Shown here: positions 1 to 64,000 of the stretch, in pieces
Layout of the letters: each line of letters starts with the position of its first letter
How positions within the stretch are numbered: the stretch's first letter is position 1
NCBI RefSeq assembly: GCF_947488135.1
Contig: NZ_CANKYW010000011.1
Location: forward strand, 2,206 to 66,205
Direction: 5' to 3'
Source of the DNA: an uncultured Marivita sp.
Lineage (GTDB): Bacteria > Pseudomonadota > Alphaproteobacteria > Rhodobacterales > Rhodobacteraceae
Length of the DNA: 64,000 nt
The notes under the pieces: model-generated
Database searches by the model: none
What the model was told of the DNA's origin: nothing
What the model saw: only the letters and a program-made list of their open reading frames with translations
Translations under genes and position numbers: made by a program

Positions 1-35
1 TCTTTGATCAGGAATTTGAGGACCAAGCGGCATGA
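1..35 (+). CDS. 3' end of an upstream ORF running off the left edge (partial)
   Basis: Frame ending at TGA 33-35 is open back to nt 3 (FDQEFEDQAA*). It overlaps the next start as ATGA (32-35). Only 11 codons are visible, so support is weak. Confidence 0.25.
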   Translation, partial: FDQEFEDQAA

Positions 36-1726
36 AAAAGCTGAAATTCAAAAGACTTTGGCTGCTATCAAATCAAGAAAAGAAGGCCAGAGTTGAAGAT
101 TTTAGCCAAGCTGCAACAGCTGTCGTAGCGGACAACGATTTTGGCAAGTCTAGCTTGATCAAATCGCTCTACTCTTCTCTTGGAGCGGATCCATCACGCA
201 CGCCAGAAGCTTGGAAAAACGCAAAGGTTGAATCACTTCTGGAATTTGAGATCGACGGCAATTACTACTTTATCCTGAGGCAGGCGGGCCGCTTTGCGTT
301 GTTTGAGCAAGATGGATCGCTGATCTGGACTGCAAGTTCGATAGTTAAGGAGTTAGGCGCAAAAATTGGTGAGCTACTTGATTTTGAGATTGTGACAAAG
401 CTCAAAGGAGGCAGTAATGCGGTGCCTCCTCCAGCTTTCTGCTTCCTTCCCTTTTATCTTGATCAAGAGAAGGGCTGGGTAGACACATGGGCGTCATTTT
501 CAGGTTTGGACATGGTGAGCAGTTATAAGGATGACATTGCTCGCTATCACACTGGAATACGCCCCAAGGAATACTACCGTGCGAAGGCACTAAGAGATGA
601 ATCTGCGGCTGCACGAAATGAGCTAGCCCAAGAGCGTACCGCTTTGTCTAAAGCGAAGAAGCGCTTTAGCGATAAGCGTAAAAAGATGGGTATCGCACTG
701 GACGTTGGAGCGTTTGAAGACAGAATCAAAGCATTACTGAAAGAGCAAAACGGCCTTCAGAGCAGCTATGATGAAATACGTGGTGAAATTGGGCAATTAC
801 AGTCGCAGAGAGCCGCCTATCAAGAGGAGGTAGAAATAGCCGCGAAAGTGCTGTCTGAGTTGGAAGCAGATATCAAGTTCTCTCAAAAACTAAGCGAGGC
901 TGAAATCGTTTGTCCAGTGTGCAGCACGGTGCATGAAAACGACTTTGCCAACAGGTTTGGGCTTCACAATGACGCTGAAGCTTGTCGAATTGTTCTCGTC
1001 GAAGCGAGAGCTAGGGTTCAAAGGCTTGACAAAGATATAGACGCAAAGCTCAAAGCTATACCCACGCTTGATAAACGTATTGAGCGGATTCAGGAAATCC
1101 TGGAAGAGACGCGTGGCGAGATCAAGCTTGGTGACATGTTGCGCGACGAAAGTGAACGCATCGTTGACGATACCTTTGAGCAAGAAGAACGTTCTATTGA
1201 TGGCGACATAGGGGTATTAAACGATAGGATCTTAGAGGCTAAAAAGGAAATGAGCTCTTTTGACAAGAAAGAGCATAAAGAGAAAATAATAAAGTTTTAT
1301 GCAGGAAAATTGCATGAGTTTTGCACGAAACTAGGCATTGAAAATGTTCCTACGAATATGTGGGACAACATTCGCCCAACAATCAAAGAGACTGGCAACA
1401 GAGCTCCACGCCTACTGTTGGCATACAATTATGCTGTTTTGCACACGATCCATGAGTTTTCTACATCGTGCTTCTGCCCAATTGTTGTTGACACTCCCCT
1501 CCAACAAGACCCTGATCCCAAGAATGCAGAAAAGATGATCAGGTTCGCCATCAATGACCGCCCAAAAGGAAGTCAGTTAGTATTGGCTACTGGCAGCATG
1601 CAGGGCGTTGAGTTCTCTGGACGAGAGATAAACCCAGAAACCAAGGAGCAGCTTCTTCGAGCTGATCAGTATGAAGCCGTACGCAGGCATATGCTGCCTT
1701 TCTTAAACGCCATTTTGGAGCCGTAA
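32..1726 (+). CDS. Rad50/SMC-like ABC-fold ATPase with coiled-coil insert and CxxC hook
   Basis: 564-aa ORF in visibly AT-richer DNA. P-loop-like ADNDFGKSS at nt 128-154. Long K/E/Q/L-rich helical segment at aa ~185-410 with CPVC (nt 911-922) at its midpoint. C-terminal Walker-B-like PIVVDTPLQQDPD from nt 1478. Confidence 0.6.
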   Translation: MKKLKFKRLWLLSNQEKKARVEDFSQAATAVVADNDFGKSSLIKSLYSSLGADPSRTPEAWKNAKVESLLEFEIDGNYYFILRQAGRFALFEQDGSLIWTASSIVKELGAKIGELLDFEIVTKLKGGSNAVPPPAFCFLPFYLDQEKGWVDTWASFSGLDMVSSYKDDIARYHTGIRPKEYYRAKALRDESAAARNELAQERTALSKAKKRFSDKRKKMGIALDVGAFEDRIKALLKEQNGLQSSYDEIRGEIGQLQSQRAAYQEEVEIAAKVLSELEADIKFSQKLSEAEIVCPVCSTVHENDFANRFGLHNDAEACRIVLVEARARVQRLDKDIDAKLKAIPTLDKRIERIQEILEETRGEIKLGDMLRDESERIVDDTFEQEERSIDGDIGVLNDRILEAKKEMSSFDKKEHKEKIIKFYAGKLHEFCTKLGIENVPTNMWDNIRPTIKETGNRAPRLLLAYNYAVLHTIHEFSTSCFCPIVVDTPLQQDPDPKNAEKMIRFAINDRPKGSQLVLATGSMQGVEFSGREINPETKEQLLRADQYEAVRRHMLPFLNAILEP

Positions 1727-1986
1727 GTTCTTTTCTTGTAGTTTCAAACTTTAGACTTGATCTGACGGACACCTCAGCGACGAGGCCCAAACGTTGCCTT
1801 GGATCATTTGCTGTATTCTGCAAAGCTTATCTCCTGCACATAGCTGCCACTGGTGCAAGTTCCCACGAGACCTGCAGCGCGGTGGTTCCTCGAGTGGCTG
1901 CGTTCTTCAAAATGAGGCGCTTGGCGAGCGGATGCAGAGAAAATCGGCATTCCGCCATCCCTGACAGACACGCGATGCCCACCACC

Positions 1987-3999
1987 CTAATGAGCAATCA
2001 GCCTTTCACCATCCTCCTCCCGCAGCATCGCTTCCATGTCATCCAAGCCATCGACAACAGAATGCATCTGCGCCTCATCATCCACGCCGACTGTCTCGGC
2101 ATCCGCAACCTGGCCGCCAAAATCCATCTCCATCTGACGCTGTTCCTCGGCGACAACTGCTTGAACGACGGGCGCAGTCTTCTTTGGGGCGACATGGGTT
2201 TGCTCTGACGATTGGCCTTCAGCAGCCTGGCGTCCGGCCACCACATCGGTTTCAGTTCCACGGGGCCCGTCCGGTGGCGGCGTCATCGGCATGGCGCGCA
2301 TACTCAGCGGCAGATCGCCCTGCGGTCCACCTCCCCCCAGCTCCGGAAACGGCAATTCGCCCGTCTGCGCTGCATGGATTGCCTTGAACAGCCGGTCGTC
2401 GAAATACTGAATCCGCTTCGCACGGACTGGCATCTGGGCATCGATCACCATGACGATCTCGTCGAGCGGCAGACGGCGCGCCTCATCTTCGGGCAGCAAA
2501 GAACTTTCTTCGGTCCGTGTGGACTGGCTGCGTCCTTCGAAGGGGTTTTTGCCGATGGACTGAGACCGCGTGACCACGGTCTTGGTGGTCTTGCCGACCG
2601 CCTTGCTCAGCTCCTCGACTGTCTTCTCATCCGAAGGCGTGAGGTAGAGCTTTACGCCCGCATTGCCCTGCAGGGCGCGACGGGTGTTTTCGCCATAGAT
2701 TTCATCGAGGGCGGGGATGGTCTGCGTGACGACGGCCAGATGACCGCGATAGGTCCGCAGGGTCTCAATGCTCTCAACCACGATAGGCATTTTGCCCAAA
2801 CGGTTGAACTCGTCGAGCATGATCATCACGGGCCAAGGCTCATCCTGCCCGGGGTCCTTTTCCTGCATGGCCGAGAGGAGATCAGAGAAGAAGAGCCGGA
2901 TCAACGGCGCAAGCGGCCTCACCATCAACGGCTGGACCACGAGATAAACCGAAAAGGGCTTCTTGCGGATCGTCCGGAAATCAAAATCCGACACCGCCGT
3001 TGCCTCATCGATCGCAGGGTTCTGCCATTGATCGAGCCCCGAGGTCATCAGGAGCGAGACGTATGACGTCAGCGTGTCGTTGTTGGTTGAGGCCAGCCGC
3101 GTGAAGATCAGCTTGGCCGCCCGGTTGTCGACCTCGTGGCCCCGCGCCAAATACTCCTTCTGCTTGTTCCCGCCCGAGGCCGCGATGCGGTAAATCTCGC
3201 CCAAGGTCGGGCGCTTGCGCTGGAAGGCCAAGAGCCCTGCCGCCACGAAGAGATCGATCCCGCCCTTGAGGAGGCCGTGCACCCGGTCGTTGTCACTCTG
3301 CAGAAACAGCGTCGCCAAGAGCTGCAGTTCCATCTGCTGGCGCGCAGGATCTTTCAGCTCGAAGATACGCAGGAGCGGGTTATAGCGATGGGTGCGCTTG
3401 CCCTCCCAATCGGTGGGGGCAAAGCGATAGACCTTGTCGCCCTGGGCTGCGCGGTGCCGCGCCGTGGCCTCGAAACACTCGCCCTTTACATCGAGCGTCA
3501 CGGCAGAGCCTTGCCAGGTCAGCAGGTTCGGAATGACAAAGCCCGTGGTCTTGCCGCGGCCCGTGGGCGCCACAATCAGCGCATGCGGGAAGACCTTCGA
3601 GCAGATGTATTTCGCGCGGGATTTTGGAGAGCCAAGTTTGCCGAGGATGAACCCGGTCCCGGGCGCCCCGAAGAAGCCATTGGCCTTCATCTCGCGCGCG
3701 GTCTGCCAATGGGTCTGGCCAAAGCGTGTGAGGGCGGATCCCGATAGGGCAAGGCTCAGCATAAGGCCCGCGGCGGCGAAGCTGCCGATGATCAGGTGAA
3801 TGAGTTGGGCATGCTCCGGGCGGCGGTCCAGGATCGCCATGTAGTTCTGCGCGATATAGGCAAAGTCGATCTCGGCCCCAAAGCCGAGATCCTGGTAGGT
3901 CAGCACCGCCGAGGCGATGGTATAGCCCATGGCGGCGGTTACCATCGTTACAAGCAGGACGCCCGTGGCGATCCGCGCTTTTCCCATGGACGCGCTCAA
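1987..3999 (-). CDS. virD4: Type IV coupling protein (VirD4/TraG family)
   Basis: 670 aa. N-terminal TM helices, Walker A VAPTGRGKTTGFVIPN, Walker-B-like MIMLDEFN. Start is TTG 3999 or ATG 3987. Lies directly downstream of the relaxase stop (3996). Confidence 0.9.
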   Translation of the reverse strand: MSASMGKARIATGVLLVTMVTAAMGYTIASAVLTYQDLGFGAEIDFAYIAQNYMAILDRRPEHAQLIHLIIGSFAAAGLMLSLALSGSALTRFGQTHWQTAREMKANGFFGAPGTGFILGKLGSPKSRAKYICSKVFPHALIVAPTGRGKTTGFVIPNLLTWQGSAVTLDVKGECFEATARHRAAQGDKVYRFAPTDWEGKRTHRYNPLLRIFELKDPARQQMELQLLATLFLQSDNDRVHGLLKGGIDLFVAAGLLAFQRKRPTLGEIYRIAASGGNKQKEYLARGHEVDNRAAKLIFTRLASTNNDTLTSYVSLLMTSGLDQWQNPAIDEATAVSDFDFRTIRKKPFSVYLVVQPLMVRPLAPLIRLFFSDLLSAMQEKDPGQDEPWPVMIMLDEFNRLGKMPIVVESIETLRTYRGHLAVVTQTIPALDEIYGENTRRALQGNAGVKLYLTPSDEKTVEELSKAVGKTTKTVVTRSQSIGKNPFEGRSQSTRTEESSLLPEDEARRLPLDEIVMVIDAQMPVRAKRIQYFDDRLFKAIHAAQTGELPFPELGGGGPQGDLPLSMRAMPMTPPPDGPRGTETDVVAGRQAAEGQSSEQTHVAPKKTAPVVQAVVAEEQRQMEMDFGGQVADAETVGVDDEAQMHSVVDGLDDMEAMLREEDGERLIAH

Positions 4000-6335
4000 T
4001 GGACCTGACCCCGCTCGGTCTCGCCATCCACGTCTGTCGCGCGGTGTTTTTCGTATTCGGCGTCAGCGAGTTCATCGACCACCTGGCGCAAGGCCTCGGT
4101 GTTGGCCGTCGCGGCATCCGATTGCAGGTAGACCTTGGCGACATAAAGCCGGTCGAGGCGGTCCTCGAGAACCTTGTCCAGCGCATCGGCATCGCCGGAT
4201 GTGAGCCGCTCGAGTTGACGGTCATCCAGCACCCGCGCGATCTCGTCGCGGAAGGCGTCCCGCTCCGCCTCGATCTCGAAGGGCGCGGACAATTCCCCCG
4301 CCCGCTCATGGTCCAGGACACGCGCAATCTCGTCTGCAAGGCGGTCGGCACGGTCAGACTGCGGCGCAGTTTCACCGCGGGCTGCGAGGAGTGCGTCGCG
4401 CGTGCCAACCCCAAGCCCCTCGCGCATCTCGGTTTCGCGGCGGACCTGATTAATGGCCTCCGTGTCCCGGATCTCGACGACGGCCGCATAGGTCGCGCCA
4501 AGCCCGCGGGCGAGGTGGGACGGCATGTCCGGATAGCGCGCGCGCAAGTCATCCGCGACCGAATCTGCAAGGGGCGTGCGGACATCGCGTCCCTCCATGA
4601 TGCGGTCGACCTCGCGGGTGATCTCGCTGGCGCGGGCCGCATCGGTGATGGTCTCTCTATAGGGCTCAGACCGGTCGATCACATCGCCAGGACGTGCGAG
4701 CAGGTCCGGGTGTGCCTCGAGATACGCGCGCTGCTCCGTCTCGATCCGGCGCTCCGCCCGCGAGACAACCTCCCAATCCCGGTCCTCGATCTGCTGCGCT
4801 GTCAGGCCGTCTGCGCGCATCTCCTGACGGATTGTCCCTTCCATCGCCCGCACCGCGCCCTCATGATAATGGAACCGCTCGCTGTCCGGTTCCGCTTCCA
4901 TGACACCATCCCGGCGCAGCACCTGTTCGCGTTCCAGCAGCGTGCCGAGCGCGACATGCACATCGTTGAGAATGTCGCGGGCCTGTTCCAGATCGGCGCG
5001 GCGCTCGAGGTTCAGATCGCGCGCCTCAGCTACTTTGGAGAGATCATTGGCGATCCATTGATGCTCGAGCGCTGCATTTGAGGCGCCCGTCTCGATCCGG
5101 GCCACCACTTCCGATGTGCTGATGCCGGTGCCCCGTAGTGCCGCGTCAATGCGCGATCTCAGGTCGGGCTCGGCCAGTCGCTCGCGCTGGCTGGCGTCGA
5201 TATTGGCTTCCGAATAGATCCCGCCCTCCGAGGGGGTCTCTGACAGCGTGGATGATCGCAAACCGAGAGGCTGCATGTGCTGGACCTGCGTCTGGATCTC
5301 GATGAGACGTTTTTCCAGCACGGGACGTTCCGCGTCAGACTTCTCGGCGATCATGCCCTGCACCCGCGTGAGCTTCTCCGCATAGAGGCTTCTCAGATCC
5401 TCGAAGCTTTGATCCTCGGCCATATACACATCTCCTGTTCGATCCACCTGCCCGCCCCGCGCCAGCACCTCGCCCGCGCGGAAGAGGGCTGCGGCAATAT
5501 CCTCGCGGGCTTCGCGGGAGGCTTCCGCGGCAAGCGAATGGTAGACGGTTCTGGTGTTGGCGATCTCCGCCAGCGTCCGCGCCAGGTCCTGCCCCACACG
5601 TTCGCGCTCGCGGGGCGCGCGACCCTCGTCCTTGGCCGCGTAGACCTCGCTGGTTCGGGCTGGGTAATGCACAACCCCGCGATCCACCCGGCGCGTGGCC
5701 TCCAGGCGCACGCCATACTTTTCGGCCTCCTCGACCATGGCGAGGCGGAAGTCGTCATAGTTGAAGCGATGGTTGCGCCCGAGGAAGAAGAACTCGCCTT
5801 CCTGCGAGCGGCGGTTCAGCACCAGATGCGCATGGGGATGATCGCGGTCCTCATGCACCGCGATGATGTAGTCGAAGTGCCCTTCGTCGGTCTGGAAGAA
5901 CCGCTCTGCCACATCCGTTGCGATATCGCGCACATCCTCACCGCGCGTGCCGATGGGGAAAGACATGAGCATGTGGGTGGTCTGCCCGAGCTTGGGCTTG
6001 AAGCCCGCATCCCACCGCTTGGCAAAGCGCTCGGTGAGGTCCTTGATGTCCTTCGCCTCAAGCCTCGCCTTGCCATCCAGAAACCCGCTACTGTCCACGA
6101 TATGGGTGGACTTGGTGGTGAGGTACTCGAGCTGGTTCATCAGTTGCGACTTGTTGTGCGTCCCCCCGCCCCGGATCGCTTTGAAGACCGCTGGCCGATG
6201 CCCCGCTGCCGCGCGCACAAGCTGGGTTTGCTTGGCCACATGCAGGCCCTGCATCGAGCCGCGGATGCGGCTCCAGCCGTCCCGGAAGACCTCGCCGGTG
6301 ACGGCGTCGACAGCATCATTCAGCCGCATGGGCAA
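3996..6335 (-). CDS. virD2: VirD2-like conjugative relaxase
   Basis: 779 aa. Catalytic-Tyr region GGGTHNKSQLMNQLEYL and His triad HEDRDHPHAHLVLNR both closely resemble Agrobacterium VirD2. Long acidic helical C-terminal half. Start is ATG 6329 or TTG 6335. Confidence 0.9.
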   Translation of the reverse strand: MPMRLNDAVDAVTGEVFRDGWSRIRGSMQGLHVAKQTQLVRAAAGHRPAVFKAIRGGGTHNKSQLMNQLEYLTTKSTHIVDSSGFLDGKARLEAKDIKDLTERFAKRWDAGFKPKLGQTTHMLMSFPIGTRGEDVRDIATDVAERFFQTDEGHFDYIIAVHEDRDHPHAHLVLNRRSQEGEFFFLGRNHRFNYDDFRLAMVEEAEKYGVRLEATRRVDRGVVHYPARTSEVYAAKDEGRAPRERERVGQDLARTLAEIANTRTVYHSLAAEASREAREDIAAALFRAGEVLARGGQVDRTGDVYMAEDQSFEDLRSLYAEKLTRVQGMIAEKSDAERPVLEKRLIEIQTQVQHMQPLGLRSSTLSETPSEGGIYSEANIDASQRERLAEPDLRSRIDAALRGTGISTSEVVARIETGASNAALEHQWIANDLSKVAEARDLNLERRADLEQARDILNDVHVALGTLLEREQVLRRDGVMEAEPDSERFHYHEGAVRAMEGTIRQEMRADGLTAQQIEDRDWEVVSRAERRIETEQRAYLEAHPDLLARPGDVIDRSEPYRETITDAARASEITREVDRIMEGRDVRTPLADSVADDLRARYPDMPSHLARGLGATYAAVVEIRDTEAINQVRRETEMREGLGVGTRDALLAARGETAPQSDRADRLADEIARVLDHERAGELSAPFEIEAERDAFRDEIARVLDDRQLERLTSGDADALDKVLEDRLDRLYVAKVYLQSDAATANTEALRQVVDELADAEYEKHRATDVDGETERGQVH

Positions 6336-6909
6336 ACTCCCTCAGTGCGGCAGTGGCTTCGAGCTGCATCGCGTCCCGACGGCGGCGCAGGAGCAAGTCG
6401 ATCTCGTCGGCGGAATCGAGGATGAACCGCGCCAACCCGCGCATCTGCGCAAGGCGCGGCTCAGAAAACTCGGCACGCGTGCCACCATCAGCCCCCTGCC
6501 CCTGCCGGTTGGCCCGGGTCATCTGCTTGGCGATCTGCGCGACCCCATTGCCAACCTCGTGCAGCGAGGCGCGGTAGCGCGCCATTTCGACCGCCATTTG
6601 CGCGTCCGGAACGAACACCCCGCCTGCGGCCTGAATGAGCCGCCGCAGCCCCTCGGCCCGGCTCTCGATCCCCGCCTTCGCCAACACCGCATCGAGCGCC
6701 TCAAGCTCCGCAGCGGTGACCTTCACACTGACTGCTGAAACCGGGATCGCGGCATCTGCCTGGCGCTCTGCACTGGCTTTGAGCGTGTACTGGATCGCCC
6801 GGGGGGACACGCCAAACCGCTCCGCCAACACGGATGTCGATACACCTTCCGCAGCCTCGCGAACGATCTCCATGCGCTCCGCATCTGTGAGACGTTTTGA
6901 ACGAGACAT
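6316..6909 (-). CDS. mobC: Relaxosome accessory protein, N-terminal HTH + MobC-family domain
   Basis: 197 aa. HTH GVSTSVLAERFGVSPRAIQYTLK. MobC motif LHEVGNGVAQIAKQMTRAN. Its 3' end overlaps the relaxase start. Confidence 0.75.
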   Translation of the reverse strand: MSRSKRLTDAERMEIVREAAEGVSTSVLAERFGVSPRAIQYTLKASAERQADAAIPVSAVSVKVTAAELEALDAVLAKAGIESRAEGLRRLIQAAGGVFVPDAQMAVEMARYRASLHEVGNGVAQIAKQMTRANRQGQGADGGTRAEFSEPRLAQMRGLARFILDSADEIDLLLRRRRDAMQLEATAALREFAHAAE

Positions 6910-6925
6910 GCGAAGAAAGACCCCC

Positions 6926-6937
6926 TATTTCCTGCCA
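6926..6937 (+). other. Candidate oriT nick site (nic between G6934 and C6935)
   Basis: TATTTCCTGCCA matches 11 of 12 positions of the nicked-strand T-DNA border core TATATCCTG^CCA. It contains the RP4-type core CCTG^C. It sits 17 nt upstream of mobC, next to a VirD2-like relaxase gene. Confidence 0.45.
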
Positions 6938-6944
6938 CCTTCCA

Positions 6945-7025
6945 CCAAGGCTGCCTCCACATTACGATAATATAACAAGCTGTCAATTATATACTTACGT
7001 CGCATTCAGGCTCAGGCAGCCTTGG
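6945..7025. repeat. 12-bp perfect inverted repeat flanking an AT-rich 57-bp core (oriT-associated)
   Basis: CCAAGGCTGCCT (6945-6956) and AGGCAGCCTTGG (7014-7025) are exact reverse complements. The spacer is the most AT-rich stretch of the local region. Confidence 0.5.
6959..6986 (-). promoter_or_regulatory. Putative sigma70-type promoter of the mobC-relaxase-virD4 operon
   Basis: On the minus strand: TTGACA (6981-6986), 16-nt spacer, TAATGT (6959-6964). Located inside the inverted-repeat spacer. Confidence 0.4.
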
Positions 7026-7424
7026 TGTCCGCTTCCCCCGCGGCCCGCAGGGACGCGGCTCTGCCGACCTCACCACCGGGCGACACCTGTCCTAGGGATC
7101 CGGTCCGCCAGCCCCGCCCGAGGCTCTGGCCGAACACGCATGTGTTCGGACGGAACCGCGGGCGGGCGCAAACCCCACCGACAGGGCGGACAGGCAGGGT
7201 CAAGGAGGGCCAGATTTGGGTTCCCAAATCTCTGCCGCAAAAACCGGGAGGCCCTGGCCGATAGGTTTTTGTGGATGGCCCCCTTGAGGCTGACTGGCCG
7301 GTCTGTCGCGGCCTGGTCATTCCGGGCGGAGTGCGTCCGTTGAACGCGCAAGGACCAGCATCCCTGGAACAGGGATCGGGCCGCCCCAAGATCGTCCTGG
7401 GGCGACCCATCCTCGCCAGAGGAT

Positions 7425-7631
7425 TTAGTCCTGGGGATCTTTCGCGCTCGGCGGGAACATCACCAGCTCCGAGACCGCGACCGGAAAATCGAGCTTGAGG
7501 CTGAAGAACTCCGAGCCATCCCCGTTGCGGGTGTTGCGGAACATCGCGCCCACGCGCTGAAAACGGGTGCGCTCCTGGCCATCGGTATCGGTGAACTTGA
7601 CGGGAACGGTGGCGACGTAGTGGTTGGTCAT
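7425..7631 (-). CDS. DUF736-like small protein
   Basis: 68 aa. VGAMFRNTRNGDGSEFFSLKLDFP resembles the DUF736 core (IGAAW..S..G..YLSLKLDDP). Confidence 0.55.
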   Translation of the reverse strand: MTNHYVATVPVKFTDTDGQERTRFQRVGAMFRNTRNGDGSEFFSLKLDFPVAVSELVMFPPSAKDPQD

Positions 7632-8132
7632 TTGGGTTACTCCTTATTGCGATGAGGATCACCCAGCACGGGGGGAAGAGGACCGGTCGCAAGCGCAAAT
7701 GCGGAGGGTCCGCGGCCCCGCCGTGGAAGCCGTATTTGTGCTTGCCGAAGCGTGAGCTGAGGGCACGAACGGGCCGACCCCGTGCGATCCACATGCATAG
7801 CAAAAAGGAGGGACCCGAATGACCTCTGCCATCACGCAGTCGCCACCATCCGCGTCCACGTCCTGCCGAACCTAGCCGGGGTGCTGATGACGCCCGCCCG
7901 CGTGGATGCGATGTTCCGAAACACCACCCGAGGGTTGTGCAGGTATTTAGCCTCATGTGCGACGTCTCGACCCCTCGGTCTTGCGCTGCTGACGATGTGC
8001 GAGGTGCGCACCATCCCCAGCCCCTACCGATGCGGATGGACCGAACTCAGACGGACCGGGTAGAGCGATGACGGTGCTGGCCGCCGCGAGTTGCTGATCA
8101 AGTGTGACCGATCGCACGCGCCATGAGACATG

Positions 8133-8158
8133 ACGAAAGGGCCGCCCGAAGGCGACCC
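8133..8158 (-). terminator. Rho-independent terminator after the SLOG gene
   Basis: Minus-strand RNA GGGUCGCC-UUCG-GGCGGCCC (8-bp stem with one G.U, UUCG loop) followed by UUUCGUC. Begins 8 nt after the stop at 8166. Confidence 0.55.
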
Positions 8159-8165
8159 TCTCAAT

Positions 8166-9095
8166 TCACTTCTCCGCAGACCTCTTCGCCGGGTCAGCAA
8201 CCCGCATGACCGTCAGGCCTTTTGCCTCCGCCTTCTGCCCGAGGTTCAGCGCGACTCCGTTGCCGCCAAAGAGTACAACCCCCGTCGCCGCGAACTTGTC
8301 GTCCAGCATTTCGTCATTGCACTTGAACGGTGCCGCCCGCCCGTGCGCGGACCAGCGCGGATCGAAGCGCGCCTGTGCTATCCCGCGTGCCCGGGCCCAC
8401 CGAGCCGCGATCATCTCCGCGCCGTGCTTGCCACCCTTGTGGCAGAGGAAGATCTCCTGGTTGCGGTTCTGCTTGATCCGTTCGCGAACCTTGTCGAGCG
8501 TGTTGAAGATCACATCGACATCGGTCCAGTCGGTTGCGCCCGAGACGATCAGGGGCACGCCCTCGACTTTCGACTTCTCGGCGGTTTCCCGGTCGTGCTG
8601 CTCGAGAAGCTGCTGCGCCTCGAAGACAGCGCCTGTCTCCTGCGCCCGGACGCTTGCGCGCGACCCGGCTGCCGGGATGAAGGCGTGGCCCGTCTCGATC
8701 TCGTAGCATTCCGCCGCTGCCTCGCTCATCACCTCGATGGCGCCGTCGATCTCGCGCAGCTGCAGAAAGCGCGCCTGCGCCTCTTCGAGCGCGGTCTCGG
8801 CGATCTCCGATCCGTCATGGGATTTTGCCAGCGCGCCGATTTTGTCGGCGGTGCGGTCGATCTCCTTGCCAAGTGCCACCTTGCGGCGCTGTAGGATCGT
8901 GGCGAGCCCATGGGCCAGCGGTTCGATTTCGCCTTCAAGGCCGGTCGCGCGCAGCGGACCGAGCAAAGCCTCGAAGCTCTCGCGGATGATGCGGTCGGTC
9001 AGGATGTGATCCTCGGGGATCGGCAGCTGTGCGTCCTTCTCGGTCAGTCCGAAAAGCTCAATGGTCTCGTAGGTGTTTGCGGTGTCGTAAGCCAT
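8166..9095 (-). CDS. DUF2493/SLOG-domain protein with unassigned N-terminal half
   Basis: C-terminal CHKGGKHGAEMIAARWARARGI...VVLFGGNGVALNLGQKA fits the DUF2493 (SLOG) fold. ATG 9095 has a GGAGA RBS. The track ORF extends to 9146. Confidence 0.6.
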   Translation of the reverse strand: MAYDTANTYETIELFGLTEKDAQLPIPEDHILTDRIIRESFEALLGPLRATGLEGEIEPLAHGLATILQRRKVALGKEIDRTADKIGALAKSHDGSEIAETALEEAQARFLQLREIDGAIEVMSEAAAECYEIETGHAFIPAAGSRASVRAQETGAVFEAQQLLEQHDRETAEKSKVEGVPLIVSGATDWTDVDVIFNTLDKVRERIKQNRNQEIFLCHKGGKHGAEMIAARWARARGIAQARFDPRWSAHGRAAPFKCNDEMLDDKFAATGVVLFGGNGVALNLGQKAEAKGLTVMRVADPAKRSAEK

Positions 9096-9914
9096 GTCTG
9101 GTCTCCAGTGTTCGGTTCCAAGGCCACCACGTGAGTGTGGGGGCATGGCCGAATGCCTGGTTTCCGAATCTGCACGGGTCAGGGACGGCGCAGCCGCCGG
9201 CTTGCCGGGCGCAAAAGTTTTCCGCGCGCAGCATCTGACACTTGCGCGCCCTCACGCACGAGACCGCCCCGCGCCACAGACCCCGCCCTCGCCGAAAAGT
9301 TTTGCGATCCTTGACGCGGGCTGATTTGGGGGCCATCCGGAGGATATGCTTCCACGCTCATGTGTGTGTGTTTAGACGGTAGGTTTGCCCGACCCGAGCA
9401 GGCAAACGGCCCGACCGGACGCGGGAGACGGATGAAGCGGCGGGATCGTTTTGCTCCGCAAAACAGACCTGAGCGCAATCCGGCGGAGCGGCCAGGGAGA
9501 GACGTGCTCGCGAGGCGGGCAAACCGGGATGCCAGGCGCAACGCCGCGGTGAGGCCGCATGGCCGAATGCGCGACGGACCGAAGGGCCGTTCTCCCCTGC
9601 GACACGCGCAGCCGAGCTGGGGAGCCGCAAGGCTCCGGCCAAGGTTGATGTGCGGGCGACGCCGCTGCCGACTATAGGTATTGCTTGTCCGGGCATTCGA
9701 CTTAAAGGGCGGGCGGACGTTCGCTGCGGCAGCGAAAATAGTGAAGCAGGTCAAGAAAACCGGACGTTTGCCGTAAGATTTCGAACTGATTGATGCGCCC
9801 TCAGCCTTTCTCGACACCGTGGCATTCCAACCCGGCTTTATCCAAATCAAGCGTCAAATTCGGTAGCGCTCGTCGCAATACTCGGCTACGATTTTACGAA
9901 AAGCAGGTGGTTGC

Positions 9915-10901
9915 ATGGCACGCGGAGAACTGATGAAAAAGCTGTTGTCGAGCTACGGGCGCGACGATGAATTCCGTGGTGTTGTCGAACAGATCATCTC
10001 CGAAGAGGAAAAAAAGAACAACCGAGTGCTAGCACGGTCACTGCGCAAGGCACTGGATGGACTGACGACACACCCGCAAGCCAAGGGTCTTTCTCCTTTG
10101 GTGCCGTTCCCAGACGAGGCCGGAGAGTTCATCCAGCGGATCGAACCCGTTCATACGCCCGATGACATCATCCTGACTCACGATAACATTGAGCTCTTCA
10201 CTGGGCTACTGGATGAATTCCGAAAGTCCGAAACGATCAAGCGCCACGGGCTTCCCGTGCGTTCCAAACTACTGTTCTGCGGGCCACCTGGAACGGGCAA
10301 GACATTGTGTGCTGAGGTTTTCGCCGGCCAGCTGGGATTGCCGTTTTTCTTTGTCAAACTGGACAGCCTCATCTCTTCATTTTTGGGCGAGACTGCCACC
10401 AATATTCGCAAGACCTTTGAGTTTGCACGCCGCCAGCCATGCGTACTTTTTTTCGATGAATTTGACGCGATTGCGCGGTCGCGGGAAGAAGGCAACGATC
10501 ACAGTGAACTGAGACGCGTGGTCAACAGTCTTCTGATCTTCATCGATCAGATACAGCCAGGTGGCTTTCTGATTGCCGCCACCAACCTGGACGCTCACCT
10601 TGATCCCGCCATATGGCGACGCTTCGATGAAGTAGTATGGTTTGACCATCCCGACGAAGCAATGGTCCGCAGGTATCTCACCAATGCGCTGAAAAACACC
10701 GAAACGGAGTTCGAAGCAGAGGATTTCGTTCAGAGCCTAGCTGATTATTCCTATGCCGAGCTTGAAAAAATTTGCAACCAGGCCAAGAAAATTTCTCTTC
10801 TTGATCGCCGAAAAAGCATTTCAAAGAAAGACTTTCGTGATGCCATCCGTTACGCTGAACGCCGCAGGATGCGTTTAAGGAAATTATCGAACAACCAGTG
10901 A
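9915..10901 (+). CDS. ietA: Classic-clade AAA+ ATPase, IetA-like
   Basis: 328 aa in an AT-richer islet. Walker A GPPGTGKT (nt 10281-10304), Walker B VLFFDEFD, sensor-1 AATN, RRFD arginines. About 110 aa of the N-terminal domain is unassigned. Confidence 0.75.
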   Translation: MARGELMKKLLSSYGRDDEFRGVVEQIISEEEKKNNRVLARSLRKALDGLTTHPQAKGLSPLVPFPDEAGEFIQRIEPVHTPDDIILTHDNIELFTGLLDEFRKSETIKRHGLPVRSKLLFCGPPGTGKTLCAEVFAGQLGLPFFFVKLDSLISSFLGETATNIRKTFEFARRQPCVLFFDEFDAIARSREEGNDHSELRRVVNSLLIFIDQIQPGGFLIAATNLDAHLDPAIWRRFDEVVWFDHPDEAMVRRYLTNALKNTETEFEAEDFVQSLADYSYAELEKICNQAKKISLLDRRKSISKKDFRDAIRYAERRRMRLRKLSNNQ

Positions 10902-13240
10902 GGCCACTGTTGGCACAATACGATCATCTGCAACTGGTCAGAGCGAAAGAGCCTTTTGCACGCCGAAAAGACGGCAGACCCGGTCCAGCGCCCAAGCCGG
11001 GAAAGGGTCACGGAGGGCAAATACGGCGCGAAGCCGATGATGCGGTCGCACGTCAACGCGCCATCCGCCCTCCCCAATTTGTCGATCCATCCCTGATTCT
11101 GAAAGTCCACATGCATGGACTGGCCATGGTGGGAGACTGGGAACAGCTTGGACTCACGTTGTTAAATACAGACGATGACAACAATATCGTCTTGTTTTCT
11201 TCAACAGATGAACTGAGCGATTTTCGCAATAGGCTGGATGCCTATGAGGGACCAACATCTGCAGGTCAGAAGAATCCGAGCTACTCCGGTTTTATCAACC
11301 GTATCGGTAGTATTAGCACACTGGAGCCGCGCGACCGTCTCGGGATCAGGATCAAAGAAGCCGGTTTTACGGAGGTTTCTGATCTTCAAGACGGCCAAGA
11401 GTACATACTCGATGTCGAACTTTGGGAGTTCGGGACGCAGGCTGCGCGTCGTCGAAAGGCAGAAGAAATCATCGCGTTCATTGAGGAGCAGGGTGGAGAG
11501 CCATACGACCACTATTCTGGGCCATCTATCACGATGATCCGGGTCAAGGCTTCAGGGCAGTCCATCAGACCGATTTTTTCTGTTCCTGAAGTAGCTTTTA
11601 TTGACCTTCCACCGGAGCCGGACATCGAAGCCAATCAGATCGTCCAGTTCGCGCTAGATGATGTTCCGCCCGTTGCGCCTCTTGACCCTGATCTGCCAAT
11701 CATTGCTGTGTTGGATACGGGCGTGAACGATCATCCATTCCTCGCGGATGCGATCGTCGCGCGCGAGGCCTTTCCCAGCGAGCTCGGTGAAGCAGATATT
11801 GCCGGACACGGGACGGCAGTGGCCGGTGTTGCCGCGCTTGGTGATTTAAGGTCGCAGCTCGACGGAACCTCTTTGCAACGTGTGGCGAGAATTATCTCGG
11901 CAAAGGTGGTAACGGACGAGCGGAAGTTTTTTGATCGTCGGACGCTGCCGAGCCAGATGAGACAAACGATCCAGAGCCTAAATGCAAGTCATGGATGCCG
12001 GATATTCGTGATCTCTCTCGGCGACACGAAGGCTAACTTTGAGCAAGGACGCGTTGGTCCTTGGGCAACGACGCTGGATGAGTTGGCACGTGAGTTGAAC
12101 GTCCTGATCTTTGTGTCAGCGGGAAACCGGCCCCCTCGTGGCGGTACATCAGTTGAGCAAGGCGTGACCCAATATCCGGGCTATCTCCTTGAAGTCGCAA
12201 ACCGTGTATGTGAACCTGCTGGAGGCGCAAACATCGTGACGGTTGGTGCATTGGCTCATGCAAACGGCATTGGCCCTCAGCATGAATTTGATGCGCATAT
12301 TCAGCCCATCACCGAGCGAGATGAACCTGCACCTTTCACGCGCACTGGCCCAGGCGCCGGAGGCATGACCAAACCTGATTTCGTCGACTATGGCGGGACA
12401 ATGGTTTTTGATGCCGTGGCGAGGCGTTTGCAGACGGCCCCTCATCTGGCGACGGCAGGCCTGATTACAACAAACCACGATTTCTTGCGTCAATTGCTTA
12501 CAAGCAAAAGCGGCACGTCTTTCGCCGCACCGATGTTAGCGAACAGGGCTGCGCAGTTGGTCAGACGTTTCCCCGGGGCATCAGCCAATCTGATCAAAGC
12601 GCTTCTGGCGAATTCCGCGACTGTTCCAGAGGCTACCACTCGACGACTGTTGGCTCTTGATGCGCGTGATCATTCAAGAGTCCATGGTATTGGCCTCGTC
12701 GACACCTTGCGTGCGGCCTACTCGGATGATCACCGCGTTGTTTACTTCGTGGAAGACAGTCTGGAACTGGACCATTTCGCAGTCTATCGGGTGCCAATAC
12801 CGATTGAGTTTCAGACAGGAGGAAAACGCACTATTCGGGTTTCTCTGGCGTATGATCCTCCGGTGAAAAGAACCCGCGCAGAGTATATCGGCACGCGTAT
12901 GAATTTTCGCCTTATTCGGGGCTGCCCGGTCGATCACGTCTTCGAGTATTTTCGCTCGCGGGTGGGAGAGGGAACGGATCCCCCAGAGATGGCGGGAAAA
13001 TATGATTGTGATCTGGTGCCCAAGAAGAACGCTCGCGACAAAAACACAATCCAAAGCGCCTCGATATCGTTCTCAGCCGACACAACACAATATGGCGGTG
13101 AATATCATCTGGTAGTACGTTGCGTGGGTGGCTGGGCTATGGATCAGGAGATCCGTCAAAACTTCGCGCTGGTAGTCGAACTGGAGCACCATGCTCAAGT
13201 GCAGCTGTATGCAAGGCTACGGCCGAGATTGCGGACCTGA
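10898..13240 (+). CDS. ietS: Cytoplasmic S8 (subtilisin-family) serine protease, IetS-like
   Basis: 780 aa. Catalytic residues: VLDTGV (D273, nt 11714), GHGTAVAG (H304, nt 11807), SAGN (N410), SGTSFAAP (S541, nt 12518). No signal peptide. GTG start overlaps the ietA-like stop as GTGA; an alternative ATG lies at 11111. Confidence 0.75.
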   Translation: MRPLLAQYDHLQLVRAKEPFARRKDGRPGPAPKPGKGHGGQIRREADDAVARQRAIRPPQFVDPSLILKVHMHGLAMVGDWEQLGLTLLNTDDDNNIVLFSSTDELSDFRNRLDAYEGPTSAGQKNPSYSGFINRIGSISTLEPRDRLGIRIKEAGFTEVSDLQDGQEYILDVELWEFGTQAARRRKAEEIIAFIEEQGGEPYDHYSGPSITMIRVKASGQSIRPIFSVPEVAFIDLPPEPDIEANQIVQFALDDVPPVAPLDPDLPIIAVLDTGVNDHPFLADAIVAREAFPSELGEADIAGHGTAVAGVAALGDLRSQLDGTSLQRVARIISAKVVTDERKFFDRRTLPSQMRQTIQSLNASHGCRIFVISLGDTKANFEQGRVGPWATTLDELARELNVLIFVSAGNRPPRGGTSVEQGVTQYPGYLLEVANRVCEPAGGANIVTVGALAHANGIGPQHEFDAHIQPITERDEPAPFTRTGPGAGGMTKPDFVDYGGTMVFDAVARRLQTAPHLATAGLITTNHDFLRQLLTSKSGTSFAAPMLANRAAQLVRRFPGASANLIKALLANSATVPEATTRRLLALDARDHSRVHGIGLVDTLRAAYSDDHRVVYFVEDSLELDHFAVYRVPIPIEFQTGGKRTIRVSLAYDPPVKRTRAEYIGTRMNFRLIRGCPVDHVFEYFRSRVGEGTDPPEMAGKYDCDLVPKKNARDKNTIQSASISFSADTTQYGGEYHLVVRCVGGWAMDQEIRQNFALVVELEHHAQVQLYARLRPRLRT

Positions 13241-13374
13241 AGACCCCGACATTTTCTAGCAATTGTTGCGCGTCTATCGGTAATCTTCGGACTAACAAAC
13301 GTCAGCTTCGAGCAAGCCGCGCTGCGGCGAACTTTGCGCTCATCGAACGGCCGGAATCGGCCGAGTGTACGGCT

Positions 13375-13975
13375 TCAGTCCAGATCGACGCTGCCGAGGC
13401 GCGGCACATGGACATGCGTCCGGACAAGGACTGCAGCTGCAGCGCCCGCGATGGCGCCGAAGAGATGCGCCTCCCACGAGACGCCGGGTTGGCTCGGAAG
13501 AACGCCCCAGAGAATGGAGCCATAGAGGACACCGACACCCAGTGCCGCGCCCAGCGTGATCGGGGAGCGATCCACAAGACCGCGCGCGATGAGGAAGCCG
13601 AACCAGCCGAAGACCAGCCCTGACGCTCCGATATGGATGGCGGAGCTTCCGAACAGCCAGACAAGACCGCCGCCGAGGCCGATCACCACGGCGTTCACCG
13701 GCAGCAAAGCTCGCGTGGTCGTTGCCACCAGCAGCCCCCCCCATCACCAATAGCGGCGGCGTATTGGCCATCAGTTGCGAGAAGCTGCCATGCAGGAGGG
13801 GCATAGCGATGACACCATCCAACCCGCTGCCGTGCCTGGGGATCAGGCCGAAGGCCGGGTTCAGGCCGTAGCCGGTGATCCAATTGACAACCTGAACCGC
13901 CCAGAGCAGCGCGACAAAGGCTGCAAGCGCCGCGGTGCGCCGGAAGAAGACGCGCATGTGATCCCGGTTCATCAT
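13375..13975 (-). pseudogene. Rhomboid-family intramembrane serine protease, frameshifted in a G8 run
   Basis: The upstream frame carries [12 protein letters not shown]. The downstream frame carries GASGLVFG (Ser) and HLFGAIAG (His). The frames join if one G is removed from the C8/G8 run at 13735-13742 (..VMGGLLVATTTRALL..). Confidence 0.7.
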
Positions 13976-14105
13976 GTTGGCGACAGTAGTCGTCCCCACA
14001 GCGCCTTCAACGGCTTTCGCGCGCTGCACAGGGTGCCACCTCCGGGAAAGGGGGTTCGCGGCGGCCAACCTCGGTAGGGCTCAAGCCAAGAGAATGGCTC
14101 CGATC

Positions 14106-14642
14106 TTACACGGTGTTCCCAGGCCGCAGCGGCATGATTTCACGCTCGGGGCGCTTCAACGCTTCGGCATATTTGCGGGCATTGTCATCGATCGTGCTGT
14201 GCCAGAGCTTCGAGACGAACGCCTGGGCGTCTTGCACCGTCATGTCCTTCAGCGAAGAGGACAGCGCCATGAAGAGCTCATCCTCGCTGATCGCGGCGGC
14301 ATAGTGCATGGCGTCCGCGTAAAATGATGGATCGTTCAGAACCTGCTTGCTCAGGGGCATCCGCGCGAGGTTCTCTTCCGGGATCGCCATGAAGATCGTG
14401 TCCTGCAGGTCGGTCAGATAGGCGCGGCGCGATGTGGACACCGGCTTTCCCGCCGCCTTGGCCTCCAGATATGCCTGCCTTGTCCTGTCGAGCTTTGCCC
14501 TTGCATGGGTCATGATGACATCACGCTGTCGTTCAGGCAGCGCAAATCCGGTGCAACGCTCGATATGAGCAATAAGCTCTTCAACCTCGGCGTCTACATC
14601 AAAGCTCTCGAACCACGGAGCTTTTCCCAGTCTCGCTACCAT
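14106..14642 (-). CDS. Hypothetical protein
   Basis: 178 aa from ATG 14642 (track start 14660). Sequence looks coding and helical. No motif recognised. Confidence 0.5.
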   Translation of the reverse strand: MVARLGKAPWFESFDVDAEVEELIAHIERCTGFALPERQRDVIMTHARAKLDRTRQAYLEAKAAGKPVSTSRRAYLTDLQDTIFMAIPEENLARMPLSKQVLNDPSFYADAMHYAAAISEDELFMALSSSLKDMTVQDAQAFVSKLWHSTIDDNARKYAEALKRPEREIMPLRPGNTV

Positions 14643-14663
14643 GTGCCCACCCTCGACCATTCA

Positions 14664-14679
14664 ATAATATATTATCGTA
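14664..14679. promoter_or_regulatory. AT-rich box (12-bp perfect palindrome ATAATATATTAT plus shared TATATTATCGTA)
   Basis: Lies 22 nt upstream of ATG 14642. TATATTATCGTA (14668-14679) recurs as the reverse complement at 6963-6974. Confidence 0.35.
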
Positions 14680-14732
14680 TATCATATTCAGCAGATCGCA
14701 AGCAGATGTGTGCGTCGTGCAGCCAGACATGG

Positions 14733-14763
14733 AAAAAGGGGAACCGTGGTCCCACGGCTCCCC
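14733..14763 (-). terminator. Rho-independent terminator after the tandem-DUF736 gene
   Basis: Arms 14738-14749 and 14752-14763 (GGGGAACCGTGG / CCACGGCTCCCC, one mismatch) are followed on the minus strand by T5 (14733-14737). Lies 35 nt downstream of the stop at 14798. Confidence 0.65.
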
Positions 14764-14797
14764 TTTGGGCTCAGATCGTCTCCCCCTCGCGCGCCGA

Positions 14798-15526
14798 TTA
14801 GGCGACCAAGGACAGCCCCGTGCCTGCATCCTGCGGCTGCTCACCGCTGTCGATGAACGGGATGATCGAGAAGGTCTGCCCGCCGCGCTGCTCTTCGTTC
14901 TGCACGGCGTTGACGCGCAGGTCGCCATCGGGCGTGTTGATCAGCAGCGACAGATAGTCATTGCCCGTGCGGCTGCTTTTCGCCATCCAGGCCGAGCCGA
15001 CGCGGATCGGCGTGCCCCGGGGCGAGCTGACCTCGATCCGGTAATCGGGGTGGGTCTCCTCGGATTTGTAGCTGTTCTCGATCAGTATGAACTCCAGATC
15101 GAACATCATGTTGGCGATGTAGCCGGTGAAGGCGTTGTCAGCGTCCATGGCGGTGAGCTCGCCCGAGATCGAGCCGGATTTCATCAGGCCGTTCGAGACC
15201 AGCGGGATGATCTCGAACGCGCCGCTCTGGGCCGCGCGCGCCTCTTTCGTCTGCACCGCGTTGACCCGGAACGGGCCCAAGCCGACATCGATCTGCATCG
15301 AGATGTAGGGGTTGCCGCTGGTATTGCCGGTCTCGTTCCAGGCCGTGCCGATGCGCACCTTGCGGCCCGATTTGTTAATCGCCGTCACGTCGTAATCAGG
15401 GCTGCGTGCGGACATCTTCGGGCGGGTTTCAAGCTGGATGGCGACATCGAAGCGCGTCGAATGGATCATGCCGGTGTATTCGGCGGCTGCGGTTTCGGCA
15501 TTGCGGGTGAGGTTTCCTGCGAACAT
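14798..15526 (-). CDS. Protein with two tandem DUF736-like repeats
   Basis: 242 aa from ATG 15526 (AAGGA RBS). Repeats contain RIGTAWNETGNTSGNPYISMQID and RVGSAWMAKSSRTGNDYLSLLIN, each ending ..RVNAVQ. Confidence 0.6.
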   Translation of the reverse strand: MFAGNLTRNAETAAAEYTGMIHSTRFDVAIQLETRPKMSARSPDYDVTAINKSGRKVRIGTAWNETGNTSGNPYISMQIDVGLGPFRVNAVQTKEARAAQSGAFEIIPLVSNGLMKSGSISGELTAMDADNAFTGYIANMMFDLEFILIENSYKSEETHPDYRIEVSSPRGTPIRVGSAWMAKSSRTGNDYLSLLINTPDGDLRVNAVQNEEQRGGQTFSIIPFIDSGEQPQDAGTGLSLVA

Positions 15527-15650
15527 GGGATGGTTCCTTTTGGATTGGCCGGTGCCTGACGTCCTTGCCAGCGCATCCGGGATTGCTTTCTCGACCCCTT
15601 GAGGGATCACAAATCAGAAAGCTTGCTTTTCTTTCAGCCCCGCCAACTGG

Positions 15651-15953
15651 TCAGAGCTGCCGTCCGAGTGGGAATGCACCCGCGCCTCCGGGTGCTGCGC
15701 CCCTCCCCTGCCCGTCTGGTCTTGATTGGCTGCCCGGATTTTCTGCGGCGTCCTTCGATTGCGCGATGAAGAACTCCGCCTCTTTGCCATTCAACCGGTG
15801 CCCGCCCCGGTCGGTCAGGCCGATACAGCTGCCGTTCGGCACATAGGTGATGAGGTACTGACCGAGCCGGTCCTTGTGGACAACGTAGCCGGTATTGGCC
15901 CAGTGCACGGTCTGGCCGGCATCGACGGCGGCCTTGATGTCTTCGAGTATCAT
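15651..15953 (-). CDS. Hypothetical small protein
   Basis: 100 aa from ATG 15953 with a GAGGAGG RBS. No motif recognised. Confidence 0.5.
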   Translation of the reverse strand: MILEDIKAAVDAGQTVHWANTGYVVHKDRLGQYLITYVPNGSCIGLTDRGGHRLNGKEAEFFIAQSKDAAENPGSQSRPDGQGRGAAPGGAGAFPLGRQL

Positions 15954-16052
15954 GGGGTCCTCCTCAAGAAGAGTGGTGGGAAAAGATGCAAGAAGCCCGG
16001 TCGTCCAACCAGGCTTCCGTGCGGCATTCATTTGGCAAAAAGCCGGGTTCTG

Positions 16053-16514
16053 TCAGGCACCTTGCGTGGCTTGCATCGCGCGCGCAGCCATCCAATCCTT
16101 CAGGCCAAGAACCGTTCTTCCGGCGACGACCTCGGAGGCCCAGGCAAGCCTTGGGTCGCCGCAGGGCTCGGAGCCGGTGTGCCGGTCGATATGGCCGTTG
16201 GCCATCCATGGCTCGGGCTGGATCCGTCGCAGCCAGTCAGCCATGCTCGGGATGCGGCCCTGGCAGTCTTCACGGATATGCTGCTCGCCGATCCAGCGCA
16301 CGGGTATGTCCCGACCAGCGCTATTGGTCAGGGTCAGGCCGAAGACACGTTCGGCTTCAAACAGGCCTTGAGCATGATGGCGCATCGCTCGGTGCGTGAA
16401 GAGCGCGAGGTGCTCTTTCGAGGCATCGAACCAATCGTGGATCGCCTGATAGTCAGACGGCACCCCGCCGAATTTCCGGGCAGAGCTTTCAGCATGATGA
16501 AGCGGATGGGCCAT
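16053..16514 (-). CDS. Hypothetical protein
   Basis: 153 aa from ATG 16514, one nt after the upstream stop (16516). His-rich N-terminus MAHPLHHAE. No motif recognised. Confidence 0.55.
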   Translation of the reverse strand: MAHPLHHAESSARKFGGVPSDYQAIHDWFDASKEHLALFTHRAMRHHAQGLFEAERVFGLTLTNSAGRDIPVRWIGEQHIREDCQGRIPSMADWLRRIQPEPWMANGHIDRHTGSEPCGDPRLAWASEVVAGRTVLGLKDWMAARAMQATQGA

Positions 16515-16515
16515 C

Positions 16516-16902
16516 TCACAGTCCTTCGTCATAGCTGTGCGCGCATTCAACGTAGCGGTCCGCATGATCGAGGGTGATGCTGTCGCCCGTGATGTCCCAG
16601 GTCAGCGTGCCGTAGCCGCCCTCGTTGTTCTCGAACCCCGGGTGATGGTGATAAGCGAGTGACCAGGCGAAGTCGCCAACCTCTGTCAAAAGCGCCTCCG
16701 GCAGTTTGACCTCCGCAGGCTGCACATTCACGTCCTCGACATTGCCAGAGTCGCCATAGCCTTCGTATTCGGCGGTGACCTCGCTGATGCCAAGCGCGCG
16801 TAGTTGCGTAAGCAGCTCCGCTCGGGATGCTTTCAGGGTGGTTTCGCGCTCTGCGCGCCACTGAGCCGCCATTGCGGCATAGTCGATCTGGGGATTGGTC
16901 AT
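16516..16902 (-). CDS. Strongly acidic small protein
   Basis: 128 aa with about 22 Asp/Glu versus about 7 Arg/Lys by hand count. First gene of a tightly packed three-gene unit. Confidence 0.6.
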   Translation of the reverse strand: MTNPQIDYAAMAAQWRAERETTLKASRAELLTQLRALGISEVTAEYEGYGDSGNVEDVNVQPAEVKLPEALLTEVGDFAWSLAYHHHPGFENNEGGYGTLTWDITGDSITLDHADRYVECAHSYDEGL

Positions 16903-17023
16903 GGGTCCGTCCTCTTGTCTGAATTTGGGGGGCCGGGCGTGGCATTGGTCAGCCCCCTCCCGGAAAGCGCAGACCGGTCAAATCCAGATCCGCGACGACC
17001 GACCCAAAGCCCGCTTTGACTTT

Positions 17024-20000
17024 TCAGGCGGCTTGGTCTGCCGTGATGGCAGGCCTCTGCCCCACGATCCGGGCCAGAATGCTTTCCGTGTCGATCCCGT
17101 CCCCATGCGGCAGGAACACCCGCAGCTGGAAGACGATGATCTCAGTGAAACAGCCAAGCGCTTTGAGGCTTTCGATCATACCCCGATCCGCACCGCCCAG
17201 CTCGAGGCGCATCTCGCCTGCGACGCGGCGACGGGTCAGGGTCAGACCCCGGCCCAGATCGACAGATACGGTGGTGCCGAGGGCGGCGGTCAGAATATCC
17301 TCCGGTGTTTGCGGATTGGAGACGAGGAAGCGGGAGCGCAGCGCGGCCGCCCCTTCTTCGCTCAGCGTGCGCCCGATCATCGCCGTCGCCCCGTCCGGCG
17401 TGACCCGGTAGATACGTTCATTGGTGGTCGGAATATCCTTCCAGATCGGCAGCAGCAGCCCGATCAGCAGGTAGAGCTTGGTCGTGGTGGTCTTGGGAAG
17501 TGCAGCGGCCTCGGCATCCCAAAGCCCTGCAAACTCAGGCTTGCCGATCTCTTCCCAGGCCGAGGACTCGAACCGCGTCTCCTCGAGGTAGCTCGACCCA
17601 TTGGGCCGCACCGCCTTGCGCATCAGCGTGACGATGTCCTCGTCATACATCTGCATGGGCCGCGCCGAGATGAGAGCCGCGCGGCCGGAGGCGCGATTTA
17701 CCATGGGTAGCTTGTCGGGATTGCGCGAAATGGCCTCTTCGGCACTAAGGACGTGGACCGGGTCGGTGACCTCCAGCCCGATGATCCGCGTCACCGCGCC
17801 GGATTTCGGGCAGGTCCAGAGATCCTCTGTGGAGACCTGCTCGATCCTTTCGCCACGCAGGGTTTCCACGCCGAGATCGAGCGTACCCGCTGCGCGCGCC
17901 CGTTCAGTCTGATCGGCAATCCGCCTCATGAACTCGGCAAAGAGCGCGTTCTGCATGTGGATGGGAAGGGCCAGAACCCGGTTCAGAAACCGCTGGATCG
18001 GGGGAAGCTCCTCAAGGAGAACCCCGTCCTTGTCGATCAGTCGCAGGGCCGTCCAGTCGGTGAAGCTCTCGTAGCTCATCGCCTCAGCGCGCCCGGCGGC
18101 AAGATCGGCGAAATACCCGCGCAATGCCGCCCGCGCGATCGGGCTTTCGAGATTGTCCTCCTCGCGGAACATGCCTTGCGAGCCGGTTTCGCGCTGGCCC
18201 TTGGTCAAGGCTCCCAACTGGTCGAGGCGTTTGGCGATTGTCGAGGTGAAGCGCTTCTCGCCATGCACATCGGAGGTGCAGACCCGGAAGAAGGGCGCAC
18301 TGACCTGGGCCGAGCGATGCGTGCGGCCGAGCCCCTGGATGGCCGCATCGGCGCGCCAGCCGGGCTCCAGCAGGTAGTGCCGCCGCCGCTTCTGGTTTTT
18401 CGCGGTTTGCGCCGCATGATAGGACCGACCCGTGCCGCCCGCGTCCGAGAAGATCAGGATATCCTTCTCGCCGTCCATGAAGGCTTGGGTCTCGGAGGAA
18501 TTGCTGCTGGCCGAGCGTTTCTCGATGAAGAGGTGTCCATCCTCGGCCTTCAAGGGACGGATCGAGCGCCCGGTCACTTCCGCCACGGCCTCGTCGCCAA
18601 AGACCCAGAGGATCTGATCCAGCGCCGAAGGGATCGGCGCCAGCGTCATCAACTCCATCATGGCCGCGTCGCGCAGGGCGAGCGCCTCGCGCGAGACGAC
18701 CAGCGCGCCAGTTTCATCGCGGAGCGGCTCGGCCACCATATTGCCGTCGATCTCGACCAGCTTTTGCGCATGGATCGGGAAAGCCTGTTCGAGGTATCCC
18801 AGGACGTAGTCGCGCGGCGTTAGCGCGCCCTCGACGAGTTCATCCTCCGGGTCCATCGTCTCAAGCCGGCGTTTCAGCAGGCTCTCACCTGTCGAGACCA
18901 CCTGGATGACGCAAGCCTTGCCCGCCGCCAGATCTTCCTCGATGGCGCGGATGATGGTCGGAGCTTTCATACCCATCAGGAGATGGTTGAAGAAGCGCTG
19001 CTTCGTGCTTTCAAACCGGGACTTGGCCGAGGCGCGAGCGGCCGAGGCATTGGTCTCTCCCGAGGCGTCGTTGACGCCGGTCGCTGTCAGCGCGGCCTCG
19101 AGATTGTGGTGGATCGTGCGAAACGCACCCGCATAGGCGTCGTAGATCTCGATCTGGGCAGGGGTGAGCGCGTGCTCGAGCACGTCATACTCCACGCCAT
19201 CGAAGCTGAGGGCGCGGGCCGTGTAGAGACCGAGCGTCTTGAGATCACGCACGACCACCTCCATGGCGGCGACACCGCCTGCTTCCATCGCCGAGACGAA
19301 ACTCTCGCGGCTCGGGAAGGGGTATTCGGGCCCCAGCCCCCAGAGACCGAGACGCGCGGCGTAGGCGAGGTTGTGCACGCTCGTGGCGCCTGTGGCCGAG
19401 ATGTAGAAGACACGGGCGCGCGGGGCCGCGAGTTGCAGCCGGAGGCCTGCAAGGCCCTGCCGCGAGGGTTTGACCCCCCTGCCCTGCTCTGACCCGGCCG
19501 CATTCTGCATGGCATGGGCCTCATCAAAGGCCAGCACGCCGTCGAACTCCGCGCCCATCCAGGCGAGGATTTGGCTCAGCCGCGTGGTGCCGCATTTGCC
19601 CGCGGAGCGCAGCGTGGCGTAGGTGACGAAGAGGATACCGTCGCCCATCGGGACGGGCTGGTCCGGTTTCCATTTGGAGAGCGGCTGGATGTCGGCGGGC
19701 GAGCCGCCAAGATCGGTCCAATCGCGGATCGCGTCCTCGATGAGCGTGGCGGATTTGGAGACCCAGATGGCCTTCCTGCGTCCGGCCAGCCAGTTCACGA
19801 GAATGAGCCCCGCGCATTCGCGGCCCTTGCCGCAACCGGTGCCGTCCCCGAGGAAATAGCCGAGGCGATAGGCCCGTGCATCCGGGTCATCATCGGCGCG
19901 CGTCAGCTTGGTCTGGTCGTCATCGATCGTGAATCGACCGGGCAGGTCGCGCCCATGGGCATCATGCGCCATGATGATGGTTTCCAGCTGCGCCTTGGAG

Positions 20001-21286
20001 AGATGTCCCTCCTCGATCAGTCTGGCAGGCAGGCGCAATTCCGCACTGGCCGTGCCTGAGGGCACCGGCGGTGCGACAGAGGCCATGGCGATGCTTTCGA
20101 CGAGTGGCGTTGGATGTTCCTGCGCGCCCGCGATCTCGATCCGCTGCGGACGGTAGCGCGCATAGATGTCCGAGATCGGGGTGTTGTCGCGCGGGATATC
20201 AAGGCTCGTGAAAACTAGCGGGACAACGGCATTGGCCCGGGGTTTGGAGGCGGCGACAGGCGCAGCGGCGGTCTTGCGCGGAGCAGAGGATGGAACGGTC
20301 GGCCGAGCATGAGGGATCGCCGCTGCCTGTTGTACGGGGCGCATCTCGGGCCGGGTTGCGGCCACGGCGTCGACAAAAGGAAGGGCTTCATCTAAGTCCC
20401 GGACACTGGCGCGGATCATCTCGCCGTCTTCCTGCACCTTGTCGAAGACCATCAGCTGGGTTTCCACAGTTGTGCCGAGCTTGCGGTAGACCTGTCCCGG
20501 CATCGTGAGGGCCAGGCGCGGCGTCAGGAGACCGCAAGCGCGTGACCAATGCGCGGCATCGCGTTCGGGCGTGAACCCCGGCGGCATAATCGCCACAAGC
20601 CGCCCGCCGGGTGCCAAGCGCTTCGCGGCCGCGATGAGATGTTTGGCGGCGATGTGCTTGTCTCGGGAGCGATCGACCGAGGAGGCGAAGGGCGGGTTCA
20701 TCACCGCGACGTCGGGTAGAACCGGCGACTGCAGCAGATCGTCGATATGCTCGCCGTCATGGCCCGTCACATCGCCGCCAAAGACCGCGCACAAAAGGCG
20801 CTGGCGAAAGGGGTCGATGTCGTTGAGCACAAGCGTGGCACCAGCCCGGGTAGCGAAAGCAGCCAGGGCACCGGTGCCAGCCGAGGGCTCCAGCACGGTC
20901 TCGCCCTTGCTGATCGCCGCCGCCCGCGAGACCAGCGCCGCAAATGGCAGCGGCGTGGAAAACTGCTGCAGCCGGATCTGCTGCTCTGACCGGCGCGTTT
21001 CCGTCAGGAGCCGTGAGGCAAGCAGCTTTGCAGCGGCGATATCACCTGCCGCGCCGTCCCCACGCAGCAGCACCTGGACAGCCGCAGCCTGCATCAGGTC
21101 ATATGCCATGCGCCAGTCCCAGGCACCGCCAGCATCGCTGCCATGAAACGTCTCGCGCATGATGCGCGCGAGCGCTGAGCTACGCAGGGGTTGATGGTCG
21201 ATCTCCGCGCCGATTTCCGCCAGCGCAGTGGCGAGATCAGCGTTGGAGATTGAAAGAGTCGGGTTCGCCGTTTTGGGCTTGGTCAT
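17024..21286 (-). CDS. N6-adenine methyltransferase fused to a strawberry-notch/SNF2-like helicase
   Basis: About 1420 aa. SAM motif I VLEPSAGTGALA, motif IV VMNPPF. Helicase P-loop LGDGTGCGKGRE and AFDEAHAMQN. ATG 21286 is preferred over the TTG at 21328. Confidence 0.85.
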   Translation of the reverse strand: MTKPKTANPTLSISNADLATALAEIGAEIDHQPLRSSALARIMRETFHGSDAGGAWDWRMAYDLMQAAAVQVLLRGDGAAGDIAAAKLLASRLLTETRRSEQQIRLQQFSTPLPFAALVSRAAAISKGETVLEPSAGTGALAAFATRAGATLVLNDIDPFRQRLLCAVFGGDVTGHDGEHIDDLLQSPVLPDVAVMNPPFASSVDRSRDKHIAAKHLIAAAKRLAPGGRLVAIMPPGFTPERDAAHWSRACGLLTPRLALTMPGQVYRKLGTTVETQLMVFDKVQEDGEMIRASVRDLDEALPFVDAVAATRPEMRPVQQAAAIPHARPTVPSSAPRKTAAAPVAASKPRANAVVPLVFTSLDIPRDNTPISDIYARYRPQRIEIAGAQEHPTPLVESIAMASVAPPVPSGTASAELRLPARLIEEGHLSKAQLETIIMAHDAHGRDLPGRFTIDDDQTKLTRADDDPDARAYRLGYFLGDGTGCGKGRECAGLILVNWLAGRRKAIWVSKSATLIEDAIRDWTDLGGSPADIQPLSKWKPDQPVPMGDGILFVTYATLRSAGKCGTTRLSQILAWMGAEFDGVLAFDEAHAMQNAAGSEQGRGVKPSRQGLAGLRLQLAAPRARVFYISATGATSVHNLAYAARLGLWGLGPEYPFPSRESFVSAMEAGGVAAMEVVVRDLKTLGLYTARALSFDGVEYDVLEHALTPAQIEIYDAYAGAFRTIHHNLEAALTATGVNDASGETNASAARASAKSRFESTKQRFFNHLLMGMKAPTIIRAIEEDLAAGKACVIQVVSTGESLLKRRLETMDPEDELVEGALTPRDYVLGYLEQAFPIHAQKLVEIDGNMVAEPLRDETGALVVSREALALRDAAMMELMTLAPIPSALDQILWVFGDEAVAEVTGRSIRPLKAEDGHLFIEKRSASSNSSETQAFMDGEKDILIFSDAGGTGRSYHAAQTAKNQKRRRHYLLEPGWRADAAIQGLGRTHRSAQVSAPFFRVCTSDVHGEKRFTSTIAKRLDQLGALTKGQRETGSQGMFREEDNLESPIARAALRGYFADLAAGRAEAMSYESFTDWTALRLIDKDGVLLEELPPIQRFLNRVLALPIHMQNALFAEFMRRIADQTERARAAGTLDLGVETLRGERIEQVSTEDLWTCPKSGAVTRIIGLEVTDPVHVLSAEEAISRNPDKLPMVNRASGRAALISARPMQMYDEDIVTLMRKAVRPNGSSYLEETRFESSAWEEIGKPEFAGLWDAEAAALPKTTTTKLYLLIGLLLPIWKDIPTTNERIYRVTPDGATAMIGRTLSEEGAAALRSRFLVSNPQTPEDILTAALGTTVSVDLGRGLTLTRRRVAGEMRLELGGADRGMIESLKALGCFTEIIVFQLRVFLPHGDGIDTESILARIVGQRPAITADQAA

Positions 21287-21388
21287 GGGGATTTTCCTTT
21301 GGATCAAGGTCTGAGTTCCAAAGGACAAAAAGCCCTCTTTTGCTTTTCGGGGTGATGAGGTCAGACCGCGCTGACCTCCAAGGCTTGG

Positions 21389-21547
21389 TCAGGACTTGGG
21401 TTCGACCTGCCGCTTCGCATCAATCAATGCCTGTGCGGCCTGCATCACCTGAACCTGTGAAGTTCCAGCGTGTGCATCCTCGAGCGCGGCCTTTACCGTC
21501 ATGCGAAACCACGCGTCATACGCATTCGCTTCAGCGGCCACGGACAT
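21389..21547 (-). CDS. Small antitoxin-like (stability-determinant-like) protein
   Basis: 52 aa from ATG 21547. AYDAWFRMTVKAALEDAHAG..VQVMQAAQALI fits the YDxWFRxKVxxALxD...VM...LI pattern I associate with small plasmid stability determinants. No toxin partner downstream. Confidence 0.4.
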   Translation of the reverse strand: MSVAAEANAYDAWFRMTVKAALEDAHAGTSQVQVMQAAQALIDAKRQVEPKS

Positions 21548-21695
21548 ACTCCTCGAGATCCATATCCAGCAGCTTGCCGAGGTCATCGGGCATGTCTGCA
21601 ACGCGCACAGAAAATTGCGAATGCTTCCATTTCATCCGAGATGCGCCTTGCCCACCAGTGCCGAAGTACGGTTCTTCCTTACCCGTTGGGTCCAT
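21531..21695 (-). CDS. Small ORF below the track threshold (54 aa)
   Basis: ATG 21695 preceded by a GGAGAAAG RBS. MDPTGKEEPYFGTGGQGASRMKWKHSQFSVRVADMPDDLGKLLDMDLEEYVRGR. Overlaps the next small ORF by 17 nt. Confidence 0.3.
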   Translation of the reverse strand: MDPTGKEEPYFGTGGQGASRMKWKHSQFSVRVADMPDDLGKLLDMDLEEYVRGR

Positions 21696-21790
21696 TGCGC
21701 TTTCTCCGACTATACTATGGGTCGATGCTACATCACCCAGAGTGGTGCCGTAACCGGCAAGGCCGTAAGGTTCACAGCTAACCGGGCCAC

Positions 21791-22309
21791 TTACCGATCG
21801 GGCGCCGCTTCGACAGCCGTCTCGAACCGCTTGTCCGCCGCCGCAGCGTCTTTCAAGAGCACGTCGAAATTGTCAGGTGGATTTCCATCTTCCAGCATCC
21901 CTTTGAACGTCGCATAGGCATCCGTCTTGCTGCCGTAGGCGCGCAGAGTCTTATCGTCGTTCACCCAGGCCACCAGGATGACCTTGGCATCGCTGTTGAA
22001 GCGGTAGAACAACCGATACTTCTGGAAGAATTTCGCCCGGAACCAGTGCTTGCGATGATCGCCGAGCGTGCCGCCTTGCCGGAAAGCGGCGGCACCCGGG
22101 TCCGCCGGTATGGCCTCGGTGACCAGCTTGAAGATGGCTGCCAGCCGTTTCGTGGGGTTTTTCTTGCGCCAGGTCTTTGGATCGCGTGCCTTACGCGCTT
22201 CAACCTCCTCGATCAGCCCTTCGAGCTGGTCCAGAAAGAGCGGATGCGCATAGATCGACCATCCGTTTACGACGAGGGGCGCTTGGGCTGGCACGCTATC
22301 GCCGCTCAT
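21791..22309 (-). CDS. yhaV: Type II toxin YhaV (ribonuclease)
   Basis: 172 aa. VNGWSIYAHPLF, KHWFRAKF..YRLFYRF, VILVAWVNDDKTLRAYGSKTDAYATFKGML are nearly collinear with E. coli YhaV. ATGA overlap with prlF. Confidence 0.85.
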   Translation of the reverse strand: MSGDSVPAQAPLVVNGWSIYAHPLFLDQLEGLIEEVEARKARDPKTWRKKNPTKRLAAIFKLVTEAIPADPGAAAFRQGGTLGDHRKHWFRAKFFQKYRLFYRFNSDAKVILVAWVNDDKTLRAYGSKTDAYATFKGMLEDGNPPDNFDVLLKDAAAADKRFETAVEAAPDR

Positions 22310-22632
22310 TCATCCTCGAGCGATAGCGGCGCATCGAGATCGACGTCAACGTCTCCGACCAGTGCTGCTAGACGGCCATGCAAAGCCCCATTGAACGCCC
22401 GAATGCGGTCCGGATGCGCCTTGATATCGGCCTCGACAAAATCGAGAAAGGCGCCGAGCGCAGGATCATCCTCGTCGCTGCGCACGGGCTCGATATAGAC
22501 CCTGCCACTCGGCTCGGTGCAGTAGCGAATCTGGTCGCCCTTGCCCAGCTTGAGCTGTTTGCGCACACCCGCCGGCACGGTCGTCTGATACCGATCCGTG
22601 AGTTTCGAGACATCTTGTGCGAGCGCTGTCAT
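22306..22632 (-). CDS. prlF: Antitoxin PrlF (AbrB/SpoVT-type)
   Basis: 108 aa from ATG 22632. TDRYQTTVPAGVRKQLKLGKGDQIRY is the swapped-hairpin DNA-binding motif. Acidic tail. Confidence 0.8.
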   Translation of the reverse strand: MTALAQDVSKLTDRYQTTVPAGVRKQLKLGKGDQIRYCTEPSGRVYIEPVRSDEDDPALGAFLDFVEADIKAHPDRIRAFNGALHGRLAALVGDVDVDLDAPLSLEDE

Positions 22633-22756
22633 GGCAGTCTCCTGAAAGAATGGGGTCTTTGCTGCCTGCGATAGGTAATGCATTTGCATTGCCCTGTCAA
22701 GATAAGCCGCAGGATCTGCTGTCGCCGGCAGGTCGATCAACGGTTCGGCACAGCAC

Positions 22757-23413
22757 CTATTCTCGCCCCGCCAGGAACTCCGCCAGCACTGGGCTGACCG
22801 CGCCCTTTGCGGAGCTGAGCAGCTCCGAGCCCGCAAGCGAGGCCTTCGAGAGACGTACGAGCCCACCGGTTTCCTCGATGCGATAACAGCGACGCTTTTG
22901 CCGCCCGCGCCTGTAGTGCGTCGCGGTGACGATCTGGCAGGTGCTGCCGTCGGTCAGGGTCACAGGTGCTGCAAGCTTGATCTTGTCGCCTTCGGCATAG
23001 TCCGGGATCGCAGCCCAGTCCCGGCAACGCTGGCGCCAGGCATGGGCGTAGCTGGCCGGGTCTTTCAGGTCGGAGAGGAGCTCGATCAGCCCAAAGGGAG
23101 CGCGAGACTCGTTCGAGCCAGCGCTTTCCTCCATATCCTTGTAGCCCCAGCAGCCATCATCGTATCGGGTGAGGAAGACAGCCCCGAAGGTGATCGAGCC
23201 GTCAGGATCGGTGACATAGGTTGCGTCTTCGACAGGGGTGCCGTCGAGACTTGTGACCTTTGCCGCCGCATACCAGGTGGAGCCAACCTTGCAGGCCTTG
23301 ACCAGTTCGGTCTCGCGCGTGTCGCCCTCGAAGGTGCAAAGCCGCGTGATTTCCGCCTTCTCATCCGCGTAGGATTTGACGCGACGGTCCGTGTAGAAGA
23401 GCCAACCCATCAC
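22757..23413 (-). CDS. Hypothetical protein (conserved-looking, unknown function)
   Basis: 218 aa. 4-nt overlap with the upstream gene. No motif recognised. Confidence 0.55.
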   Translation of the reverse strand: MMGWLFYTDRRVKSYADEKAEITRLCTFEGDTRETELVKACKVGSTWYAAAKVTSLDGTPVEDATYVTDPDGSITFGAVFLTRYDDGCWGYKDMEESAGSNESRAPFGLIELLSDLKDPASYAHAWRQRCRDWAAIPDYAEGDKIKLAAPVTLTDGSTCQIVTATHYRRGRQKRRCYRIEETGGLVRLSKASLAGSELLSSAKGAVSPVLAEFLAGRE

Positions 23414-24003
23414 GCCACCCTCCGATCATCGAGTTCCATGAGCGCATCGAGCGGCACGCGATAGGGCTGCATGGCGTCGAAATCCTCGCAATTGCCGCAG
23501 TTCTGCACGATCGCGAAGGTGTCGCAGGCATCCTTGAGGATGACCCGGAAGGTGCCGCCGAGCCCCGAGGGCACCTCGTAGGTCCCGCCGATGAGATAGT
23601 CCGAGGCCCGGCGCACGAAGACGCGGATGCTGTGGCCATCGGTGGCGAGGCGGATGGCCCACTGCCCTCGGTCGATAAGCACCTGCACATCGTCGAGGAT
23701 GTCGGTGTAGAACTGGCCGGTCAAATCGCGAAACGCCATGCGGCGCTGCGCCATCCAGTCGGTGTCCCGAAACGGGTTCATGCCATCGGCGAAAGCAAAG
23801 GACGGATCGGCCTGCTCGGTCGTGACGATGCGGGTGGTCGTGCCATCGATGCCATTCGAGCGCAGATGCACGCCGTTGCCGATGATGAGGATCAGGGCCG
23901 GCCTGTCCACGGGTCCGTTCCAGTTGGGCAGGAAGGTCTTGCAGGCGCGCGCATGGGCGATCTGCGCCGCAACTGCGGAGGCAGAGAACTTGAGAATAGC
24001 CAT
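23410..24003 (-). CDS. Hypothetical protein (possibly DUF3085-like)
   Basis: 197 aa. The family assignment is only a recollection. Confidence 0.5.
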   Translation of the reverse strand: MAILKFSASAVAAQIAHARACKTFLPNWNGPVDRPALILIIGNGVHLRSNGIDGTTTRIVTTEQADPSFAFADGMNPFRDTDWMAQRRMAFRDLTGQFYTDILDDVQVLIDRGQWAIRLATDGHSIRVFVRRASDYLIGGTYEVPSGLGGTFRVILKDACDTFAIVQNCGNCEDFDAMQPYRVPLDALMELDDRRVA

Positions 24004-24077
24004 GGGGATGTCTTTCTGTTCGGTTTGGAAGAGGGTCGACCCGCGCAGGGAATGCCTCGCGCGGGTCGCGTGATGGC

Positions 24078-26060
24078 TCAGGCCGCTTGCGCGAACTCGC
24101 CGTCAGGTTCCGGGGTTTCCGTGATCGGCGCCGTCTCATCACAGGCGCCACCGGCGGTCTGCATCATCGGCGGGCACCAGGCGGCAACGGCAGCGCGCTG
24201 CGCGTCCGTGAGTGTGGCGAAGGGTTCGGCAAAGAGCTTGTCGCAGAAGGCGACGATTTCCTTCTTGCTCGACGAGGCCAGCGTCACCGCCTCCTGGGCG
24301 AGACCCAGATCCTCGCCGAGGATCTTCAAGAGCCAGGCCTTCTTGAAGCGGTTGAAGAGCGCCGCGTTCGGCGTCCAGTGGGCGCGAATGTTGGGCATGA
24401 TCTCGATCTCGAAGTCATGCATCAGGCTGTCGCGCTGCCGATCCCGGGCAAAGCAGGACTGCGTGGTGCTGGCCGTCGCATAGGCGACGAGTTTGGCCTT
24501 CTCGCCTTCCTCGAGTGCGCGAAACGCCGCGAACTGATCCGCGGGCGGGCGGGTGTCATCGAGCCACGAGAGGTCAAGCGCATCATGCGCCACCGCCGCC
24601 TGCTCAAGCGAGGTGCCATCGATCTCGTCCATCTTGGCGTGGCTGCGGTATTCCTTGCGAGCCTCTACCTTGATCGCCTGCGTGACGCTCATGCCGCGAC
24701 CCAGAACGTCGCTCACCAGCTTGAAGAGCGTCAGATCGAGCGTGGCCTCCGGATGCAGCGCCATCGCGGCGCCAAGGGCCATTGCCCGCTCGGTCTTGAG
24801 GTCCTCGGCCAGCGAGGCCGGGTAGGTGATCTCGCCGGGGTCCGGGGCCTCCTCGCCCGTTCGGTTGCTTGAAGAGCCACGCCCGCCCTCCTCTTTCGCG
24901 GTGTCCTCCGGGCGAACGAGGCCAACATGGAGCGTGGTCTGACCACCCTGCCACGACGCGATCACTCCAGATCGCGCCAGGTCCTCGGCGCTGTAGGCCT
25001 CCTGCAGATCGCGCGCTTCCTCTTCCAAGGTGTCCACGCGCTCGTAAAGGGCGTTGTAGGCGTCGTCTTCGAGCCCCTCGTCCTCCATTTCGAGCTGCAA
25101 TTTCTCAAGCTCGGCGGTGATCTCGTCCACGCGCTTCTGGGCAGCCTCATCGGGCTCGATCGGGCCGGGATAGACGCGGCCGTAGTCCGCCATGGTCGCG
25201 TAATCGTAGCGGACCATCGCATCGGCCCAGGCAAAGCCCAGCTTCATACGGGCCTCTTCGGCGGCGGCGGTCAGTTTCTCGAGCAGGATGGTCTCGACCA
25301 GCGCCGCATCCTCGAGCACGGAATGCTCTTCCAGAAGGTCAGCCGCAACGGCGCCGCCCCGCGCCTCGTAGTCCGCGCGCACGAAGGCTCCGATATCGTC
25401 GCTGACCTGCACGCCGCGGGACTTGAGCGCCTGGCGGACCGTATAAGCCTGCAGGTAGCTATCTTCCTTGGTGAGCGCCTCGAAGACCTCGCGCTGCACC
25501 TCCTGGCTCGGATGCTCCGCAAAGGCCTTCATCGTGTCGAGCGTGATCGTCTTCGCCCGAGCGGCGGCGCGGATGTCGGGATGGATCAGACCGTAGCGCA
25601 ACCGGCCTTTCACGGCGGCGATCGTGGTGCCGAAGGTCTTGGCGATGGTCTCGGGCGTCTGACCGTCGAACTCCATCATCCGCGCAAAGGCCTCGAATTC
25701 GTCGATGGCATTCATCGGCGCTTGGGTGATGTTCTCAGCAAGCGACAGCGCCGTCGTCACGTCGCAGTCTTCCGGCACGAGGCGGCAGTCGATCTTGGTC
25801 TTCGCGGTGAAGCCCTTCGCCGCCTTGTCGGCAACCAGTTCCTTCAGCGCGGCGTTGCGCCGGCCGCCAGCGAGCACGCCGTATTTGCCGTCGATCTTCT
25901 GGACCAGGAGCGGCTGGAGCAGGCCCAAGATAGCGATACTGGCCTTCAGATGTGCGATGTTCTCGGGGTCGTAGGTTTCCGGAGAGTTGCTGCGCACATT
26001 GGCGGGATGCGGAACCAGATCGCCGATGGCGACTGTGAGAGGGGCAAAGCTTGTGGTCAT
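24078..26060 (-). CDS. ParB/Srx nuclease-like domain protein (orphan, no ParA partner)
   Basis: 660 aa. N-terminal LLQPLLVQKIDGKYGVLAGGRRNAALKEL. Long acidic C-terminal region. Confidence 0.8.
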   Translation of the reverse strand: MTTSFAPLTVAIGDLVPHPANVRSNSPETYDPENIAHLKASIAILGLLQPLLVQKIDGKYGVLAGGRRNAALKELVADKAAKGFTAKTKIDCRLVPEDCDVTTALSLAENITQAPMNAIDEFEAFARMMEFDGQTPETIAKTFGTTIAAVKGRLRYGLIHPDIRAAARAKTITLDTMKAFAEHPSQEVQREVFEALTKEDSYLQAYTVRQALKSRGVQVSDDIGAFVRADYEARGGAVAADLLEEHSVLEDAALVETILLEKLTAAAEEARMKLGFAWADAMVRYDYATMADYGRVYPGPIEPDEAAQKRVDEITAELEKLQLEMEDEGLEDDAYNALYERVDTLEEEARDLQEAYSAEDLARSGVIASWQGGQTTLHVGLVRPEDTAKEEGGRGSSSNRTGEEAPDPGEITYPASLAEDLKTERAMALGAAMALHPEATLDLTLFKLVSDVLGRGMSVTQAIKVEARKEYRSHAKMDEIDGTSLEQAAVAHDALDLSWLDDTRPPADQFAAFRALEEGEKAKLVAYATASTTQSCFARDRQRDSLMHDFEIEIMPNIRAHWTPNAALFNRFKKAWLLKILGEDLGLAQEAVTLASSSKKEIVAFCDKLFAEPFATLTDAQRAAVAAWCPPMMQTAGGACDETAPITETPEPDGEFAQAA

Positions 26061-26215
26061 GGGATATCCTTCCAGGTGGGTGAGATGCGGCCTGCGCGCT
26101 TGCGCGTGACCAATCCCCGGCTTCAGGGATCACCACGACAAGAGGCCCGCTTTCCCTTTTGAGGGGTCAGTAGGCCTTCATCGTCTCAGATGTCAGGGGG
26201 GAGGAGTCCCCTGCC

Positions 26216-26605
26216 CTACCAGTCGCGCGCCAGCATGATGGTCAGCACGCGCATGGTGGTCGCGGGATTGTCCGGGGCCTCAGCCCCGTAGCGGAAGTCG
26301 GAATCGGCTTCGTACAAATCCAGTTTCCAGAACACGGTCTCGCCCCGGATCTCGAACGCCCCGAAATCATGCCATCCTTCGGGATCGTTCTCGGGCTCGA
26401 AGGTCTCGAACATGCCCGTGGCCTTCACCGCCTCGGCCATGAAGCCGTCGCCAGCCTCCAAAATCGAGCGGGTGACATGCATGCGGCCCTGTATGGGCTG
26501 CGCGGGCGGCACCCCGAGGCAAGCGAGCTTGCGAAACGCGTCGTTCTGCGCGGCGATCACACTCGGATCAGAGCGGTCTGTCTGGGGTTGTGCGGTGCTG
26601 GTCAT
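26216..26605 (-). CDS. DUF3768-family protein
   Basis: 129 aa. ENDPEGWHDFGAFEIRGETVFWKLDLYE motif. Confidence 0.65.
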   Translation of the reverse strand: MTSTAQPQTDRSDPSVIAAQNDAFRKLACLGVPPAQPIQGRMHVTRSILEAGDGFMAEAVKATGMFETFEPENDPEGWHDFGAFEIRGETVFWKLDLYEADSDFRYGAEAPDNPATTMRVLTIMLARDW

Positions 26606-26692
26606 GGGGCATTCCTCTGTGAAGTTGAAACACCCATCTCAAAGCCTGCTTTTTCTTTTCCGCCTGGCGGCGGGACCGAAGCAGAAGGTGCC

Positions 26693-26902
26693 CTACCCGA
26701 ACAATCCCTTAGGTCTGTAATTCGGGTTGGGGATGGTTTCGATCCAGCCGCCCTGCTCCTTGATGGTCTCAAGCGCTGCCGAGAGTGGATAGGCACCCTC
26801 GGACGCGCTCCACCAATAGGCACTGCGCTTGAAGGTGATGATCTTGCGGCGGCCGTCAGCGAAGCAGGCCACCCGCAGCGTCTTGGGTTCCTTGCGTGGC
26901 AT
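26693..26902 (-). CDS. Hypothetical small protein
   Basis: 69 aa, immediately downstream of ardC. No motif recognised. Confidence 0.4.
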   Translation of the reverse strand: MPRKEPKTLRVACFADGRRKIITFKRSAYWWSASEGAYPLSAALETIKEQGGWIETIPNPNYRPKGLFG

Positions 26903-26925
26903 AGATGTCTCCGTTCTCGCTGTGG

Positions 26926-27864
26926 TCAGGCAGCCTCGGCGCTGCGCCCTGCCCTGCCTGCCTCCGATCTGGCGATCAGATAGTCGCAGGCGCGCTGTGC
27001 GTCCGCGGCGTGCTTGAAGATCGCACCCTTGTCCGACCGAAGAACGCGCAACCAGTTGTGCAGGTAGGCGGCATTCATCTCGAGCGTATGCGCCGTGAAG
27101 CCGAGCGTCTGACCCAGGAACACCGAGGTCAATTCCGCGACGATCTCCTCTCGCGCATAGGATGTGTTGCCAAACTTCGAGAACCCGAAATCGCGGTTCA
27201 GTCGATGGGGGGCTTTCGTGGCATGGGCCAGCTCATGGGCCCAGACCCCGTAGAAATTGCGCGGGTCCTGGAACCGCGTGAGGGACGGCATGTAGACCTT
27301 GTCCACGGGCGGCAGGTAGTAGGCTTCCGTGCCGGTAAAGACGGTCGTGATGTCGATGGCGTCGAAAAACGCCTGCATGTGCGGGATGGGCTCGGACGGC
27401 GGATGCTCGGGCGCGGGCTCCGGGTCGGGGTGGAAACTGTCGGGCAGGCCCTCGATCTGACAGGCATTGAACACGCGGTAGGATTTCTGGAAGCGGAAGA
27501 TGCGGGCTTCCTCAGAGCTATCATCCCCATCGCTGCGACTGTCCTCATCGGCGGCGTTCGTCCGGCTTTGTCCGTAGTAGACGACGACAGACGACTTCTC
27601 GCCCTTGCGAACCTTTGCGTCCAAGGCATTGGCCTGCGGCAACGTCATCCAGAAGGGCGAGCTGTGGCCCGCCATCACGGTGCGCATCGTCAGCAGGAAG
27701 TTGTTGACCCCTTGGTAGGGCTCACCGCCCACGCGCAAGGGTCGAGAGCTGCCGCCTGCGGTCCAGGGCTTGCGCCAGGGCAGGACGCCGCGCTCAATGA
27801 TACGGATGATTTCGTTTGTGATGACCTCGGATGCATCGAATTTGGGCGTGCGGGATCGGGCCAT
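26926..27864 (-). CDS. ardC: Antirestriction protein ArdC (ssDNA-binding N-domain + zincin metalloprotease)
   Basis: 312 aa from ATG 27864 (AAAGGAGG RBS). WRKPW, PYQGVNNFLL, HELAHAT. Confidence 0.85.
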   Translation of the reverse strand: MARSRTPKFDASEVITNEIIRIIERGVLPWRKPWTAGGSSRPLRVGGEPYQGVNNFLLTMRTVMAGHSSPFWMTLPQANALDAKVRKGEKSSVVVYYGQSRTNAADEDSRSDGDDSSEEARIFRFQKSYRVFNACQIEGLPDSFHPDPEPAPEHPPSEPIPHMQAFFDAIDITTVFTGTEAYYLPPVDKVYMPSLTRFQDPRNFYGVWAHELAHATKAPHRLNRDFGFSKFGNTSYAREEIVAELTSVFLGQTLGFTAHTLEMNAAYLHNWLRVLRSDKGAIFKHAADAQRACDYLIARSEAGRAGRSAEAA

Positions 27865-27904
27865 GAATGGCCTCCTTTCGAGTCTTGGTGAGAGGAAATG
27901 GTCA

Positions 27905-28375
27905 TCAGATTGACTGACGGGACCGCGGATCGTTGGTGATGCTGGCACCGAGCTTTACGACCATGTCGATGTAGGTGGTCAGCGAGACGGACCTGCCAGG
28001 ACCGCAAGGGTCAGGGTCCACAGATCCGTCCTGCGCCACCCGCGGCAGGTTCGCAAAGGCGATGACATCGGTGACGGGTCGGAGATCGATGAAGGGCGTC
28101 CCTCGTGCGACCGCAAGAGCGGCCAACGGAAAGCGCTCGATCGGCGCGAAACTCGAGACGGTGGTCCAGCCGAGATCACGCAGGACGATCTGGCGTTCGA
28201 GCCGTTGTGCCAGCGCCGTCTGACCAGTCCGGCGCAGCTCTCTATGCCGCCACCAAGAGGCTGCGGTTGCGCGGAGCACGCGCAAGACACCTGTTTGCAT
28301 GGGAATGCCCTTCATCAGGAACGGCAGACCGGAACCCGGCCCGGACCCGTCCGAGGGACCCCCAAGGGCCCTCAT
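27905..28375 (-). CDS. Hypothetical protein (start uncertain)
   Basis: 156-aa track ORF. Internal Met candidates at MKGIPMQ. No motif recognised. Confidence 0.4.
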   Translation of the reverse strand: MRALGGPSDGSGPGSGLPFLMKGIPMQTGVLRVLRATAASWWRHRELRRTGQTALAQRLERQIVLRDLGWTTVSSFAPIERFPLAALAVARGTPFIDLRPVTDVIAFANLPRVAQDGSVDPDPCGPGRSVSLTTYIDMVVKLGASITNDPRSRQSI

Positions 28376-28555
28376 CCGTCAGTCACAAAACCCGAAGTCC
28401 ACTTTCCCTTTTCACCAGCCAACTGGTCCCGGGTAACTGGTAACTACCGAGGGTCCGAAACCACCGCAGATCCCAGTGACTGCATGCAGTAAGTGCCGGT
28501 TCCGGTCCAAGATTGGCAAGCCATATCTGCAACCCCTATCCGACTGCCACAGTCT

Positions 28556-28568
28556 TTGTTATATTATC
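28556..28568. promoter_or_regulatory. AT-rich box TTGTTATATTATC
   Basis: Exact 13-mer also present as the reverse complement at 6966-6978. Lies in the divergent intergenic region between the 27905-28375 ORF and the xre-RES operon. Confidence 0.35.
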
Positions 28569-28768
28569 AATAACTTATCCGATTTTCTCGATCGGCAAGG
28601 AACGCTCCTAATGCAACTTCTCAGACCCGAAAATCAGGATTTCCGACGTTCAGAGCAATGCAGCGTTTCGGAAGAGCATGGGAAACGAAGTCACAGCACC
28701 TCCTGACAGCTTGAATTTCAGCAATATTGCCGCTATATACCGTCAGTATCACTGCAGGAGCATAGATC

Positions 28769-29119
28769 ATGCACATCACGAACTTTGCTGAAGCCGGGCA
28801 ATTCGAACCGCGCAAGATCGCCGCAGCGTTGCGCACATCAGCAGAAGAGATCGCATTGACCGTCGGCTTGGGCAAAGACGCGTTGCAGAGGCGAGCCCGC
28901 ATCGGTTCGGACAAGACGCAGCGCCGCCTGCGCGAATTGGTAGAGGTGCTGAACAAGGTCGAACCCCGCTTCGGCTCGGAACTGATGGCCTATGCATGGT
29001 ACCGGTCAGAGCCCCTGCCCGGCTTTGATGGCCGGACAGCCATGCAGCTGGTTCAGGAAGGCAAAGCTCAGCAAGTTCTGGAATACATCGACGCGGTCGA
29101 TGCGGGCGTCTTTGCCTGA
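28769..29119 (+). CDS. Xre/ParS/MbcA-type antitoxin (DUF2384 toxin-binding domain)
   Basis: 116 aa. C-terminal AWYRSEPLPGFDGRTAMQLVQEG. TGATG one-nt overlap with the RES gene. Confidence 0.8.
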   Translation: MHITNFAEAGQFEPRKIAAALRTSAEEIALTVGLGKDALQRRARIGSDKTQRRLRELVEVLNKVEPRFGSELMAYAWYRSEPLPGFDGRTAMQLVQEGKAQQVLEYIDAVDAGVFA

Positions 29120-29631
29120 TGCCGCTGAAAGATGGGCGCTATACAGGACCACTCTATCGTGCACTGAACCCGGTCTATGCGCGTGAACCTCTGTCCGGAC
29201 GAGGCGCTGAACTTTGTGGAGGGCGCTTTAATGCCAAGGGCACCCCTGCCCTCTACACCTCGCTGGATCCCGCGACCGCTCTTAGAGAAGCCAACCAGGT
29301 CGGCAGCCTGCAACCCACGATCCTGGTGTCCTACAAGGCCGACCTTGGGCCTATTTTCGATACCCGCGATCAGGATGGACTTGACCGGTATAACGCGACC
29401 GAGGCGATGCTTGCCGACCCTGCATGGCGCATGAAGATGCTCGATGGCCTACTGGTGCCGACACAGGATTTAGCACGCGCCCTCATAGCGGATCGGTTTG
29501 CGGGGCTTCTAATCCAGAGTTTTGCGAAGGGCGCGTCATCATCGGACTTGAACATCGTTTTGTGGGCCTGGACTGACAATACCGGTTCTTTGGAAGTGGT
29601 GGATGACGAAGAGCGGCTGTCACGCATGTGA
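29119..29631 (+). CDS. RES-domain toxin (NAD+-targeting ParT/MbcT family)
   Basis: 170 aa. LYRA..., GGRFNAKGTPALYTSLDPATALRE, LLIQS. Confidence 0.85.
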   Translation: MPLKDGRYTGPLYRALNPVYAREPLSGRGAELCGGRFNAKGTPALYTSLDPATALREANQVGSLQPTILVSYKADLGPIFDTRDQDGLDRYNATEAMLADPAWRMKMLDGLLVPTQDLARALIADRFAGLLIQSFAKGASSSDLNIVLWAWTDNTGSLEVVDDEERLSRM

Positions 29632-29655
29632 GCTGTGAGAATTGGTCTTTCATTT

Positions 29656-29671
29656 GTCCACCGCGGTGGAC
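29656..29671. other. parS-like centromere palindrome, copy 1
   Basis: GTCCACCGCGGTGGAC is a perfect 16-bp palindrome. It fits the repABC parS pattern GTTNNCNGCNGNNAAC except at the symmetric positions 3 and 14. Confidence 0.6.
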
Positions 29672-29787
29672 TTCGGTTGGCCTAAGGCAACCGGTCTGAC
29701 CACACGGTATCGACCTAGCGGGTTTGGCTCGGTGGCTTTGATGCACTTGGAGAGACGGTGCATCATGGGAATAGTTACCGGGCAGAA

Positions 29788-29803
29788 GTCCACCGCGGTG
29801 GAC
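29788..29803. other. parS-like centromere palindrome, copy 2
   Basis: Identical GTCCACCGCGGTGGAC, ending 1 nt before the repC stop codon (29805-29807). Confidence 0.6.
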
Positions 29804-29804
29804 A

Positions 29805-30860
29805 CTAGGCGGTTTGCATAGAAGTTTTGGACAGACGCGTGATCAAAGCCATTGGATCAAACTGGGCTTGACGTTGGCCCAAGGTGATACTGTGAAAATA
29901 CGCTCCAAAGTCCCTGATGCGTTTTCCAAGCTGCAGCATGATGAAGATCGCGCATGACGCTTTCTGAGCTCCTACAGCTTCCTTGGCTTTCTCGAATGTT
30001 TCTGGGTGAATGCCCATCATGGGTGCAAGTGTTCGAGCATGGTTTTCAATGTCCAACCAGTTTCTAAGCCTCTCTGTGGAGAATGATGTAGCTTGATCGC
30101 AAACTGACGTCAGCAAGTCTGGTTTCAGAGCTTCATTGTCTATGTTGCTATCTAAATCTTTCTTTTCTTCTTCAGACTTAGATTGGTGCCGGACAGTTTG
30201 TCCGTCATTGGCGGGCAATTCCATAGTTTCTGGCGGGTCATCTGGGGTATGCAAACTCTGGCATTCTCTGTCTGTGTCTGCGAGCAGCGCGTGGTATTCA
30301 GGGAGGCTCAGCTTCCTGCGTAGAGCTTTCCGTGCGTGGTTGATGAATGTGTTGTTGGGATCATGCTCTTCCAGATGGGCGAGCTTTGTAAGGATCTGTT
30401 TGCGGACAAATATCCGATCCCGCCGGTTATTTTCCATCTCATGTGCGATGGCGATAAGCTCGCTCGCACGTTGGAGGAGGGGGGTTAGAGACAGTCCATA
30501 ACTGATGCACTCCCCGCCGGACGAGCGAACGCGGTAGCGCTTTCGGTTCGAGCTGTCATTGCGCTTGATGAAACCGAGTTCGACGAAGCGGTTGATGTGT
30601 CTGCGGAGTGTCCGTTCGTCGATTCCGCCGACGCGCTGGCAAATGGAGTCGTTGGACGCGAAAACCGTTTCGCCATGGCCGGGCTTCAAGAAACTGAGCA
30701 TGGCTTGAAGTGTTTGGATATGGCCAGGACGCAGACCGAATACGCAACGTGCATCTCTAAGTGCCCTGAAGATGGTCCAGATGTCGGTTTCATCCGCAGA
30801 AGTTGAGCCGCGTGATGCATCAGCACCAGCGGTTCTGATCGATAGTTTTGTAAATGCCAT
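29805..30860 (-). CDS. repC: Replication initiator RepC
   Basis: 351 aa from ATG 30860. LSFLKPGHGETVFASNDSICQRVGGIDERTLRRHINRFVELGFIKRNDSSNRKRY is typical of RepC. Third gene of repABC. Confidence 0.9.
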   Translation of the reverse strand: MAFTKLSIRTAGADASRGSTSADETDIWTIFRALRDARCVFGLRPGHIQTLQAMLSFLKPGHGETVFASNDSICQRVGGIDERTLRRHINRFVELGFIKRNDSSNRKRYRVRSSGGECISYGLSLTPLLQRASELIAIAHEMENNRRDRIFVRKQILTKLAHLEEHDPNNTFINHARKALRRKLSLPEYHALLADTDRECQSLHTPDDPPETMELPANDGQTVRHQSKSEEEKKDLDSNIDNEALKPDLLTSVCDQATSFSTERLRNWLDIENHARTLAPMMGIHPETFEKAKEAVGAQKASCAIFIMLQLGKRIRDFGAYFHSITLGQRQAQFDPMALITRLSKTSMQTA

Positions 30861-30996
30861 GGTTTGTTCACGACGACCGTTCGGCCTACAGCTTCCCAGT
30901 CTCTTCCCGAGATTTCGCTCAGGAGAAGGCAATAAAAATCCGTCCACCGAATCGGTGACTCTTGACCGGTTTGCTGGAGGTTGCTACATCATGAGT

Positions 30997-31050
30997 GCTA
31001 ATCGAATGATGAGGGCTCTCCAGGGGAAACTTTGGGGGGCTCTTTTCTTC
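30997..31050 (+). ncRNA. Predicted repABC counter-transcribed RNA (ctRNA)
   Basis: Plus-strand promoter TTGACC (30962-30967), 17-nt spacer, TACATC (30985-30990). 15-bp hairpin 31011-31025 / 31030-31044 capped by a GAAA tetraloop and followed by UUCUUC. Six G.U pairs make the stem specific to the plus-strand RNA. About 54 nt, in the repB-repC intergenic region, antisense to the operon. Confidence 0.55.
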
Positions 31051-31097
31051 TGGCCTTCGCTTTTCTCCTCTGCTCGCGTTACTCTGTGTGGCTTGGG

Positions 31098-32081
31098 CTA
31101 GGACCCAGAGCCGCTCTCATTCCGCCACTGTTCGAAGAGCTTCAAAAGCGCTGCCTCCGCGCGCTCTTCGATCCATTGGCCGAATTCTGGGTTGTCTTTC
31201 TTGGCGATCTTGATGGCGATCGTTTTCTGATCGATTGTCAGCGTTCCCACAGAGCTACCGTCCGCATCTTTGACGACGGACGTTAGGCTACCGTTGGCTT
31301 GCTTCTTGTCGCTACGTGCCTTGTTCGAGCAAGCCGAGTAGACTGCCTGAAACTTTTCCGCGCTTGGAGTGTCGTCGGGCAGGGCGGCAATCACCTCTTT
31401 GGCCGTGTTCACCAGATCTATCTTTTTCGAGAAAGCAGCCAGGTCACCCCATTGCCGTCGTCCGATGCCATGTGCCGGCCCTATCAGCTGTACAAGCCCT
31501 TCTGGCAGTTGCTCTATGACGACGCGATGGTTGGACACGCCCTGCCGTGTCAAGCCGAGAGCATCCTGGATGACGTTTGGCTTGTAACCTGATTCCTGCA
31601 TCTCTTTGATAAAAATAGATTTCTCAATAAAAGACGGGTCTAGTCGGAGGTTGTTCTCTTGGCCCTGTGCTATCAGAGAAGCGTCGTCATCCAAGGTCCG
31701 AACGATCGCCTTGACCGTTCCGCCGACCATGCGGATCGCTGCAAGCCTGCGTCGTCCGTAGATGATGCGGTATCTGTCCGGTTGCGCTGACGGACGGACC
31801 ATAATTGGTACTTGTTGCCCATGCTTGCGAATGCTTTCGGCCAACTCATCAATGCTGGAATCCTCCAGCACCAACCGATCGCGCAGGCCATCCATATCAA
31901 TCTGGTCGGGGTCGATGTCACGGATCGAATTCGCGGTAATCTCGCGCAAAGAGTCGCGCAATCCGCCAACAGAACCTGGCAGTTTTGCTGCCTTTGATGG
32001 GGTAGGGGAGGGGGCCGCGCTCTCCTTCTCTTCCTTTGGTGGCTGATTGAAGATGTTTCGGGCCATCAGCGACGCCCCCAT
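31098..32081 (-). CDS. repB: Partition protein RepB (ParB family)
   Basis: 327 aa. ParB N-domain SIDELAESIRKHGQQVPIMVRP..YRIIYGRRRLAA. Confidence 0.9.
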   Translation of the reverse strand: MGASLMARNIFNQPPKEEKESAAPSPTPSKAAKLPGSVGGLRDSLREITANSIRDIDPDQIDMDGLRDRLVLEDSSIDELAESIRKHGQQVPIMVRPSAQPDRYRIIYGRRRLAAIRMVGGTVKAIVRTLDDDASLIAQGQENNLRLDPSFIEKSIFIKEMQESGYKPNVIQDALGLTRQGVSNHRVVIEQLPEGLVQLIGPAHGIGRRQWGDLAAFSKKIDLVNTAKEVIAALPDDTPSAEKFQAVYSACSNKARSDKKQANGSLTSVVKDADGSSVGTLTIDQKTIAIKIAKKDNPEFGQWIEERAEAALLKLFEQWRNESGSGS

Positions 32082-33265
32082 GCCATTTGGATTGTCTGTT
32101 CCAACTCATCGCCAACGCCGTTCACGCTGGTCAAAGCGCGATCAATCGTTTTTCTGATGAATTGGCTAGGATCAACTTCGTAGACGGTTTGCTGGGTCAT
32201 ACCAGCGTCCGAGATTGCCGTAGATTTTAACATTGGTTCAGTCATGACTTGTCCGGCCAAGATCGATCTCAAGTAGCCCGCCATTTGCGTCTGGGGCCCG
32301 TCCGACGGTTCGTATCTCGTGATCAAGAACTTTACGAAGTCCCAGGTAACGCGCCGGCCAATGGCTTCTTCCACGGCCTTGACCGTTTCCGAAGCAAGTT
32401 TCAGGAACTGGCTCATGGAAGCGATGTCGAGCATGCCGGGTACCACGGTTACCAAAAGCCCCGTCGAGGCTGCCAACGCCGTAAGGGTCAAAAAACCAAG
32501 TTGAGGTGGGCAGTCGATTAGGACGATGTCGTAATTCGCCTCTACTTCCTCAAGCGCTAGGGCGAGACGCTCCGCAAATATGGGCTGCACCCGGCGAGCA
32601 AGGGCGTTTGCCGTCTCGGTTTCGTATTCCGAGAGCATTAGACCCGCTGGGACCATATCGAGCTTATGGAAGTAGGTTTTTTGGACGACGGCTGAGAGCG
32701 GAACTTGCTCCTCATATCTCAGGGCATCATAGATTGTGCCGCCTTCGGCGAACTCGAGCTCGGGCCGAAAGCCGAAAAAGGTGGTCAGACTTGCCTGCGG
32801 ATCGAGATCCAAAACCAATACTCGGTAGCCTCGCAAGGCATACCGTTGTGCAAGATGTATCGTTGCTGTCGTTTTTGACGATCCGCCTTTGAAATTGACG
32901 ACAGATATCACCTGGAGACGATCGCCCTCACGTCGACCAGGGCGGTAGTTTTCTGCGTTCTTTCCAGTGCGCCCCAGAATATCGCGCAACTCATCAATCT
33001 CTTGGGCTGTGTAGAACCGGTGTCCGCGGTTGTCTGTATGCACTTCCGGGAAGCTGCCGTCCTTGTGCCGGTTGCGCAGGTTAGATGTGCTCACGCGCAG
33101 GAGGCTGGCGACCTCGGTAGAACTGAATCGACGCAGGGACTTTCGTTCTTCGGGCTCGAAAGCGATCTTCATCTGGCGATCCAAAGACTCAGCCAGATTG
33201 TCGGCAAATGCTCCGATGTCGGAAGAGCCTATGCCTTGCGCGTATCCAACGTTACGATCATCCAT
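32066..33265 (-). CDS. repA: Partition ATPase RepA (ParA family)
   Basis: 399 aa. N-terminal HTH, deviant Walker A NFKGGSSKTT, LDLDPQAS. Confidence 0.9.
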   Translation of the reverse strand: MDDRNVGYAQGIGSSDIGAFADNLAESLDRQMKIAFEPEERKSLRRFSSTEVASLLRVSTSNLRNRHKDGSFPEVHTDNRGHRFYTAQEIDELRDILGRTGKNAENYRPGRREGDRLQVISVVNFKGGSSKTTATIHLAQRYALRGYRVLVLDLDPQASLTTFFGFRPELEFAEGGTIYDALRYEEQVPLSAVVQKTYFHKLDMVPAGLMLSEYETETANALARRVQPIFAERLALALEEVEANYDIVLIDCPPQLGFLTLTALAASTGLLVTVVPGMLDIASMSQFLKLASETVKAVEEAIGRRVTWDFVKFLITRYEPSDGPQTQMAGYLRSILAGQVMTEPMLKSTAISDAGMTQQTVYEVDPSQFIRKTIDRALTSVNGVGDELEQTIQMAWGRR

Positions 33266-33305
33266 ATCCTGCCGCCCACTCTCGGCCTCTGTTGAGGCTC
33301 TTGGT

Positions 33306-33352
33306 CATTCTGACGGTGTACAGCGTATCTGACGCGTTTTGCCGTCAGAATG
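33306..33352. promoter_or_regulatory. 11-bp inverted repeat upstream of repA (possible operator)
   Basis: CATTCTGACGG (33306-33316) and CCGTCAGAATG (33342-33352) are exact reverse complements. Located 41-87 nt upstream of the repA start. Confidence 0.3.
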
Positions 33353-33607
33353 GGAATGCCACGATCCAGTGAGTCCGGCAAGAGGAATCTAGATGTAGTG
33401 TGAAAGTTATCCACAGCACCAATACGTTCAGTCGCATCAGGATAGCCTCAAACGTTTGATTTTATTGCATTAAGTCAACGTGATCGCGCTTCAAGCTACC
33501 AATCCGAATTGTTTGGATGATTTCAGCTAAACCCATGCGACCAATAGCACAATCGACCTTCTGACGGCGTCTGGAGCGATAGATTCAGTTGGATGAGTCC
33601 CTGCTAG

Positions 33608-34516
33608 CTACAGTCGGGAGTGAGCCGATTCTGATGAAATTAGACCAAGTCGCTCCGCTCGTTCCAACAGCATCCTGACGGAGGACGGTTGCCAGCTGGT
33701 GCGGCCTCGAGGGGTGCGCTCACGCATGGATTCCAACTGGTCGCAGATCGCTTGTAGCGTGATATCCGGGTCCGACCCTTTGATGGCCGCCACGATGGCC
33801 GGCAGGCGGTCATCGGTCTCGCGCCGTCCGGCGCGGCCAAGCACTGCATCGGGCAGGAACCCGTCGCGAACATAGGCCTTCACGGCACGGAGCAGTCGGC
33901 TTTGTGTCCAATGGCGATCTGGGGGCAGGGGGCCATTGATGATCCGCAGGACGTCCTCCCAAGCCATATCGGGGCGCAAACGGCGCACATGGGGCACCCA
34001 ATCCTGCGCAGTTTCGTTCAAGCGCTCCATATAGCCGTCCTGTCGCGCCAGCCGCACCTTGCGCAGCGCAGCGGGATCCTTGGCGCGCAGCCCAGGATTG
34101 CCACCAACGCGGCCCTTGGCGCGCGCAGAGACAAGCCCGGCCTTCGTGCGCTCACGTATCAGCGCGCGTTCGAACTCCGCCGCGGCGCCCAGAACCTGCA
34201 ATGTGAATTTTCCTTGAGGGGAGGCGGTGTCGATGGGGTCCTGCAGCGAGCGGAAGAAAGCTCCCTTGGCCTCCAGACGTTCGATCACCTCCAGCAAGTG
34301 TGACAGAGATCGCGCAAGCCGGTCGATCCGCACAACGACCAGCGTATCGCCGCTCTGGACGCGTTCGAGCACGCGTGCCAGCACCGGTCGCGCGCGATTG
34401 CCGCCTGAGGCGTGCTCTTCAAAGATCTCGGCACAGCCCGCCGATTGCAGCGCCTCGGACTGGGGCAGGGGGGTCTGATCCTCTGTGGAAACACGGGCGT
34501 AGCCTATCAGGGGCAT
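33608..34516 (-). CDS. Serine recombinase (resolvase/invertase family) with extended C-terminus
   Basis: 302 aa. MPLIGYARVSTEDQ catalytic-Ser motif. GDTLVVVRIDRLAR. Confidence 0.85.
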   Translation of the reverse strand: MPLIGYARVSTEDQTPLPQSEALQSAGCAEIFEEHASGGNRARPVLARVLERVQSGDTLVVVRIDRLARSLSHLLEVIERLEAKGAFFRSLQDPIDTASPQGKFTLQVLGAAAEFERALIRERTKAGLVSARAKGRVGGNPGLRAKDPAALRKVRLARQDGYMERLNETAQDWVPHVRRLRPDMAWEDVLRIINGPLPPDRHWTQSRLLRAVKAYVRDGFLPDAVLGRAGRRETDDRLPAIVAAIKGSDPDITLQAICDQLESMRERTPRGRTSWQPSSVRMLLERAERLGLISSESAHSRL

Positions 34517-34608
34517 GAAAACGGGCCGTTTGCAATTTTATGTATCACCAATAAACGACCGTTTGGCGACGGCGGGTTAAGGCTCCCCAACATTGACCGA
34601 AACCTCGC

Positions 34609-34627
34609 ATTGGCATATATTGCCAAT
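34609..34627. promoter_or_regulatory. Inverted repeat ATTGGCA-N5-TGCCAAT (possible ParD operator)
   Basis: Located 16 nt upstream of the parD ATG, overlapping the region just 5' of the AAGGAG RBS. Confidence 0.35.
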
Positions 34628-34642
34628 AAGGAGATGTATTCC

Positions 34643-34900
34643 ATGGTGACACGCAACGTTGTTCTGACTGAAACCCAGGACCAGCTGGTTCAGGCTCTGG
34701 TCGCGTCCGGCCGCTATCAGAATGTGAGCGAGGCTCTGCGCGCGGGGCTGAGATTGCTTGAGCAGGAAGAGGCTCAACTAGTCGGCATTCGGAGCGGCCT
34801 TTTGGAAGGTCTTCAGCAGGCAGAACGCCGTGACTTGGCCGAAGGGAGTGGGGCGGATGCGGTTCGCCGGGCCTTTGCGAGGGCACGGACAACGTCATGA
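34643..34900 (+). CDS. parD: Antitoxin ParD (ribbon-helix-helix)
   Basis: 85 aa from ATG 34643. VVLTETQDQLVQALVASGRYQNVSEALRAGLRLLE. Confidence 0.8.
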   Translation: MVTRNVVLTETQDQLVQALVASGRYQNVSEALRAGLRLLEQEEAQLVGIRSGLLEGLQQAERRDLAEGSGADAVRRAFARARTTS

Positions 34901-35232
34901 GTCGATCTTTTCGACTGACACGTCGTGCAGAAGAAAGCCTCGTTGAGATCGCCCTCTGGACCATCGAGACCTTCGGACCGGGTCAGGCGGATATCTACGA
35001 GGCGGAACTCCTTTCCCGTTGTGATGCTATCGTGAATGGCCAGGCACATAGCCGAAGCTGTTCAATTCTAGTCGATGACGCTGCAGACCTCAGATACTTG
35101 AGGGCAGGGGAGCATTTTCTGGTATTCCTGGATCGGCCTGAGGAGGTCATCATTGCCGATATCCTGCATTCCCGCAGCGATCTGCCGCGTCACATTGCGG
35201 CTCTGACAGCACTCAGACTCAATGACAGTTGA
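34897..35232 (+). CDS. parE: Toxin ParE
   Basis: 111 aa. ATGA overlap with parD. FRLTRRAEESLVEI..W, HFLVF...VIIADILHSRSD. Confidence 0.85.
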   Translation: MSRSFRLTRRAEESLVEIALWTIETFGPGQADIYEAELLSRCDAIVNGQAHSRSCSILVDDAADLRYLRAGEHFLVFLDRPEEVIIADILHSRSDLPRHIAALTALRLNDS

Positions 35233-35238
35233 ACTTAT

Positions 35239-36348
35239 TCAAAGGCCCGCGGCCTTGGTCAGGTTCACCCGGAACCGGTCGCGGCGGCGCTGGTAGCGGC
35301 GAGTCATCTCGGCGGAGGCATGGCCTAGCTGCTTTTGGACATAGCGTTCATCGATCTCGGCCGAACTGGCGAGGCCGGCGCGCAGTGAGTGACCAGAGAA
35401 GAGGGCGAGGCGGTCTTTCTCAGGCAGGTCCGACCGGATGCCGGCGTCAAGGACGGTGCGCTTGATCAGCCGAGCGACATGCTTGTCGTTGAGCCGTGCA
35501 TCGAGGGCGCGCTTGCCATCGCGCGAGGTGCCGACGAAGACCGGACCGAAGTCGATCTTCGCAAAGTGTAGCCATTGCTCGAGCGCGTGCACGGGGCAGG
35601 TCTGGTCCCTGGAGCCGCGGCCAATCTCGACTTCGCGCCAGCCAGTCTTGGCATTGAGGGTGAGCAGGGCACCCATGTCGAAGATTTCGATCCAGCCGCC
35701 AGAATCCGGTGTGTCATCCTTGTGAACGTCGAGGCTGACGATTTCCGAACGGCGCAGACCCCCGGCATAGCCAATCAGTAGGATCGCCCGATCTCGCAGC
35801 CCGCGCAGGTCGAAGGGCAGGGTGGCCACCATAGCGAGGATGTCTTCCGGCAGGATCGCTTCTTTCTGCTCGGGAGGGCGTGCGTGCTTGCGCTTGATCC
35901 CGGCCAGAACCGTGGCGATATGACGGTTCTTGCGATCAAGCGAAAAGCCGCGTTGTGCGTAGTTCCAGGCGAGACCCGAGAGGCGCCGGTCGATGGTGCT
36001 GACCGATAGGGCAGGGGAGGGGCCGGACCTGGAGGCCAGATCGGCGAGATACAGCCCGATCATCTCGGGCGAAGGAGGCAGGGGCTCTGTCCCCTTCAGC
36101 CGACACCAGCGCGTGAAATGCGCCCAGTCCTTCGCATAGGCCTTCAACGTGTTCTCCGAGGCCGATTGTCTTGCGTAATCCCGTGCGGTGTCGACCAGCC
36201 GATCCAGCCTGCCGGAGCCGGCAACAAACGAAGGGAGTGTCAGAGCATCGCTGGCAGACGGATCTCTCTCGTCATCTTCGTTGGGTGAGGGGCCGTTTGG
36301 TAGCTCCGAGTGCGATTTTTCGTGGTTTTCTGGCATGTCTCCCAGCAT
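35239..36348 (-). CDS. Tyrosine recombinase (Xer/integrase family)
   Basis: 369 aa. N-terminal core-binding domain. Catalytic-domain motifs GGLRRSE, HSLRAGLAS, RYQR. Confidence 0.85.
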   Translation of the reverse strand: MLGDMPENHEKSHSELPNGPSPNEDDERDPSASDALTLPSFVAGSGRLDRLVDTARDYARQSASENTLKAYAKDWAHFTRWCRLKGTEPLPPSPEMIGLYLADLASRSGPSPALSVSTIDRRLSGLAWNYAQRGFSLDRKNRHIATVLAGIKRKHARPPEQKEAILPEDILAMVATLPFDLRGLRDRAILLIGYAGGLRRSEIVSLDVHKDDTPDSGGWIEIFDMGALLTLNAKTGWREVEIGRGSRDQTCPVHALEQWLHFAKIDFGPVFVGTSRDGKRALDARLNDKHVARLIKRTVLDAGIRSDLPEKDRLALFSGHSLRAGLASSAEIDERYVQKQLGHASAEMTRRYQRRRDRFRVNLTKAAGL

Positions 36349-36356
36349 ACTTTTTT

Positions 36357-36385
36357 ATGTCCGATAATGCAAACTTATTGGACAC
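36357..36385. other. dif-like recombination core candidate, site 1
   Basis: ATGTCCGATAATGCAAACTTATTGGACAC has about 11-nt inverted arms around a 6-7 nt centre. Inner ATAA..TTAT as in dif. Starts 9 nt upstream of the recombinase start codon. Confidence 0.4.
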
Positions 36386-36461
36386 AGCGAAGATCAGCGA
36401 AGCGGGGCGGTTTCTACATCATATTGTGGACGAAAGCGCCGTGAGAGACTAGTGTTGTGGC

Positions 36462-37415
36462 ATGACATATCAGCCCGCCACCATCTCGAACGACCTGACT
36501 ACCCTACCGCAGCTTCCGGGATGGGTCACCTCAGCACGGGCAGAAACCCTTGAAACTGTGGCCTTTCGGTTGGGGGCGGCTCTCACGGTGCTCGATCAGT
36601 TGGTTTCCGATCCGCGGCATGGTGTGCCGGTGAGGCTGCTGGCCAATCGGCTGGCGCTGAGCGCGGCAACCGCCACCTCAAAACTGGAAGGACGGCTGGC
36701 GCGGGAGGCGGATATCCGGGATGCCTACCACCTAACGCCGCCCGGTGAGGCGCGGGGGCCCGATGGCGATCTGCTGGCCTTCTGGCGCGCGGCCGGTCGG
36801 TTGCGTTCCGGTGGGGTCGGTGCAATCGCCGATTTAGTTGGAGCGGAATTCGCGAGCTTCGTAGGAGTCTGGCTCGATGCGGGAATGAAGCGGTCCCGGA
36901 CCGATGGGCCGCTGGTGGGCTGCGTCGCCGTCCTACGTGCCGTGCTCGAGGTCGACGACCGGGCGGAGCGGGTCGCCTGCCTGTTCTCAGATGTTGTCCT
37001 GGCGCGGACGCTGAACTGGAAATTCGTGCTGCCGGTTTCGGCACAGCACCTCACAAAGACGGCGCTGCGGGAGCTGACCGCAGAAAGGGAGGGGGCCGAG
37101 CTGGCTGTTCAGGTACGAATCCTCGAGTGCATCCAAGAGACGATCCAGTTGGCAACGGACGTCGCCCGCCGCGCCACCGCCCTTCGCAGTGTCGCCCCCA
37201 AGCTGAGAGCGAAAGGATCGGACGCAGCGGTCGACCTGTTCCTGACCGAGGATGCCGTGGCCCCGTCGTCCATGCTGTCGCCGCGCATTCGAGGAACCAA
37301 CATTCCCATGACCGATCGGGCGGCGCGGCGGTTCTGCGACCGGTTGGTCGAGTTGGGTGTCGCACAAGAGCTAACCGGACGGCCGACGTTCCGGTTCTAC
37401 GGGATCGCGCCATGA
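36462..37415 (+). CDS. DUF1403-family protein
   Basis: 317 aa. C-terminal winged-helix-like MTDRAARRFCDRLVELGVAQELTGRPTFRFYG. ATGA overlap with the next gene. Confidence 0.7.
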   Translation: MTYQPATISNDLTTLPQLPGWVTSARAETLETVAFRLGAALTVLDQLVSDPRHGVPVRLLANRLALSAATATSKLEGRLAREADIRDAYHLTPPGEARGPDGDLLAFWRAAGRLRSGGVGAIADLVGAEFASFVGVWLDAGMKRSRTDGPLVGCVAVLRAVLEVDDRAERVACLFSDVVLARTLNWKFVLPVSAQHLTKTALRELTAEREGAELAVQVRILECIQETIQLATDVARRATALRSVAPKLRAKGSDAAVDLFLTEDAVAPSSMLSPRIRGTNIPMTDRAARRFCDRLVELGVAQELTGRPTFRFYGIAP

Positions 37416-38011
37416 CAGTCGCGACCCGGAAACGGAAATCCGCGGAGGAGGGCGGCGCCGTCTTCGATCGGGAGTTAGACGATCTTCCGCAAGAGCTACG
37501 CTGGCGGGAGTGGATGGTGCGGATCGAGGCGGTGCTCTTCGCCAGCGCGTCACCGGTCGGCCGCGACGACCTGGCACGCGTGGTGGGGCAGGGGGCCTCG
37601 GTGGAGATGTTGATCGACGATATCCGGGCCGAGTTGACCGGCCGTCCTTACGAACTGGCTCAGGTACCGGGTGGATGGATGTTCCGGACCAAGACGCAGT
37701 TTGCTGACGCCATTCAGGCCGCTGCCGACCTGGGCGATCAGTCGCTGGCCTTCACCGAGATGGAGATGGGCGTGCTTTGCGCCATCGCCTATCATCAGCC
37801 CATCGACCGCGCCGGCCTTGCAGACATCTTCGGCAAGGAGGTCAGCCGCGATCTGTTGGGCCGGCTGCGCCACAAGGAGCTGATCGCAAATGGTCCGCGG
37901 TCGCCGCGGCCGGGGGCGCCGCATACCTTCGTGACGACAGATACGTTTCTAGTGACCTTCGACCTGCAGAGCCTGCGGGACCTCCCGGAGCTTGAGCTAT
38001 CGAAGCCTTGA
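37412..38011 (+). CDS. ScpB-like double winged-helix protein
   Basis: 199 aa from ATG 37412. IEAVLFASASPV, GGWMFRTK, EMGVLCAIAYHQPIDRAGLADIFGKEVSRDLLGRLRHKELI follow the ScpB pattern. No scpA or smc nearby. Confidence 0.75.
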   Translation: MTVATRKRKSAEEGGAVFDRELDDLPQELRWREWMVRIEAVLFASASPVGRDDLARVVGQGASVEMLIDDIRAELTGRPYELAQVPGGWMFRTKTQFADAIQAAADLGDQSLAFTEMEMGVLCAIAYHQPIDRAGLADIFGKEVSRDLLGRLRHKELIANGPRSPRPGAPHTFVTTDTFLVTFDLQSLRDLPELELSKP

Positions 38012-38041
38012 TGTCCGAAATATGCAGTAAACTTCGGACAC
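38011..38041. other. dif-like recombination core candidate, site 2 (also a hairpin)
   Basis: ATGTCCGAAATATGCAGTAAACTTCGGACAC shares the blocks ATGTCCGA, ATGCA, AACTT and GGACAC in the same order and orientation as site 1. Perfect 7-bp arms GTCCGAA / TTCGGAC. Confidence 0.4.
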
Positions 38042-38166
38042 TTAACGTCGCCCGCTTTCAATCGGCCGGGCTTTGACTCTCAAACAGTCGGCGACTTGTC
38101 CGGAGCGCAAGTCCACGGGTATCAGAGTGCAACACGGCGTTGTGCGCTGTGAGGCATAGAATTGAC

Positions 38167-38222
38167 TTCTATAACTCAAAAATCTTCTATATGTGAGTTA
38201 TAGAAAGGAGTTCTATAACTCA
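38167..38222. promoter_or_regulatory. Three copies of TTCTATAACTCA (direct, inverted, direct) upstream of fic
   Basis: Copies at 38167-38178 (direct), 38194-38205 (reverse complement) and 38211-38222 (direct, ending on the A of the ATG). Set in a short AT-rich patch. Confidence 0.4.
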
Positions 38223-39337
38223 TGGCATGGAACTGGCAGGTACCGGGTTGGCCGGATTTCCAGTATGACGAGGCCGCACTGGCACCGCTTGAGCAGCGTT
38301 TCCTGATGTCGTCGGGCGAGGTCTTGGGGGCTGTCCACCATGTGAACCCGTCCGAGCGTGATCAACTCCGCATCGACCTGCTGAGCGATGAAGCAATGAA
38401 GACCAGTGCCATCGAGGGCGAGATGCTGGATCGGCGCAGTGTGCAATCCTCTCTTCGCCGCCACCTTGGATTGGAACCGGACAACTATCCGAACAAACCC
38501 CGAGAGCAAGGTGTGGCTGAGATGATGGTTGACGTTTACTCGACCTATGCCGAGCCCCTTACGCACGAAACCCTGTTTCGGTGGCATGAGATGCTTCTTG
38601 CCTTCGACAAGCGTCTGGAGGCCATCGGGTCATACTGGCAGCACGAGGATGCCATGCAGATCGTCTCGGGGCGTCTTGATCGCCCGGTCATACATTTTGA
38701 GGCCCCGCCATCTGCCCAGGTGCCGGAAGAGATGAACCGATATGTCGACTGGTTCAATCGGACAGCGCCAGATGACGAAGAGCCCTTGCCAGCATTGACG
38801 CGCGCCGGTCTCAGTCACCTTTACTTCGAAAGTGTCCACCCGTTTGAGGATGGGAATGGTCGCCTGGGCCGGGCCCTGGCCGAAAAATCCCTGGCTCAGA
38901 ACATTGGGCAACCGAGCCTCATCGCGCTGGCCTTCACCATCGAGCGAAAACGGAAGGACTACTACGATCAGCTTGAGCGGCACCAGAAGACGCTGGATGT
39001 CACTCCTTGGCTGGTCTGGTTTGCAGAGGCCGTTCTCGAAGCGCAGCAAGTTACCCTCGACCGCGTGGGCTTCTTCATTGCCAAGGCGCATTTCTATGAC
39101 CGGCATCGCGACGCGCTGAACGAAAGACAGGCCAAGGTGATCGAGCGGATGTTCCGGGAAGGGCCGGATGGGTTCAAAGGTGGGCTGAGCGCGGAGAACT
39201 ATATTTCGATCACGGGGACTTCCCGCGCGACGGCAACAAGGGATCTCCAGGAGCTTGTCGAGAACGGTGCCCTGACGCGCACCGGCGAACGCCGATACAC
39301 GCGGTACTGGCTCAAGCTTGAGGAGATGGGCGAATAG
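38222..39337 (+). CDS. Class II Fic-domain protein with C-terminal wHTH
   Basis: 371 aa. Active-site HPFEDGNGRLGRA. N-terminal inhibitory-helix motif TSAIEG. C-terminal TSRATATRDLQELVENGAL. Confidence 0.9.
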   Translation: MAWNWQVPGWPDFQYDEAALAPLEQRFLMSSGEVLGAVHHVNPSERDQLRIDLLSDEAMKTSAIEGEMLDRRSVQSSLRRHLGLEPDNYPNKPREQGVAEMMVDVYSTYAEPLTHETLFRWHEMLLAFDKRLEAIGSYWQHEDAMQIVSGRLDRPVIHFEAPPSAQVPEEMNRYVDWFNRTAPDDEEPLPALTRAGLSHLYFESVHPFEDGNGRLGRALAEKSLAQNIGQPSLIALAFTIERKRKDYYDQLERHQKTLDVTPWLVWFAEAVLEAQQVTLDRVGFFIAKAHFYDRHRDALNERQAKVIERMFREGPDGFKGGLSAENYISITGTSRATATRDLQELVENGALTRTGERRYTRYWLKLEEMGE

Positions 39338-39538
39338 TGCATCGTCGGCAGGGAAGGGCGGAGAGCTGACCTTTGCTGCAAGTGCGATACGACGCCGTCG
39401 GTGATCTAATAGCGGACATTCCCGGATTGCCGTAGCCGATCTCATTGCGGCCTTCGCGATTCGAGTGATCAGTGTCCGGCGGGGCTGGCGCCCCCCGCCC
39501 GCGCCAGGGGGCTGAATCCTGATGGCCGACCGAAGCCC

Positions 39539-40477
39539 TCAGCCGACGGAGCATTCCGGCCCGAGAGGCACGATGCCGGTGGGGTTCAGCGCCTTGATCG
39601 AGTAGTAGCCGCGCTTGATGTGGTCAATGCGGACCGTATCGCGCACCCCGGGGACAGCGAGGATACGGGCCTGGTAGCGGCTTAGGGCAGGGTAATCCGC
39701 GATGCGGCGCAGGTTGCACTTGAAGAGGCCGTGATAAGCCACGTCGAAGCGCACCAGCGTCACGAAGAGTCGCACATCGGCCTCGGTGAAGCGACCTCCC
39801 AAAAGGAACCCGCGACCGTCACCGAGGCGCTCCTCGAGTTCATTGAGCATTGCGAAAACCTCGCGGAATGCTTCCTCGTAGGCGACCTGCGTGGTGGCGA
39901 AGCCCGCGCGGTAAACGCCATTGCTCAAGCTCGGATAGATGCGGTCGTTGAGCACGTCGATCTCCTCGCGGAGGTCCGCCGGATAGAGATCGATGCTATG
40001 GTCGGCCAGATCTACGAAACCAGAGTTCAGCATCCGCAGGATATCGGCGGACTCGTTATTCACGATGGTCCCGCGCTTCTTGTCCCAGAGCACCGGCACC
40101 GTGGCTCGGCCCGAGATCGTCGGGTCGGCCCGGGTGTAGATTTCTTGCATGTAGGACGCGCCCTCGGCCTCGGTCGGATCGCCGAAGCGCCAGCCCTGGT
40201 CGGAGAGTTCCGGCTCGACGACGGAGATCGAGATCACGTCCTCGAGCCCCTTCAGCTTGCGGGCGATCAGCGTCCGGGACGCCCAAGGGCAGATCAGCGC
40301 CACATAGAGGTGGTAGCGGTCCGGCTCGGCCTTGAAGCCGCCCTCGCCGGTCGGCCCGGCGCTGCCGTCAGGTGTGACCCAGTTGCGGAAGCTGGAGGTC
40401 TGGCGGACGAAGCCGCCCTTTTCGTCCTTGGCCTGGACCGGCTGCCAGTCGGCAACCCATTTTCCGTCTCGAAGCAT
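39539..40477 (-). CDS. yqjG: Glutathionyl-hydroquinone reductase (Xi-class GST)
   Basis: 312 aa. FRNWVTPDG..GPTGEGGFKAEPDRYHLYVALICPWASRTLIARKLKGLE is nearly collinear with E. coli YqjG. Confidence 0.85.
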   Translation of the reverse strand: MLRDGKWVADWQPVQAKDEKGGFVRQTSSFRNWVTPDGSAGPTGEGGFKAEPDRYHLYVALICPWASRTLIARKLKGLEDVISISVVEPELSDQGWRFGDPTEAEGASYMQEIYTRADPTISGRATVPVLWDKKRGTIVNNESADILRMLNSGFVDLADHSIDLYPADLREEIDVLNDRIYPSLSNGVYRAGFATTQVAYEEAFREVFAMLNELEERLGDGRGFLLGGRFTEADVRLFVTLVRFDVAYHGLFKCNLRRIADYPALSRYQARILAVPGVRDTVRIDHIKRGYYSIKALNPTGIVPLGPECSVG

Positions 40478-40489
40478 GGTCGTCTCTCC

Positions 40490-41353
40490 TCAGGTCCTGA
40501 GCGTGATGGCGGTGCCCCAGGGGTCGTGTAGGGTCAGGCCGTCCTTGTTCGTGATGCCGGCAATACCGGCGCTTTCGGCGCGTACGGCAATGGCCGCGAG
40601 GTCTTGCGCGTTCCGGACGACAATCTCGACGGCATCGAGGCCCGCCATGCCTTCGGGGCGTTTGCCCGCCCGGCGGCTGTTCCAGACATTGCCGGCAAGC
40701 TGGTGGTGGTAGCCGCCGCTGCCGTAGAAGCTGGCGCCCGGATAGCGCGCCGCGATATCGAGGCCGAGCACGTCGCGGTAAAAGCTATCGGCCTCGCCCG
40801 TGTCGCCCACCTGCAGATGGACATGGCCGATGCTGCCGTTGTCGGGGAAGCCTGACCATTCTGTGCCTTCGGCGCTTTGCAGCAGGTTCTGCAGGACCAG
40901 CGGGTCGGTGCTCATCCGGATCTCGCCGCTCTCGCCGTGCCAGGCCGAGACCGGGCGGTCGGCATAGACCTCGATGCCGTTACCCTCGGGATCGGCGAGG
41001 TAGAGCGCCTCGCTGACGATATGATCCGAGGCCCCATGGAGCGGCACGCGCGCCTCGGCGGCGTGAGCGACCCAGCGCGCGAGGTCGGATCGGGTCGGCA
41101 TCAGGAACGCGGTGTGAAACAGACCGGCCTGCCGCGGATCGAGCGGGGAGAGTCTCGGGTCGCCCTCGAGTTCCAGAAGTGGCGTGCCGGCGGCGCCAAG
41201 AGTGACGCGATGGTCGCCGGTCGAGACCGGGCTGAGCCCGAGCACGCTCTGGTAGAAGGTGGAGACCGCATCGAGATCACGCACCTTGAGCCGGCCCGTC
41301 CCGATGCGCAGCGGTGCCGCATGCATGTCGAAGTCGTCGTTGGCAATGGTCAT
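40490..41353 (-). CDS. Two-domain VOC-family (glyoxalase/ring-cleaving dioxygenase-like) protein
   Basis: 287 aa. Duplicated beta-alpha-beta-beta-beta modules with GLFHTAF and IGHVHLQV. Confidence 0.7.
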   Translation of the reverse strand: MTIANDDFDMHAAPLRIGTGRLKVRDLDAVSTFYQSVLGLSPVSTGDHRVTLGAAGTPLLELEGDPRLSPLDPRQAGLFHTAFLMPTRSDLARWVAHAAEARVPLHGASDHIVSEALYLADPEGNGIEVYADRPVSAWHGESGEIRMSTDPLVLQNLLQSAEGTEWSGFPDNGSIGHVHLQVGDTGEADSFYRDVLGLDIAARYPGASFYGSGGYHHQLAGNVWNSRRAGKRPEGMAGLDAVEIVVRNAQDLAAIAVRAESAGIAGITNKDGLTLHDPWGTAITLRT

Positions 41354-41413
41354 GGAGGATCTCCTTGGGAAAGAGCGCGGCCGCGGGAGGGTCCCCGCGG
41401 CCTGCAGGGGAGG

Positions 41414-41836
41414 TCAGGCGAACTGGCCAAGTCGACGGTCGAGCTCCGGCACGCGCAGCGCGAAGGCTCCGCGCCCCAGTACGGCAACGACGCCTTGCAC
41501 GACCGCCCAGAACAGCGGGTATTCCCAGCCGCCCCCTTCGTTCGAGAAGCTCCAGCCGAAGCCGGAATGCGCCCAGGTCGCGCCCAGGAGGAGGGGGATC
41601 AGCGCGATGGAGACGAGGCGGGTGCCGAGGCCGAGGATCAGGGCGATACCGCCCGCCAGCTCTGCGATGATCGTGAAGTAGGCGAGCGCGCCGGGCAGGC
41701 CGAGGCTTTCGAAGAAGGCGACGGTGCCGGGGATCGTGAAGGTGCTCACCTTCATCCAGCCGTGAGCGAGGAACAGGACGCCGGTCGAGATGCGAAGGGC
41801 TGCGGCGGCGTAGTCGGTATTGGTTTGCGTGGTCAT
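41414..41836 (-). CDS. DoxX-family membrane protein
   Basis: 140 aa, four TM helices. LRISTGVLFLAHGWMK. Confidence 0.8.
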   Translation of the reverse strand: MTTQTNTDYAAAALRISTGVLFLAHGWMKVSTFTIPGTVAFFESLGLPGALAYFTIIAELAGGIALILGLGTRLVSIALIPLLLGATWAHSGFGWSFSNEGGGWEYPLFWAVVQGVVAVLGRGAFALRVPELDRRLGQFA

Positions 41837-41857
41837 GTCAGATGCTCCGTGGCGGTG

Positions 41858-42433
41858 TCAGGAAAACTGCCAGCGCGGCGCGATCCCGGTGCCGTGACCG
41901 AAGACGTAGCCGAACTGGATGTTCAGGAAGCCGATGGGCTCGAGGTAGCGGGCGTTGGCGAGCGGGCCGGCATCGACCGGCTCGAGGCCGATCTCGGCGG
42001 CCAGCGCCTTGACCGTCTCGCGCGCTTCGTCGTCATCGGCGGCGACGAAGGTCTGGATCGGCTGGCCATTCACCTTGAGGCCCGTGCCGTAGTGCTGCGC
42101 GAAGATCGTGTTGAAAGCCTTCACCACCGTCGCGCCGGCCAGCCGGGACGCGATCTCCTCGGCGGCCGAGGTCTCGTGCCCGACCTGGAGACCCGAGAAG
42201 TCCTCGGTCACCGGGTTCGAGACATCGATGACGGCCTTGCCGGTGAAGTCGGCCTTGCCGGCCAAATCGGCCGCGGCGCCGTAGGGCGTGGCCAGGACCA
42301 CCAGCTCCGCCCGGGAGACGGCGGCAGAGAGGTCGTCGTTGCGGCCGATGGTGGTCACCTCGTGGCCGGCCTGGCCCAGCACCTGGGCGAGCCCGGAGCC
42401 GACGTTTCCTTTGCCGATAATTGCGATACGCAT
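41858..42433 (-). CDS. NAD(P)-binding oxidoreductase (NADPH-dependent F420 reductase-like)
   Basis: 191 aa from ATG 42433. Rossmann motif MRIAIIGKGNVGSGLA. The longer track ORF extends upstream without support. Confidence 0.75.
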   Translation of the reverse strand: MRIAIIGKGNVGSGLAQVLGQAGHEVTTIGRNDDLSAAVSRAELVVLATPYGAAADLAGKADFTGKAVIDVSNPVTEDFSGLQVGHETSAAEEIASRLAGATVVKAFNTIFAQHYGTGLKVNGQPIQTFVAADDDEARETVKALAAEIGLEPVDAGPLANARYLEPIGFLNIQFGYVFGHGTGIAPRWQFS

Positions 42434-42565
42434 TTCATTTCTCCTTCGCTTCGCCACCCTCGGGGCGGCCTGTTGATCACTGAAGCGAAAGTAAGGCTTC
42501 CCAATATTCCATAAAATGACGATGTTATAGAATGACTGTCGCGATTTTGTTCTCAAAGGGCGCCC

Positions 42566-43456
42566 ATGGATATCGTTGATGAACTCAAGGCTTTCGTGGC
42601 CACAGCACGGACCGGCTCCTTCACCGCAGGGGCCGAGCAGCTGGGGGTTTCCAACCGCCTGACCTCGAAATACGTGGCCGAACTGGAGGCGCGCCTCGGC
42701 ACGCGATTGCTCCAGAGAACGACCCGGAAGGTGGGGCTGACGCCAGCCGGCGAGGATCTCCTCGCGCGGGCGCCAGCCATCCTCGATGAGCTCGATGCTC
42801 TCCTGGGTTCGGTGTCGGAGGGGTCGCGCGGCCTGAGCGGAATCATCCGGGTCTCGGCGCCAGTGACCTTCGGCGAAGTCTACGTGACCGGCATGCTGGC
42901 CCGGTTCGCCGAAGCGCACCCGGATCTGACGTTCGACCTGAGGCTGGACGATCGCTACGTCGACCTGGCCGCCGACGGCATCGACCTGGCGTTTCGAATG
43001 GGCGTGTCGGAGACGCTTTCACTCAAGACGCGCAAGCTCGGCACGTTTCATAGCTCACTGGTCGCGCATCCAGACTACGTGAATGAGCACGGCTACCCGC
43101 GAGCACCAGATGATCTCTCTCGGCACGCCTGCATTGTCGATACCAACCGACGCCAACCTCATAGGTGGACGTTCAGTAAGGACGGCACTGAGGTCGTCGC
43201 CCAGGTGCGGGGCCGGTTCCATGTGAATTCGGCCCGGGCGGCAATCGAGTTGGCCTCGGCCGGCATGGGGATTGCCTATGCGCCGCGGTTCGCGATCGCC
43301 GACATGCTGGACACTGACTGCCTCGTCCCACTGCTCGAGGATTTCGACATGGATGGGGGACCGGTTACCGTCGTCTATCTCGAAGGTCGGACCTTACCTC
43401 GAAAGATACGAACCCTCATCGACTTCGCTGCTGAGGATGTTCACGCCATGCCTTGA
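42566..43456 (+). CDS. LysR-family transcriptional regulator
   Basis: 296 aa. HTH FVATARTGSFTAGAEQLGVSNRLTSKYVAELE. Divergent from the oxidoreductase operon. Confidence 0.9.
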   Translation: MDIVDELKAFVATARTGSFTAGAEQLGVSNRLTSKYVAELEARLGTRLLQRTTRKVGLTPAGEDLLARAPAILDELDALLGSVSEGSRGLSGIIRVSAPVTFGEVYVTGMLARFAEAHPDLTFDLRLDDRYVDLAADGIDLAFRMGVSETLSLKTRKLGTFHSSLVAHPDYVNEHGYPRAPDDLSRHACIVDTNRRQPHRWTFSKDGTEVVAQVRGRFHVNSARAAIELASAGMGIAYAPRFAIADMLDTDCLVPLLEDFDMDGGPVTVVYLEGRTLPRKIRTLIDFAAEDVHAMP

Positions 43457-43729
43457 CGTGCCAAGAGAAGTAATTTTGGTCGGGTCAATAGCACCGACAT
43501 GAATGGCACCTTCGGGTAAGTTGTGACGCAGCGATAACCTGCCTGATGAAGGTCTGGTCTGGGCCGAACCGCGACATCGACCATGATACCGCCTTATTGT
43601 CCCTCATTCCGAACACGTCCGAAGCAGGTGTGTTCGCGATGCTGATACTATTTCATCGGCGTTCCGCAAGCCTACTTGCAGATATAAAGGAATCATGCAA
43701 GTATTCCTGCAAAGAGGATTGAAACTTGC

Positions 43730-44566
43730 ATGTCACTCATCGAAAAGATTTCTGACCAGGCGCCAAGCCTGACACCAAGCGAACGCCGGCTTGTCGAGAC
43801 GGTGATCGAAAGTCCGACAGTGGCGGCTCTGGGGACTGCGGGCGAATTGGCCAAGTCGGTTGGGGTTCACGAGGCGACCGCGTCGCGCCTGGCCAGGAAG
43901 TTGGGGTTCGACAGTTACTCGGCCTTCCGGGAGGCGCTGCGCGAGGAATTCATCGCCACCCGCGAAACCGCCACTCGGTTCGAAAAGACGATGGCGGGAA
44001 GTTCGTCGGACACGATCCTCGGCAAGCTGATGCAGGACGAAGCAAGAGCGCTGGCGCGGATCGAGGAGTTCATCAGCCCCGAGCAGATCACGACGGTCGC
44101 GGACTTGCTTATGGGCGCGCGCCGCATCTTCATCTATGGCTACGGCAATGCCGAAGTTCTGGCGCTGATGATGGTCAAGCGGTTCCGCCGGTTCGGTCGC
44201 GATGTACACCAGCTTGAAACCGACCCGCGCGGCATGGCCGAGCAGATGCTGGGGCTGGGTCAGGGAGATGTCATCCTGAGCTTCGCCTTCCGCCGTCCGC
44301 CGCGGGGCTACGTTGCGTTGATCGAGACGGCGCGCGAGGCCGGTGCGACCACGATCATGATTTCGGGCCAGTCGGGCGCGTTGCTTGCGCCCCGGCCCGA
44401 CCACCTTCTGGCCGCGCCGAGGTCGGGTGACCCCGACGCGTTTCAGACCCTGACCGTGCCGATGACGGTGTGCAATGCCATCGTCATCGCGGCCGGTCTC
44501 ACGGCGAAAGAGGAGTCGCTGAAGAAGCTCGAACGGCTGGGACAGCTGATCGAGCGGTTCGAATAA
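43730..44566 (+). CDS. RpiR/MurR-family regulator (HTH + SIS domain)
   Basis: 278 aa. N-terminal HTH (ELAKSVGVHEATASRLARKLGF). C-terminal SIS. Confidence 0.85.
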   Translation: MSLIEKISDQAPSLTPSERRLVETVIESPTVAALGTAGELAKSVGVHEATASRLARKLGFDSYSAFREALREEFIATRETATRFEKTMAGSSSDTILGKLMQDEARALARIEEFISPEQITTVADLLMGARRIFIYGYGNAEVLALMMVKRFRRFGRDVHQLETDPRGMAEQMLGLGQGDVILSFAFRRPPRGYVALIETAREAGATTIMISGQSGALLAPRPDHLLAAPRSGDPDAFQTLTVPMTVCNAIVIAAGLTAKEESLKKLERLGQLIERFE

Positions 44567-44589
44567 CGAAGGACCCAAGGGAGGATCAC

Positions 44590-45711
44590 ATGAAGGTTCT
44601 GACTGCAACGCGCCTCGGCGCGATCGGTATTCTCATGTCCACGGCCGCGCTGGCGCAGGACGATCTTGACACCATGACCCCGGAAGAGCTGCTGCCTCTG
44701 GCCCAGGAGGAAGGGACTGTCACGGTCTATTCCTTCACCAGCCGGATCGGCAGGGTGGAGACAGCCTTCGAGGAAGCCTATCCCGGCATCGACCTGCAGG
44801 GGTTCGACATCTCGTCGACCGAGCAGATCGCGCGCCTGACGGCAGAGGCGCAGGCCGGCGTGACGAATGCGGACATTATCTACGTCTCGGACGTGCCCGT
44901 TGTTCTGCCCGCGCTGCTTGAGGCCGGGATCATCGCCAACTACGTGCCGCCCCGTGTGGCCGATCGCGTTCCGGCCGAGTTCCAGTCGCCGCTTCTTGCG
45001 CAGCGCCTTTCAACCAAGGTCCTGATGTACAACGAGGAAGCCAACCCGGACGGCTCACCGGTGACGAACCTGTGGCAACTCACCACAGATGACTGGCGCG
45101 GCCGGGTCGTCATGGTCGATCCGCTACAGCGTGGCGACTACCTAGACCTGATGACGGAAATCGTGCTGCGCTCCGGTGAGATGGACGAGGCCTACGAGGC
45201 GCAGTTCGGGCAGGCCATCGATCTCGATGGGGCGGCGAATGCGGGTGAACGCTTCATCATGGACCTTTTCGCCAATGACCTGATCCTCGTTGGATCGACT
45301 GATGACGTGAACATCGCGGTCGGTGCAATCGGGCAGGAGAACCCGCCTGTTGGCTTCACCAGCTATTCGGACCGCCGCGACAATGAGGACGAGGGATGGG
45401 CGCTCCAGGTCGCGAACGGTGTCGAGCCCGCTCCGGGGATCATCTTCCCGGCGATTCTGGCCTTGTCTACCGAGCCGAACAACCCTGCTGCAGCGCGGTT
45501 GGTGATCGACTTCCTGATGGGAGACGAGACAGAGACCGGCGGTCCAGGCCTCGCGCCGTTCTATGTCGCAGGCGACTACGTAACCCGCACCGACATCCCT
45601 CCGCATCCCGACGCCGTGCCGCTCGACGATTTCACCGCCTGGCGGATCACCCCGGCGGAAACAGCCAAGATCCGCGCCGAGATCGGCGACCTGATCCTGA
45701 CCCTTCAGTAA
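44590..45711 (+). CDS. ABC transporter periplasmic substrate-binding protein
   Basis: 373 aa from ATG 44590 with signal peptide MKVLTATRLGAIGILMSTAALAQ. Fe3+/polyamine-type SBP appearance. Confidence 0.8.
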   Translation: MKVLTATRLGAIGILMSTAALAQDDLDTMTPEELLPLAQEEGTVTVYSFTSRIGRVETAFEEAYPGIDLQGFDISSTEQIARLTAEAQAGVTNADIIYVSDVPVVLPALLEAGIIANYVPPRVADRVPAEFQSPLLAQRLSTKVLMYNEEANPDGSPVTNLWQLTTDDWRGRVVMVDPLQRGDYLDLMTEIVLRSGEMDEAYEAQFGQAIDLDGAANAGERFIMDLFANDLILVGSTDDVNIAVGAIGQENPPVGFTSYSDRRDNEDEGWALQVANGVEPAPGIIFPAILALSTEPNNPAAARLVIDFLMGDETETGGPGLAPFYVAGDYVTRTDIPPHPDAVPLDDFTAWRITPAETAKIRAEIGDLILTLQ

Positions 45712-45794
45712 ACGGGGCCTCCCTGGTGGGGGCGGGCGTGACGTAGCGACCGCCCCCGCATTATCATGATTTTAATCTACAGAGGTGACCTCGG

Positions 45795-47540
45795 ATGGTG
45801 GATACAGCCATGAGTGGGCAGGGACGGCGCGTGTTCTTTCGACAGGGAACCGTCCTGAAGACAATGGTTCTGGCGATCCTGATCGCACTGATCGTTCTGC
45901 CCCTCCTCAGAACCGTGCTCTTCACGTTGCAGCCCGGCACAGTCGGCGCCTGGTCGGATGTGCTCGTTGGACGGCTCTCGACCAACCTCTTCTACAAGCC
46001 GCTCGGCAACACGCTGCTCATCGGTGTCGTTGTGTCAGCGGGCTGCGTGCTCATCGGTGGATTTCTGGCCTGGCTTGTTGTGATGACGAACGTTCCCTTC
46101 CGCAAGACTATCGGCGTGATGGCGACGCTGCCGTTCATGATTCCATCCTTCGCCGCGGCGCTGGCTTGGGGATCGCTTTTTCGCAATGATCGCGTCGGCG
46201 GTCAGGTCGGCTGGTTGCAGGGCTTGGGCGCAGACATCCCCAATTGGCTGGCCTGGGGCATGGTGCCGACCCTGATCGTTTTGACGCTGCACTATTTCAG
46301 TCTTGCCTTCACGATCATCGCCGCCGCGCTGGCGACCGTGAACTCGGACCTCGTCGAGGCAGCCCAGATTGCTGGTGCCAAGGGGAGGCGCATCCTGATG
46401 GGGATCATCCTGCCAGTGACGACGCCAGCGATGGTAGCCGCCGGGTCGCTCTGCTTCGCCGGAGCGGTGTCGAACTTTGCGACGCCTGCGCTTCTTGGAC
46501 TGCCGGTCCGGATGCAGACTCTCTCTACCCGGCTTTTCGGTATGATCGAGGTGGGGCAGGTCGGACGCGGCTATGTCATCGGCATCCTACTGGTGCTGAT
46601 CTCGGGCGCCTTCCTCTGGGCGGGGAACCGCATCGTCTCAGGGCGGCGTTCCTACGCCACGATCACCGGCAAGGGCGGGCGGGCCAAGCGCTTCGACCTG
46701 CGCAGTGCGCGCTGGCCGCTCTTCGCGGTGGCGATGGTAATCCTTCTTAGTTCCACAGTCGTGCCGGTCATCGTGCTGACCGCATCGAGCCTCGCGCCCT
46801 CTTCGGCCAATCTCTTCTCGGACTGGACGCTGCACTACTGGATCGGGCAGAGCGACCCGTCCTTCGCCCAGGGCATCCCGGGCATCGCCTACAACGAGGA
46901 TATCGTGCGCGCACTGACGATCACCCTTGCCCTCGGCTTCGCCGTCGCTTTCACCGGCATGGTCGTGGGGCTCCTGGCCTCCTACACAACGGCGCGTTAC
47001 CGCGAGGGGTGGATGTCGGCCGCCATCACGCAGGTGAGCTTCCTGCCGCTTCTGGTGCCCGGGATCGCCTTCGGCGCGGCCTATATCGCCTATCTCGGTG
47101 CGCCCATCGGACCCTTCCCGGCGCTCTACGGCACTTTCGCGCTGCTGGTCATCGCCGCCACGGCCTACCTGTTGCCGTTTTCAGTGCAGACGGGGCGCGC
47201 CGTGATCCAGCAGGTTGGCGGAGAGCTTGAGGAGTCGGCCCGCATCACCGGGGCGAGTTTCGCCCGCAGGCTGACGCAGATCACCGTGCCGCTGGCGATC
47301 CGGGGTCTGGCGGCAGGCGGTATCCTGATCTTCGTCAAGATCATCCGCGACCTATCGCTCGTTGTACTTCTGTTCACCCCGACGATGCCGGTCCTGTCGG
47401 TGCTGGCCTACCGCTATGCGTCGGAAGGCTTCGGCCAGTTCGCCAACGCAATCACGGTCGTGATCCTGTTCCTCTCCATTGCCGCGACGCTCATCGCGAA
47501 CCGGCTGCAATCGAAATCCCAGCCCTGGCTGCAAAACTGA
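45795..47540 (+). CDS. ABC transporter permease (fused double permease)
   Basis: 581 aa, about 12 TM helices. Two EAA-like loops (EAAQIAGA, EESARITGA). Start uncertain. Confidence 0.85.
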   Translation: MVDTAMSGQGRRVFFRQGTVLKTMVLAILIALIVLPLLRTVLFTLQPGTVGAWSDVLVGRLSTNLFYKPLGNTLLIGVVVSAGCVLIGGFLAWLVVMTNVPFRKTIGVMATLPFMIPSFAAALAWGSLFRNDRVGGQVGWLQGLGADIPNWLAWGMVPTLIVLTLHYFSLAFTIIAAALATVNSDLVEAAQIAGAKGRRILMGIILPVTTPAMVAAGSLCFAGAVSNFATPALLGLPVRMQTLSTRLFGMIEVGQVGRGYVIGILLVLISGAFLWAGNRIVSGRRSYATITGKGGRAKRFDLRSARWPLFAVAMVILLSSTVVPVIVLTASSLAPSSANLFSDWTLHYWIGQSDPSFAQGIPGIAYNEDIVRALTITLALGFAVAFTGMVVGLLASYTTARYREGWMSAAITQVSFLPLLVPGIAFGAAYIAYLGAPIGPFPALYGTFALLVIAATAYLLPFSVQTGRAVIQQVGGELEESARITGASFARRLTQITVPLAIRGLAAGGILIFVKIIRDLSLVVLLFTPTMPVLSVLAYRYASEGFGQFANAITVVILFLSIAATLIANRLQSKSQPWLQN

Positions 47541-47549
47541 GGGTATCCC

Positions 47550-48608
47550 ATGCTGGAAATCCAAAACCTCGTGAAACGCTTCGGCTCGTTCGAAGCGGTC
47601 AAGGACGTCTCGATCTCCGTCCCCGACGGCGCATTTCTCGTGCTGCTCGGACCGTCGGGCTGCGGCAAGACTACGCTCTTGCGCATGTTGTCGGGGCTCG
47701 AACTGCCTTCGGCGGGGCAGATCGTTTTCGACGGCCAAACCGTTTCGGACGGTGATCGCAATTGGTCTGTCGATCCGGCCAAGCGCAATTCAGGCCTCGT
47801 CTTCCAGTCCTACGCGCTCTGGCCGCACATGTCTGTCCAGGGGAATGTCGAATGGCCGCTCAAGGTCATGAAGATGCCCAAGGCCGAGCGCGCTGCGCGG
47901 GTCGCCGAGGTGCTGAAGCTTCTCGACATTGGACAACTGGCCGACCGTTACCCGAACGAGATCTCCGGCGGCCAGCAGCAGCGCGTGGCCATCGCGCGGA
48001 CCATCGCGCCGAAGCCGTCGGTGCTGCTCTTCGACGAACCGCTCTCGAACCTCGACGCCAAGCTTCGGGTCGAGATGCGGACCGAGTTGATGAAGCTTCA
48101 TCGCGCGACGGGCGCGACAACCGTCTACGTGACCCACGACCAGATCGAGGCGATGACCATGGCGACCCATGTCGCGGTGATGAACCAGGGGCGTGTCCAG
48201 CAGTTCGGCACGCCCGCCGACCTCGTCGATCATCCCGAGACGGCCTTCGTCGCCACCTTTGTCGGCACGCCGCCCAACAACATGGTGCCGGTTGTGAAGA
48301 ACGGTACCGGCTACAAGGTCGGGGGGCGCCACATGCCCGTGATTCCGCCAGCCGATGACTGCCTGGCGATGTACCGCGCCGAAAAGATGACCCTGAGTGA
48401 GACAGAGGGCGAAACGACCCTCCCGATGGAATTGGTCGAAACGAGCGCCATCGCGGGGCGCACGATGGTCACGGGACTTCGTGATGGCCTGCGTCTGACC
48501 GCCATCGTCGACCGTCCGCCCGCGGCCCGGATCGGCGAGACGGTCCAGTTCCGTCTGCCCGAGCGGCCGGATAGCTGGTTTGGGCCCGACGGCGAGAGGA
48601 TCGGCTGA
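47550..48608 (+). CDS. ABC transporter ATP-binding protein (PotA/MalK-like)
   Basis: 352 aa. GPSGCGKTT, LSGGQQQRVAIAR, LLFDEPLSNLD. Confidence 0.9.
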   Translation: MLEIQNLVKRFGSFEAVKDVSISVPDGAFLVLLGPSGCGKTTLLRMLSGLELPSAGQIVFDGQTVSDGDRNWSVDPAKRNSGLVFQSYALWPHMSVQGNVEWPLKVMKMPKAERAARVAEVLKLLDIGQLADRYPNEISGGQQQRVAIARTIAPKPSVLLFDEPLSNLDAKLRVEMRTELMKLHRATGATTVYVTHDQIEAMTMATHVAVMNQGRVQQFGTPADLVDHPETAFVATFVGTPPNNMVPVVKNGTGYKVGGRHMPVIPPADDCLAMYRAEKMTLSETEGETTLPMELVETSAIAGRTMVTGLRDGLRLTAIVDRPPAARIGETVQFRLPERPDSWFGPDGERIG

Positions 48609-49207
48609 TGCGGCTGCTTCTCGTGCGCCATGGGCAATCGGAATGGAACGCGGACCATCGGTTGCAAGGTCAAGCCGATATCGGCCTGTCAGACGTGGGC
48701 AGGGCGCAGGCAGACGCCCTGCGGCCGGTTTTCGAGAAGATCGGCCCTTGCCGCACTGTGGCGTCCGATCTCAAGCGTGTCCGCGAAACCGCCGCACGCA
48801 TCGGTGCCGAGGCGCCCCGCCACACGATGGGTCTGCGCGAGATCGACGTCGGAGACTGGACGGGTCGTCCGATCGCGGAGATCGTGGCCGAAGACGAGGC
48901 AGCTTATCTCGGTTGGCGCGCCGGAACCGTTGCGCCACCCCGCGGAGAGGCATGGGGCGACTTCGTATCGCGCGTCTCGGGGATCATCGAGCGGGAGCGG
49001 GAGAACCCTTGCGAGAACCTCCTCGTGGTCTGCCATGGAGGCGTGATCCGGGCGCTGCTCCAGAACTACGTCGGACTGGCACCCGCCCACATCATCCCTG
49101 TCGCCCCGGCAAGCCTTAGCGCGTTGCGCCTCGGCAACGGAAAGCCGCCGCGGCTCGAACTCTTCAATTACCGCCCCAACGATCTGGATTTCGGGGCACC
49201 CGACTGA
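48608..49207 (+). CDS. Histidine phosphatase family protein
   Basis: 199 aa. RHGQSEWN catalytic motif, CHGGVIRA. ATGA-type overlaps at both ends. Confidence 0.8.
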   Translation: MRLLLVRHGQSEWNADHRLQGQADIGLSDVGRAQADALRPVFEKIGPCRTVASDLKRVRETAARIGAEAPRHTMGLREIDVGDWTGRPIAEIVAEDEAAYLGWRAGTVAPPRGEAWGDFVSRVSGIIERERENPCENLLVVCHGGVIRALLQNYVGLAPAHIIPVAPASLSALRLGNGKPPRLELFNYRPNDLDFGAPD

Positions 49208-50121
49208 TGGGTCTGGATATCCTGTTTCTCAGCATCGGCGGCGCCTTGCTGTTCTACGGCGGTGACTGGTTGGTGGACGGTATCGAGGGGATCGCTGCGA
49301 AGTATCGACTCCCGCCCGTCCTCGTGGCGTTCGTGGTCATGGGGTTTGGAACCTCCGCACCAGAATTCTTTGTCGCGGTGGAGGCCACTCTGTCGGGCGC
49401 GCCCGACATCGCGATGGGAAACGTTGTCGGCAGCAACATCGCAAATCTGCTCCTGGTGCTTGCGGTAACGGCCCTGATCATGCCGCTGGCCATCGACCGA
49501 AACGTCCTTCGGATCGATGGCGGCGCGATGCTGTTGTCCGCCCTGGCGCTCGGTGCGGTCGCAGCGGACGGTATGGTTTCTAGGAGCGACGCACTCCTTT
49601 TGATTGCAGGGATGCTCGGCTACCTTGGTTTTCGATACTGGACGCTTCCGATGACGGCCACGGTGGATCATGATCCAGCGCAGGGTTATTCTGCATCGGT
49701 TTTCAGATGTGTCACGGCGCTGGTTGCCTTGCCAGCTGGCGCCTATCTTTTCATCGACGGCGCGGTCGGAATTGCAAAACTAGTTGGAGTGTCTGAAACG
49801 ATAATCGGACTGACCGTCGTGGCACTCGGGACATCGTTGCCGGAAATGGCATCCTGCGTGGCGGCGGCCTTGCGAAGAAAGTCCGACATGGTTCTCCGCG
49901 GCATCCTCGGGAGTAACGTCTTCAACGGCACCATTGTCTTGGGAAGTGCCGCTCTGGCCGTTCCTCTGCCGGTTTCGCCAGACTTCACGGGGTTCTGGAT
50001 CCCGGTGATGCTTGTCGGTTCCGTGATAACTCTGATCTTCCTTAGGTCCGGGTTCGTGCTAAGCCGTCGCGAGGCCTCGATCATGCTCATTGGATATTTC
50101 GCGGTGTTTCTGTCCATTTGA
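49207..50121 (+). CDS. Ca2+/Na+ antiporter (CaCA/YrbG family)
   Basis: 304 aa. Alpha-repeats GTSAPEF and GTSLPEM. Confidence 0.85.
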   Translation: MGLDILFLSIGGALLFYGGDWLVDGIEGIAAKYRLPPVLVAFVVMGFGTSAPEFFVAVEATLSGAPDIAMGNVVGSNIANLLLVLAVTALIMPLAIDRNVLRIDGGAMLLSALALGAVAADGMVSRSDALLLIAGMLGYLGFRYWTLPMTATVDHDPAQGYSASVFRCVTALVALPAGAYLFIDGAVGIAKLVGVSETIIGLTVVALGTSLPEMASCVAAALRRKSDMVLRGILGSNVFNGTIVLGSAALAVPLPVSPDFTGFWIPVMLVGSVITLIFLRSGFVLSRREASIMLIGYFAVFLSI

Positions 50122-50597
50122 CTTGCGAAAGTCGGGATTTGCAGGCTGAAGCATGAGCCAAAGACATTTTCTTGGGCGCGTTGCACGACAATGGGACGCA
50201 TTGTCGCGTTCTAGACGTCTCTGTAAATTCGATACCTCTCCAATGTCCGCTATGGGGGCTGCACATGCAGCATACATCGCCGTTGTTGAAAGTCGGCTTT
50301 GGGCCGGCCAGGGCGTGAACGCGGACGTGCTTCTCTGTATTGGCCGGAAGTCCCTTATGGGCCGATCAGGAAAGGGTCTTAACTATCGTTCGATTTGATG
50401 GGGTCGATACTTGTTTTGTACCGTCGACTTTTTGGCGCATAGCTGGGTCAATGGGTGCTTTGAGCGGGGCCAGTCATCACGGCTTGCCCAGAATGCCTTT
50501 CCGCAACTTTCCCTTTCGACCTTTCGAAGTGTAAAACCTATCGGTCGGCTTAGGTCCGAATGACCAAGTTAATTCGATGCAGTTGAAGGCTCGCTCT

Positions 50598-51968
50598 CTA
50601 ACGCAGGATCGTGGTTATGCCAGGGAACGCAACGAGAACGCCGACTGCAAGGATCTGAAGCCCGATGAAGGGAAGGAGTGCGCGGAAGATCTCTCCCAGT
50701 GAAATGTCCGGCGGCGCCACGGATTTGAGGTAGAAAGCCGCGGGACCAAAGGGTGGTGACAGGAAGCTCACCTGCATGTTCATAGCGAAAAGAACGCCGA
50801 ACCAGATCGGGTCATAGCCGAGTTCCTTCACGATCGGAACGAAGATCGGAACCGTCAGAAGCGCGATGCCTACCCAGTCGAGGAACATGCCGAGGACGAA
50901 TAGCACCAGCATCATGAAGATTATGATGATCGTCGGATTCTCGGAGATGCCTGTGATCATCGACTGGACGAAGCGCAGGCCACCCATGAGGTTGAATACC
51001 CCGACCAGTGCCGTGGCTCCAATGCCGATCCACACGATCATGCCGACCGTCGCGAGGGTCTGCTTTGCCGCGCCGGAAAGCAGCGACCAGGTGAATTCGC
51101 CCCGGATAATTGTCGAGAGCGTGACACCGAGCACGCCCACAGCGGATGCTTCGGTCACCGACGCGATACCGCCGTAGATCGAACCCAGAACGAAGATCAC
51201 AACGAGGACCGGCAGGAAGACCCCCTTCAGCAGGCGGAGTTTCTCCTCACGCGGGATCGACCCCGCTTCGGGGATCGGGGCGACGCTGTGATCGGAATAG
51301 GCGCGCACGAGGACATAAGCCACGTAGAATCCCGCCAGCATCAGCCCCGGCAGGAAAGAGGCTGTGAACAGCTCTCCGATGGAAACGTTCGCCGACAGCC
51401 CGTAGATGATGAGAACGATCGACGGCGGCACCATCGTGCCGAGCGCGCCGCCTGCACAGCAGACACCGATGGCCAGCCGCCGGTCGTAGCCGAGCCGCAA
51501 CATTTGCGGCAAGGCGATCACACCCAAAAGGACGACCTCGCCACCGATGATGCCGGACATCGCGGCCAGGATCACGGCCACGATCAAAGTCTGGATCGCG
51601 ATCCCGCCGCGCAGGCGTCCGCCGACCATCCGCATCGCGTCGAAAAGGTCACGCGCGATGCCCGAGCGGTCGAGGATCGCGGCCATCAGAACAAACATCG
51701 GGACCGAGACGAAAACGAAGGAATTGACGAAGGAAAAGATCCGGCTGCCGATCAGCGAAATCCCGGCCGGACCGAACCAGCCCAAGAGGAAGATCAAGGC
51801 CACCAGCAGCGTCACGAACGCCAGAGGCATTCCCGTCAGCAGGAGCAGCATCAGCATCGCGAACATTACGATGGTGGCGATCTCGATACCCCATTCCTTC
51901 ATGTCGGGCAGAAGGTAGGACAGCGCCACGAGCAGAGACTCGGCGCCGGATGTCAGCAGGTCGATCAT
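50598..51968 (-). CDS. dctM: TRAP transporter large permease
   Basis: 456 aa from ATG 51968. ATGA overlap with dctQ. Polytopic membrane protein typical of DctM. Confidence 0.9.
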   Translation of the reverse strand: MIDLLTSGAESLLVALSYLLPDMKEWGIEIATIVMFAMLMLLLLTGMPLAFVTLLVALIFLLGWFGPAGISLIGSRIFSFVNSFVFVSVPMFVLMAAILDRSGIARDLFDAMRMVGGRLRGGIAIQTLIVAVILAAMSGIIGGEVVLLGVIALPQMLRLGYDRRLAIGVCCAGGALGTMVPPSIVLIIYGLSANVSIGELFTASFLPGLMLAGFYVAYVLVRAYSDHSVAPIPEAGSIPREEKLRLLKGVFLPVLVVIFVLGSIYGGIASVTEASAVGVLGVTLSTIIRGEFTWSLLSGAAKQTLATVGMIVWIGIGATALVGVFNLMGGLRFVQSMITGISENPTIIIIFMMLVLFVLGMFLDWVGIALLTVPIFVPIVKELGYDPIWFGVLFAMNMQVSFLSPPFGPAAFYLKSVAPPDISLGEIFRALLPFIGLQILAVGVLVAFPGITTILR

Positions 51969-52519
51969 GTGTTGCGCCCCCGCGCGTAGCCCCAGGCGAG
52001 CCGTGCGAATTGCAGCGTCAGCAGCACCATGATGATGAAAAGAAAGAGCTTCACGAGGCCCGGTGTCGGCGGGTTCCAGGCGCTTCCGGTGGTGTCGAAA
52101 CGAAAGCTGCCGCTCGGCGTGAACATCGCCGACTCCGCTACCTGCCACGAGGCAAGAGCGAAGATCGCGCAGGCCACCGCATTCACGATCGAAAGCACAA
52201 TGTTCAGCGCGCGCCGGGCACCCGGAGAGAGCGCGTCGTAGATCAACACGACCCGGATATGCCGGTCCCGCGAGGCCACGTAGAGGCCGCCGAAAAGAAA
52301 GGTGACGGCAGTGAGGAAGATCACGCTCTCATGGCCCCAGATCGTCGGCCGATTGAAGCCATAGCGCAACGCAACCTCGATGATCAGGATGACGGCCGAC
52401 GCGAGGATGGCCAAGGCGAAGACACCGCCCAAAGCGTTGACGGCGCGTCCGAGCGCGCCCGCCTCGGGTATCGCGCCGGGATCATCGTGCGCCGGGGTTT
52501 CCGGTGTGGTGTCGTCCAT
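51965..52519 (-). CDS. dctQ: TRAP transporter small permease
   Basis: 184 aa from ATG 52519 (GGGAGGAA RBS). Four TM helices. Confidence 0.8.
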   Translation of the reverse strand: MDDTTPETPAHDDPGAIPEAGALGRAVNALGGVFALAILASAVILIIEVALRYGFNRPTIWGHESVIFLTAVTFLFGGLYVASRDRHIRVVLIYDALSPGARRALNIVLSIVNAVACAIFALASWQVAESAMFTPSGSFRFDTTGSAWNPPTPGLVKLFLFIIMVLLTLQFARLAWGYARGRNT

Positions 52520-52706
52520 GTGTTCCTCCCCATCGCACTGTCGGTGTTGCTTACCCTTCGGGCAAAGGCCAGTTGCGCAGGACATTTGTCGAAGGCAGCG
52601 AAAATGCCGTCGTCGGCCTCGTACGCATCGAGCGTTGTGCGGTCGCCAGTTTTGGCATGACGTTCCGGAAAGGCGCCCGGTTCCGGGCACCTTTCCAGTG
52701 CTTCGA

Positions 52707-53720
52707 TCACTCGCTGATCAGGCCGTTTTCACGAAGATAACCGGTCAGCGTGTCGAACACCATTTTGGCGTTCTCCGACCCGTCTGCGACGGTTTCCCAC
52801 TCGCCCATCGCGATCGAACGGAAGGCAGCGCGTTCTTCGGCTGGCCAATCGTGGACCGTCACCGAGCCAGACGCTTCGGCTTCCGCAACCGCGGCCTCGT
52901 CGGCCTCGCGCAGTGCCGCGACCTGCATGTCCGCAAAAGCCTCGACGCTTTCGATCATGACCTGCTGCAGGTCCTCGGGCATCTCGTTGAAGCGCTCGCG
53001 GTTCATCGAGACCTCGACGAGCGGCATCGAGTGGAAGCCCGGGTAGACCGGATGGCTGGCCACGTCATGCAGACCCTGCGCCTGGTTGGTCGAAAAGACA
53101 GAGTAATCCGCAGCGTCGATCACACCCTTGTCGAGCGAGGTAAAGACCTCTGAACCCGGGAGATTGACCGGAGCCGCACCGGCGGCGGCGAAGACCTGCT
53201 GCACAAGACCTTCTGGCGCACGCATCCGCAATCCCTCGAGATCAGCAACGCCGTCCAGCGGAACGTCGGAGACGAAAGCCTCCAGGCCCGGCGTCGTGGC
53301 GCCAAGGAATTTCAAACCGTAGGGTTCCAACAGGCCGTCCATCATCTCACCGCCCGGACCTTCGCGCATGAAGGCGAACATTTCCTCCGGTGCGGACCAA
53401 GCGCCAACTGGGTTCGCGATCAGGCCGAAGGCGGGATCCTTGCCAGCGAAGTAGGACGTATCGGTGATATGACCGTCGAGCAGACCCGCCGCGATGGCAT
53501 CCTGCGTTTCGGTATGCGCCACGATCGACTCGACCGGCAACAATTCAACCGACACGCGGCCATCCGACATTTCGGAAACCATTTCGGTCCACTGCTGCTG
53601 AAGCTCGAAGTTCGGGTTGCCCGCCGGATCAGACGATTGGAAGCGCAGCTCGAAATCCTGCGAGAGCGCGCCGGTGGCGGCAAGTGCCGCGACTGCCGTG
53701 GTGAGAATGAATGTCTTCAT
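52707..53720 (-). CDS. dctP: TRAP transporter substrate-binding protein
   Basis: 337 aa. Signal peptide MKTFILTTAVAALAATGALS. Confidence 0.85.
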   Translation of the reverse strand: MKTFILTTAVAALAATGALSQDFELRFQSSDPAGNPNFELQQQWTEMVSEMSDGRVSVELLPVESIVAHTETQDAIAAGLLDGHITDTSYFAGKDPAFGLIANPVGAWSAPEEMFAFMREGPGGEMMDGLLEPYGLKFLGATTPGLEAFVSDVPLDGVADLEGLRMRAPEGLVQQVFAAAGAAPVNLPGSEVFTSLDKGVIDAADYSVFSTNQAQGLHDVASHPVYPGFHSMPLVEVSMNRERFNEMPEDLQQVMIESVEAFADMQVAALREADEAAVAEAEASGSVTVHDWPAEERAAFRSIAMGEWETVADGSENAKMVFDTLTGYLRENGLISE

Positions 53721-53737
53721 GAGGTTTCTCCCTTTAA

Positions 53738-54268
53738 TCAGGTTACGCGTTGGAGATGCCGACGCCTGATTTCGTCGGCAGCATTTCGGGCGATTTGATC
53801 GACCGGTGATTGGATATCGAGGATAACCGGGGACTCGTCGGCACCCGGTGGTTCAAGATCGGCGAGCTGGCTGTCGAGAAGCCCCGGCCGCATGTAGTGG
53901 CCACGTCGATTCGCAAGCCGCTCTGAGATGACGGAATGCGGTGCGGTCAGGTACACGATCTCGAACGGACCGCCACGCCGCCGCAGCGTGTCCCGGTAGC
54001 TTAACTTGAGAGCCGAACAGGCAAGCACGACCGGCCCGTTCACCCGCTCCTCGGCCAGACTGTCGCCCAGGGCGTCGAGCCAGGGTTGCCGCATCTCGTC
54101 GGTCAGGGGGATGCCCTGTGACATTGCAGAGATATTTTCCTTCGGATGATAGTCGTCCGCCTCCAAATATGTCGCGCCAATTTGTTCGGCGAGCCGGGCA
54201 GCAACGCTCGACTTGCCTGAACCACACACACCCATCACGAGAACGGCAGGATTGATCATGTCTATCAT
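53738..54268 (-). CDS. gntK: Gluconokinase
   Basis: 176 aa. VMGVCGSGKSSVA P-loop. GIPLTDEMRQPWL, VLACSALK. Confidence 0.85.
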   Translation of the reverse strand: MIDMINPAVLVMGVCGSGKSSVAARLAEQIGATYLEADDYHPKENISAMSQGIPLTDEMRQPWLDALGDSLAEERVNGPVVLACSALKLSYRDTLRRRGGPFEIVYLTAPHSVISERLANRRGHYMRPGLLDSQLADLEPPGADESPVILDIQSPVDQIARNAADEIRRRHLQRVT

Positions 54269-54376
54269 TCCGCCGCCTCCCTGTTCGCCGGTGTCTGATC
54301 GCTCCTAGGGGCTAATGGCAGCGCTATCATTTGTCAATTACTTGTCAGATTTACTTTACGTGGTAACATAAACCTT

Positions 54377-55396
54377 ATGAATAAAAGGGTTCGATCAAGT
54401 GGGCGGCCAACGCTGACGGATGTCGCAGCGAAAGCTGGTGTTAGCGCGATCACTGCGAGTCGTGCGCTACGGGACCCACAAAAGGTAAGCGCGCGCACGC
54501 GCGCAGAGGTGGAACGCGCCGTGCGCGCGCTCGGCTATGAACGCGATCCGGTCGCATCCATCCTCGCGTCTGGTCGCTCCGACACGGTGGGTCTCGTTAT
54601 CCCGTCGGTCACAAACAACGTCTTTGCCGACCTGCTGCGCGGCGTCTTCGATGCTCTTGACGGGACAAATCCGGTCCAGATCGGTAACTTCCGCTATTCA
54701 CCGCTGGCCGAAGAAAAACTCCTCGCGACCTTCAGGTCGCAGCGGCCTGCGGGGCTCATCGTGGCTGGGACGGATCAGTCGCCGGAGGGCCGCGCGATCC
54801 TCGAGGACATGGGCTGCCCGATCGTGCAAGTCATGGATGTCAGCGACGATCCGGTGGATATGCTGGTCGGGATCGACCATCACGCCGCTGCGGGCCTGGC
54901 GGCCCGGCATCTGGCCGAGATGGGCTATCGTCGGCCAGGGATCCTGACCGCCCGGATGGACCCGCGCACCCGCAAACGCGCAGCGGGCTTCGAGGCGGCC
55001 GCGACTGGCTTCGATTCCCATCGCCGTGTCACCACACCTGCTCCGTCTTCGGTACAACTCGGCGGCCGGATGCTGGTAGATCTTCTGTCGAGCGCACCGG
55101 ATACGGACGCGGTGTTCTGCATCAACGACGACCTCGCGCTCGGCGCGCTGTTCGAGGCGCAACGCATGGGGCTGTCGGTCCCCGACCAGTTCGGGATCAT
55201 CGGCTTCAACGATCTGGAATTCGCTGCCGCCGCCGAACCGGGGCTGAGCTCTGTCTACACGCCACGCGCCGAAATGGGGCGGCGTGCCGCTGAACTGATC
55301 CTGTCGCGCCTGCGCGGCGAAAGCCACGAAACACCAATTCGGCTGGACTGCGCGCTGCGCCCGCGCGCCTCAACCGCCCGGGGCAAGATGAAATGA
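54377..55396 (+). CDS. LacI-family transcriptional regulator
   Basis: 339 aa. HTH PTLTDVAAKAGVSAITASRAL. Periplasmic-binding-fold C-domain. Divergent from gntK. Confidence 0.9.
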   Translation: MNKRVRSSGRPTLTDVAAKAGVSAITASRALRDPQKVSARTRAEVERAVRALGYERDPVASILASGRSDTVGLVIPSVTNNVFADLLRGVFDALDGTNPVQIGNFRYSPLAEEKLLATFRSQRPAGLIVAGTDQSPEGRAILEDMGCPIVQVMDVSDDPVDMLVGIDHHAAAGLAARHLAEMGYRRPGILTARMDPRTRKRAAGFEAAATGFDSHRRVTTPAPSSVQLGGRMLVDLLSSAPDTDAVFCINDDLALGALFEAQRMGLSVPDQFGIIGFNDLEFAAAAEPGLSSVYTPRAEMGRRAAELILSRLRGESHETPIRLDCALRPRASTARGKMK

Positions 55397-55599
55397 AAAT
55401 CACGGGCTCTGGGTGGAGGTACATACCGATGCGGGCCTCATTGGGCAGGACCCGCTCCGGATCGAGGCTATCGCGCGCAACCTGACGGGATACCTGTATT
55501 TCGGCACGGCCGGGGCGGAGGTGCGGGAAAACTCTGCCATCGATATCGCGCTGTGGGACACTTCGGGTTTTGAGTATGCCCATAGCTCAACGAGAGCTA
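55393..55599 (+). pseudogene. Eroded N-terminal remnant of an enolase-superfamily (MR/MLE-type) dehydratase
   Basis: MKIT.. in one frame, then VEVHTDAGLIGQDPLRIEAI...AIDIALWD in another. Expected intervening segments are missing. Ends at the IS630 junction. Confidence 0.45.
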
Positions 55600-56653
55600 A
55601 AGCGTCACGCCTTTAACCCGAGACATATCCAGCAGCCTTGAAGTAGTTCCAACATTCTTGCTCCGAGTAGAGGTCGCAGACATGGCCGATTGCTTTGAAC
55701 ATTTCGGTGAATGTCCTCGCGCCGATCCGTCTGAGTTTGGCCTTGAGCTTAGAGAAGGCGATTTCAATGGGGTTGAGGTCGGGGCTGTAGGGCGGCAGGA
55801 ACAGGAACCAACACCCTGCATCCCTCATCGCCCTGGTTGCGGCGGCGTTCTTGTGCGTGGCCAGGTTGTCCAGAATGACCACGGTGCCGGGGGTCAATTC
55901 CGGGACCAGCACTTTCTCGACATAGGCCGCTAAGGCGGGACCATCCATTGCCCCCTTGATGACCCAGGGTGCGATCATGGCATCGGCGGTGAGCCCCGCG
56001 ATGAAGGTTTGTGTCCCCCACGACCCGAATGGGGCGTCCATGACCAAGCGATCCCCACGCGGTGCCCATCCCCGCAACCGGGTCATGTTCGTCTTCACGG
56101 ACGTTTCGTCAATGAAGACAACGCGTTCTGGGTGCGCTGACACAGCCGGGATACGGTGCCTGAACCAGTCATCGCGCTGCCGCCTTACCTTAGTGCGGCG
56201 ACGCTCGGCAGCTACCAGCGACTTTTTTTGTGCGTGTAGCCGAGCTTGCGAAGGAACTTTCCGATCGCGTTCGGGTGCGCGCACACACCGGTCGCGTCGT
56301 GCAAGGCAGACGCCAGTTCCGGCATCGTGATGTCGCGGTCCTGCGCAATGACCTCGGCGAAGAAGGCGCGATGCGGGTCAAGCTTGCCCTTGCCTTTGGG
56401 CCGACCTTGCGGCGCAGCTTGGGCCTGACCTGTCCGGCGGATCGCCTGCCCCCAACGCGCCCCAGTGGCAGGCGACACCTTCAGCCGCAACGCTGCCGCA
56501 CGCCCGCTTAACCCTTCTTCAATCAATCTCTGAAACCGCGCCCGAGGAGCTTCCGGTAAAGGTGCCGACATGATCCATCCTCCCAAAAAGGATGAATCAC
56601 AATTCAGCTCTCATGGGAATCCCAACGATTCAGGTTTTTGGCGGGGCGCTTTA
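55598..56653 (-). mobile_element. IS630-family insertion sequence with TA target duplication
   Basis: TA at 55598-55599 and at 56652-56653. Imperfect terminal IRs AAGCGTCACGCCTTTAACC / AAGCGCCCCGCCAAAAACC (14 of 19 identical). Single frameshifted DDE transposase inside. Confidence 0.8.
55613..56571 (-). CDS. IS630-family transposase (two frames joined by -1 frameshift on A7)
   Basis: orfA HTH part starts at ATG 56571. Slippery A AAA AAG sits at the T7 run 56223-56229. The orfB DDE part contains VVFIDETS, VILDNLATHK, PPYSPDLNPIE. Confidence 0.8.
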
Positions 56654-56689
56654 GCGGTAAATTTGATGATCCGCGAGCATCAAAAAAAT

Positions 56690-57124
56690 CACGCCCTTGC
56701 GCAAGATGAAGCAGCCGAAGGGACGATCTTCGCTGCACTGGACAATCGCAAAACCTGTCCGCGCGCGCCTTTAGAACGCCTGACGCTCGAGGCTTACCAA
56801 GACGCCACCGTCCGGCAAGCGCGGTGTCAGAAGATCCCACACTGCCCAATGGACGTCGGACAGGGCGTCGGGTTCATTGTCAATCTCCATACGCAGCGCC
56901 GAATGGGTGTGGAAATTGTCTAGTGGCATGAGTTGGGTGATCAGGTCAGCCACCGTGGTCGCGTCATGGCCGGGGTATTGAATCACGTCGGTGACAAGAC
57001 ATCCTGCTGCCGACCATGTTGCCGGATAGTTGCGGTCCGCAATCACGATCTCGTCGCCATGTCCCATCCGGGCAAGTGTATAGGGCAATTCGGGCGTCGT
57101 GCGAGGGTCGAGTCCGATCAGCAT
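56690..57124 (-). pseudogene. RbsD/FucU-family mutarotase with in-frame TAA
   Basis: MGHGDEIVIADRNYP motif. TAA at 56771-56773 replaces the conserved Tyr of ..FAFYERA... The same frame continues RRARTGFAIVQCSEDRPFGCFILRKGV, which matches the FucU C-terminus. Confidence 0.65.
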
Positions 57125-57183
57125 GTTCGTTCTCCGAACGGGATGTAGGCCGGCCCCGCGTTTGCAAGGCCGGAGCAGTTAGT

Positions 57184-58224
57184 TCAACGGGCCGGCAGGG
57201 GCATCCAGTCGGCCATTGCCACATCGGCATGCTGAAATTGCGGCATCTTGGACCCAAGGTCTTCCATGTTGCGGATGTCGTTGTCGTTCAGGAACGTCTG
57301 CGTGATAAGTGTTGGCGGAACTATCACTGACGCTCCGGGCTTTTCACCTGCAAGCATCAGTGCCAAAGCACGCACTGAAACCTCGCCCACCACAGCGGGG
57401 TTGGTTGCTACGGTCGCTTTCCAACCGCTCCCGGCTTCGCGCATCAAAGCGATGTCTGCAGTCGATATATCGGCGGAATAGATGCTCAGGTCTCCACCGA
57501 TGCCCAGCTCGTCTGCGGCGATCTTCACCCCCTTGGCGAACTCGTTATAGGGCGCGAAGAACACCGAGATGTTCGGATTGGCCTGCAACGCCGCGCGCGC
57601 CTGGTTGGCGTTGGCATTGGCGATCGGGTTGTCGAGCGTGCCGATGCGGGCTGCCTCGGTGATGCCGGGATTGGCTTTCTTCACCTCTTCCCATGCGACA
57701 TGCCGCCGATCCAGCGGGGCGATGCCCGGAACGTAGACATAGCCTGCGGCAAAGTTGTCGCCGTTATCCGCGATGGCCTGTTCCAGTGCCAGTTTGCCCA
57801 GCAGGTAATCGGACTGTTCGATCTGCGGGATGGCGTCGTTTTCGACGTTCACGTCGAACGCCACGACCTTGATCCCGGCGTCTACCGCCCGCTGCGCGGC
57901 TTCGCGCATGGATTCGGTCAGGCCGTGCTGGATGATGATCCCGTCCACGCCAAGCGCGATGGCCTGATCGACCATGTCGGCCTGAAGCGCCGCATCCTGA
58001 CGGCTGTCGAGCACGCGCAGGTTGACGCCAAGCGCCGCCGCCTGGCTTTCCACGCCGGACAGATAGGCCTGGAAGAAGTCTCCCGTGGAAAGGTACCGCA
58101 CCAGCGCGATGGTCACGTCGCCGGGATTGTCCAATGGTGCAGGGGCGTCCTGCGCTGTTGCCGCGCCCGCGCCAAGCGCGAGGCTTGCCACGCTCGCAAG
58201 GGCCATGAAGTGACGTCTCAGCAT
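57184..58224 (-). CDS. Sugar ABC transporter substrate-binding protein (ribose-binding-protein fold)
   Basis: 346 aa. Signal peptide. Type I periplasmic binding fold. Confidence 0.85.
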   Translation of the reverse strand: MLRRHFMALASVASLALGAGAATAQDAPAPLDNPGDVTIALVRYLSTGDFFQAYLSGVESQAAALGVNLRVLDSRQDAALQADMVDQAIALGVDGIIIQHGLTESMREAAQRAVDAGIKVVAFDVNVENDAIPQIEQSDYLLGKLALEQAIADNGDNFAAGYVYVPGIAPLDRRHVAWEEVKKANPGITEAARIGTLDNPIANANANQARAALQANPNISVFFAPYNEFAKGVKIAADELGIGGDLSIYSADISTADIALMREAGSGWKATVATNPAVVGEVSVRALALMLAGEKPGASVIVPPTLITQTFLNDNDIRNMEDLGSKMPQFQHADVAMADWMPLPAR

Positions 58225-58249
58225 ATCGAGTCCTCCCTATCGCTGATGA

Positions 58250-59260
58250 TCAATGCCTCGTGCCGGTACGGCGCGAGGACAGGTAAAATGTGAACACAAG
58301 GGCGCCGACAAGAACGGCCCCCTTGACGAAATCCTGGGTGTAATAGGGCGCGTTCATCATGGTCATTCCTTGCAGCAGGATGCCGACGAACAGCGCCCCC
58401 ATTGCGGTGCCGAAGGCGTTGGGCCGGGCCGCGCCCAGAACCGCGAAACCGATGAGCGCGGCCGCCACGCTGTCGAGCAGCAGGTTGTTGCCGCTGGCGA
58501 TATCGCCCCGCCCCAGCCGCGCCGCCAAAAGGATGCCCCCGATCGAGGCGGTGACGCCGGAAATCATGTAGGCCACGACCTTGTAGCGGTTGACCGGCGT
58601 CCCCACGAGGCTTGCCGCGCGGGCGTTCGACCCGATGGCGTACATCAGCCGCCCATGCCGGGTGAAGCCAAGGAACAGCCAGATCAGCACGGCGATGGCG
58701 ACAAAGATCACCACCGGCATCGGCAACAGCCGGTCGATGACCACGTCGAACCGATGACGGCCCAGCCACAGGAAGGCCGCCGAGAACGTGCCTTCGGCCA
58801 CGGTGCCGTCCGTCAGCGTCATGCCGGTGGCGATGGAGTTGCCCTGGGTCGGGATGCGTTGCAGCCCGATCAGCAGGAACATCATGCCCAGCGTCGCCAA
58901 CAGGTCGGGCACCCGGAATTTCACGATGAGCAGCCCGTTGATGAACCCGACCAGCGCGCCCATGCCAAGGCAAAGGGTAACCGCGACAATAGCAGGATGT
59001 TCAAGGATCACCATCGAATAGGCCGACAGCATCAGTGCCGATGTCGCCACTGCACCAATGGACAGGTCGAACCCGCCGACGACAAGCGTACAGGTCACAC
59101 CCAGCGCCAGGATGCCGGTGATCGCCACCGATTGCAGCACGAACGCGGCGGATAGCGGGCCGAAGAAGCCCGGTGCGGCGATGCTGAAATAGACGATCAG
59201 CCCGAAAAGCAGGATCAGGAAGCCATAGCGAATGGAAAAATTGAGGATCTTGTCGTTCAT
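58250..59260 (-). CDS. Sugar ABC transporter permease (RbsC-like)
   Basis: 336 aa, about 10 TM helices. Confidence 0.85.
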   Translation of the reverse strand: MNDKILNFSIRYGFLILLFGLIVYFSIAAPGFFGPLSAAFVLQSVAITGILALGVTCTLVVGGFDLSIGAVATSALMLSAYSMVILEHPAIVAVTLCLGMGALVGFINGLLIVKFRVPDLLATLGMMFLLIGLQRIPTQGNSIATGMTLTDGTVAEGTFSAAFLWLGRHRFDVVIDRLLPMPVVIFVAIAVLIWLFLGFTRHGRLMYAIGSNARAASLVGTPVNRYKVVAYMISGVTASIGGILLAARLGRGDIASGNNLLLDSVAAALIGFAVLGAARPNAFGTAMGALFVGILLQGMTMMNAPYYTQDFVKGAVLVGALVFTFYLSSRRTGTRH

Positions 59261-60774
59261 GGTGCCGGGCCTGCTGCGGTCGGTCTGGCCCCGGAGATGT
59301 CCGAGACCAGCGCGGCGAGGTCGACATTCCGATTGGCGTGTTCCCCGACGATTGCGCCTTCGTTCATCACAACGATGCGGTCGGCGATTTCCAGCGCCTC
59401 GTCGATCTCGGCAAGAAAAACCAGCGTAGCACGCCCTTGTGCCGTGGCGCGGATGTGCCGCCCGATGTCGCGTCGCGCGCCGATATCCACGCCCTGAAAC
59501 GGCTCGTCCAGCAACAGCACCCTGGCCGGTTCCAGCAGCCAGCGGGCGATCATCACTTTCTGCTGGTTGCCGCCCGACAGAGTGTTGATGCCATCGCCGA
59601 CCGATTGGCAGACGATGCCCAACTGATCCACCATCCCCTGCGCCGTGTTGCGTTGCTGGCGGGGTTTCAGGAACGATCCGATGCTCAGGCCGCGCAGGAA
59701 GGGCAGGGTCATGTTGTCGGCGATGTCGAAGGCCGGGATCACTGCATTCGTGGCCCGGTCCTTGGGCGACATGAACACCCCTTGCGCCACCGCGTCCTCG
59801 ACGGAACGGGGCGCATAGTGTTGACCATTGATACGGATCTCTCCGCCGTGAGACGGCGCGATGCCGAACAGGATCTCGGCGAGGCGGCTTTTGCCGCTGC
59901 CCAGCAATCCGACAAGCGCCACCACGTCCCCGTCATGCGCCGTCAGGCTGATCGGGGCCGCGCCGTCGAACAGCTGCAGATCGTGCAGTTCAAGCACCGG
60001 CGTGCTGCCGTTTTGCACCGCGACATCGACCTCGGTCATGCGGTGGCCCAGCATCGCGGTCACCGCCGCCTCGTAATCCAGCGGCTTGGTCTCGAACACA
60101 CCCGAAACCGCGCCGTCGCGCATCACCACGATGCAGTCTGCGATGCGGCGGATGTCGGACATGCGGTGCGAGATATAAAGGATCGCCACACCCTGCGCGC
60201 GCAACCGGTCGATCAGGGCGAAAAGCCGGTCTGCCTCCGTCGCGGAAAGCGACGATGTCGGTTCATCCAGGATCAGCACCTGGGGCGCGCGGGCCATGGC
60301 GCGGGCGATGGCGATCATCTGGCGGTCGGCGACCGCCAGGTCCGACACACGTGCGCGCAGATTCACGTCGATGCCCATCGCTGCGGCAACCTTGGCCGCT
60401 TCGGCGCGCAGGTGGCGTTCACGCACGAACAGCCCGTGACCGCGTTCGACCAGACGGTCGAGCATCAGGTTGTTGGCCACGTCCAGATCGGGGATCACAC
60501 CGTCGTCGATGGATTGGTGGACGGTCACGACCCCCTTGCGGATCGCGTCGGCGGCATCTTCCGGCTCGAATGCCGTTCCGGCTAACGTCATGGTCCCGCC
60601 ATCGCCGCGATGATGGCCGCAGATCACCTTGACCAGAGTGGATTTCCCGGCACCATTTGCGCCCATGAGAACGGTCACCGACCCCGGTGACAGGGTCAGG
60701 TCGATTCCCCGCAACACATGGTTTTTTCCGAACGATTTTTGCAATCCGTTCACTTTGAGTGCGTCACCGGCCAC
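59257..60774 (-). CDS. Sugar ABC transporter ATP-binding protein (two cassettes, RbsA-like)
   Basis: Two ABC cassettes (GANGAGKST; SGGNQQKV). GTG 60774 is preferred (GGGGAG RBS 6 nt upstream). The track ORF extends to 60864. Confidence 0.85.
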   Translation of the reverse strand: MAGDALKVNGLQKSFGKNHVLRGIDLTLSPGSVTVLMGANGAGKSTLVKVICGHHRGDGGTMTLAGTAFEPEDAADAIRKGVVTVHQSIDDGVIPDLDVANNLMLDRLVERGHGLFVRERHLRAEAAKVAAAMGIDVNLRARVSDLAVADRQMIAIARAMARAPQVLILDEPTSSLSATEADRLFALIDRLRAQGVAILYISHRMSDIRRIADCIVVMRDGAVSGVFETKPLDYEAAVTAMLGHRMTEVDVAVQNGSTPVLELHDLQLFDGAAPISLTAHDGDVVALVGLLGSGKSRLAEILFGIAPSHGGEIRINGQHYAPRSVEDAVAQGVFMSPKDRATNAVIPAFDIADNMTLPFLRGLSIGSFLKPRQQRNTAQGMVDQLGIVCQSVGDGINTLSGGNQQKVMIARWLLEPARVLLLDEPFQGVDIGARRDIGRHIRATAQGRATLVFLAEIDEALEIADRIVVMNEGAIVGEHANRNVDLAALVSDISGARPTAAGPAP

Positions 60775-60904
60775 CCGTTTTCTCCCCTTGGTGGCGCGAC
60801 GGTAGGCGTGGCGGAATACATTTGTCAAATGATTTGACATAAGTATAATCGCGGGGATACGCAAAGACGAAACAGCGCGTCAGAGCAAGCGGGGGAGGTC
60901 ACTG

Positions 60905-62164
60905 ATGAGCGCAGGCACGGCGTATGAATCCCTGAGCGTGGACACATTGCCGGAGCGGCTGAAGGCCGTTTCCGCCCTGGCGGACCACGTCGGAGAGGAC
61001 GCAACCGCGTGGCAGGTTCAGGAGGTCGGGGACGGCAACCTCAACCTTGTCTTCATCGTCACCGGCCCCAAGGGCAAAGCCATCGTCAAGCAGGCCTTGC
61101 CCTATGTGCGCCTTGTCGGCGACAGCTGGCCCTTGCCGCTCTACCGCGCCTTTTTCGAGTATCACGCGCTGACACGTCAGGCCGCCCGCGATCCGGGGTC
61201 GGTGCCAAGGGTCTACCATTTCGACGAGGCGCAGGCGCTCATCATCATGGAGTATCTTGCCCCGCATGTGATCCTGCGCCGCAAGCTGATCGCGGGCGAA
61301 CGGGTGGCCGGGCTGGCGGAATTCCTGGGCCGTTTCTGCGCGCGCACGGCGTTCCGAGGATCGGAGCTGTCACTGGCCAGCGGCGACAAGAAAGCCGATG
61401 TGGCATTGTTCGCAGGCAATGTGGAGATCCCCGCCATCACCGAAGCACTGGTGTTCACCGATCCCTATTTCGATGCCGAGATGAACAGCCATACCACGGG
61501 GCTGGAACCGGTCATCGCCCGGCTGCGCGGCGATGTGGCGCTCAAGGTCAGGGTGCAACAGGCGTTGCAACGGTTCGTGTCGAACACCGAAACCATGCTG
61601 CATGGCGATCTGCATTCCGGCTCGATCATGTCCACGGACAGCGACAGCCGGGTGATCGACCCGGAATTCGTGCAATACGGACCGATGGGGTTCGATATCG
61701 GGATGCTCTGCGCCAATTTCCTGATGGCCTATTTCAGCCAGCCTGCGCATCGCGTGGCTGATCTTGCCGACTATCAGGATTGGATCCTCGGCGTGATCAC
61801 CGACACCTGTTCGGTTTTCGAGGCCGAGTTCCGCCATCTGTGGGCAACCGAACGCACCGGCATTCTCTACCCCGCGTCGCTGTTCGAGGATCAGGGGCAC
61901 GACAGCACCCCGGCCTGCGATGCGGTTCTGAAAGGGTTGTGGCGGGATGCCTGGGCGGTGTGCGGGATCGAGATGCACCGCCGCTGCCTCTCGCTCGCGC
62001 ATAATGCCGATTTCGAAGACATTGCCTATGTCGCGCTGCGGGCCCGGCTTGAGGCGCGCAATCTGATGATGGGGGCCGACCTGATCCATTCGGCCGAAAG
62101 CCTTGCCGGTGCGACGGCTGTGTGCGCACTTGCGCGCGAATATAACGGAAAGGACGTCTTATGA
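60905..62164 (+). CDS. mtnK: 5-methylthioribose kinase-like sugar kinase
   Basis: 419 aa. [28 protein letters not shown]-fold kinase pattern of MtnK. Confidence 0.8.
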
Positions 62165-63264
62165 AGATCGACGGCACGCATTACCGGTCGCTGTGGTGGA
62201 ACTCGGACAAGGACGTTCTGGAAATCATCGACCAACGCTGGTTGCCGCATGATTTCCGGGTGATCCCGGTGGCGACGATGCAGGACTTCGCCAATGCAAT
62301 CACCCAGATGCGCGTCCGGGGCGCACCGCTGATCGGGGCGACCGCGGCCTATGGCATGGCGCTCGCGATGGCCGAGGACGCGTCGGATGCCAACATGGAT
62401 GCGGCCTGGACCTTCCTCGAGAAAACCCGCCCCACCGCTATCAATCTGCGATGGGCGCTCGACCGCTGCCGCGCCGTGCTGCGCCCCTTGCCACAGGCCG
62501 ACCGCTCCGCGGCTGCGCTGGCGCTGGCGCATGAGATCTCGGACGAGGATGTGGAGATCAACCGCCGCATCGGCGAAAACGGACTGGCGCTCATCCGCGA
62601 AATCGCCGCGAAGAAGCCGGCGGGCGACGCTGTGCGCCTACTGACCCATTGCAATGCCGGTTGGCTGGCCACGGTGGATTGGGGTACGGCCACGAGTCCG
62701 ATGTACCACGCCCATGACGCAGGCATCCCGCTGCATGTTTGGGTCGATGAAACTCGACCGCGCAACCAGGGCGCGCTGACCGCGTGGGAACTGGGCAAGC
62801 ACGGCGTCCAGCACACTTATATCACCGACAACGCGGGCGGGCATCTGATGCAGCACGGGATGGTCGACATGGTGATCACCGGTACCGACCGCACCACGCG
62901 GCAGGGCGACGTTTGCAACAAAATCGGCACCTATCTCAAGGCGCTAGCTGCACGGGACAACGGCGTTCCGTTCTACGTGGCGCTGCCATCCCCGACGATC
63001 GATTGGACGGTGCGCGACGGCGTGGCCGAGATCCCGATCGAGGAACGCGACGCACAAGAGGTCACCCATGTGCTTGGCGTCACGGAGAGTTGCGAAATCG
63101 GCTCCGTTCAGGTCACGCCCAACGGAACCGTCGGGAGCAACCCGGCCTTTGACGTTACACCTCACCGCCTGGTTACAGGCCTGATCACCGAACGTGGCGT
63201 CTGCGACGCGTCCGAGGCTGGATTGGCGAGTCTCTTCCCGGACTTTGCCAAGGCGGCGGAATAG
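62161..63264 (+). CDS. mtnA: Methylthioribose-1-phosphate isomerase
   Basis: 367 aa. [53 protein letters not shown] overlap with mtnK. Confidence 0.9.
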
Positions 63265-63267
63265 GCC

Positions 63268-64000
63268 ATGCCGCTGTCGGTCGGCTCTCTTAGCAAGACG
63301 AAGGGCGGTGTCACGGACCCGGGGCGCGTCTCCCCGCGTGAAGAGACAAGCTTCGTGGAGGCCGCCTGGCTTTATTACCATGACGGGCTGAACCAGAACG
63401 AGATCGCCGAGCGGATGCGGATCAGCCGTGCCTCGGTGGTGAACTACCTCAACGAGGCGCGCGCCCGCGATTGGGTGCGGGTTCATCTGGACAGCGATGT
63501 GTTCCGGGGGCACCGCCTTGCCGCAGAGCTTTGCGCGGTCTACGGCCTGACCGAGGCGCTGGTAGTGCCGGACGATCCGGCGGACAGTCAGGCGAGTATC
63601 GGACGCGTGACACGGGCCGCCGCCGACTGGCTGCCCCGCCTGCTCGAACCCGGTGACCGGCTAGGCGTGTCCTGGGGGGCGACCGTGTACCAGATGGCGC
63701 AGCAGATGCCCTACACGCCGGTGCCTGACCTGACGGTGATCCAGCTTCTGGGATCGCGCCCTGCCGCCCCCGGTTTCGAGGCTGAGGCCTGCACGTCCAT
63801 GCTGGCGCATCGCCTGGGTGGGCAGTGCATCAACCTGCATGTGCCGCTGGTCCTGTCCAGCAAGGCCCTGCGCGATGCGCTCTGCGCCGAACCCGTCGTG
63901 TATGACCAGCTCGAGGCGCTGGCGACCTGCAACAAGACGGTTCTGGCCTGCGGCACTTGCGACACCGACGCCCACGTGGTGCGCAGCGGCATCCTGACCG
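63268..64000 (+). CDS. SorC/DeoR-type sugar-binding transcriptional regulator (3' partial; absent from the ORF track because no stop is in the window)
   Basis: My own translation from ATG 63268 is open to the window end. AAWLYYHDGLNQNEIAERMRISRASVVNYLNEARARDWVRVHL is the SorC N-terminal HTH pattern. Confidence 0.75.
   Translation, partial: MPLSVGSLSKTKGGVTDPGRVSPREETSFVEAAWLYYHDGLNQNEIAERMRISRASVVNYLNEARARDWVRVHLDSDVFRGHRLAAELCAVYGLTEALVVPDDPADSQASIGRVTRAAADWLPRLLEPGDRLGVSWGATVYQMAQQMPYTPVPDLTVIQLLGSRPAAPGFEAEACTSMLAHRLGGQCINLHVPLVLSSKALRDALCAEPVVYDQLEALATCNKTVLACGTCDTDAHVVRSGILT

Follow-up and report, generated by a model that had tools for sequence, protein, structure and literature searches.

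The two plus-strand genes ietA and ietS, located in the first quarter of the 64,000-nucleotide stretch analysed here (the window), probably (at about 0.7) form a toxin-antitoxin/abortive-infection cassette of the IetAS family, carried as exchangeable cargo of a defence hotspot on a broad-host conjugative repABC plasmid of Rhodobacterales. An earlier examination of the letters alone (the sequence-only reading) had proposed an IetAS-like pair, and PADLOC profiles agreed with this assignment for both products (IetA: PDLC02196, 5e-80, and PDLC04232, 5e-75; IetS: PDLC02198, 2e-112 over residues 6-778). Gene order was also conserved: an AAA gene followed by an S8 gene was found in six unrelated genomic contexts, and gaps of ≤48 nt between the two were seen in Chelativorans, Wenzhouxiangella, metagenome and two further mobile contexts as well as in pTiC58. 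However, the scores were well below the NCBIfam equivalog cut-offs (IteA NF042959: 225 against 510 bits; IteS NF042956: 114 against 900 bits), and the pair is therefore not an orthologue of the tested anti-phage systems. Homologues of IetS carried the domains PF27160 (Y4kK_N) and PF27210 (Y4kK_2nd), for which Y4kL/Y4kK from the symbiotic plasmid of Sinorhizobium fredii NGR234 were the source, and the close homologues shared the order Y4kK_N, Y4kK_2nd and Peptidase_S8 behind an AAA gene. Judging from the Swiss-Prot names, y4kL is presumably the AAA partner of y4kK. By profile and domain comparison, the window pair is assigned to the Y4kL/Y4kK-type IetAS subfamily as a diverged member. Full-length homologues were common on plasmids of Rhizobium, Bradyrhizobium, Sinorhizobium and Mesorhizobium, and others occurred in chromosomal contexts resembling defence islands, for example beside a methyltransferase and a ResIII helicase (L007).

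The gene ietA (9915-10901) encodes a classic-clade AAA+ ATPase of 328 aa, of which residues 119-244 matched Pfam AAA (7e-35); the nearest solved structures were p97/Cdc48 D2 and FtsH. Its start is ambiguous between 9915 and 9933, although an alignment with pTiC58 IetA that runs from residue 1 favours the former. All motifs claimed previously were present, namely Walker A (GPPGTGKT, residues 123-130, 10281-10304), Walker B (VLFFDE with D181/E182, 10443-10460), sensor-1 (AATN, 221-224) and RRFD (235-238). An intact pore-loop 1 of the aromatic-hydrophobic-Gly type (SFLGE, residues 155-159, 10377-10391), which was missing from the earlier motif list, corresponds to KFMGE in pTiC58 IetA. This motif is characteristic of substrate-threading classic AAA+ proteins. 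No sigma-70 promoter was recognisable upstream of ietA in a scan that is uninformative for Alphaproteobacteria.

The maximal open reading frame of ietS (10898-13240, plus strand, 780 aa) encodes a cytoplasmic S8 subtilase of the Y4kK type, with residues 267-575 matching Pfam Peptidase_S8 (5e-34). The previously described GTGA overlap with ietA (10898-10901) is real for this frame, but the start is likely downstream. Translation begins at the position of codon 5, a TTG at 10910, in 62 homologues and in the closest plasmid as annotated by RefSeq, and a GAGG Shine-Dalgarno sequence lies 6 nt 5' of this codon, overlapping the ietA stop. The protein would thus comprise 776 aa, with the two genes likely separated by an 8-nt spacer and the catalytic residues renumbered D269/H300/N406/S537; translational coupling remains plausible. 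In the numbering of the maximal frame, the tetrad D273, H304, N410 and S541 was found in canonical subtilase contexts, the first three residues being invariant across the 62 homologues and S541 conserved in at least 90%. The proposed intracellular location agreed with the hydropathy profile, in which neither a hydrophobic N-terminus nor a transmembrane segment was found (maximum 19-residue Kyte-Doolittle mean, 1.05).

The N-terminal region of IetS (approximately residues 30-236, 10985-11605) was modelled by AF2 with pLDDT > 90 as two tandem ferredoxin-like beta-alpha-beta-beta-alpha-beta domains. Foldseek searches with the N-terminal model alone gave ACT-type tandems as top matches (2e-4), with low TM scores (~0.2), and also retrieved the Proteinase T propeptide chain 8c4z_A (probability 0.99, TMt 0.49), whereas the whole model aligned best with pro-form subtilases (3afg, 9ues and 3whi). 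The modelled architecture is pro-subtilase-like, and a propeptide-like nature of the N-terminal domains themselves is a tentative reading. A conserved N-terminal tail (H10, L11, L13, R15, R22, R23 and K24) was structured in the full-length model only. A Pro/Asp-rich linker (approximately residues 237-258, 11606-11671) is predicted to be disordered, with pLDDT < 50 at residues 239-250 and a mean of 37 over the 10-residue block from 241; D236, P239, D242 and P257 were invariant in homologues. It is followed by the subtilase core (approximately residues 259-610, 11672-12727), delimited by Pfam, motifs, conservation and the model, and by a predicted all-beta sandwich domain (approximately residues 613-780, 12734-13237) with pLDDT mostly of 81-94, except for two 10-residue blocks of ~65 around 681-700. 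Analogous C-domains occur in KP-43 (1wmd, TMt 0.70) and in Tk-SP, and the domain is common with pTiC58-type IetS, to which PDLC02198 aligned over residues 283-822.

The sequence-only reading credited ietAS to Gao et al. 2020, but the system had been named earlier, on the repABC Ti plasmid pTiC58 (Yamamoto 2009). There, as cited in later work, a serine-protease toxin and an AAA-ATPase antitoxin together make the plasmid more stable and strengthen its incompatibility (Yamamoto et al. 2009, J Bacteriol 191:4656). The suggestion that the window pair could target rival plasmids thus corresponds to the founding phenotype and is not a new idea. As in the window, the AAA-ATPase and S8 protease genes of pTiC58 lie within a few nucleotides of each other on an alphaproteobacterial conjugative repABC plasmid. 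The two IetA proteins have the same length (328 aa) and are 33% identical end to end (E 4e-49), and the catalytic and C-terminal domains of IetS are homologous (25% over residues 259-652, E 6e-18). In contrast, IetS of pTiC58 is longer (836 aa), its N-terminal ~260 aa could not be aligned with those of the window protein, and its PDLC02198 score was 86 bits against 374, placing the two in different PADLOC-scoring subtypes. The unalignable N-terminal region implies that regulation may differ between subtypes.

The window pair has its two-gene layout and its two enzymatic domains in common with the anti-phage ietAS of Gao et al. 2020 and the Bacillus homologue. The earlier statement that no trigger, substrate or mechanism is established needs revision in one respect: the B. 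cereus system has the product of SPbeta yosG as its trigger and works through abortive infection, although the substrate and molecular mechanism were described as unknown as late as 2026. IetAS members other than the window pair, this one included, defend against phages in that way. The ietHAS system (Liu-DS4; NAR 2026, PMC13069673) has the same IetA and IetS core but includes an additional SNF2-type helicase, IetH, which the window islet does not encode; protease activity was needed in this system, and no construct carrying a mutated ietA was obtainable. In Mycoplasma mycoides, TA132/133 (PMC8562856) combines an AAA-ATPase antitoxin with an S8 subtilase toxin and shows toxin-antitoxin behaviour, although it is chromosomal, belongs to a distant lineage and is likened here by description. 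For relatives, it has been reported that the two proteins act as toxin and antitoxin and that both an active IetA and protease activity are required (PMC13069673, PMC8562856).

The AT-rich islet that had been placed at 9690-13300 proved real, with GC content and homology breakpoints setting it close to those limits, at 9730-13350 (3.6 kb). Its GC content was 0.534, compared with 0.646 to the left and 0.618 to the right, and GC3 was 0.54-0.58 in the pair versus 0.72-0.84 in neighbouring genes. Homology to sister plasmids with other cargo ended at 9712-9737 and restarted at 13351-13367. The islet shared 99.0-99.8% DNA identity with that of pRIdsm_03 (IetS protein identity by tblastn, 99.2%), whereas the backbones shared 85-95% (~90%), and at least 24 metagenomic contigs had the same arrangement. 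The low GC and GC3, the position of the islet in a slot used by other defence systems in sister plasmids and the discrepancy between islet and backbone identity together lend good support to the earlier view of a horizontally acquired conflict module. No terminal repeats were found at the islet ends, and the cassette probably arrived on the plasmid through recombination inside the conserved flanks.

On the left, the islet is bordered by a non-coding stretch (9147-9729) whose conservation in sister plasmids extends as far as the breakpoint; it had no CDS in the pRIdsm_03 annotation, no excess of ssDNA folding and no Rfam match. Beyond it lies a minus-strand DUF2493/YAcAr (SLOG) gene (8166-9146; Pfam YAcAr, 4e-20) with 95-97% amino-acid identity in 80 loci from many Rhodobacterales genera. 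The right flank begins with a minus-strand rhomboid protease gene (13375-13977), which is frameshifted in the window by a 1-bp insertion relative to pRIdsm_03 (C at 13735) and intact (217 aa) in metagenomic copies with the same arrangement. On marine Roseobacter-type conjugative plasmids, the DUF2493/YAcAr gene and the rhomboid/DUF736 genes enclose a slot that is a hotspot for defence systems, with defence cargo at no fewer than 37 of 54 loci. In sister plasmids, it held short pAgo with a TIR-APAZ partner, CBASS, Lamassu, restriction-modification, AbiD, a retron reverse transcriptase with a ThsB-like TIR and Mokosh-like genes. IetAS itself occurred there in three subtypes, the window subtype and two others, and the pTiC58-like subtype filled the slot in eight other Rhodobacterales loci.

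The plasmid is indeed of the repABC type, with RepC at 29805-30947, RepB at 31098-32081 and RepA at 32066-33265. The leading region around the islet is otherwise encoded on the minus strand, and the annotation of the closest plasmid and GC-frame analysis agreed that ietA and ietS are the only credible plus-strand genes from ~6.9 to 28.4 kb. Their orientation against the backbone is real but not special, given that ~17 of the 37 annotated defence cargos in the slot were likewise opposite and ~20 co-oriented. The earlier argument that a cassette encoded on the transferred strand would be expressed with delay, after complementary-strand synthesis, is reasonable and agrees with Samuel et al. 2024, the nick site and transferred strand being putative.

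In the mechanism we propose, the toxin is IetS, a cytoplasmic subtilase whose catalytic tetrad is complete; unchecked activity of the enzyme is toxic in pTiC58, E. coli and Mycoplasma relatives and would be so here. IetS may be latent when made, with the tandem ferredoxin-like region and linker of the model as a putative regulatory or inhibitory module in cis. IetA, a classic-clade AAA+ hexamer whose ATP site and pore loop are intact, would act as the antitoxin, engaging or remodelling IetS and holding it inactive through ATP hydrolysis; this step is supported by reports that inactive ietA could not be cloned next to ietS. Plasmid loss, a collapse of ATP or a protein from a phage or rival element might each cause IetA to fail, and IetS would then cut essential host proteins, leading to growth arrest or death.

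A narrower role, purely in plasmid addiction and incompatibility, with post-segregational killing and exclusion of rival replicons but no phage function, is possible, if considerably less probable. It would fit the founding phenotype, the location of the window cassette on a repABC conjugative plasmid and the frequency of homologues on rhizobial plasmids. However, the slot in sister plasmids mostly holds bona fide anti-phage or anti-MGE systems, other members stop phages, and some homologues reside in the chromosomal contexts mentioned above. It is unlikely that the pair works instead as a two-component ATP-dependent protease, in which IetA would unfold substrates and pass them on to IetS, as in PAN/proteasome or ClpX/ClpP, so that the turnover of specific proteins of the plasmid or host is regulated. 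The similarity of IetA to p97 D2, PAN and FtsH, its pore loop and the tight coupling of the genes are compatible with such a protease, but relatives behave as toxin and antitoxin, and the patchy, MGE-linked, low-GC hotspot distribution resembles that of a conflict system rather than a housekeeping one. Moreover, subtilases are open-site monomeric endopeptidases and not self-compartmentalised chambers.

A decaying or silent passenger appears improbable. Although the adjoining rhomboid gene is disrupted and the promoter scan gave no candidate, both reading frames and all catalytic residues are intact, and the islet is nearly identical in pRIdsm_03 and recurs in metagenomes. Very improbable is a secretion-associated pair resembling type VII mycosin (S8) and EccA (AAA+), or a processor of conjugation/T4SS components, as might be suggested by weak NCBIfam matches (T7SS_mycosin, 6e-18; T7SS_EccA, 2e-9), one database record naming a homologue 'mycosin' and the adjoining transfer genes. 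These matches were far under the cut-offs (65 of 279 and 36 of 467 bits), IetS has no signal peptide or membrane anchor, and no other T7SS genes were found nearby. The cassette was also absent from ~160 sister plasmids with the same transfer backbone, indicating that it is not needed for conjugation.

For the toxin-antitoxin/abortive-infection cassette that we favour, the equivalog scores make the phenotype in the window an extrapolation across 25-33% identity. The plasmid also carries other toxin-antitoxin genes (a RES-domain toxin gene and PrlF/YhaV homologues), so that the need for a further addiction module is not obvious. If this interpretation is correct, the plasmid would benefit from post-segregational killing and from being more strongly incompatible with rivals, and the host population from phage defence through abortive infection.

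The two plus-strand open reading frames proposed by the sequence-only reading were both recovered, at 9915–10901 (328 aa) and 10898–13240 (780 aa), and the PADLOC check bore out their assignment to IetA and IetS. IetA was matched by PDLC02196 (5.2e-80) and PDLC04232 (5.1e-75) over residues 1–319, and IetS by PDLC02198 (2.3e-112) over residues 6–778 of 780, with seven more IetS models also matching. As in the PADLOC/Gao_Iet definition of IetAS, the two genes are adjacent and co-directional with the ATPase first, and the active-site residues of both the ATPase and the protease are intact. The IetA motifs listed earlier were all found in place, namely Walker A (GPPGTGKT, nt 10281–10304), Walker B (VLFFDE, D181/E182), sensor-1 (AATN, 221–224) and RRFD (235–238), and the IetS tetrad D273, H304, N410 and S541 (numbered on the maximal 780-aa frame) was invariant or nearly so across 62 homologues. 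In addition, pore-loop-1 of IetA, a hallmark of substrate-threading classic AAA+ proteins, is intact (SFLGE, residues 155–159), and the nearest relatives of this ATPase are p97/Cdc48 D2, PAN and FtsH. Neither a hydrophobic N-terminus nor a membrane segment was found in IetS, in agreement with the reported lack of a signal peptide. The pair is regarded as an IetAS-family toxin–antitoxin or abortive-infection cassette, with a probability of about 0.9. The GTGA overlap at 10898–10901 exists for the maximal frame but is not the likely real junction. Because the start used in homologues and in RefSeq corresponds to codon 5, a TTG at 10910 preceded by a GAGG Shine–Dalgarno sequence that overlaps the ietA stop (10901), the sequence suggests that ietA and ietS are probably separated by an 8-nt spacer; in relatives, the gap is 3 to 48 nt. 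A promoter and terminator scan of 9.1–13.5 kb gave counts equal to the shuffle expectation and was thus uninformative.

At least 950 relatives were found; of the best 120, nearly every one was full length, with an identity of 53% or more. In precomputed annotation, all but two of these 120 carry Y4kK_N (PF27160) and Y4kK_2nd (PF27210) before Peptidase_S8 (PF00082), and both Y4kK domains are also annotated in P0001, a homologue 99% identical to the window IetS. Since the closest homologues nearly all share this three-domain order, the window pair is, by homology, of the Y4kK type, a subfamily that takes its name from a protein encoded on the symbiotic plasmid of NGR234; the Pfam copy searched was without PF27160 and PF27210 and showed only AAA and Peptidase_S8 in the pair. 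Two NCBIfam equivalogs built around an experimentally tested anti-phage pair scored far below their cut-offs (NF042959, IteA_antiphage: 225.3 vs. 510 bits; NF042956, IteS_antiphage: 114.2 vs. 900 bits). A type VII mycosin/EccA reading is very unlikely, as the scores reached only 65 of 279 and 36 of 467 bits of the NCBIfam cut-offs, IetS has no hydrophobic segment and no ESX genes lie nearby. In a sequence search of the PDB, generic AAA+ proteins and subtilisin were the only solved relatives of IetA or IetS. The neighbourhood was also conserved: an AAA gene (322–331 aa) lies directly upstream of the S8 gene in every context examined, and this order is kept in loci L005, L006, L007, L009, L091, L092 and L094–97. 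In Chelativorans the pair lies in an ICE-like region of the chromosome, and in Wenzhouxiangella in a defence-island-like region of a contig that also encodes PIN/FitA, a methyltransferase (MTase) and a ResIII helicase. The remaining contexts are two metagenomic contigs, in one of which IS110 and a serine recombinase are neighbours, and a small plasmid-like contig with MobA/TraG.

The origin of ietAS had been attributed to Gao et al. (2020), whereas papers citing Yamamoto et al. (2009) trace the name to that earlier work on the Ti plasmid pTiC58. The founding pair was located there: its ATP-binding protein has 328 aa, the gene for an 836-aa S8 peptidase begins 3 nt downstream, and these proteins themselves match the same PADLOC models. 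The pTiC58 IetA aligns with the window IetA over its full length (33% identity, E 4e-49), including the N-domain (about residues 1–110), whereas the IetS proteins align only over residues 259–652 (25% identity, E 6e-18), the N-terminal ~260 residues being unalignable. Because IetA aligns fully and IetS partly, and both pairs match the same models, these comparisons indicate that the window pair is a true member of the IetAS family but of a subtype other than that of pTiC58. Both pairs reside on an alphaproteobacterial conjugative repABC plasmid: RepA, RepB and RepC are encoded at 29.8–33.3 kb of the window, and the closest public plasmid record, pRIdsm_03, was typed as having a MOBP relaxase, a T4CP and MPF_T. 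According to the literature on relatives (PMC13069673, PMC8562856), IetS is toxic without IetA, and the two genes together make a plasmid more stable and strengthen its incompatibility. In the 2026 ietHAS paper (PMC13069673), defence needed protease activity, constructs carrying a mutated ietA proved unobtainable, and the substrate and activation mechanism of IetAS were still stated to be unknown. A Bacillus cereus ietAS works through abortive infection, and co-expression of the SPbeta yosG product renders it toxic. Thus, the earlier statement that neither trigger nor mechanism is established no longer holds for the trigger (yosG, B. cereus), whereas it still stands for the anti-phage mechanism according to the 2026 paper. 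A role against rival plasmids, proposed as new, is the original ietAS phenotype as papers citing Yamamoto et al. (2009) present it; the record is corrected here. The novelty of the pair is modest, because, although diverged, it clearly belongs to an established family and lies on the replicon type where that family was first found. What is new is the domain picture of the subtype, the candidate hotspot and the evidence of recent cassette exchange.

An AlphaFold2 model of IetS built with 62 homologues (pLDDT 84, pTM 0.71) predicted, starting from the N-terminus, a conserved short tail, a pair of alpha/beta domains (about 30–236), a disordered Pro/Asp-rich linker (residues 239–250, pLDDT below 50), a catalytic core (about 259–610) and an all-beta C-terminal domain (613–780). 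Its best PDB matches were extended or pro-form subtilases, namely ProN-Tk-SP (3afg), KP-43 (1wmd, TMt 0.70), TKSP with its propeptide (9ues), pro-subtilisin E in unprocessed form (3whi), fervidolysin and PCSK9. For a model of the N-terminal region by itself (core pLDDT above 90), the top match was to tandem ACT-type ferredoxin-like regulatory domains (E 2e-4, low TM), and a 112-residue chain of a Proteinase T entry, 8c4z_A, which we take to be the propeptide, was also matched (prob 0.99, TMt 0.49). It can safely be stated that the modelled N-terminal region consists of two tandem ferredoxin-like domains, the second of which lies at the place of a subtilase prodomain; this second domain may inhibit IetS. 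The tail carries nearly invariant residues (H10, L11, L13, R15, R22, R23 and K24). Because it forms short strands of moderate confidence in the full-length model yet is disordered in the N-terminal model, there are hints of contact between the tail and the catalytic or C-terminal region. A Y4kK-type IetS could be a pro-subtilase inside the cell, kept latent by its N-terminal tail and by a tandem ferredoxin-like prodomain that stays uncleaved; IetA could be an ATP-driven remodeller that continually resets IetS, and the pair could then sense when ATP is lost or IetA is no longer supplied. This mechanism of a latent protease under ATP-dependent restraint is tentative, and we give it somewhat less than even odds.

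The cassette occupies an islet (about 9730–13350) whose AT-richness was substantiated (GC 0.534 vs. 0.646 and 0.618 in the flanks), and GC3 is 0.54–0.58 in the pair compared with 0.72–0.84 in neighbouring genes. Comparison with sister plasmids bearing other cargo placed its breakpoints at 9712–9737 and 13351–13367. pRIdsm_03 matches the window collinearly over about 2–21 kb (92.8% identity); per 500 bp, identity is 85%–95% in the backbone, rises to 99.0%–99.8% at 9.5–13.0 kb and is 96%–98% up to 14.5 kb. The same arrangement with a 99%-identical IetS occurs in at least 24 metagenomic contigs, and relatives at 87% and 69% identity lie in other mobile contexts. Mobility of a transposon or integron type was rejected, because the ends of the islet showed neither inverted nor direct repeats above chance level, none of its ORFs encodes a recombinase and, at the left junction, homology tapers off. 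Together with the identity jump, the recurrence in contigs and the relatives in other mobile contexts, the lack of repeats and recombinase fits the preferred reading, in which the islet would have arrived by cassette replacement through homologous recombination in conserved flanks. The adjoining rhomboid protease gene (13375–13977, minus strand) has a 1-bp insertion (C, 13735) relative to pRIdsm_03 and is thereby broken into two frames. Metagenomic copies of the arrangement encode an uninterrupted protein of 217 aa; the window version is a pseudogene, unless the insertion is a sequencing error. On the other side, upstream of the DUF2493/YAcAr gene, ~580 bp of conserved GC-rich DNA without an annotated gene (9147–9729) reaches the cargo breakpoint in sister plasmids and may serve as a promoter, a regulatory region or a substrate for recombination. 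An Frpo-like single-stranded promoter or other structured element in 9147–9730 was rejected at this level, as DNA folding of either strand was no better than that of shuffles (z −0.01 and +1.66) and Rfam gave zero matches anywhere in the window.

The flanks of the islet were conserved in 161 plasmid records from Pseudosulfitobacter, Phaeobacter, Sulfitobacter, Roseovarius, Paracoccus and others, only one of which, pRIdsm_03, had the islet and flanks together; in three other plasmids, different genes filled the interval. A survey of 80 genomic loci from dozens of genera, retrieved via the DUF2493/YAcAr protein (95%–97% protein identity), showed about 29 different gene sets among the 54 loci retaining the DUF736 or rhomboid marker. 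PADLOC scans of 20 representatives identified pTiC58-like IetA and IetS (2e-68/2e-33; 8 loci), a third IetS subtype (PDLC04233, 1e-216; 1 locus), short pAgo with a TIR-APAZ partner (7e-211/0; 7 loci), a CBASS cyclase with a patatin effector (2e-109/9e-119; 3–4 loci), LmuB (Lamassu) and LmuB-like ATPases (1e-101/5e-26; 6 loci), AbiD (1e-51; 2 loci), a Retron-type RT with a ThsB-like TIR protein (9e-86/7e-134; 2 loci), a cytosine MTase of a likely restriction–modification (RM) pair (3e-121; 3 loci), and, at 1 locus each, Type IIG RM (1e-250), MkoA-like (1e-89), a HamB-like helicase (2e-32) and a weak Type I MTase-like match (5e-14). From these scans, at least 37 of the 54 loci carry defence-model cargo. 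The interval upstream of DUF2493/YAcAr, ~3 kb into the leading region of a highly promiscuous Rhodobacterales plasmid backbone with a T4SS, may be a previously undescribed hotspot of defence-cassette exchange, at which three IetAS subtypes, SPARTA-like pAgo, CBASS, Lamassu and other systems would be swapped by recombination via near-identical flanks. The literature searched contained no earlier description of this hotspot in Roseobacter plasmids, which is not proof of absence. The leading region is otherwise known for anti-defence genes; if the hotspot is real, immune cargo sits within it. The wider, linked proposal, joining this hotspot to a Y4kK-type IetS that is a self-latent pro-subtilase reset by IetA, is on the unlikely side. 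Some slot loci (L079:5070–5975 and L082; clusters C31–C33) contain an IetA-like AAA ATPase (25% identity) without a recognisable S8 partner, adjoining unannotated proteins of 240 and 336 aa, and may represent an AAA+ module paired with a different effector. The DUF2493/YAcAr protein (L011–L090) was also present in one contig labelled Erythrobacter, and its 95%–97% identity across dozens of Rhodobacterales genera indicates a very recent and wide spread of the conjugative backbone.

From the relaxase-proximal intergenic region to ~28 kb, every backbone gene is directed to the relaxase side, namely those for YAcAr, DUF736, strawberry-notch, ArdC and a ParB-like protein, an arrangement expected for leading-region genes readable from the incoming strand (Samuel et al. 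2024). The window pair provides the only credible plus-strand genes at ~6.9–28.4 kb, as the annotation of the closest plasmid and GC-frame analysis agree. Its sense strand would be the transferred strand, and expression would therefore have to await complementary-strand synthesis. The opposed orientation of the islet is real, but not unusual for the slot, because ~20 cargos are co-oriented with the backbone and ~17 opposite; this mixture argues against strong selection on cargo orientation. The RP4-type nick motif ATCCTGY was not found near 6.9 kb, and several inverted repeats at 6.9–7.4 kb were not diagnostic of nic.

Other candidate defence and toxin genes were observed on the plasmid. A full-length LmuB (Lamassu) gene (32–1726, plus strand; PDLC00249, 2e-213) lies in a second low-GC patch (GC 0.43–0.48) immediately past the T4CP gene, and the window edge probably cuts off the LmuA partner. 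Because pRIdsm_03 has SbcD and SMC-like genes at this position, it may be a second variable defence slot. A DUF4172 and Fic/DOC protein (38222–39337, plus strand; SoFic, 7e-41) is a third candidate defence gene. Adjoining repC, a RES-domain toxin gene (29119–29631, plus strand; Pfam RES 6e-22) in a low-GC patch at 28.5–30 kb is presumably part of a RES–Xre toxin–antitoxin pair. The region 21787–23411 is homologous to PrlF/YhaV-type toxin–antitoxin genes of pRIdsm_03, relative to which the window is rearranged from ~21.4 kb and lacks the hydrogenase cluster.

IetAS is widespread, and its Y4kL/Y4kK subtype is well defined and abundant in Alphaproteobacteria; the confident structural model now available for it suggests a zymogen-like architecture of the protease. 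At one locus of one conjugative backbone, three subtypes of IetAS and numerous further defence systems take one another's place in both orientations, and the evidence points to a recent, flank-mediated process. This slot would suit isogenic comparisons of phage defence with plasmid addiction and incompatibility.
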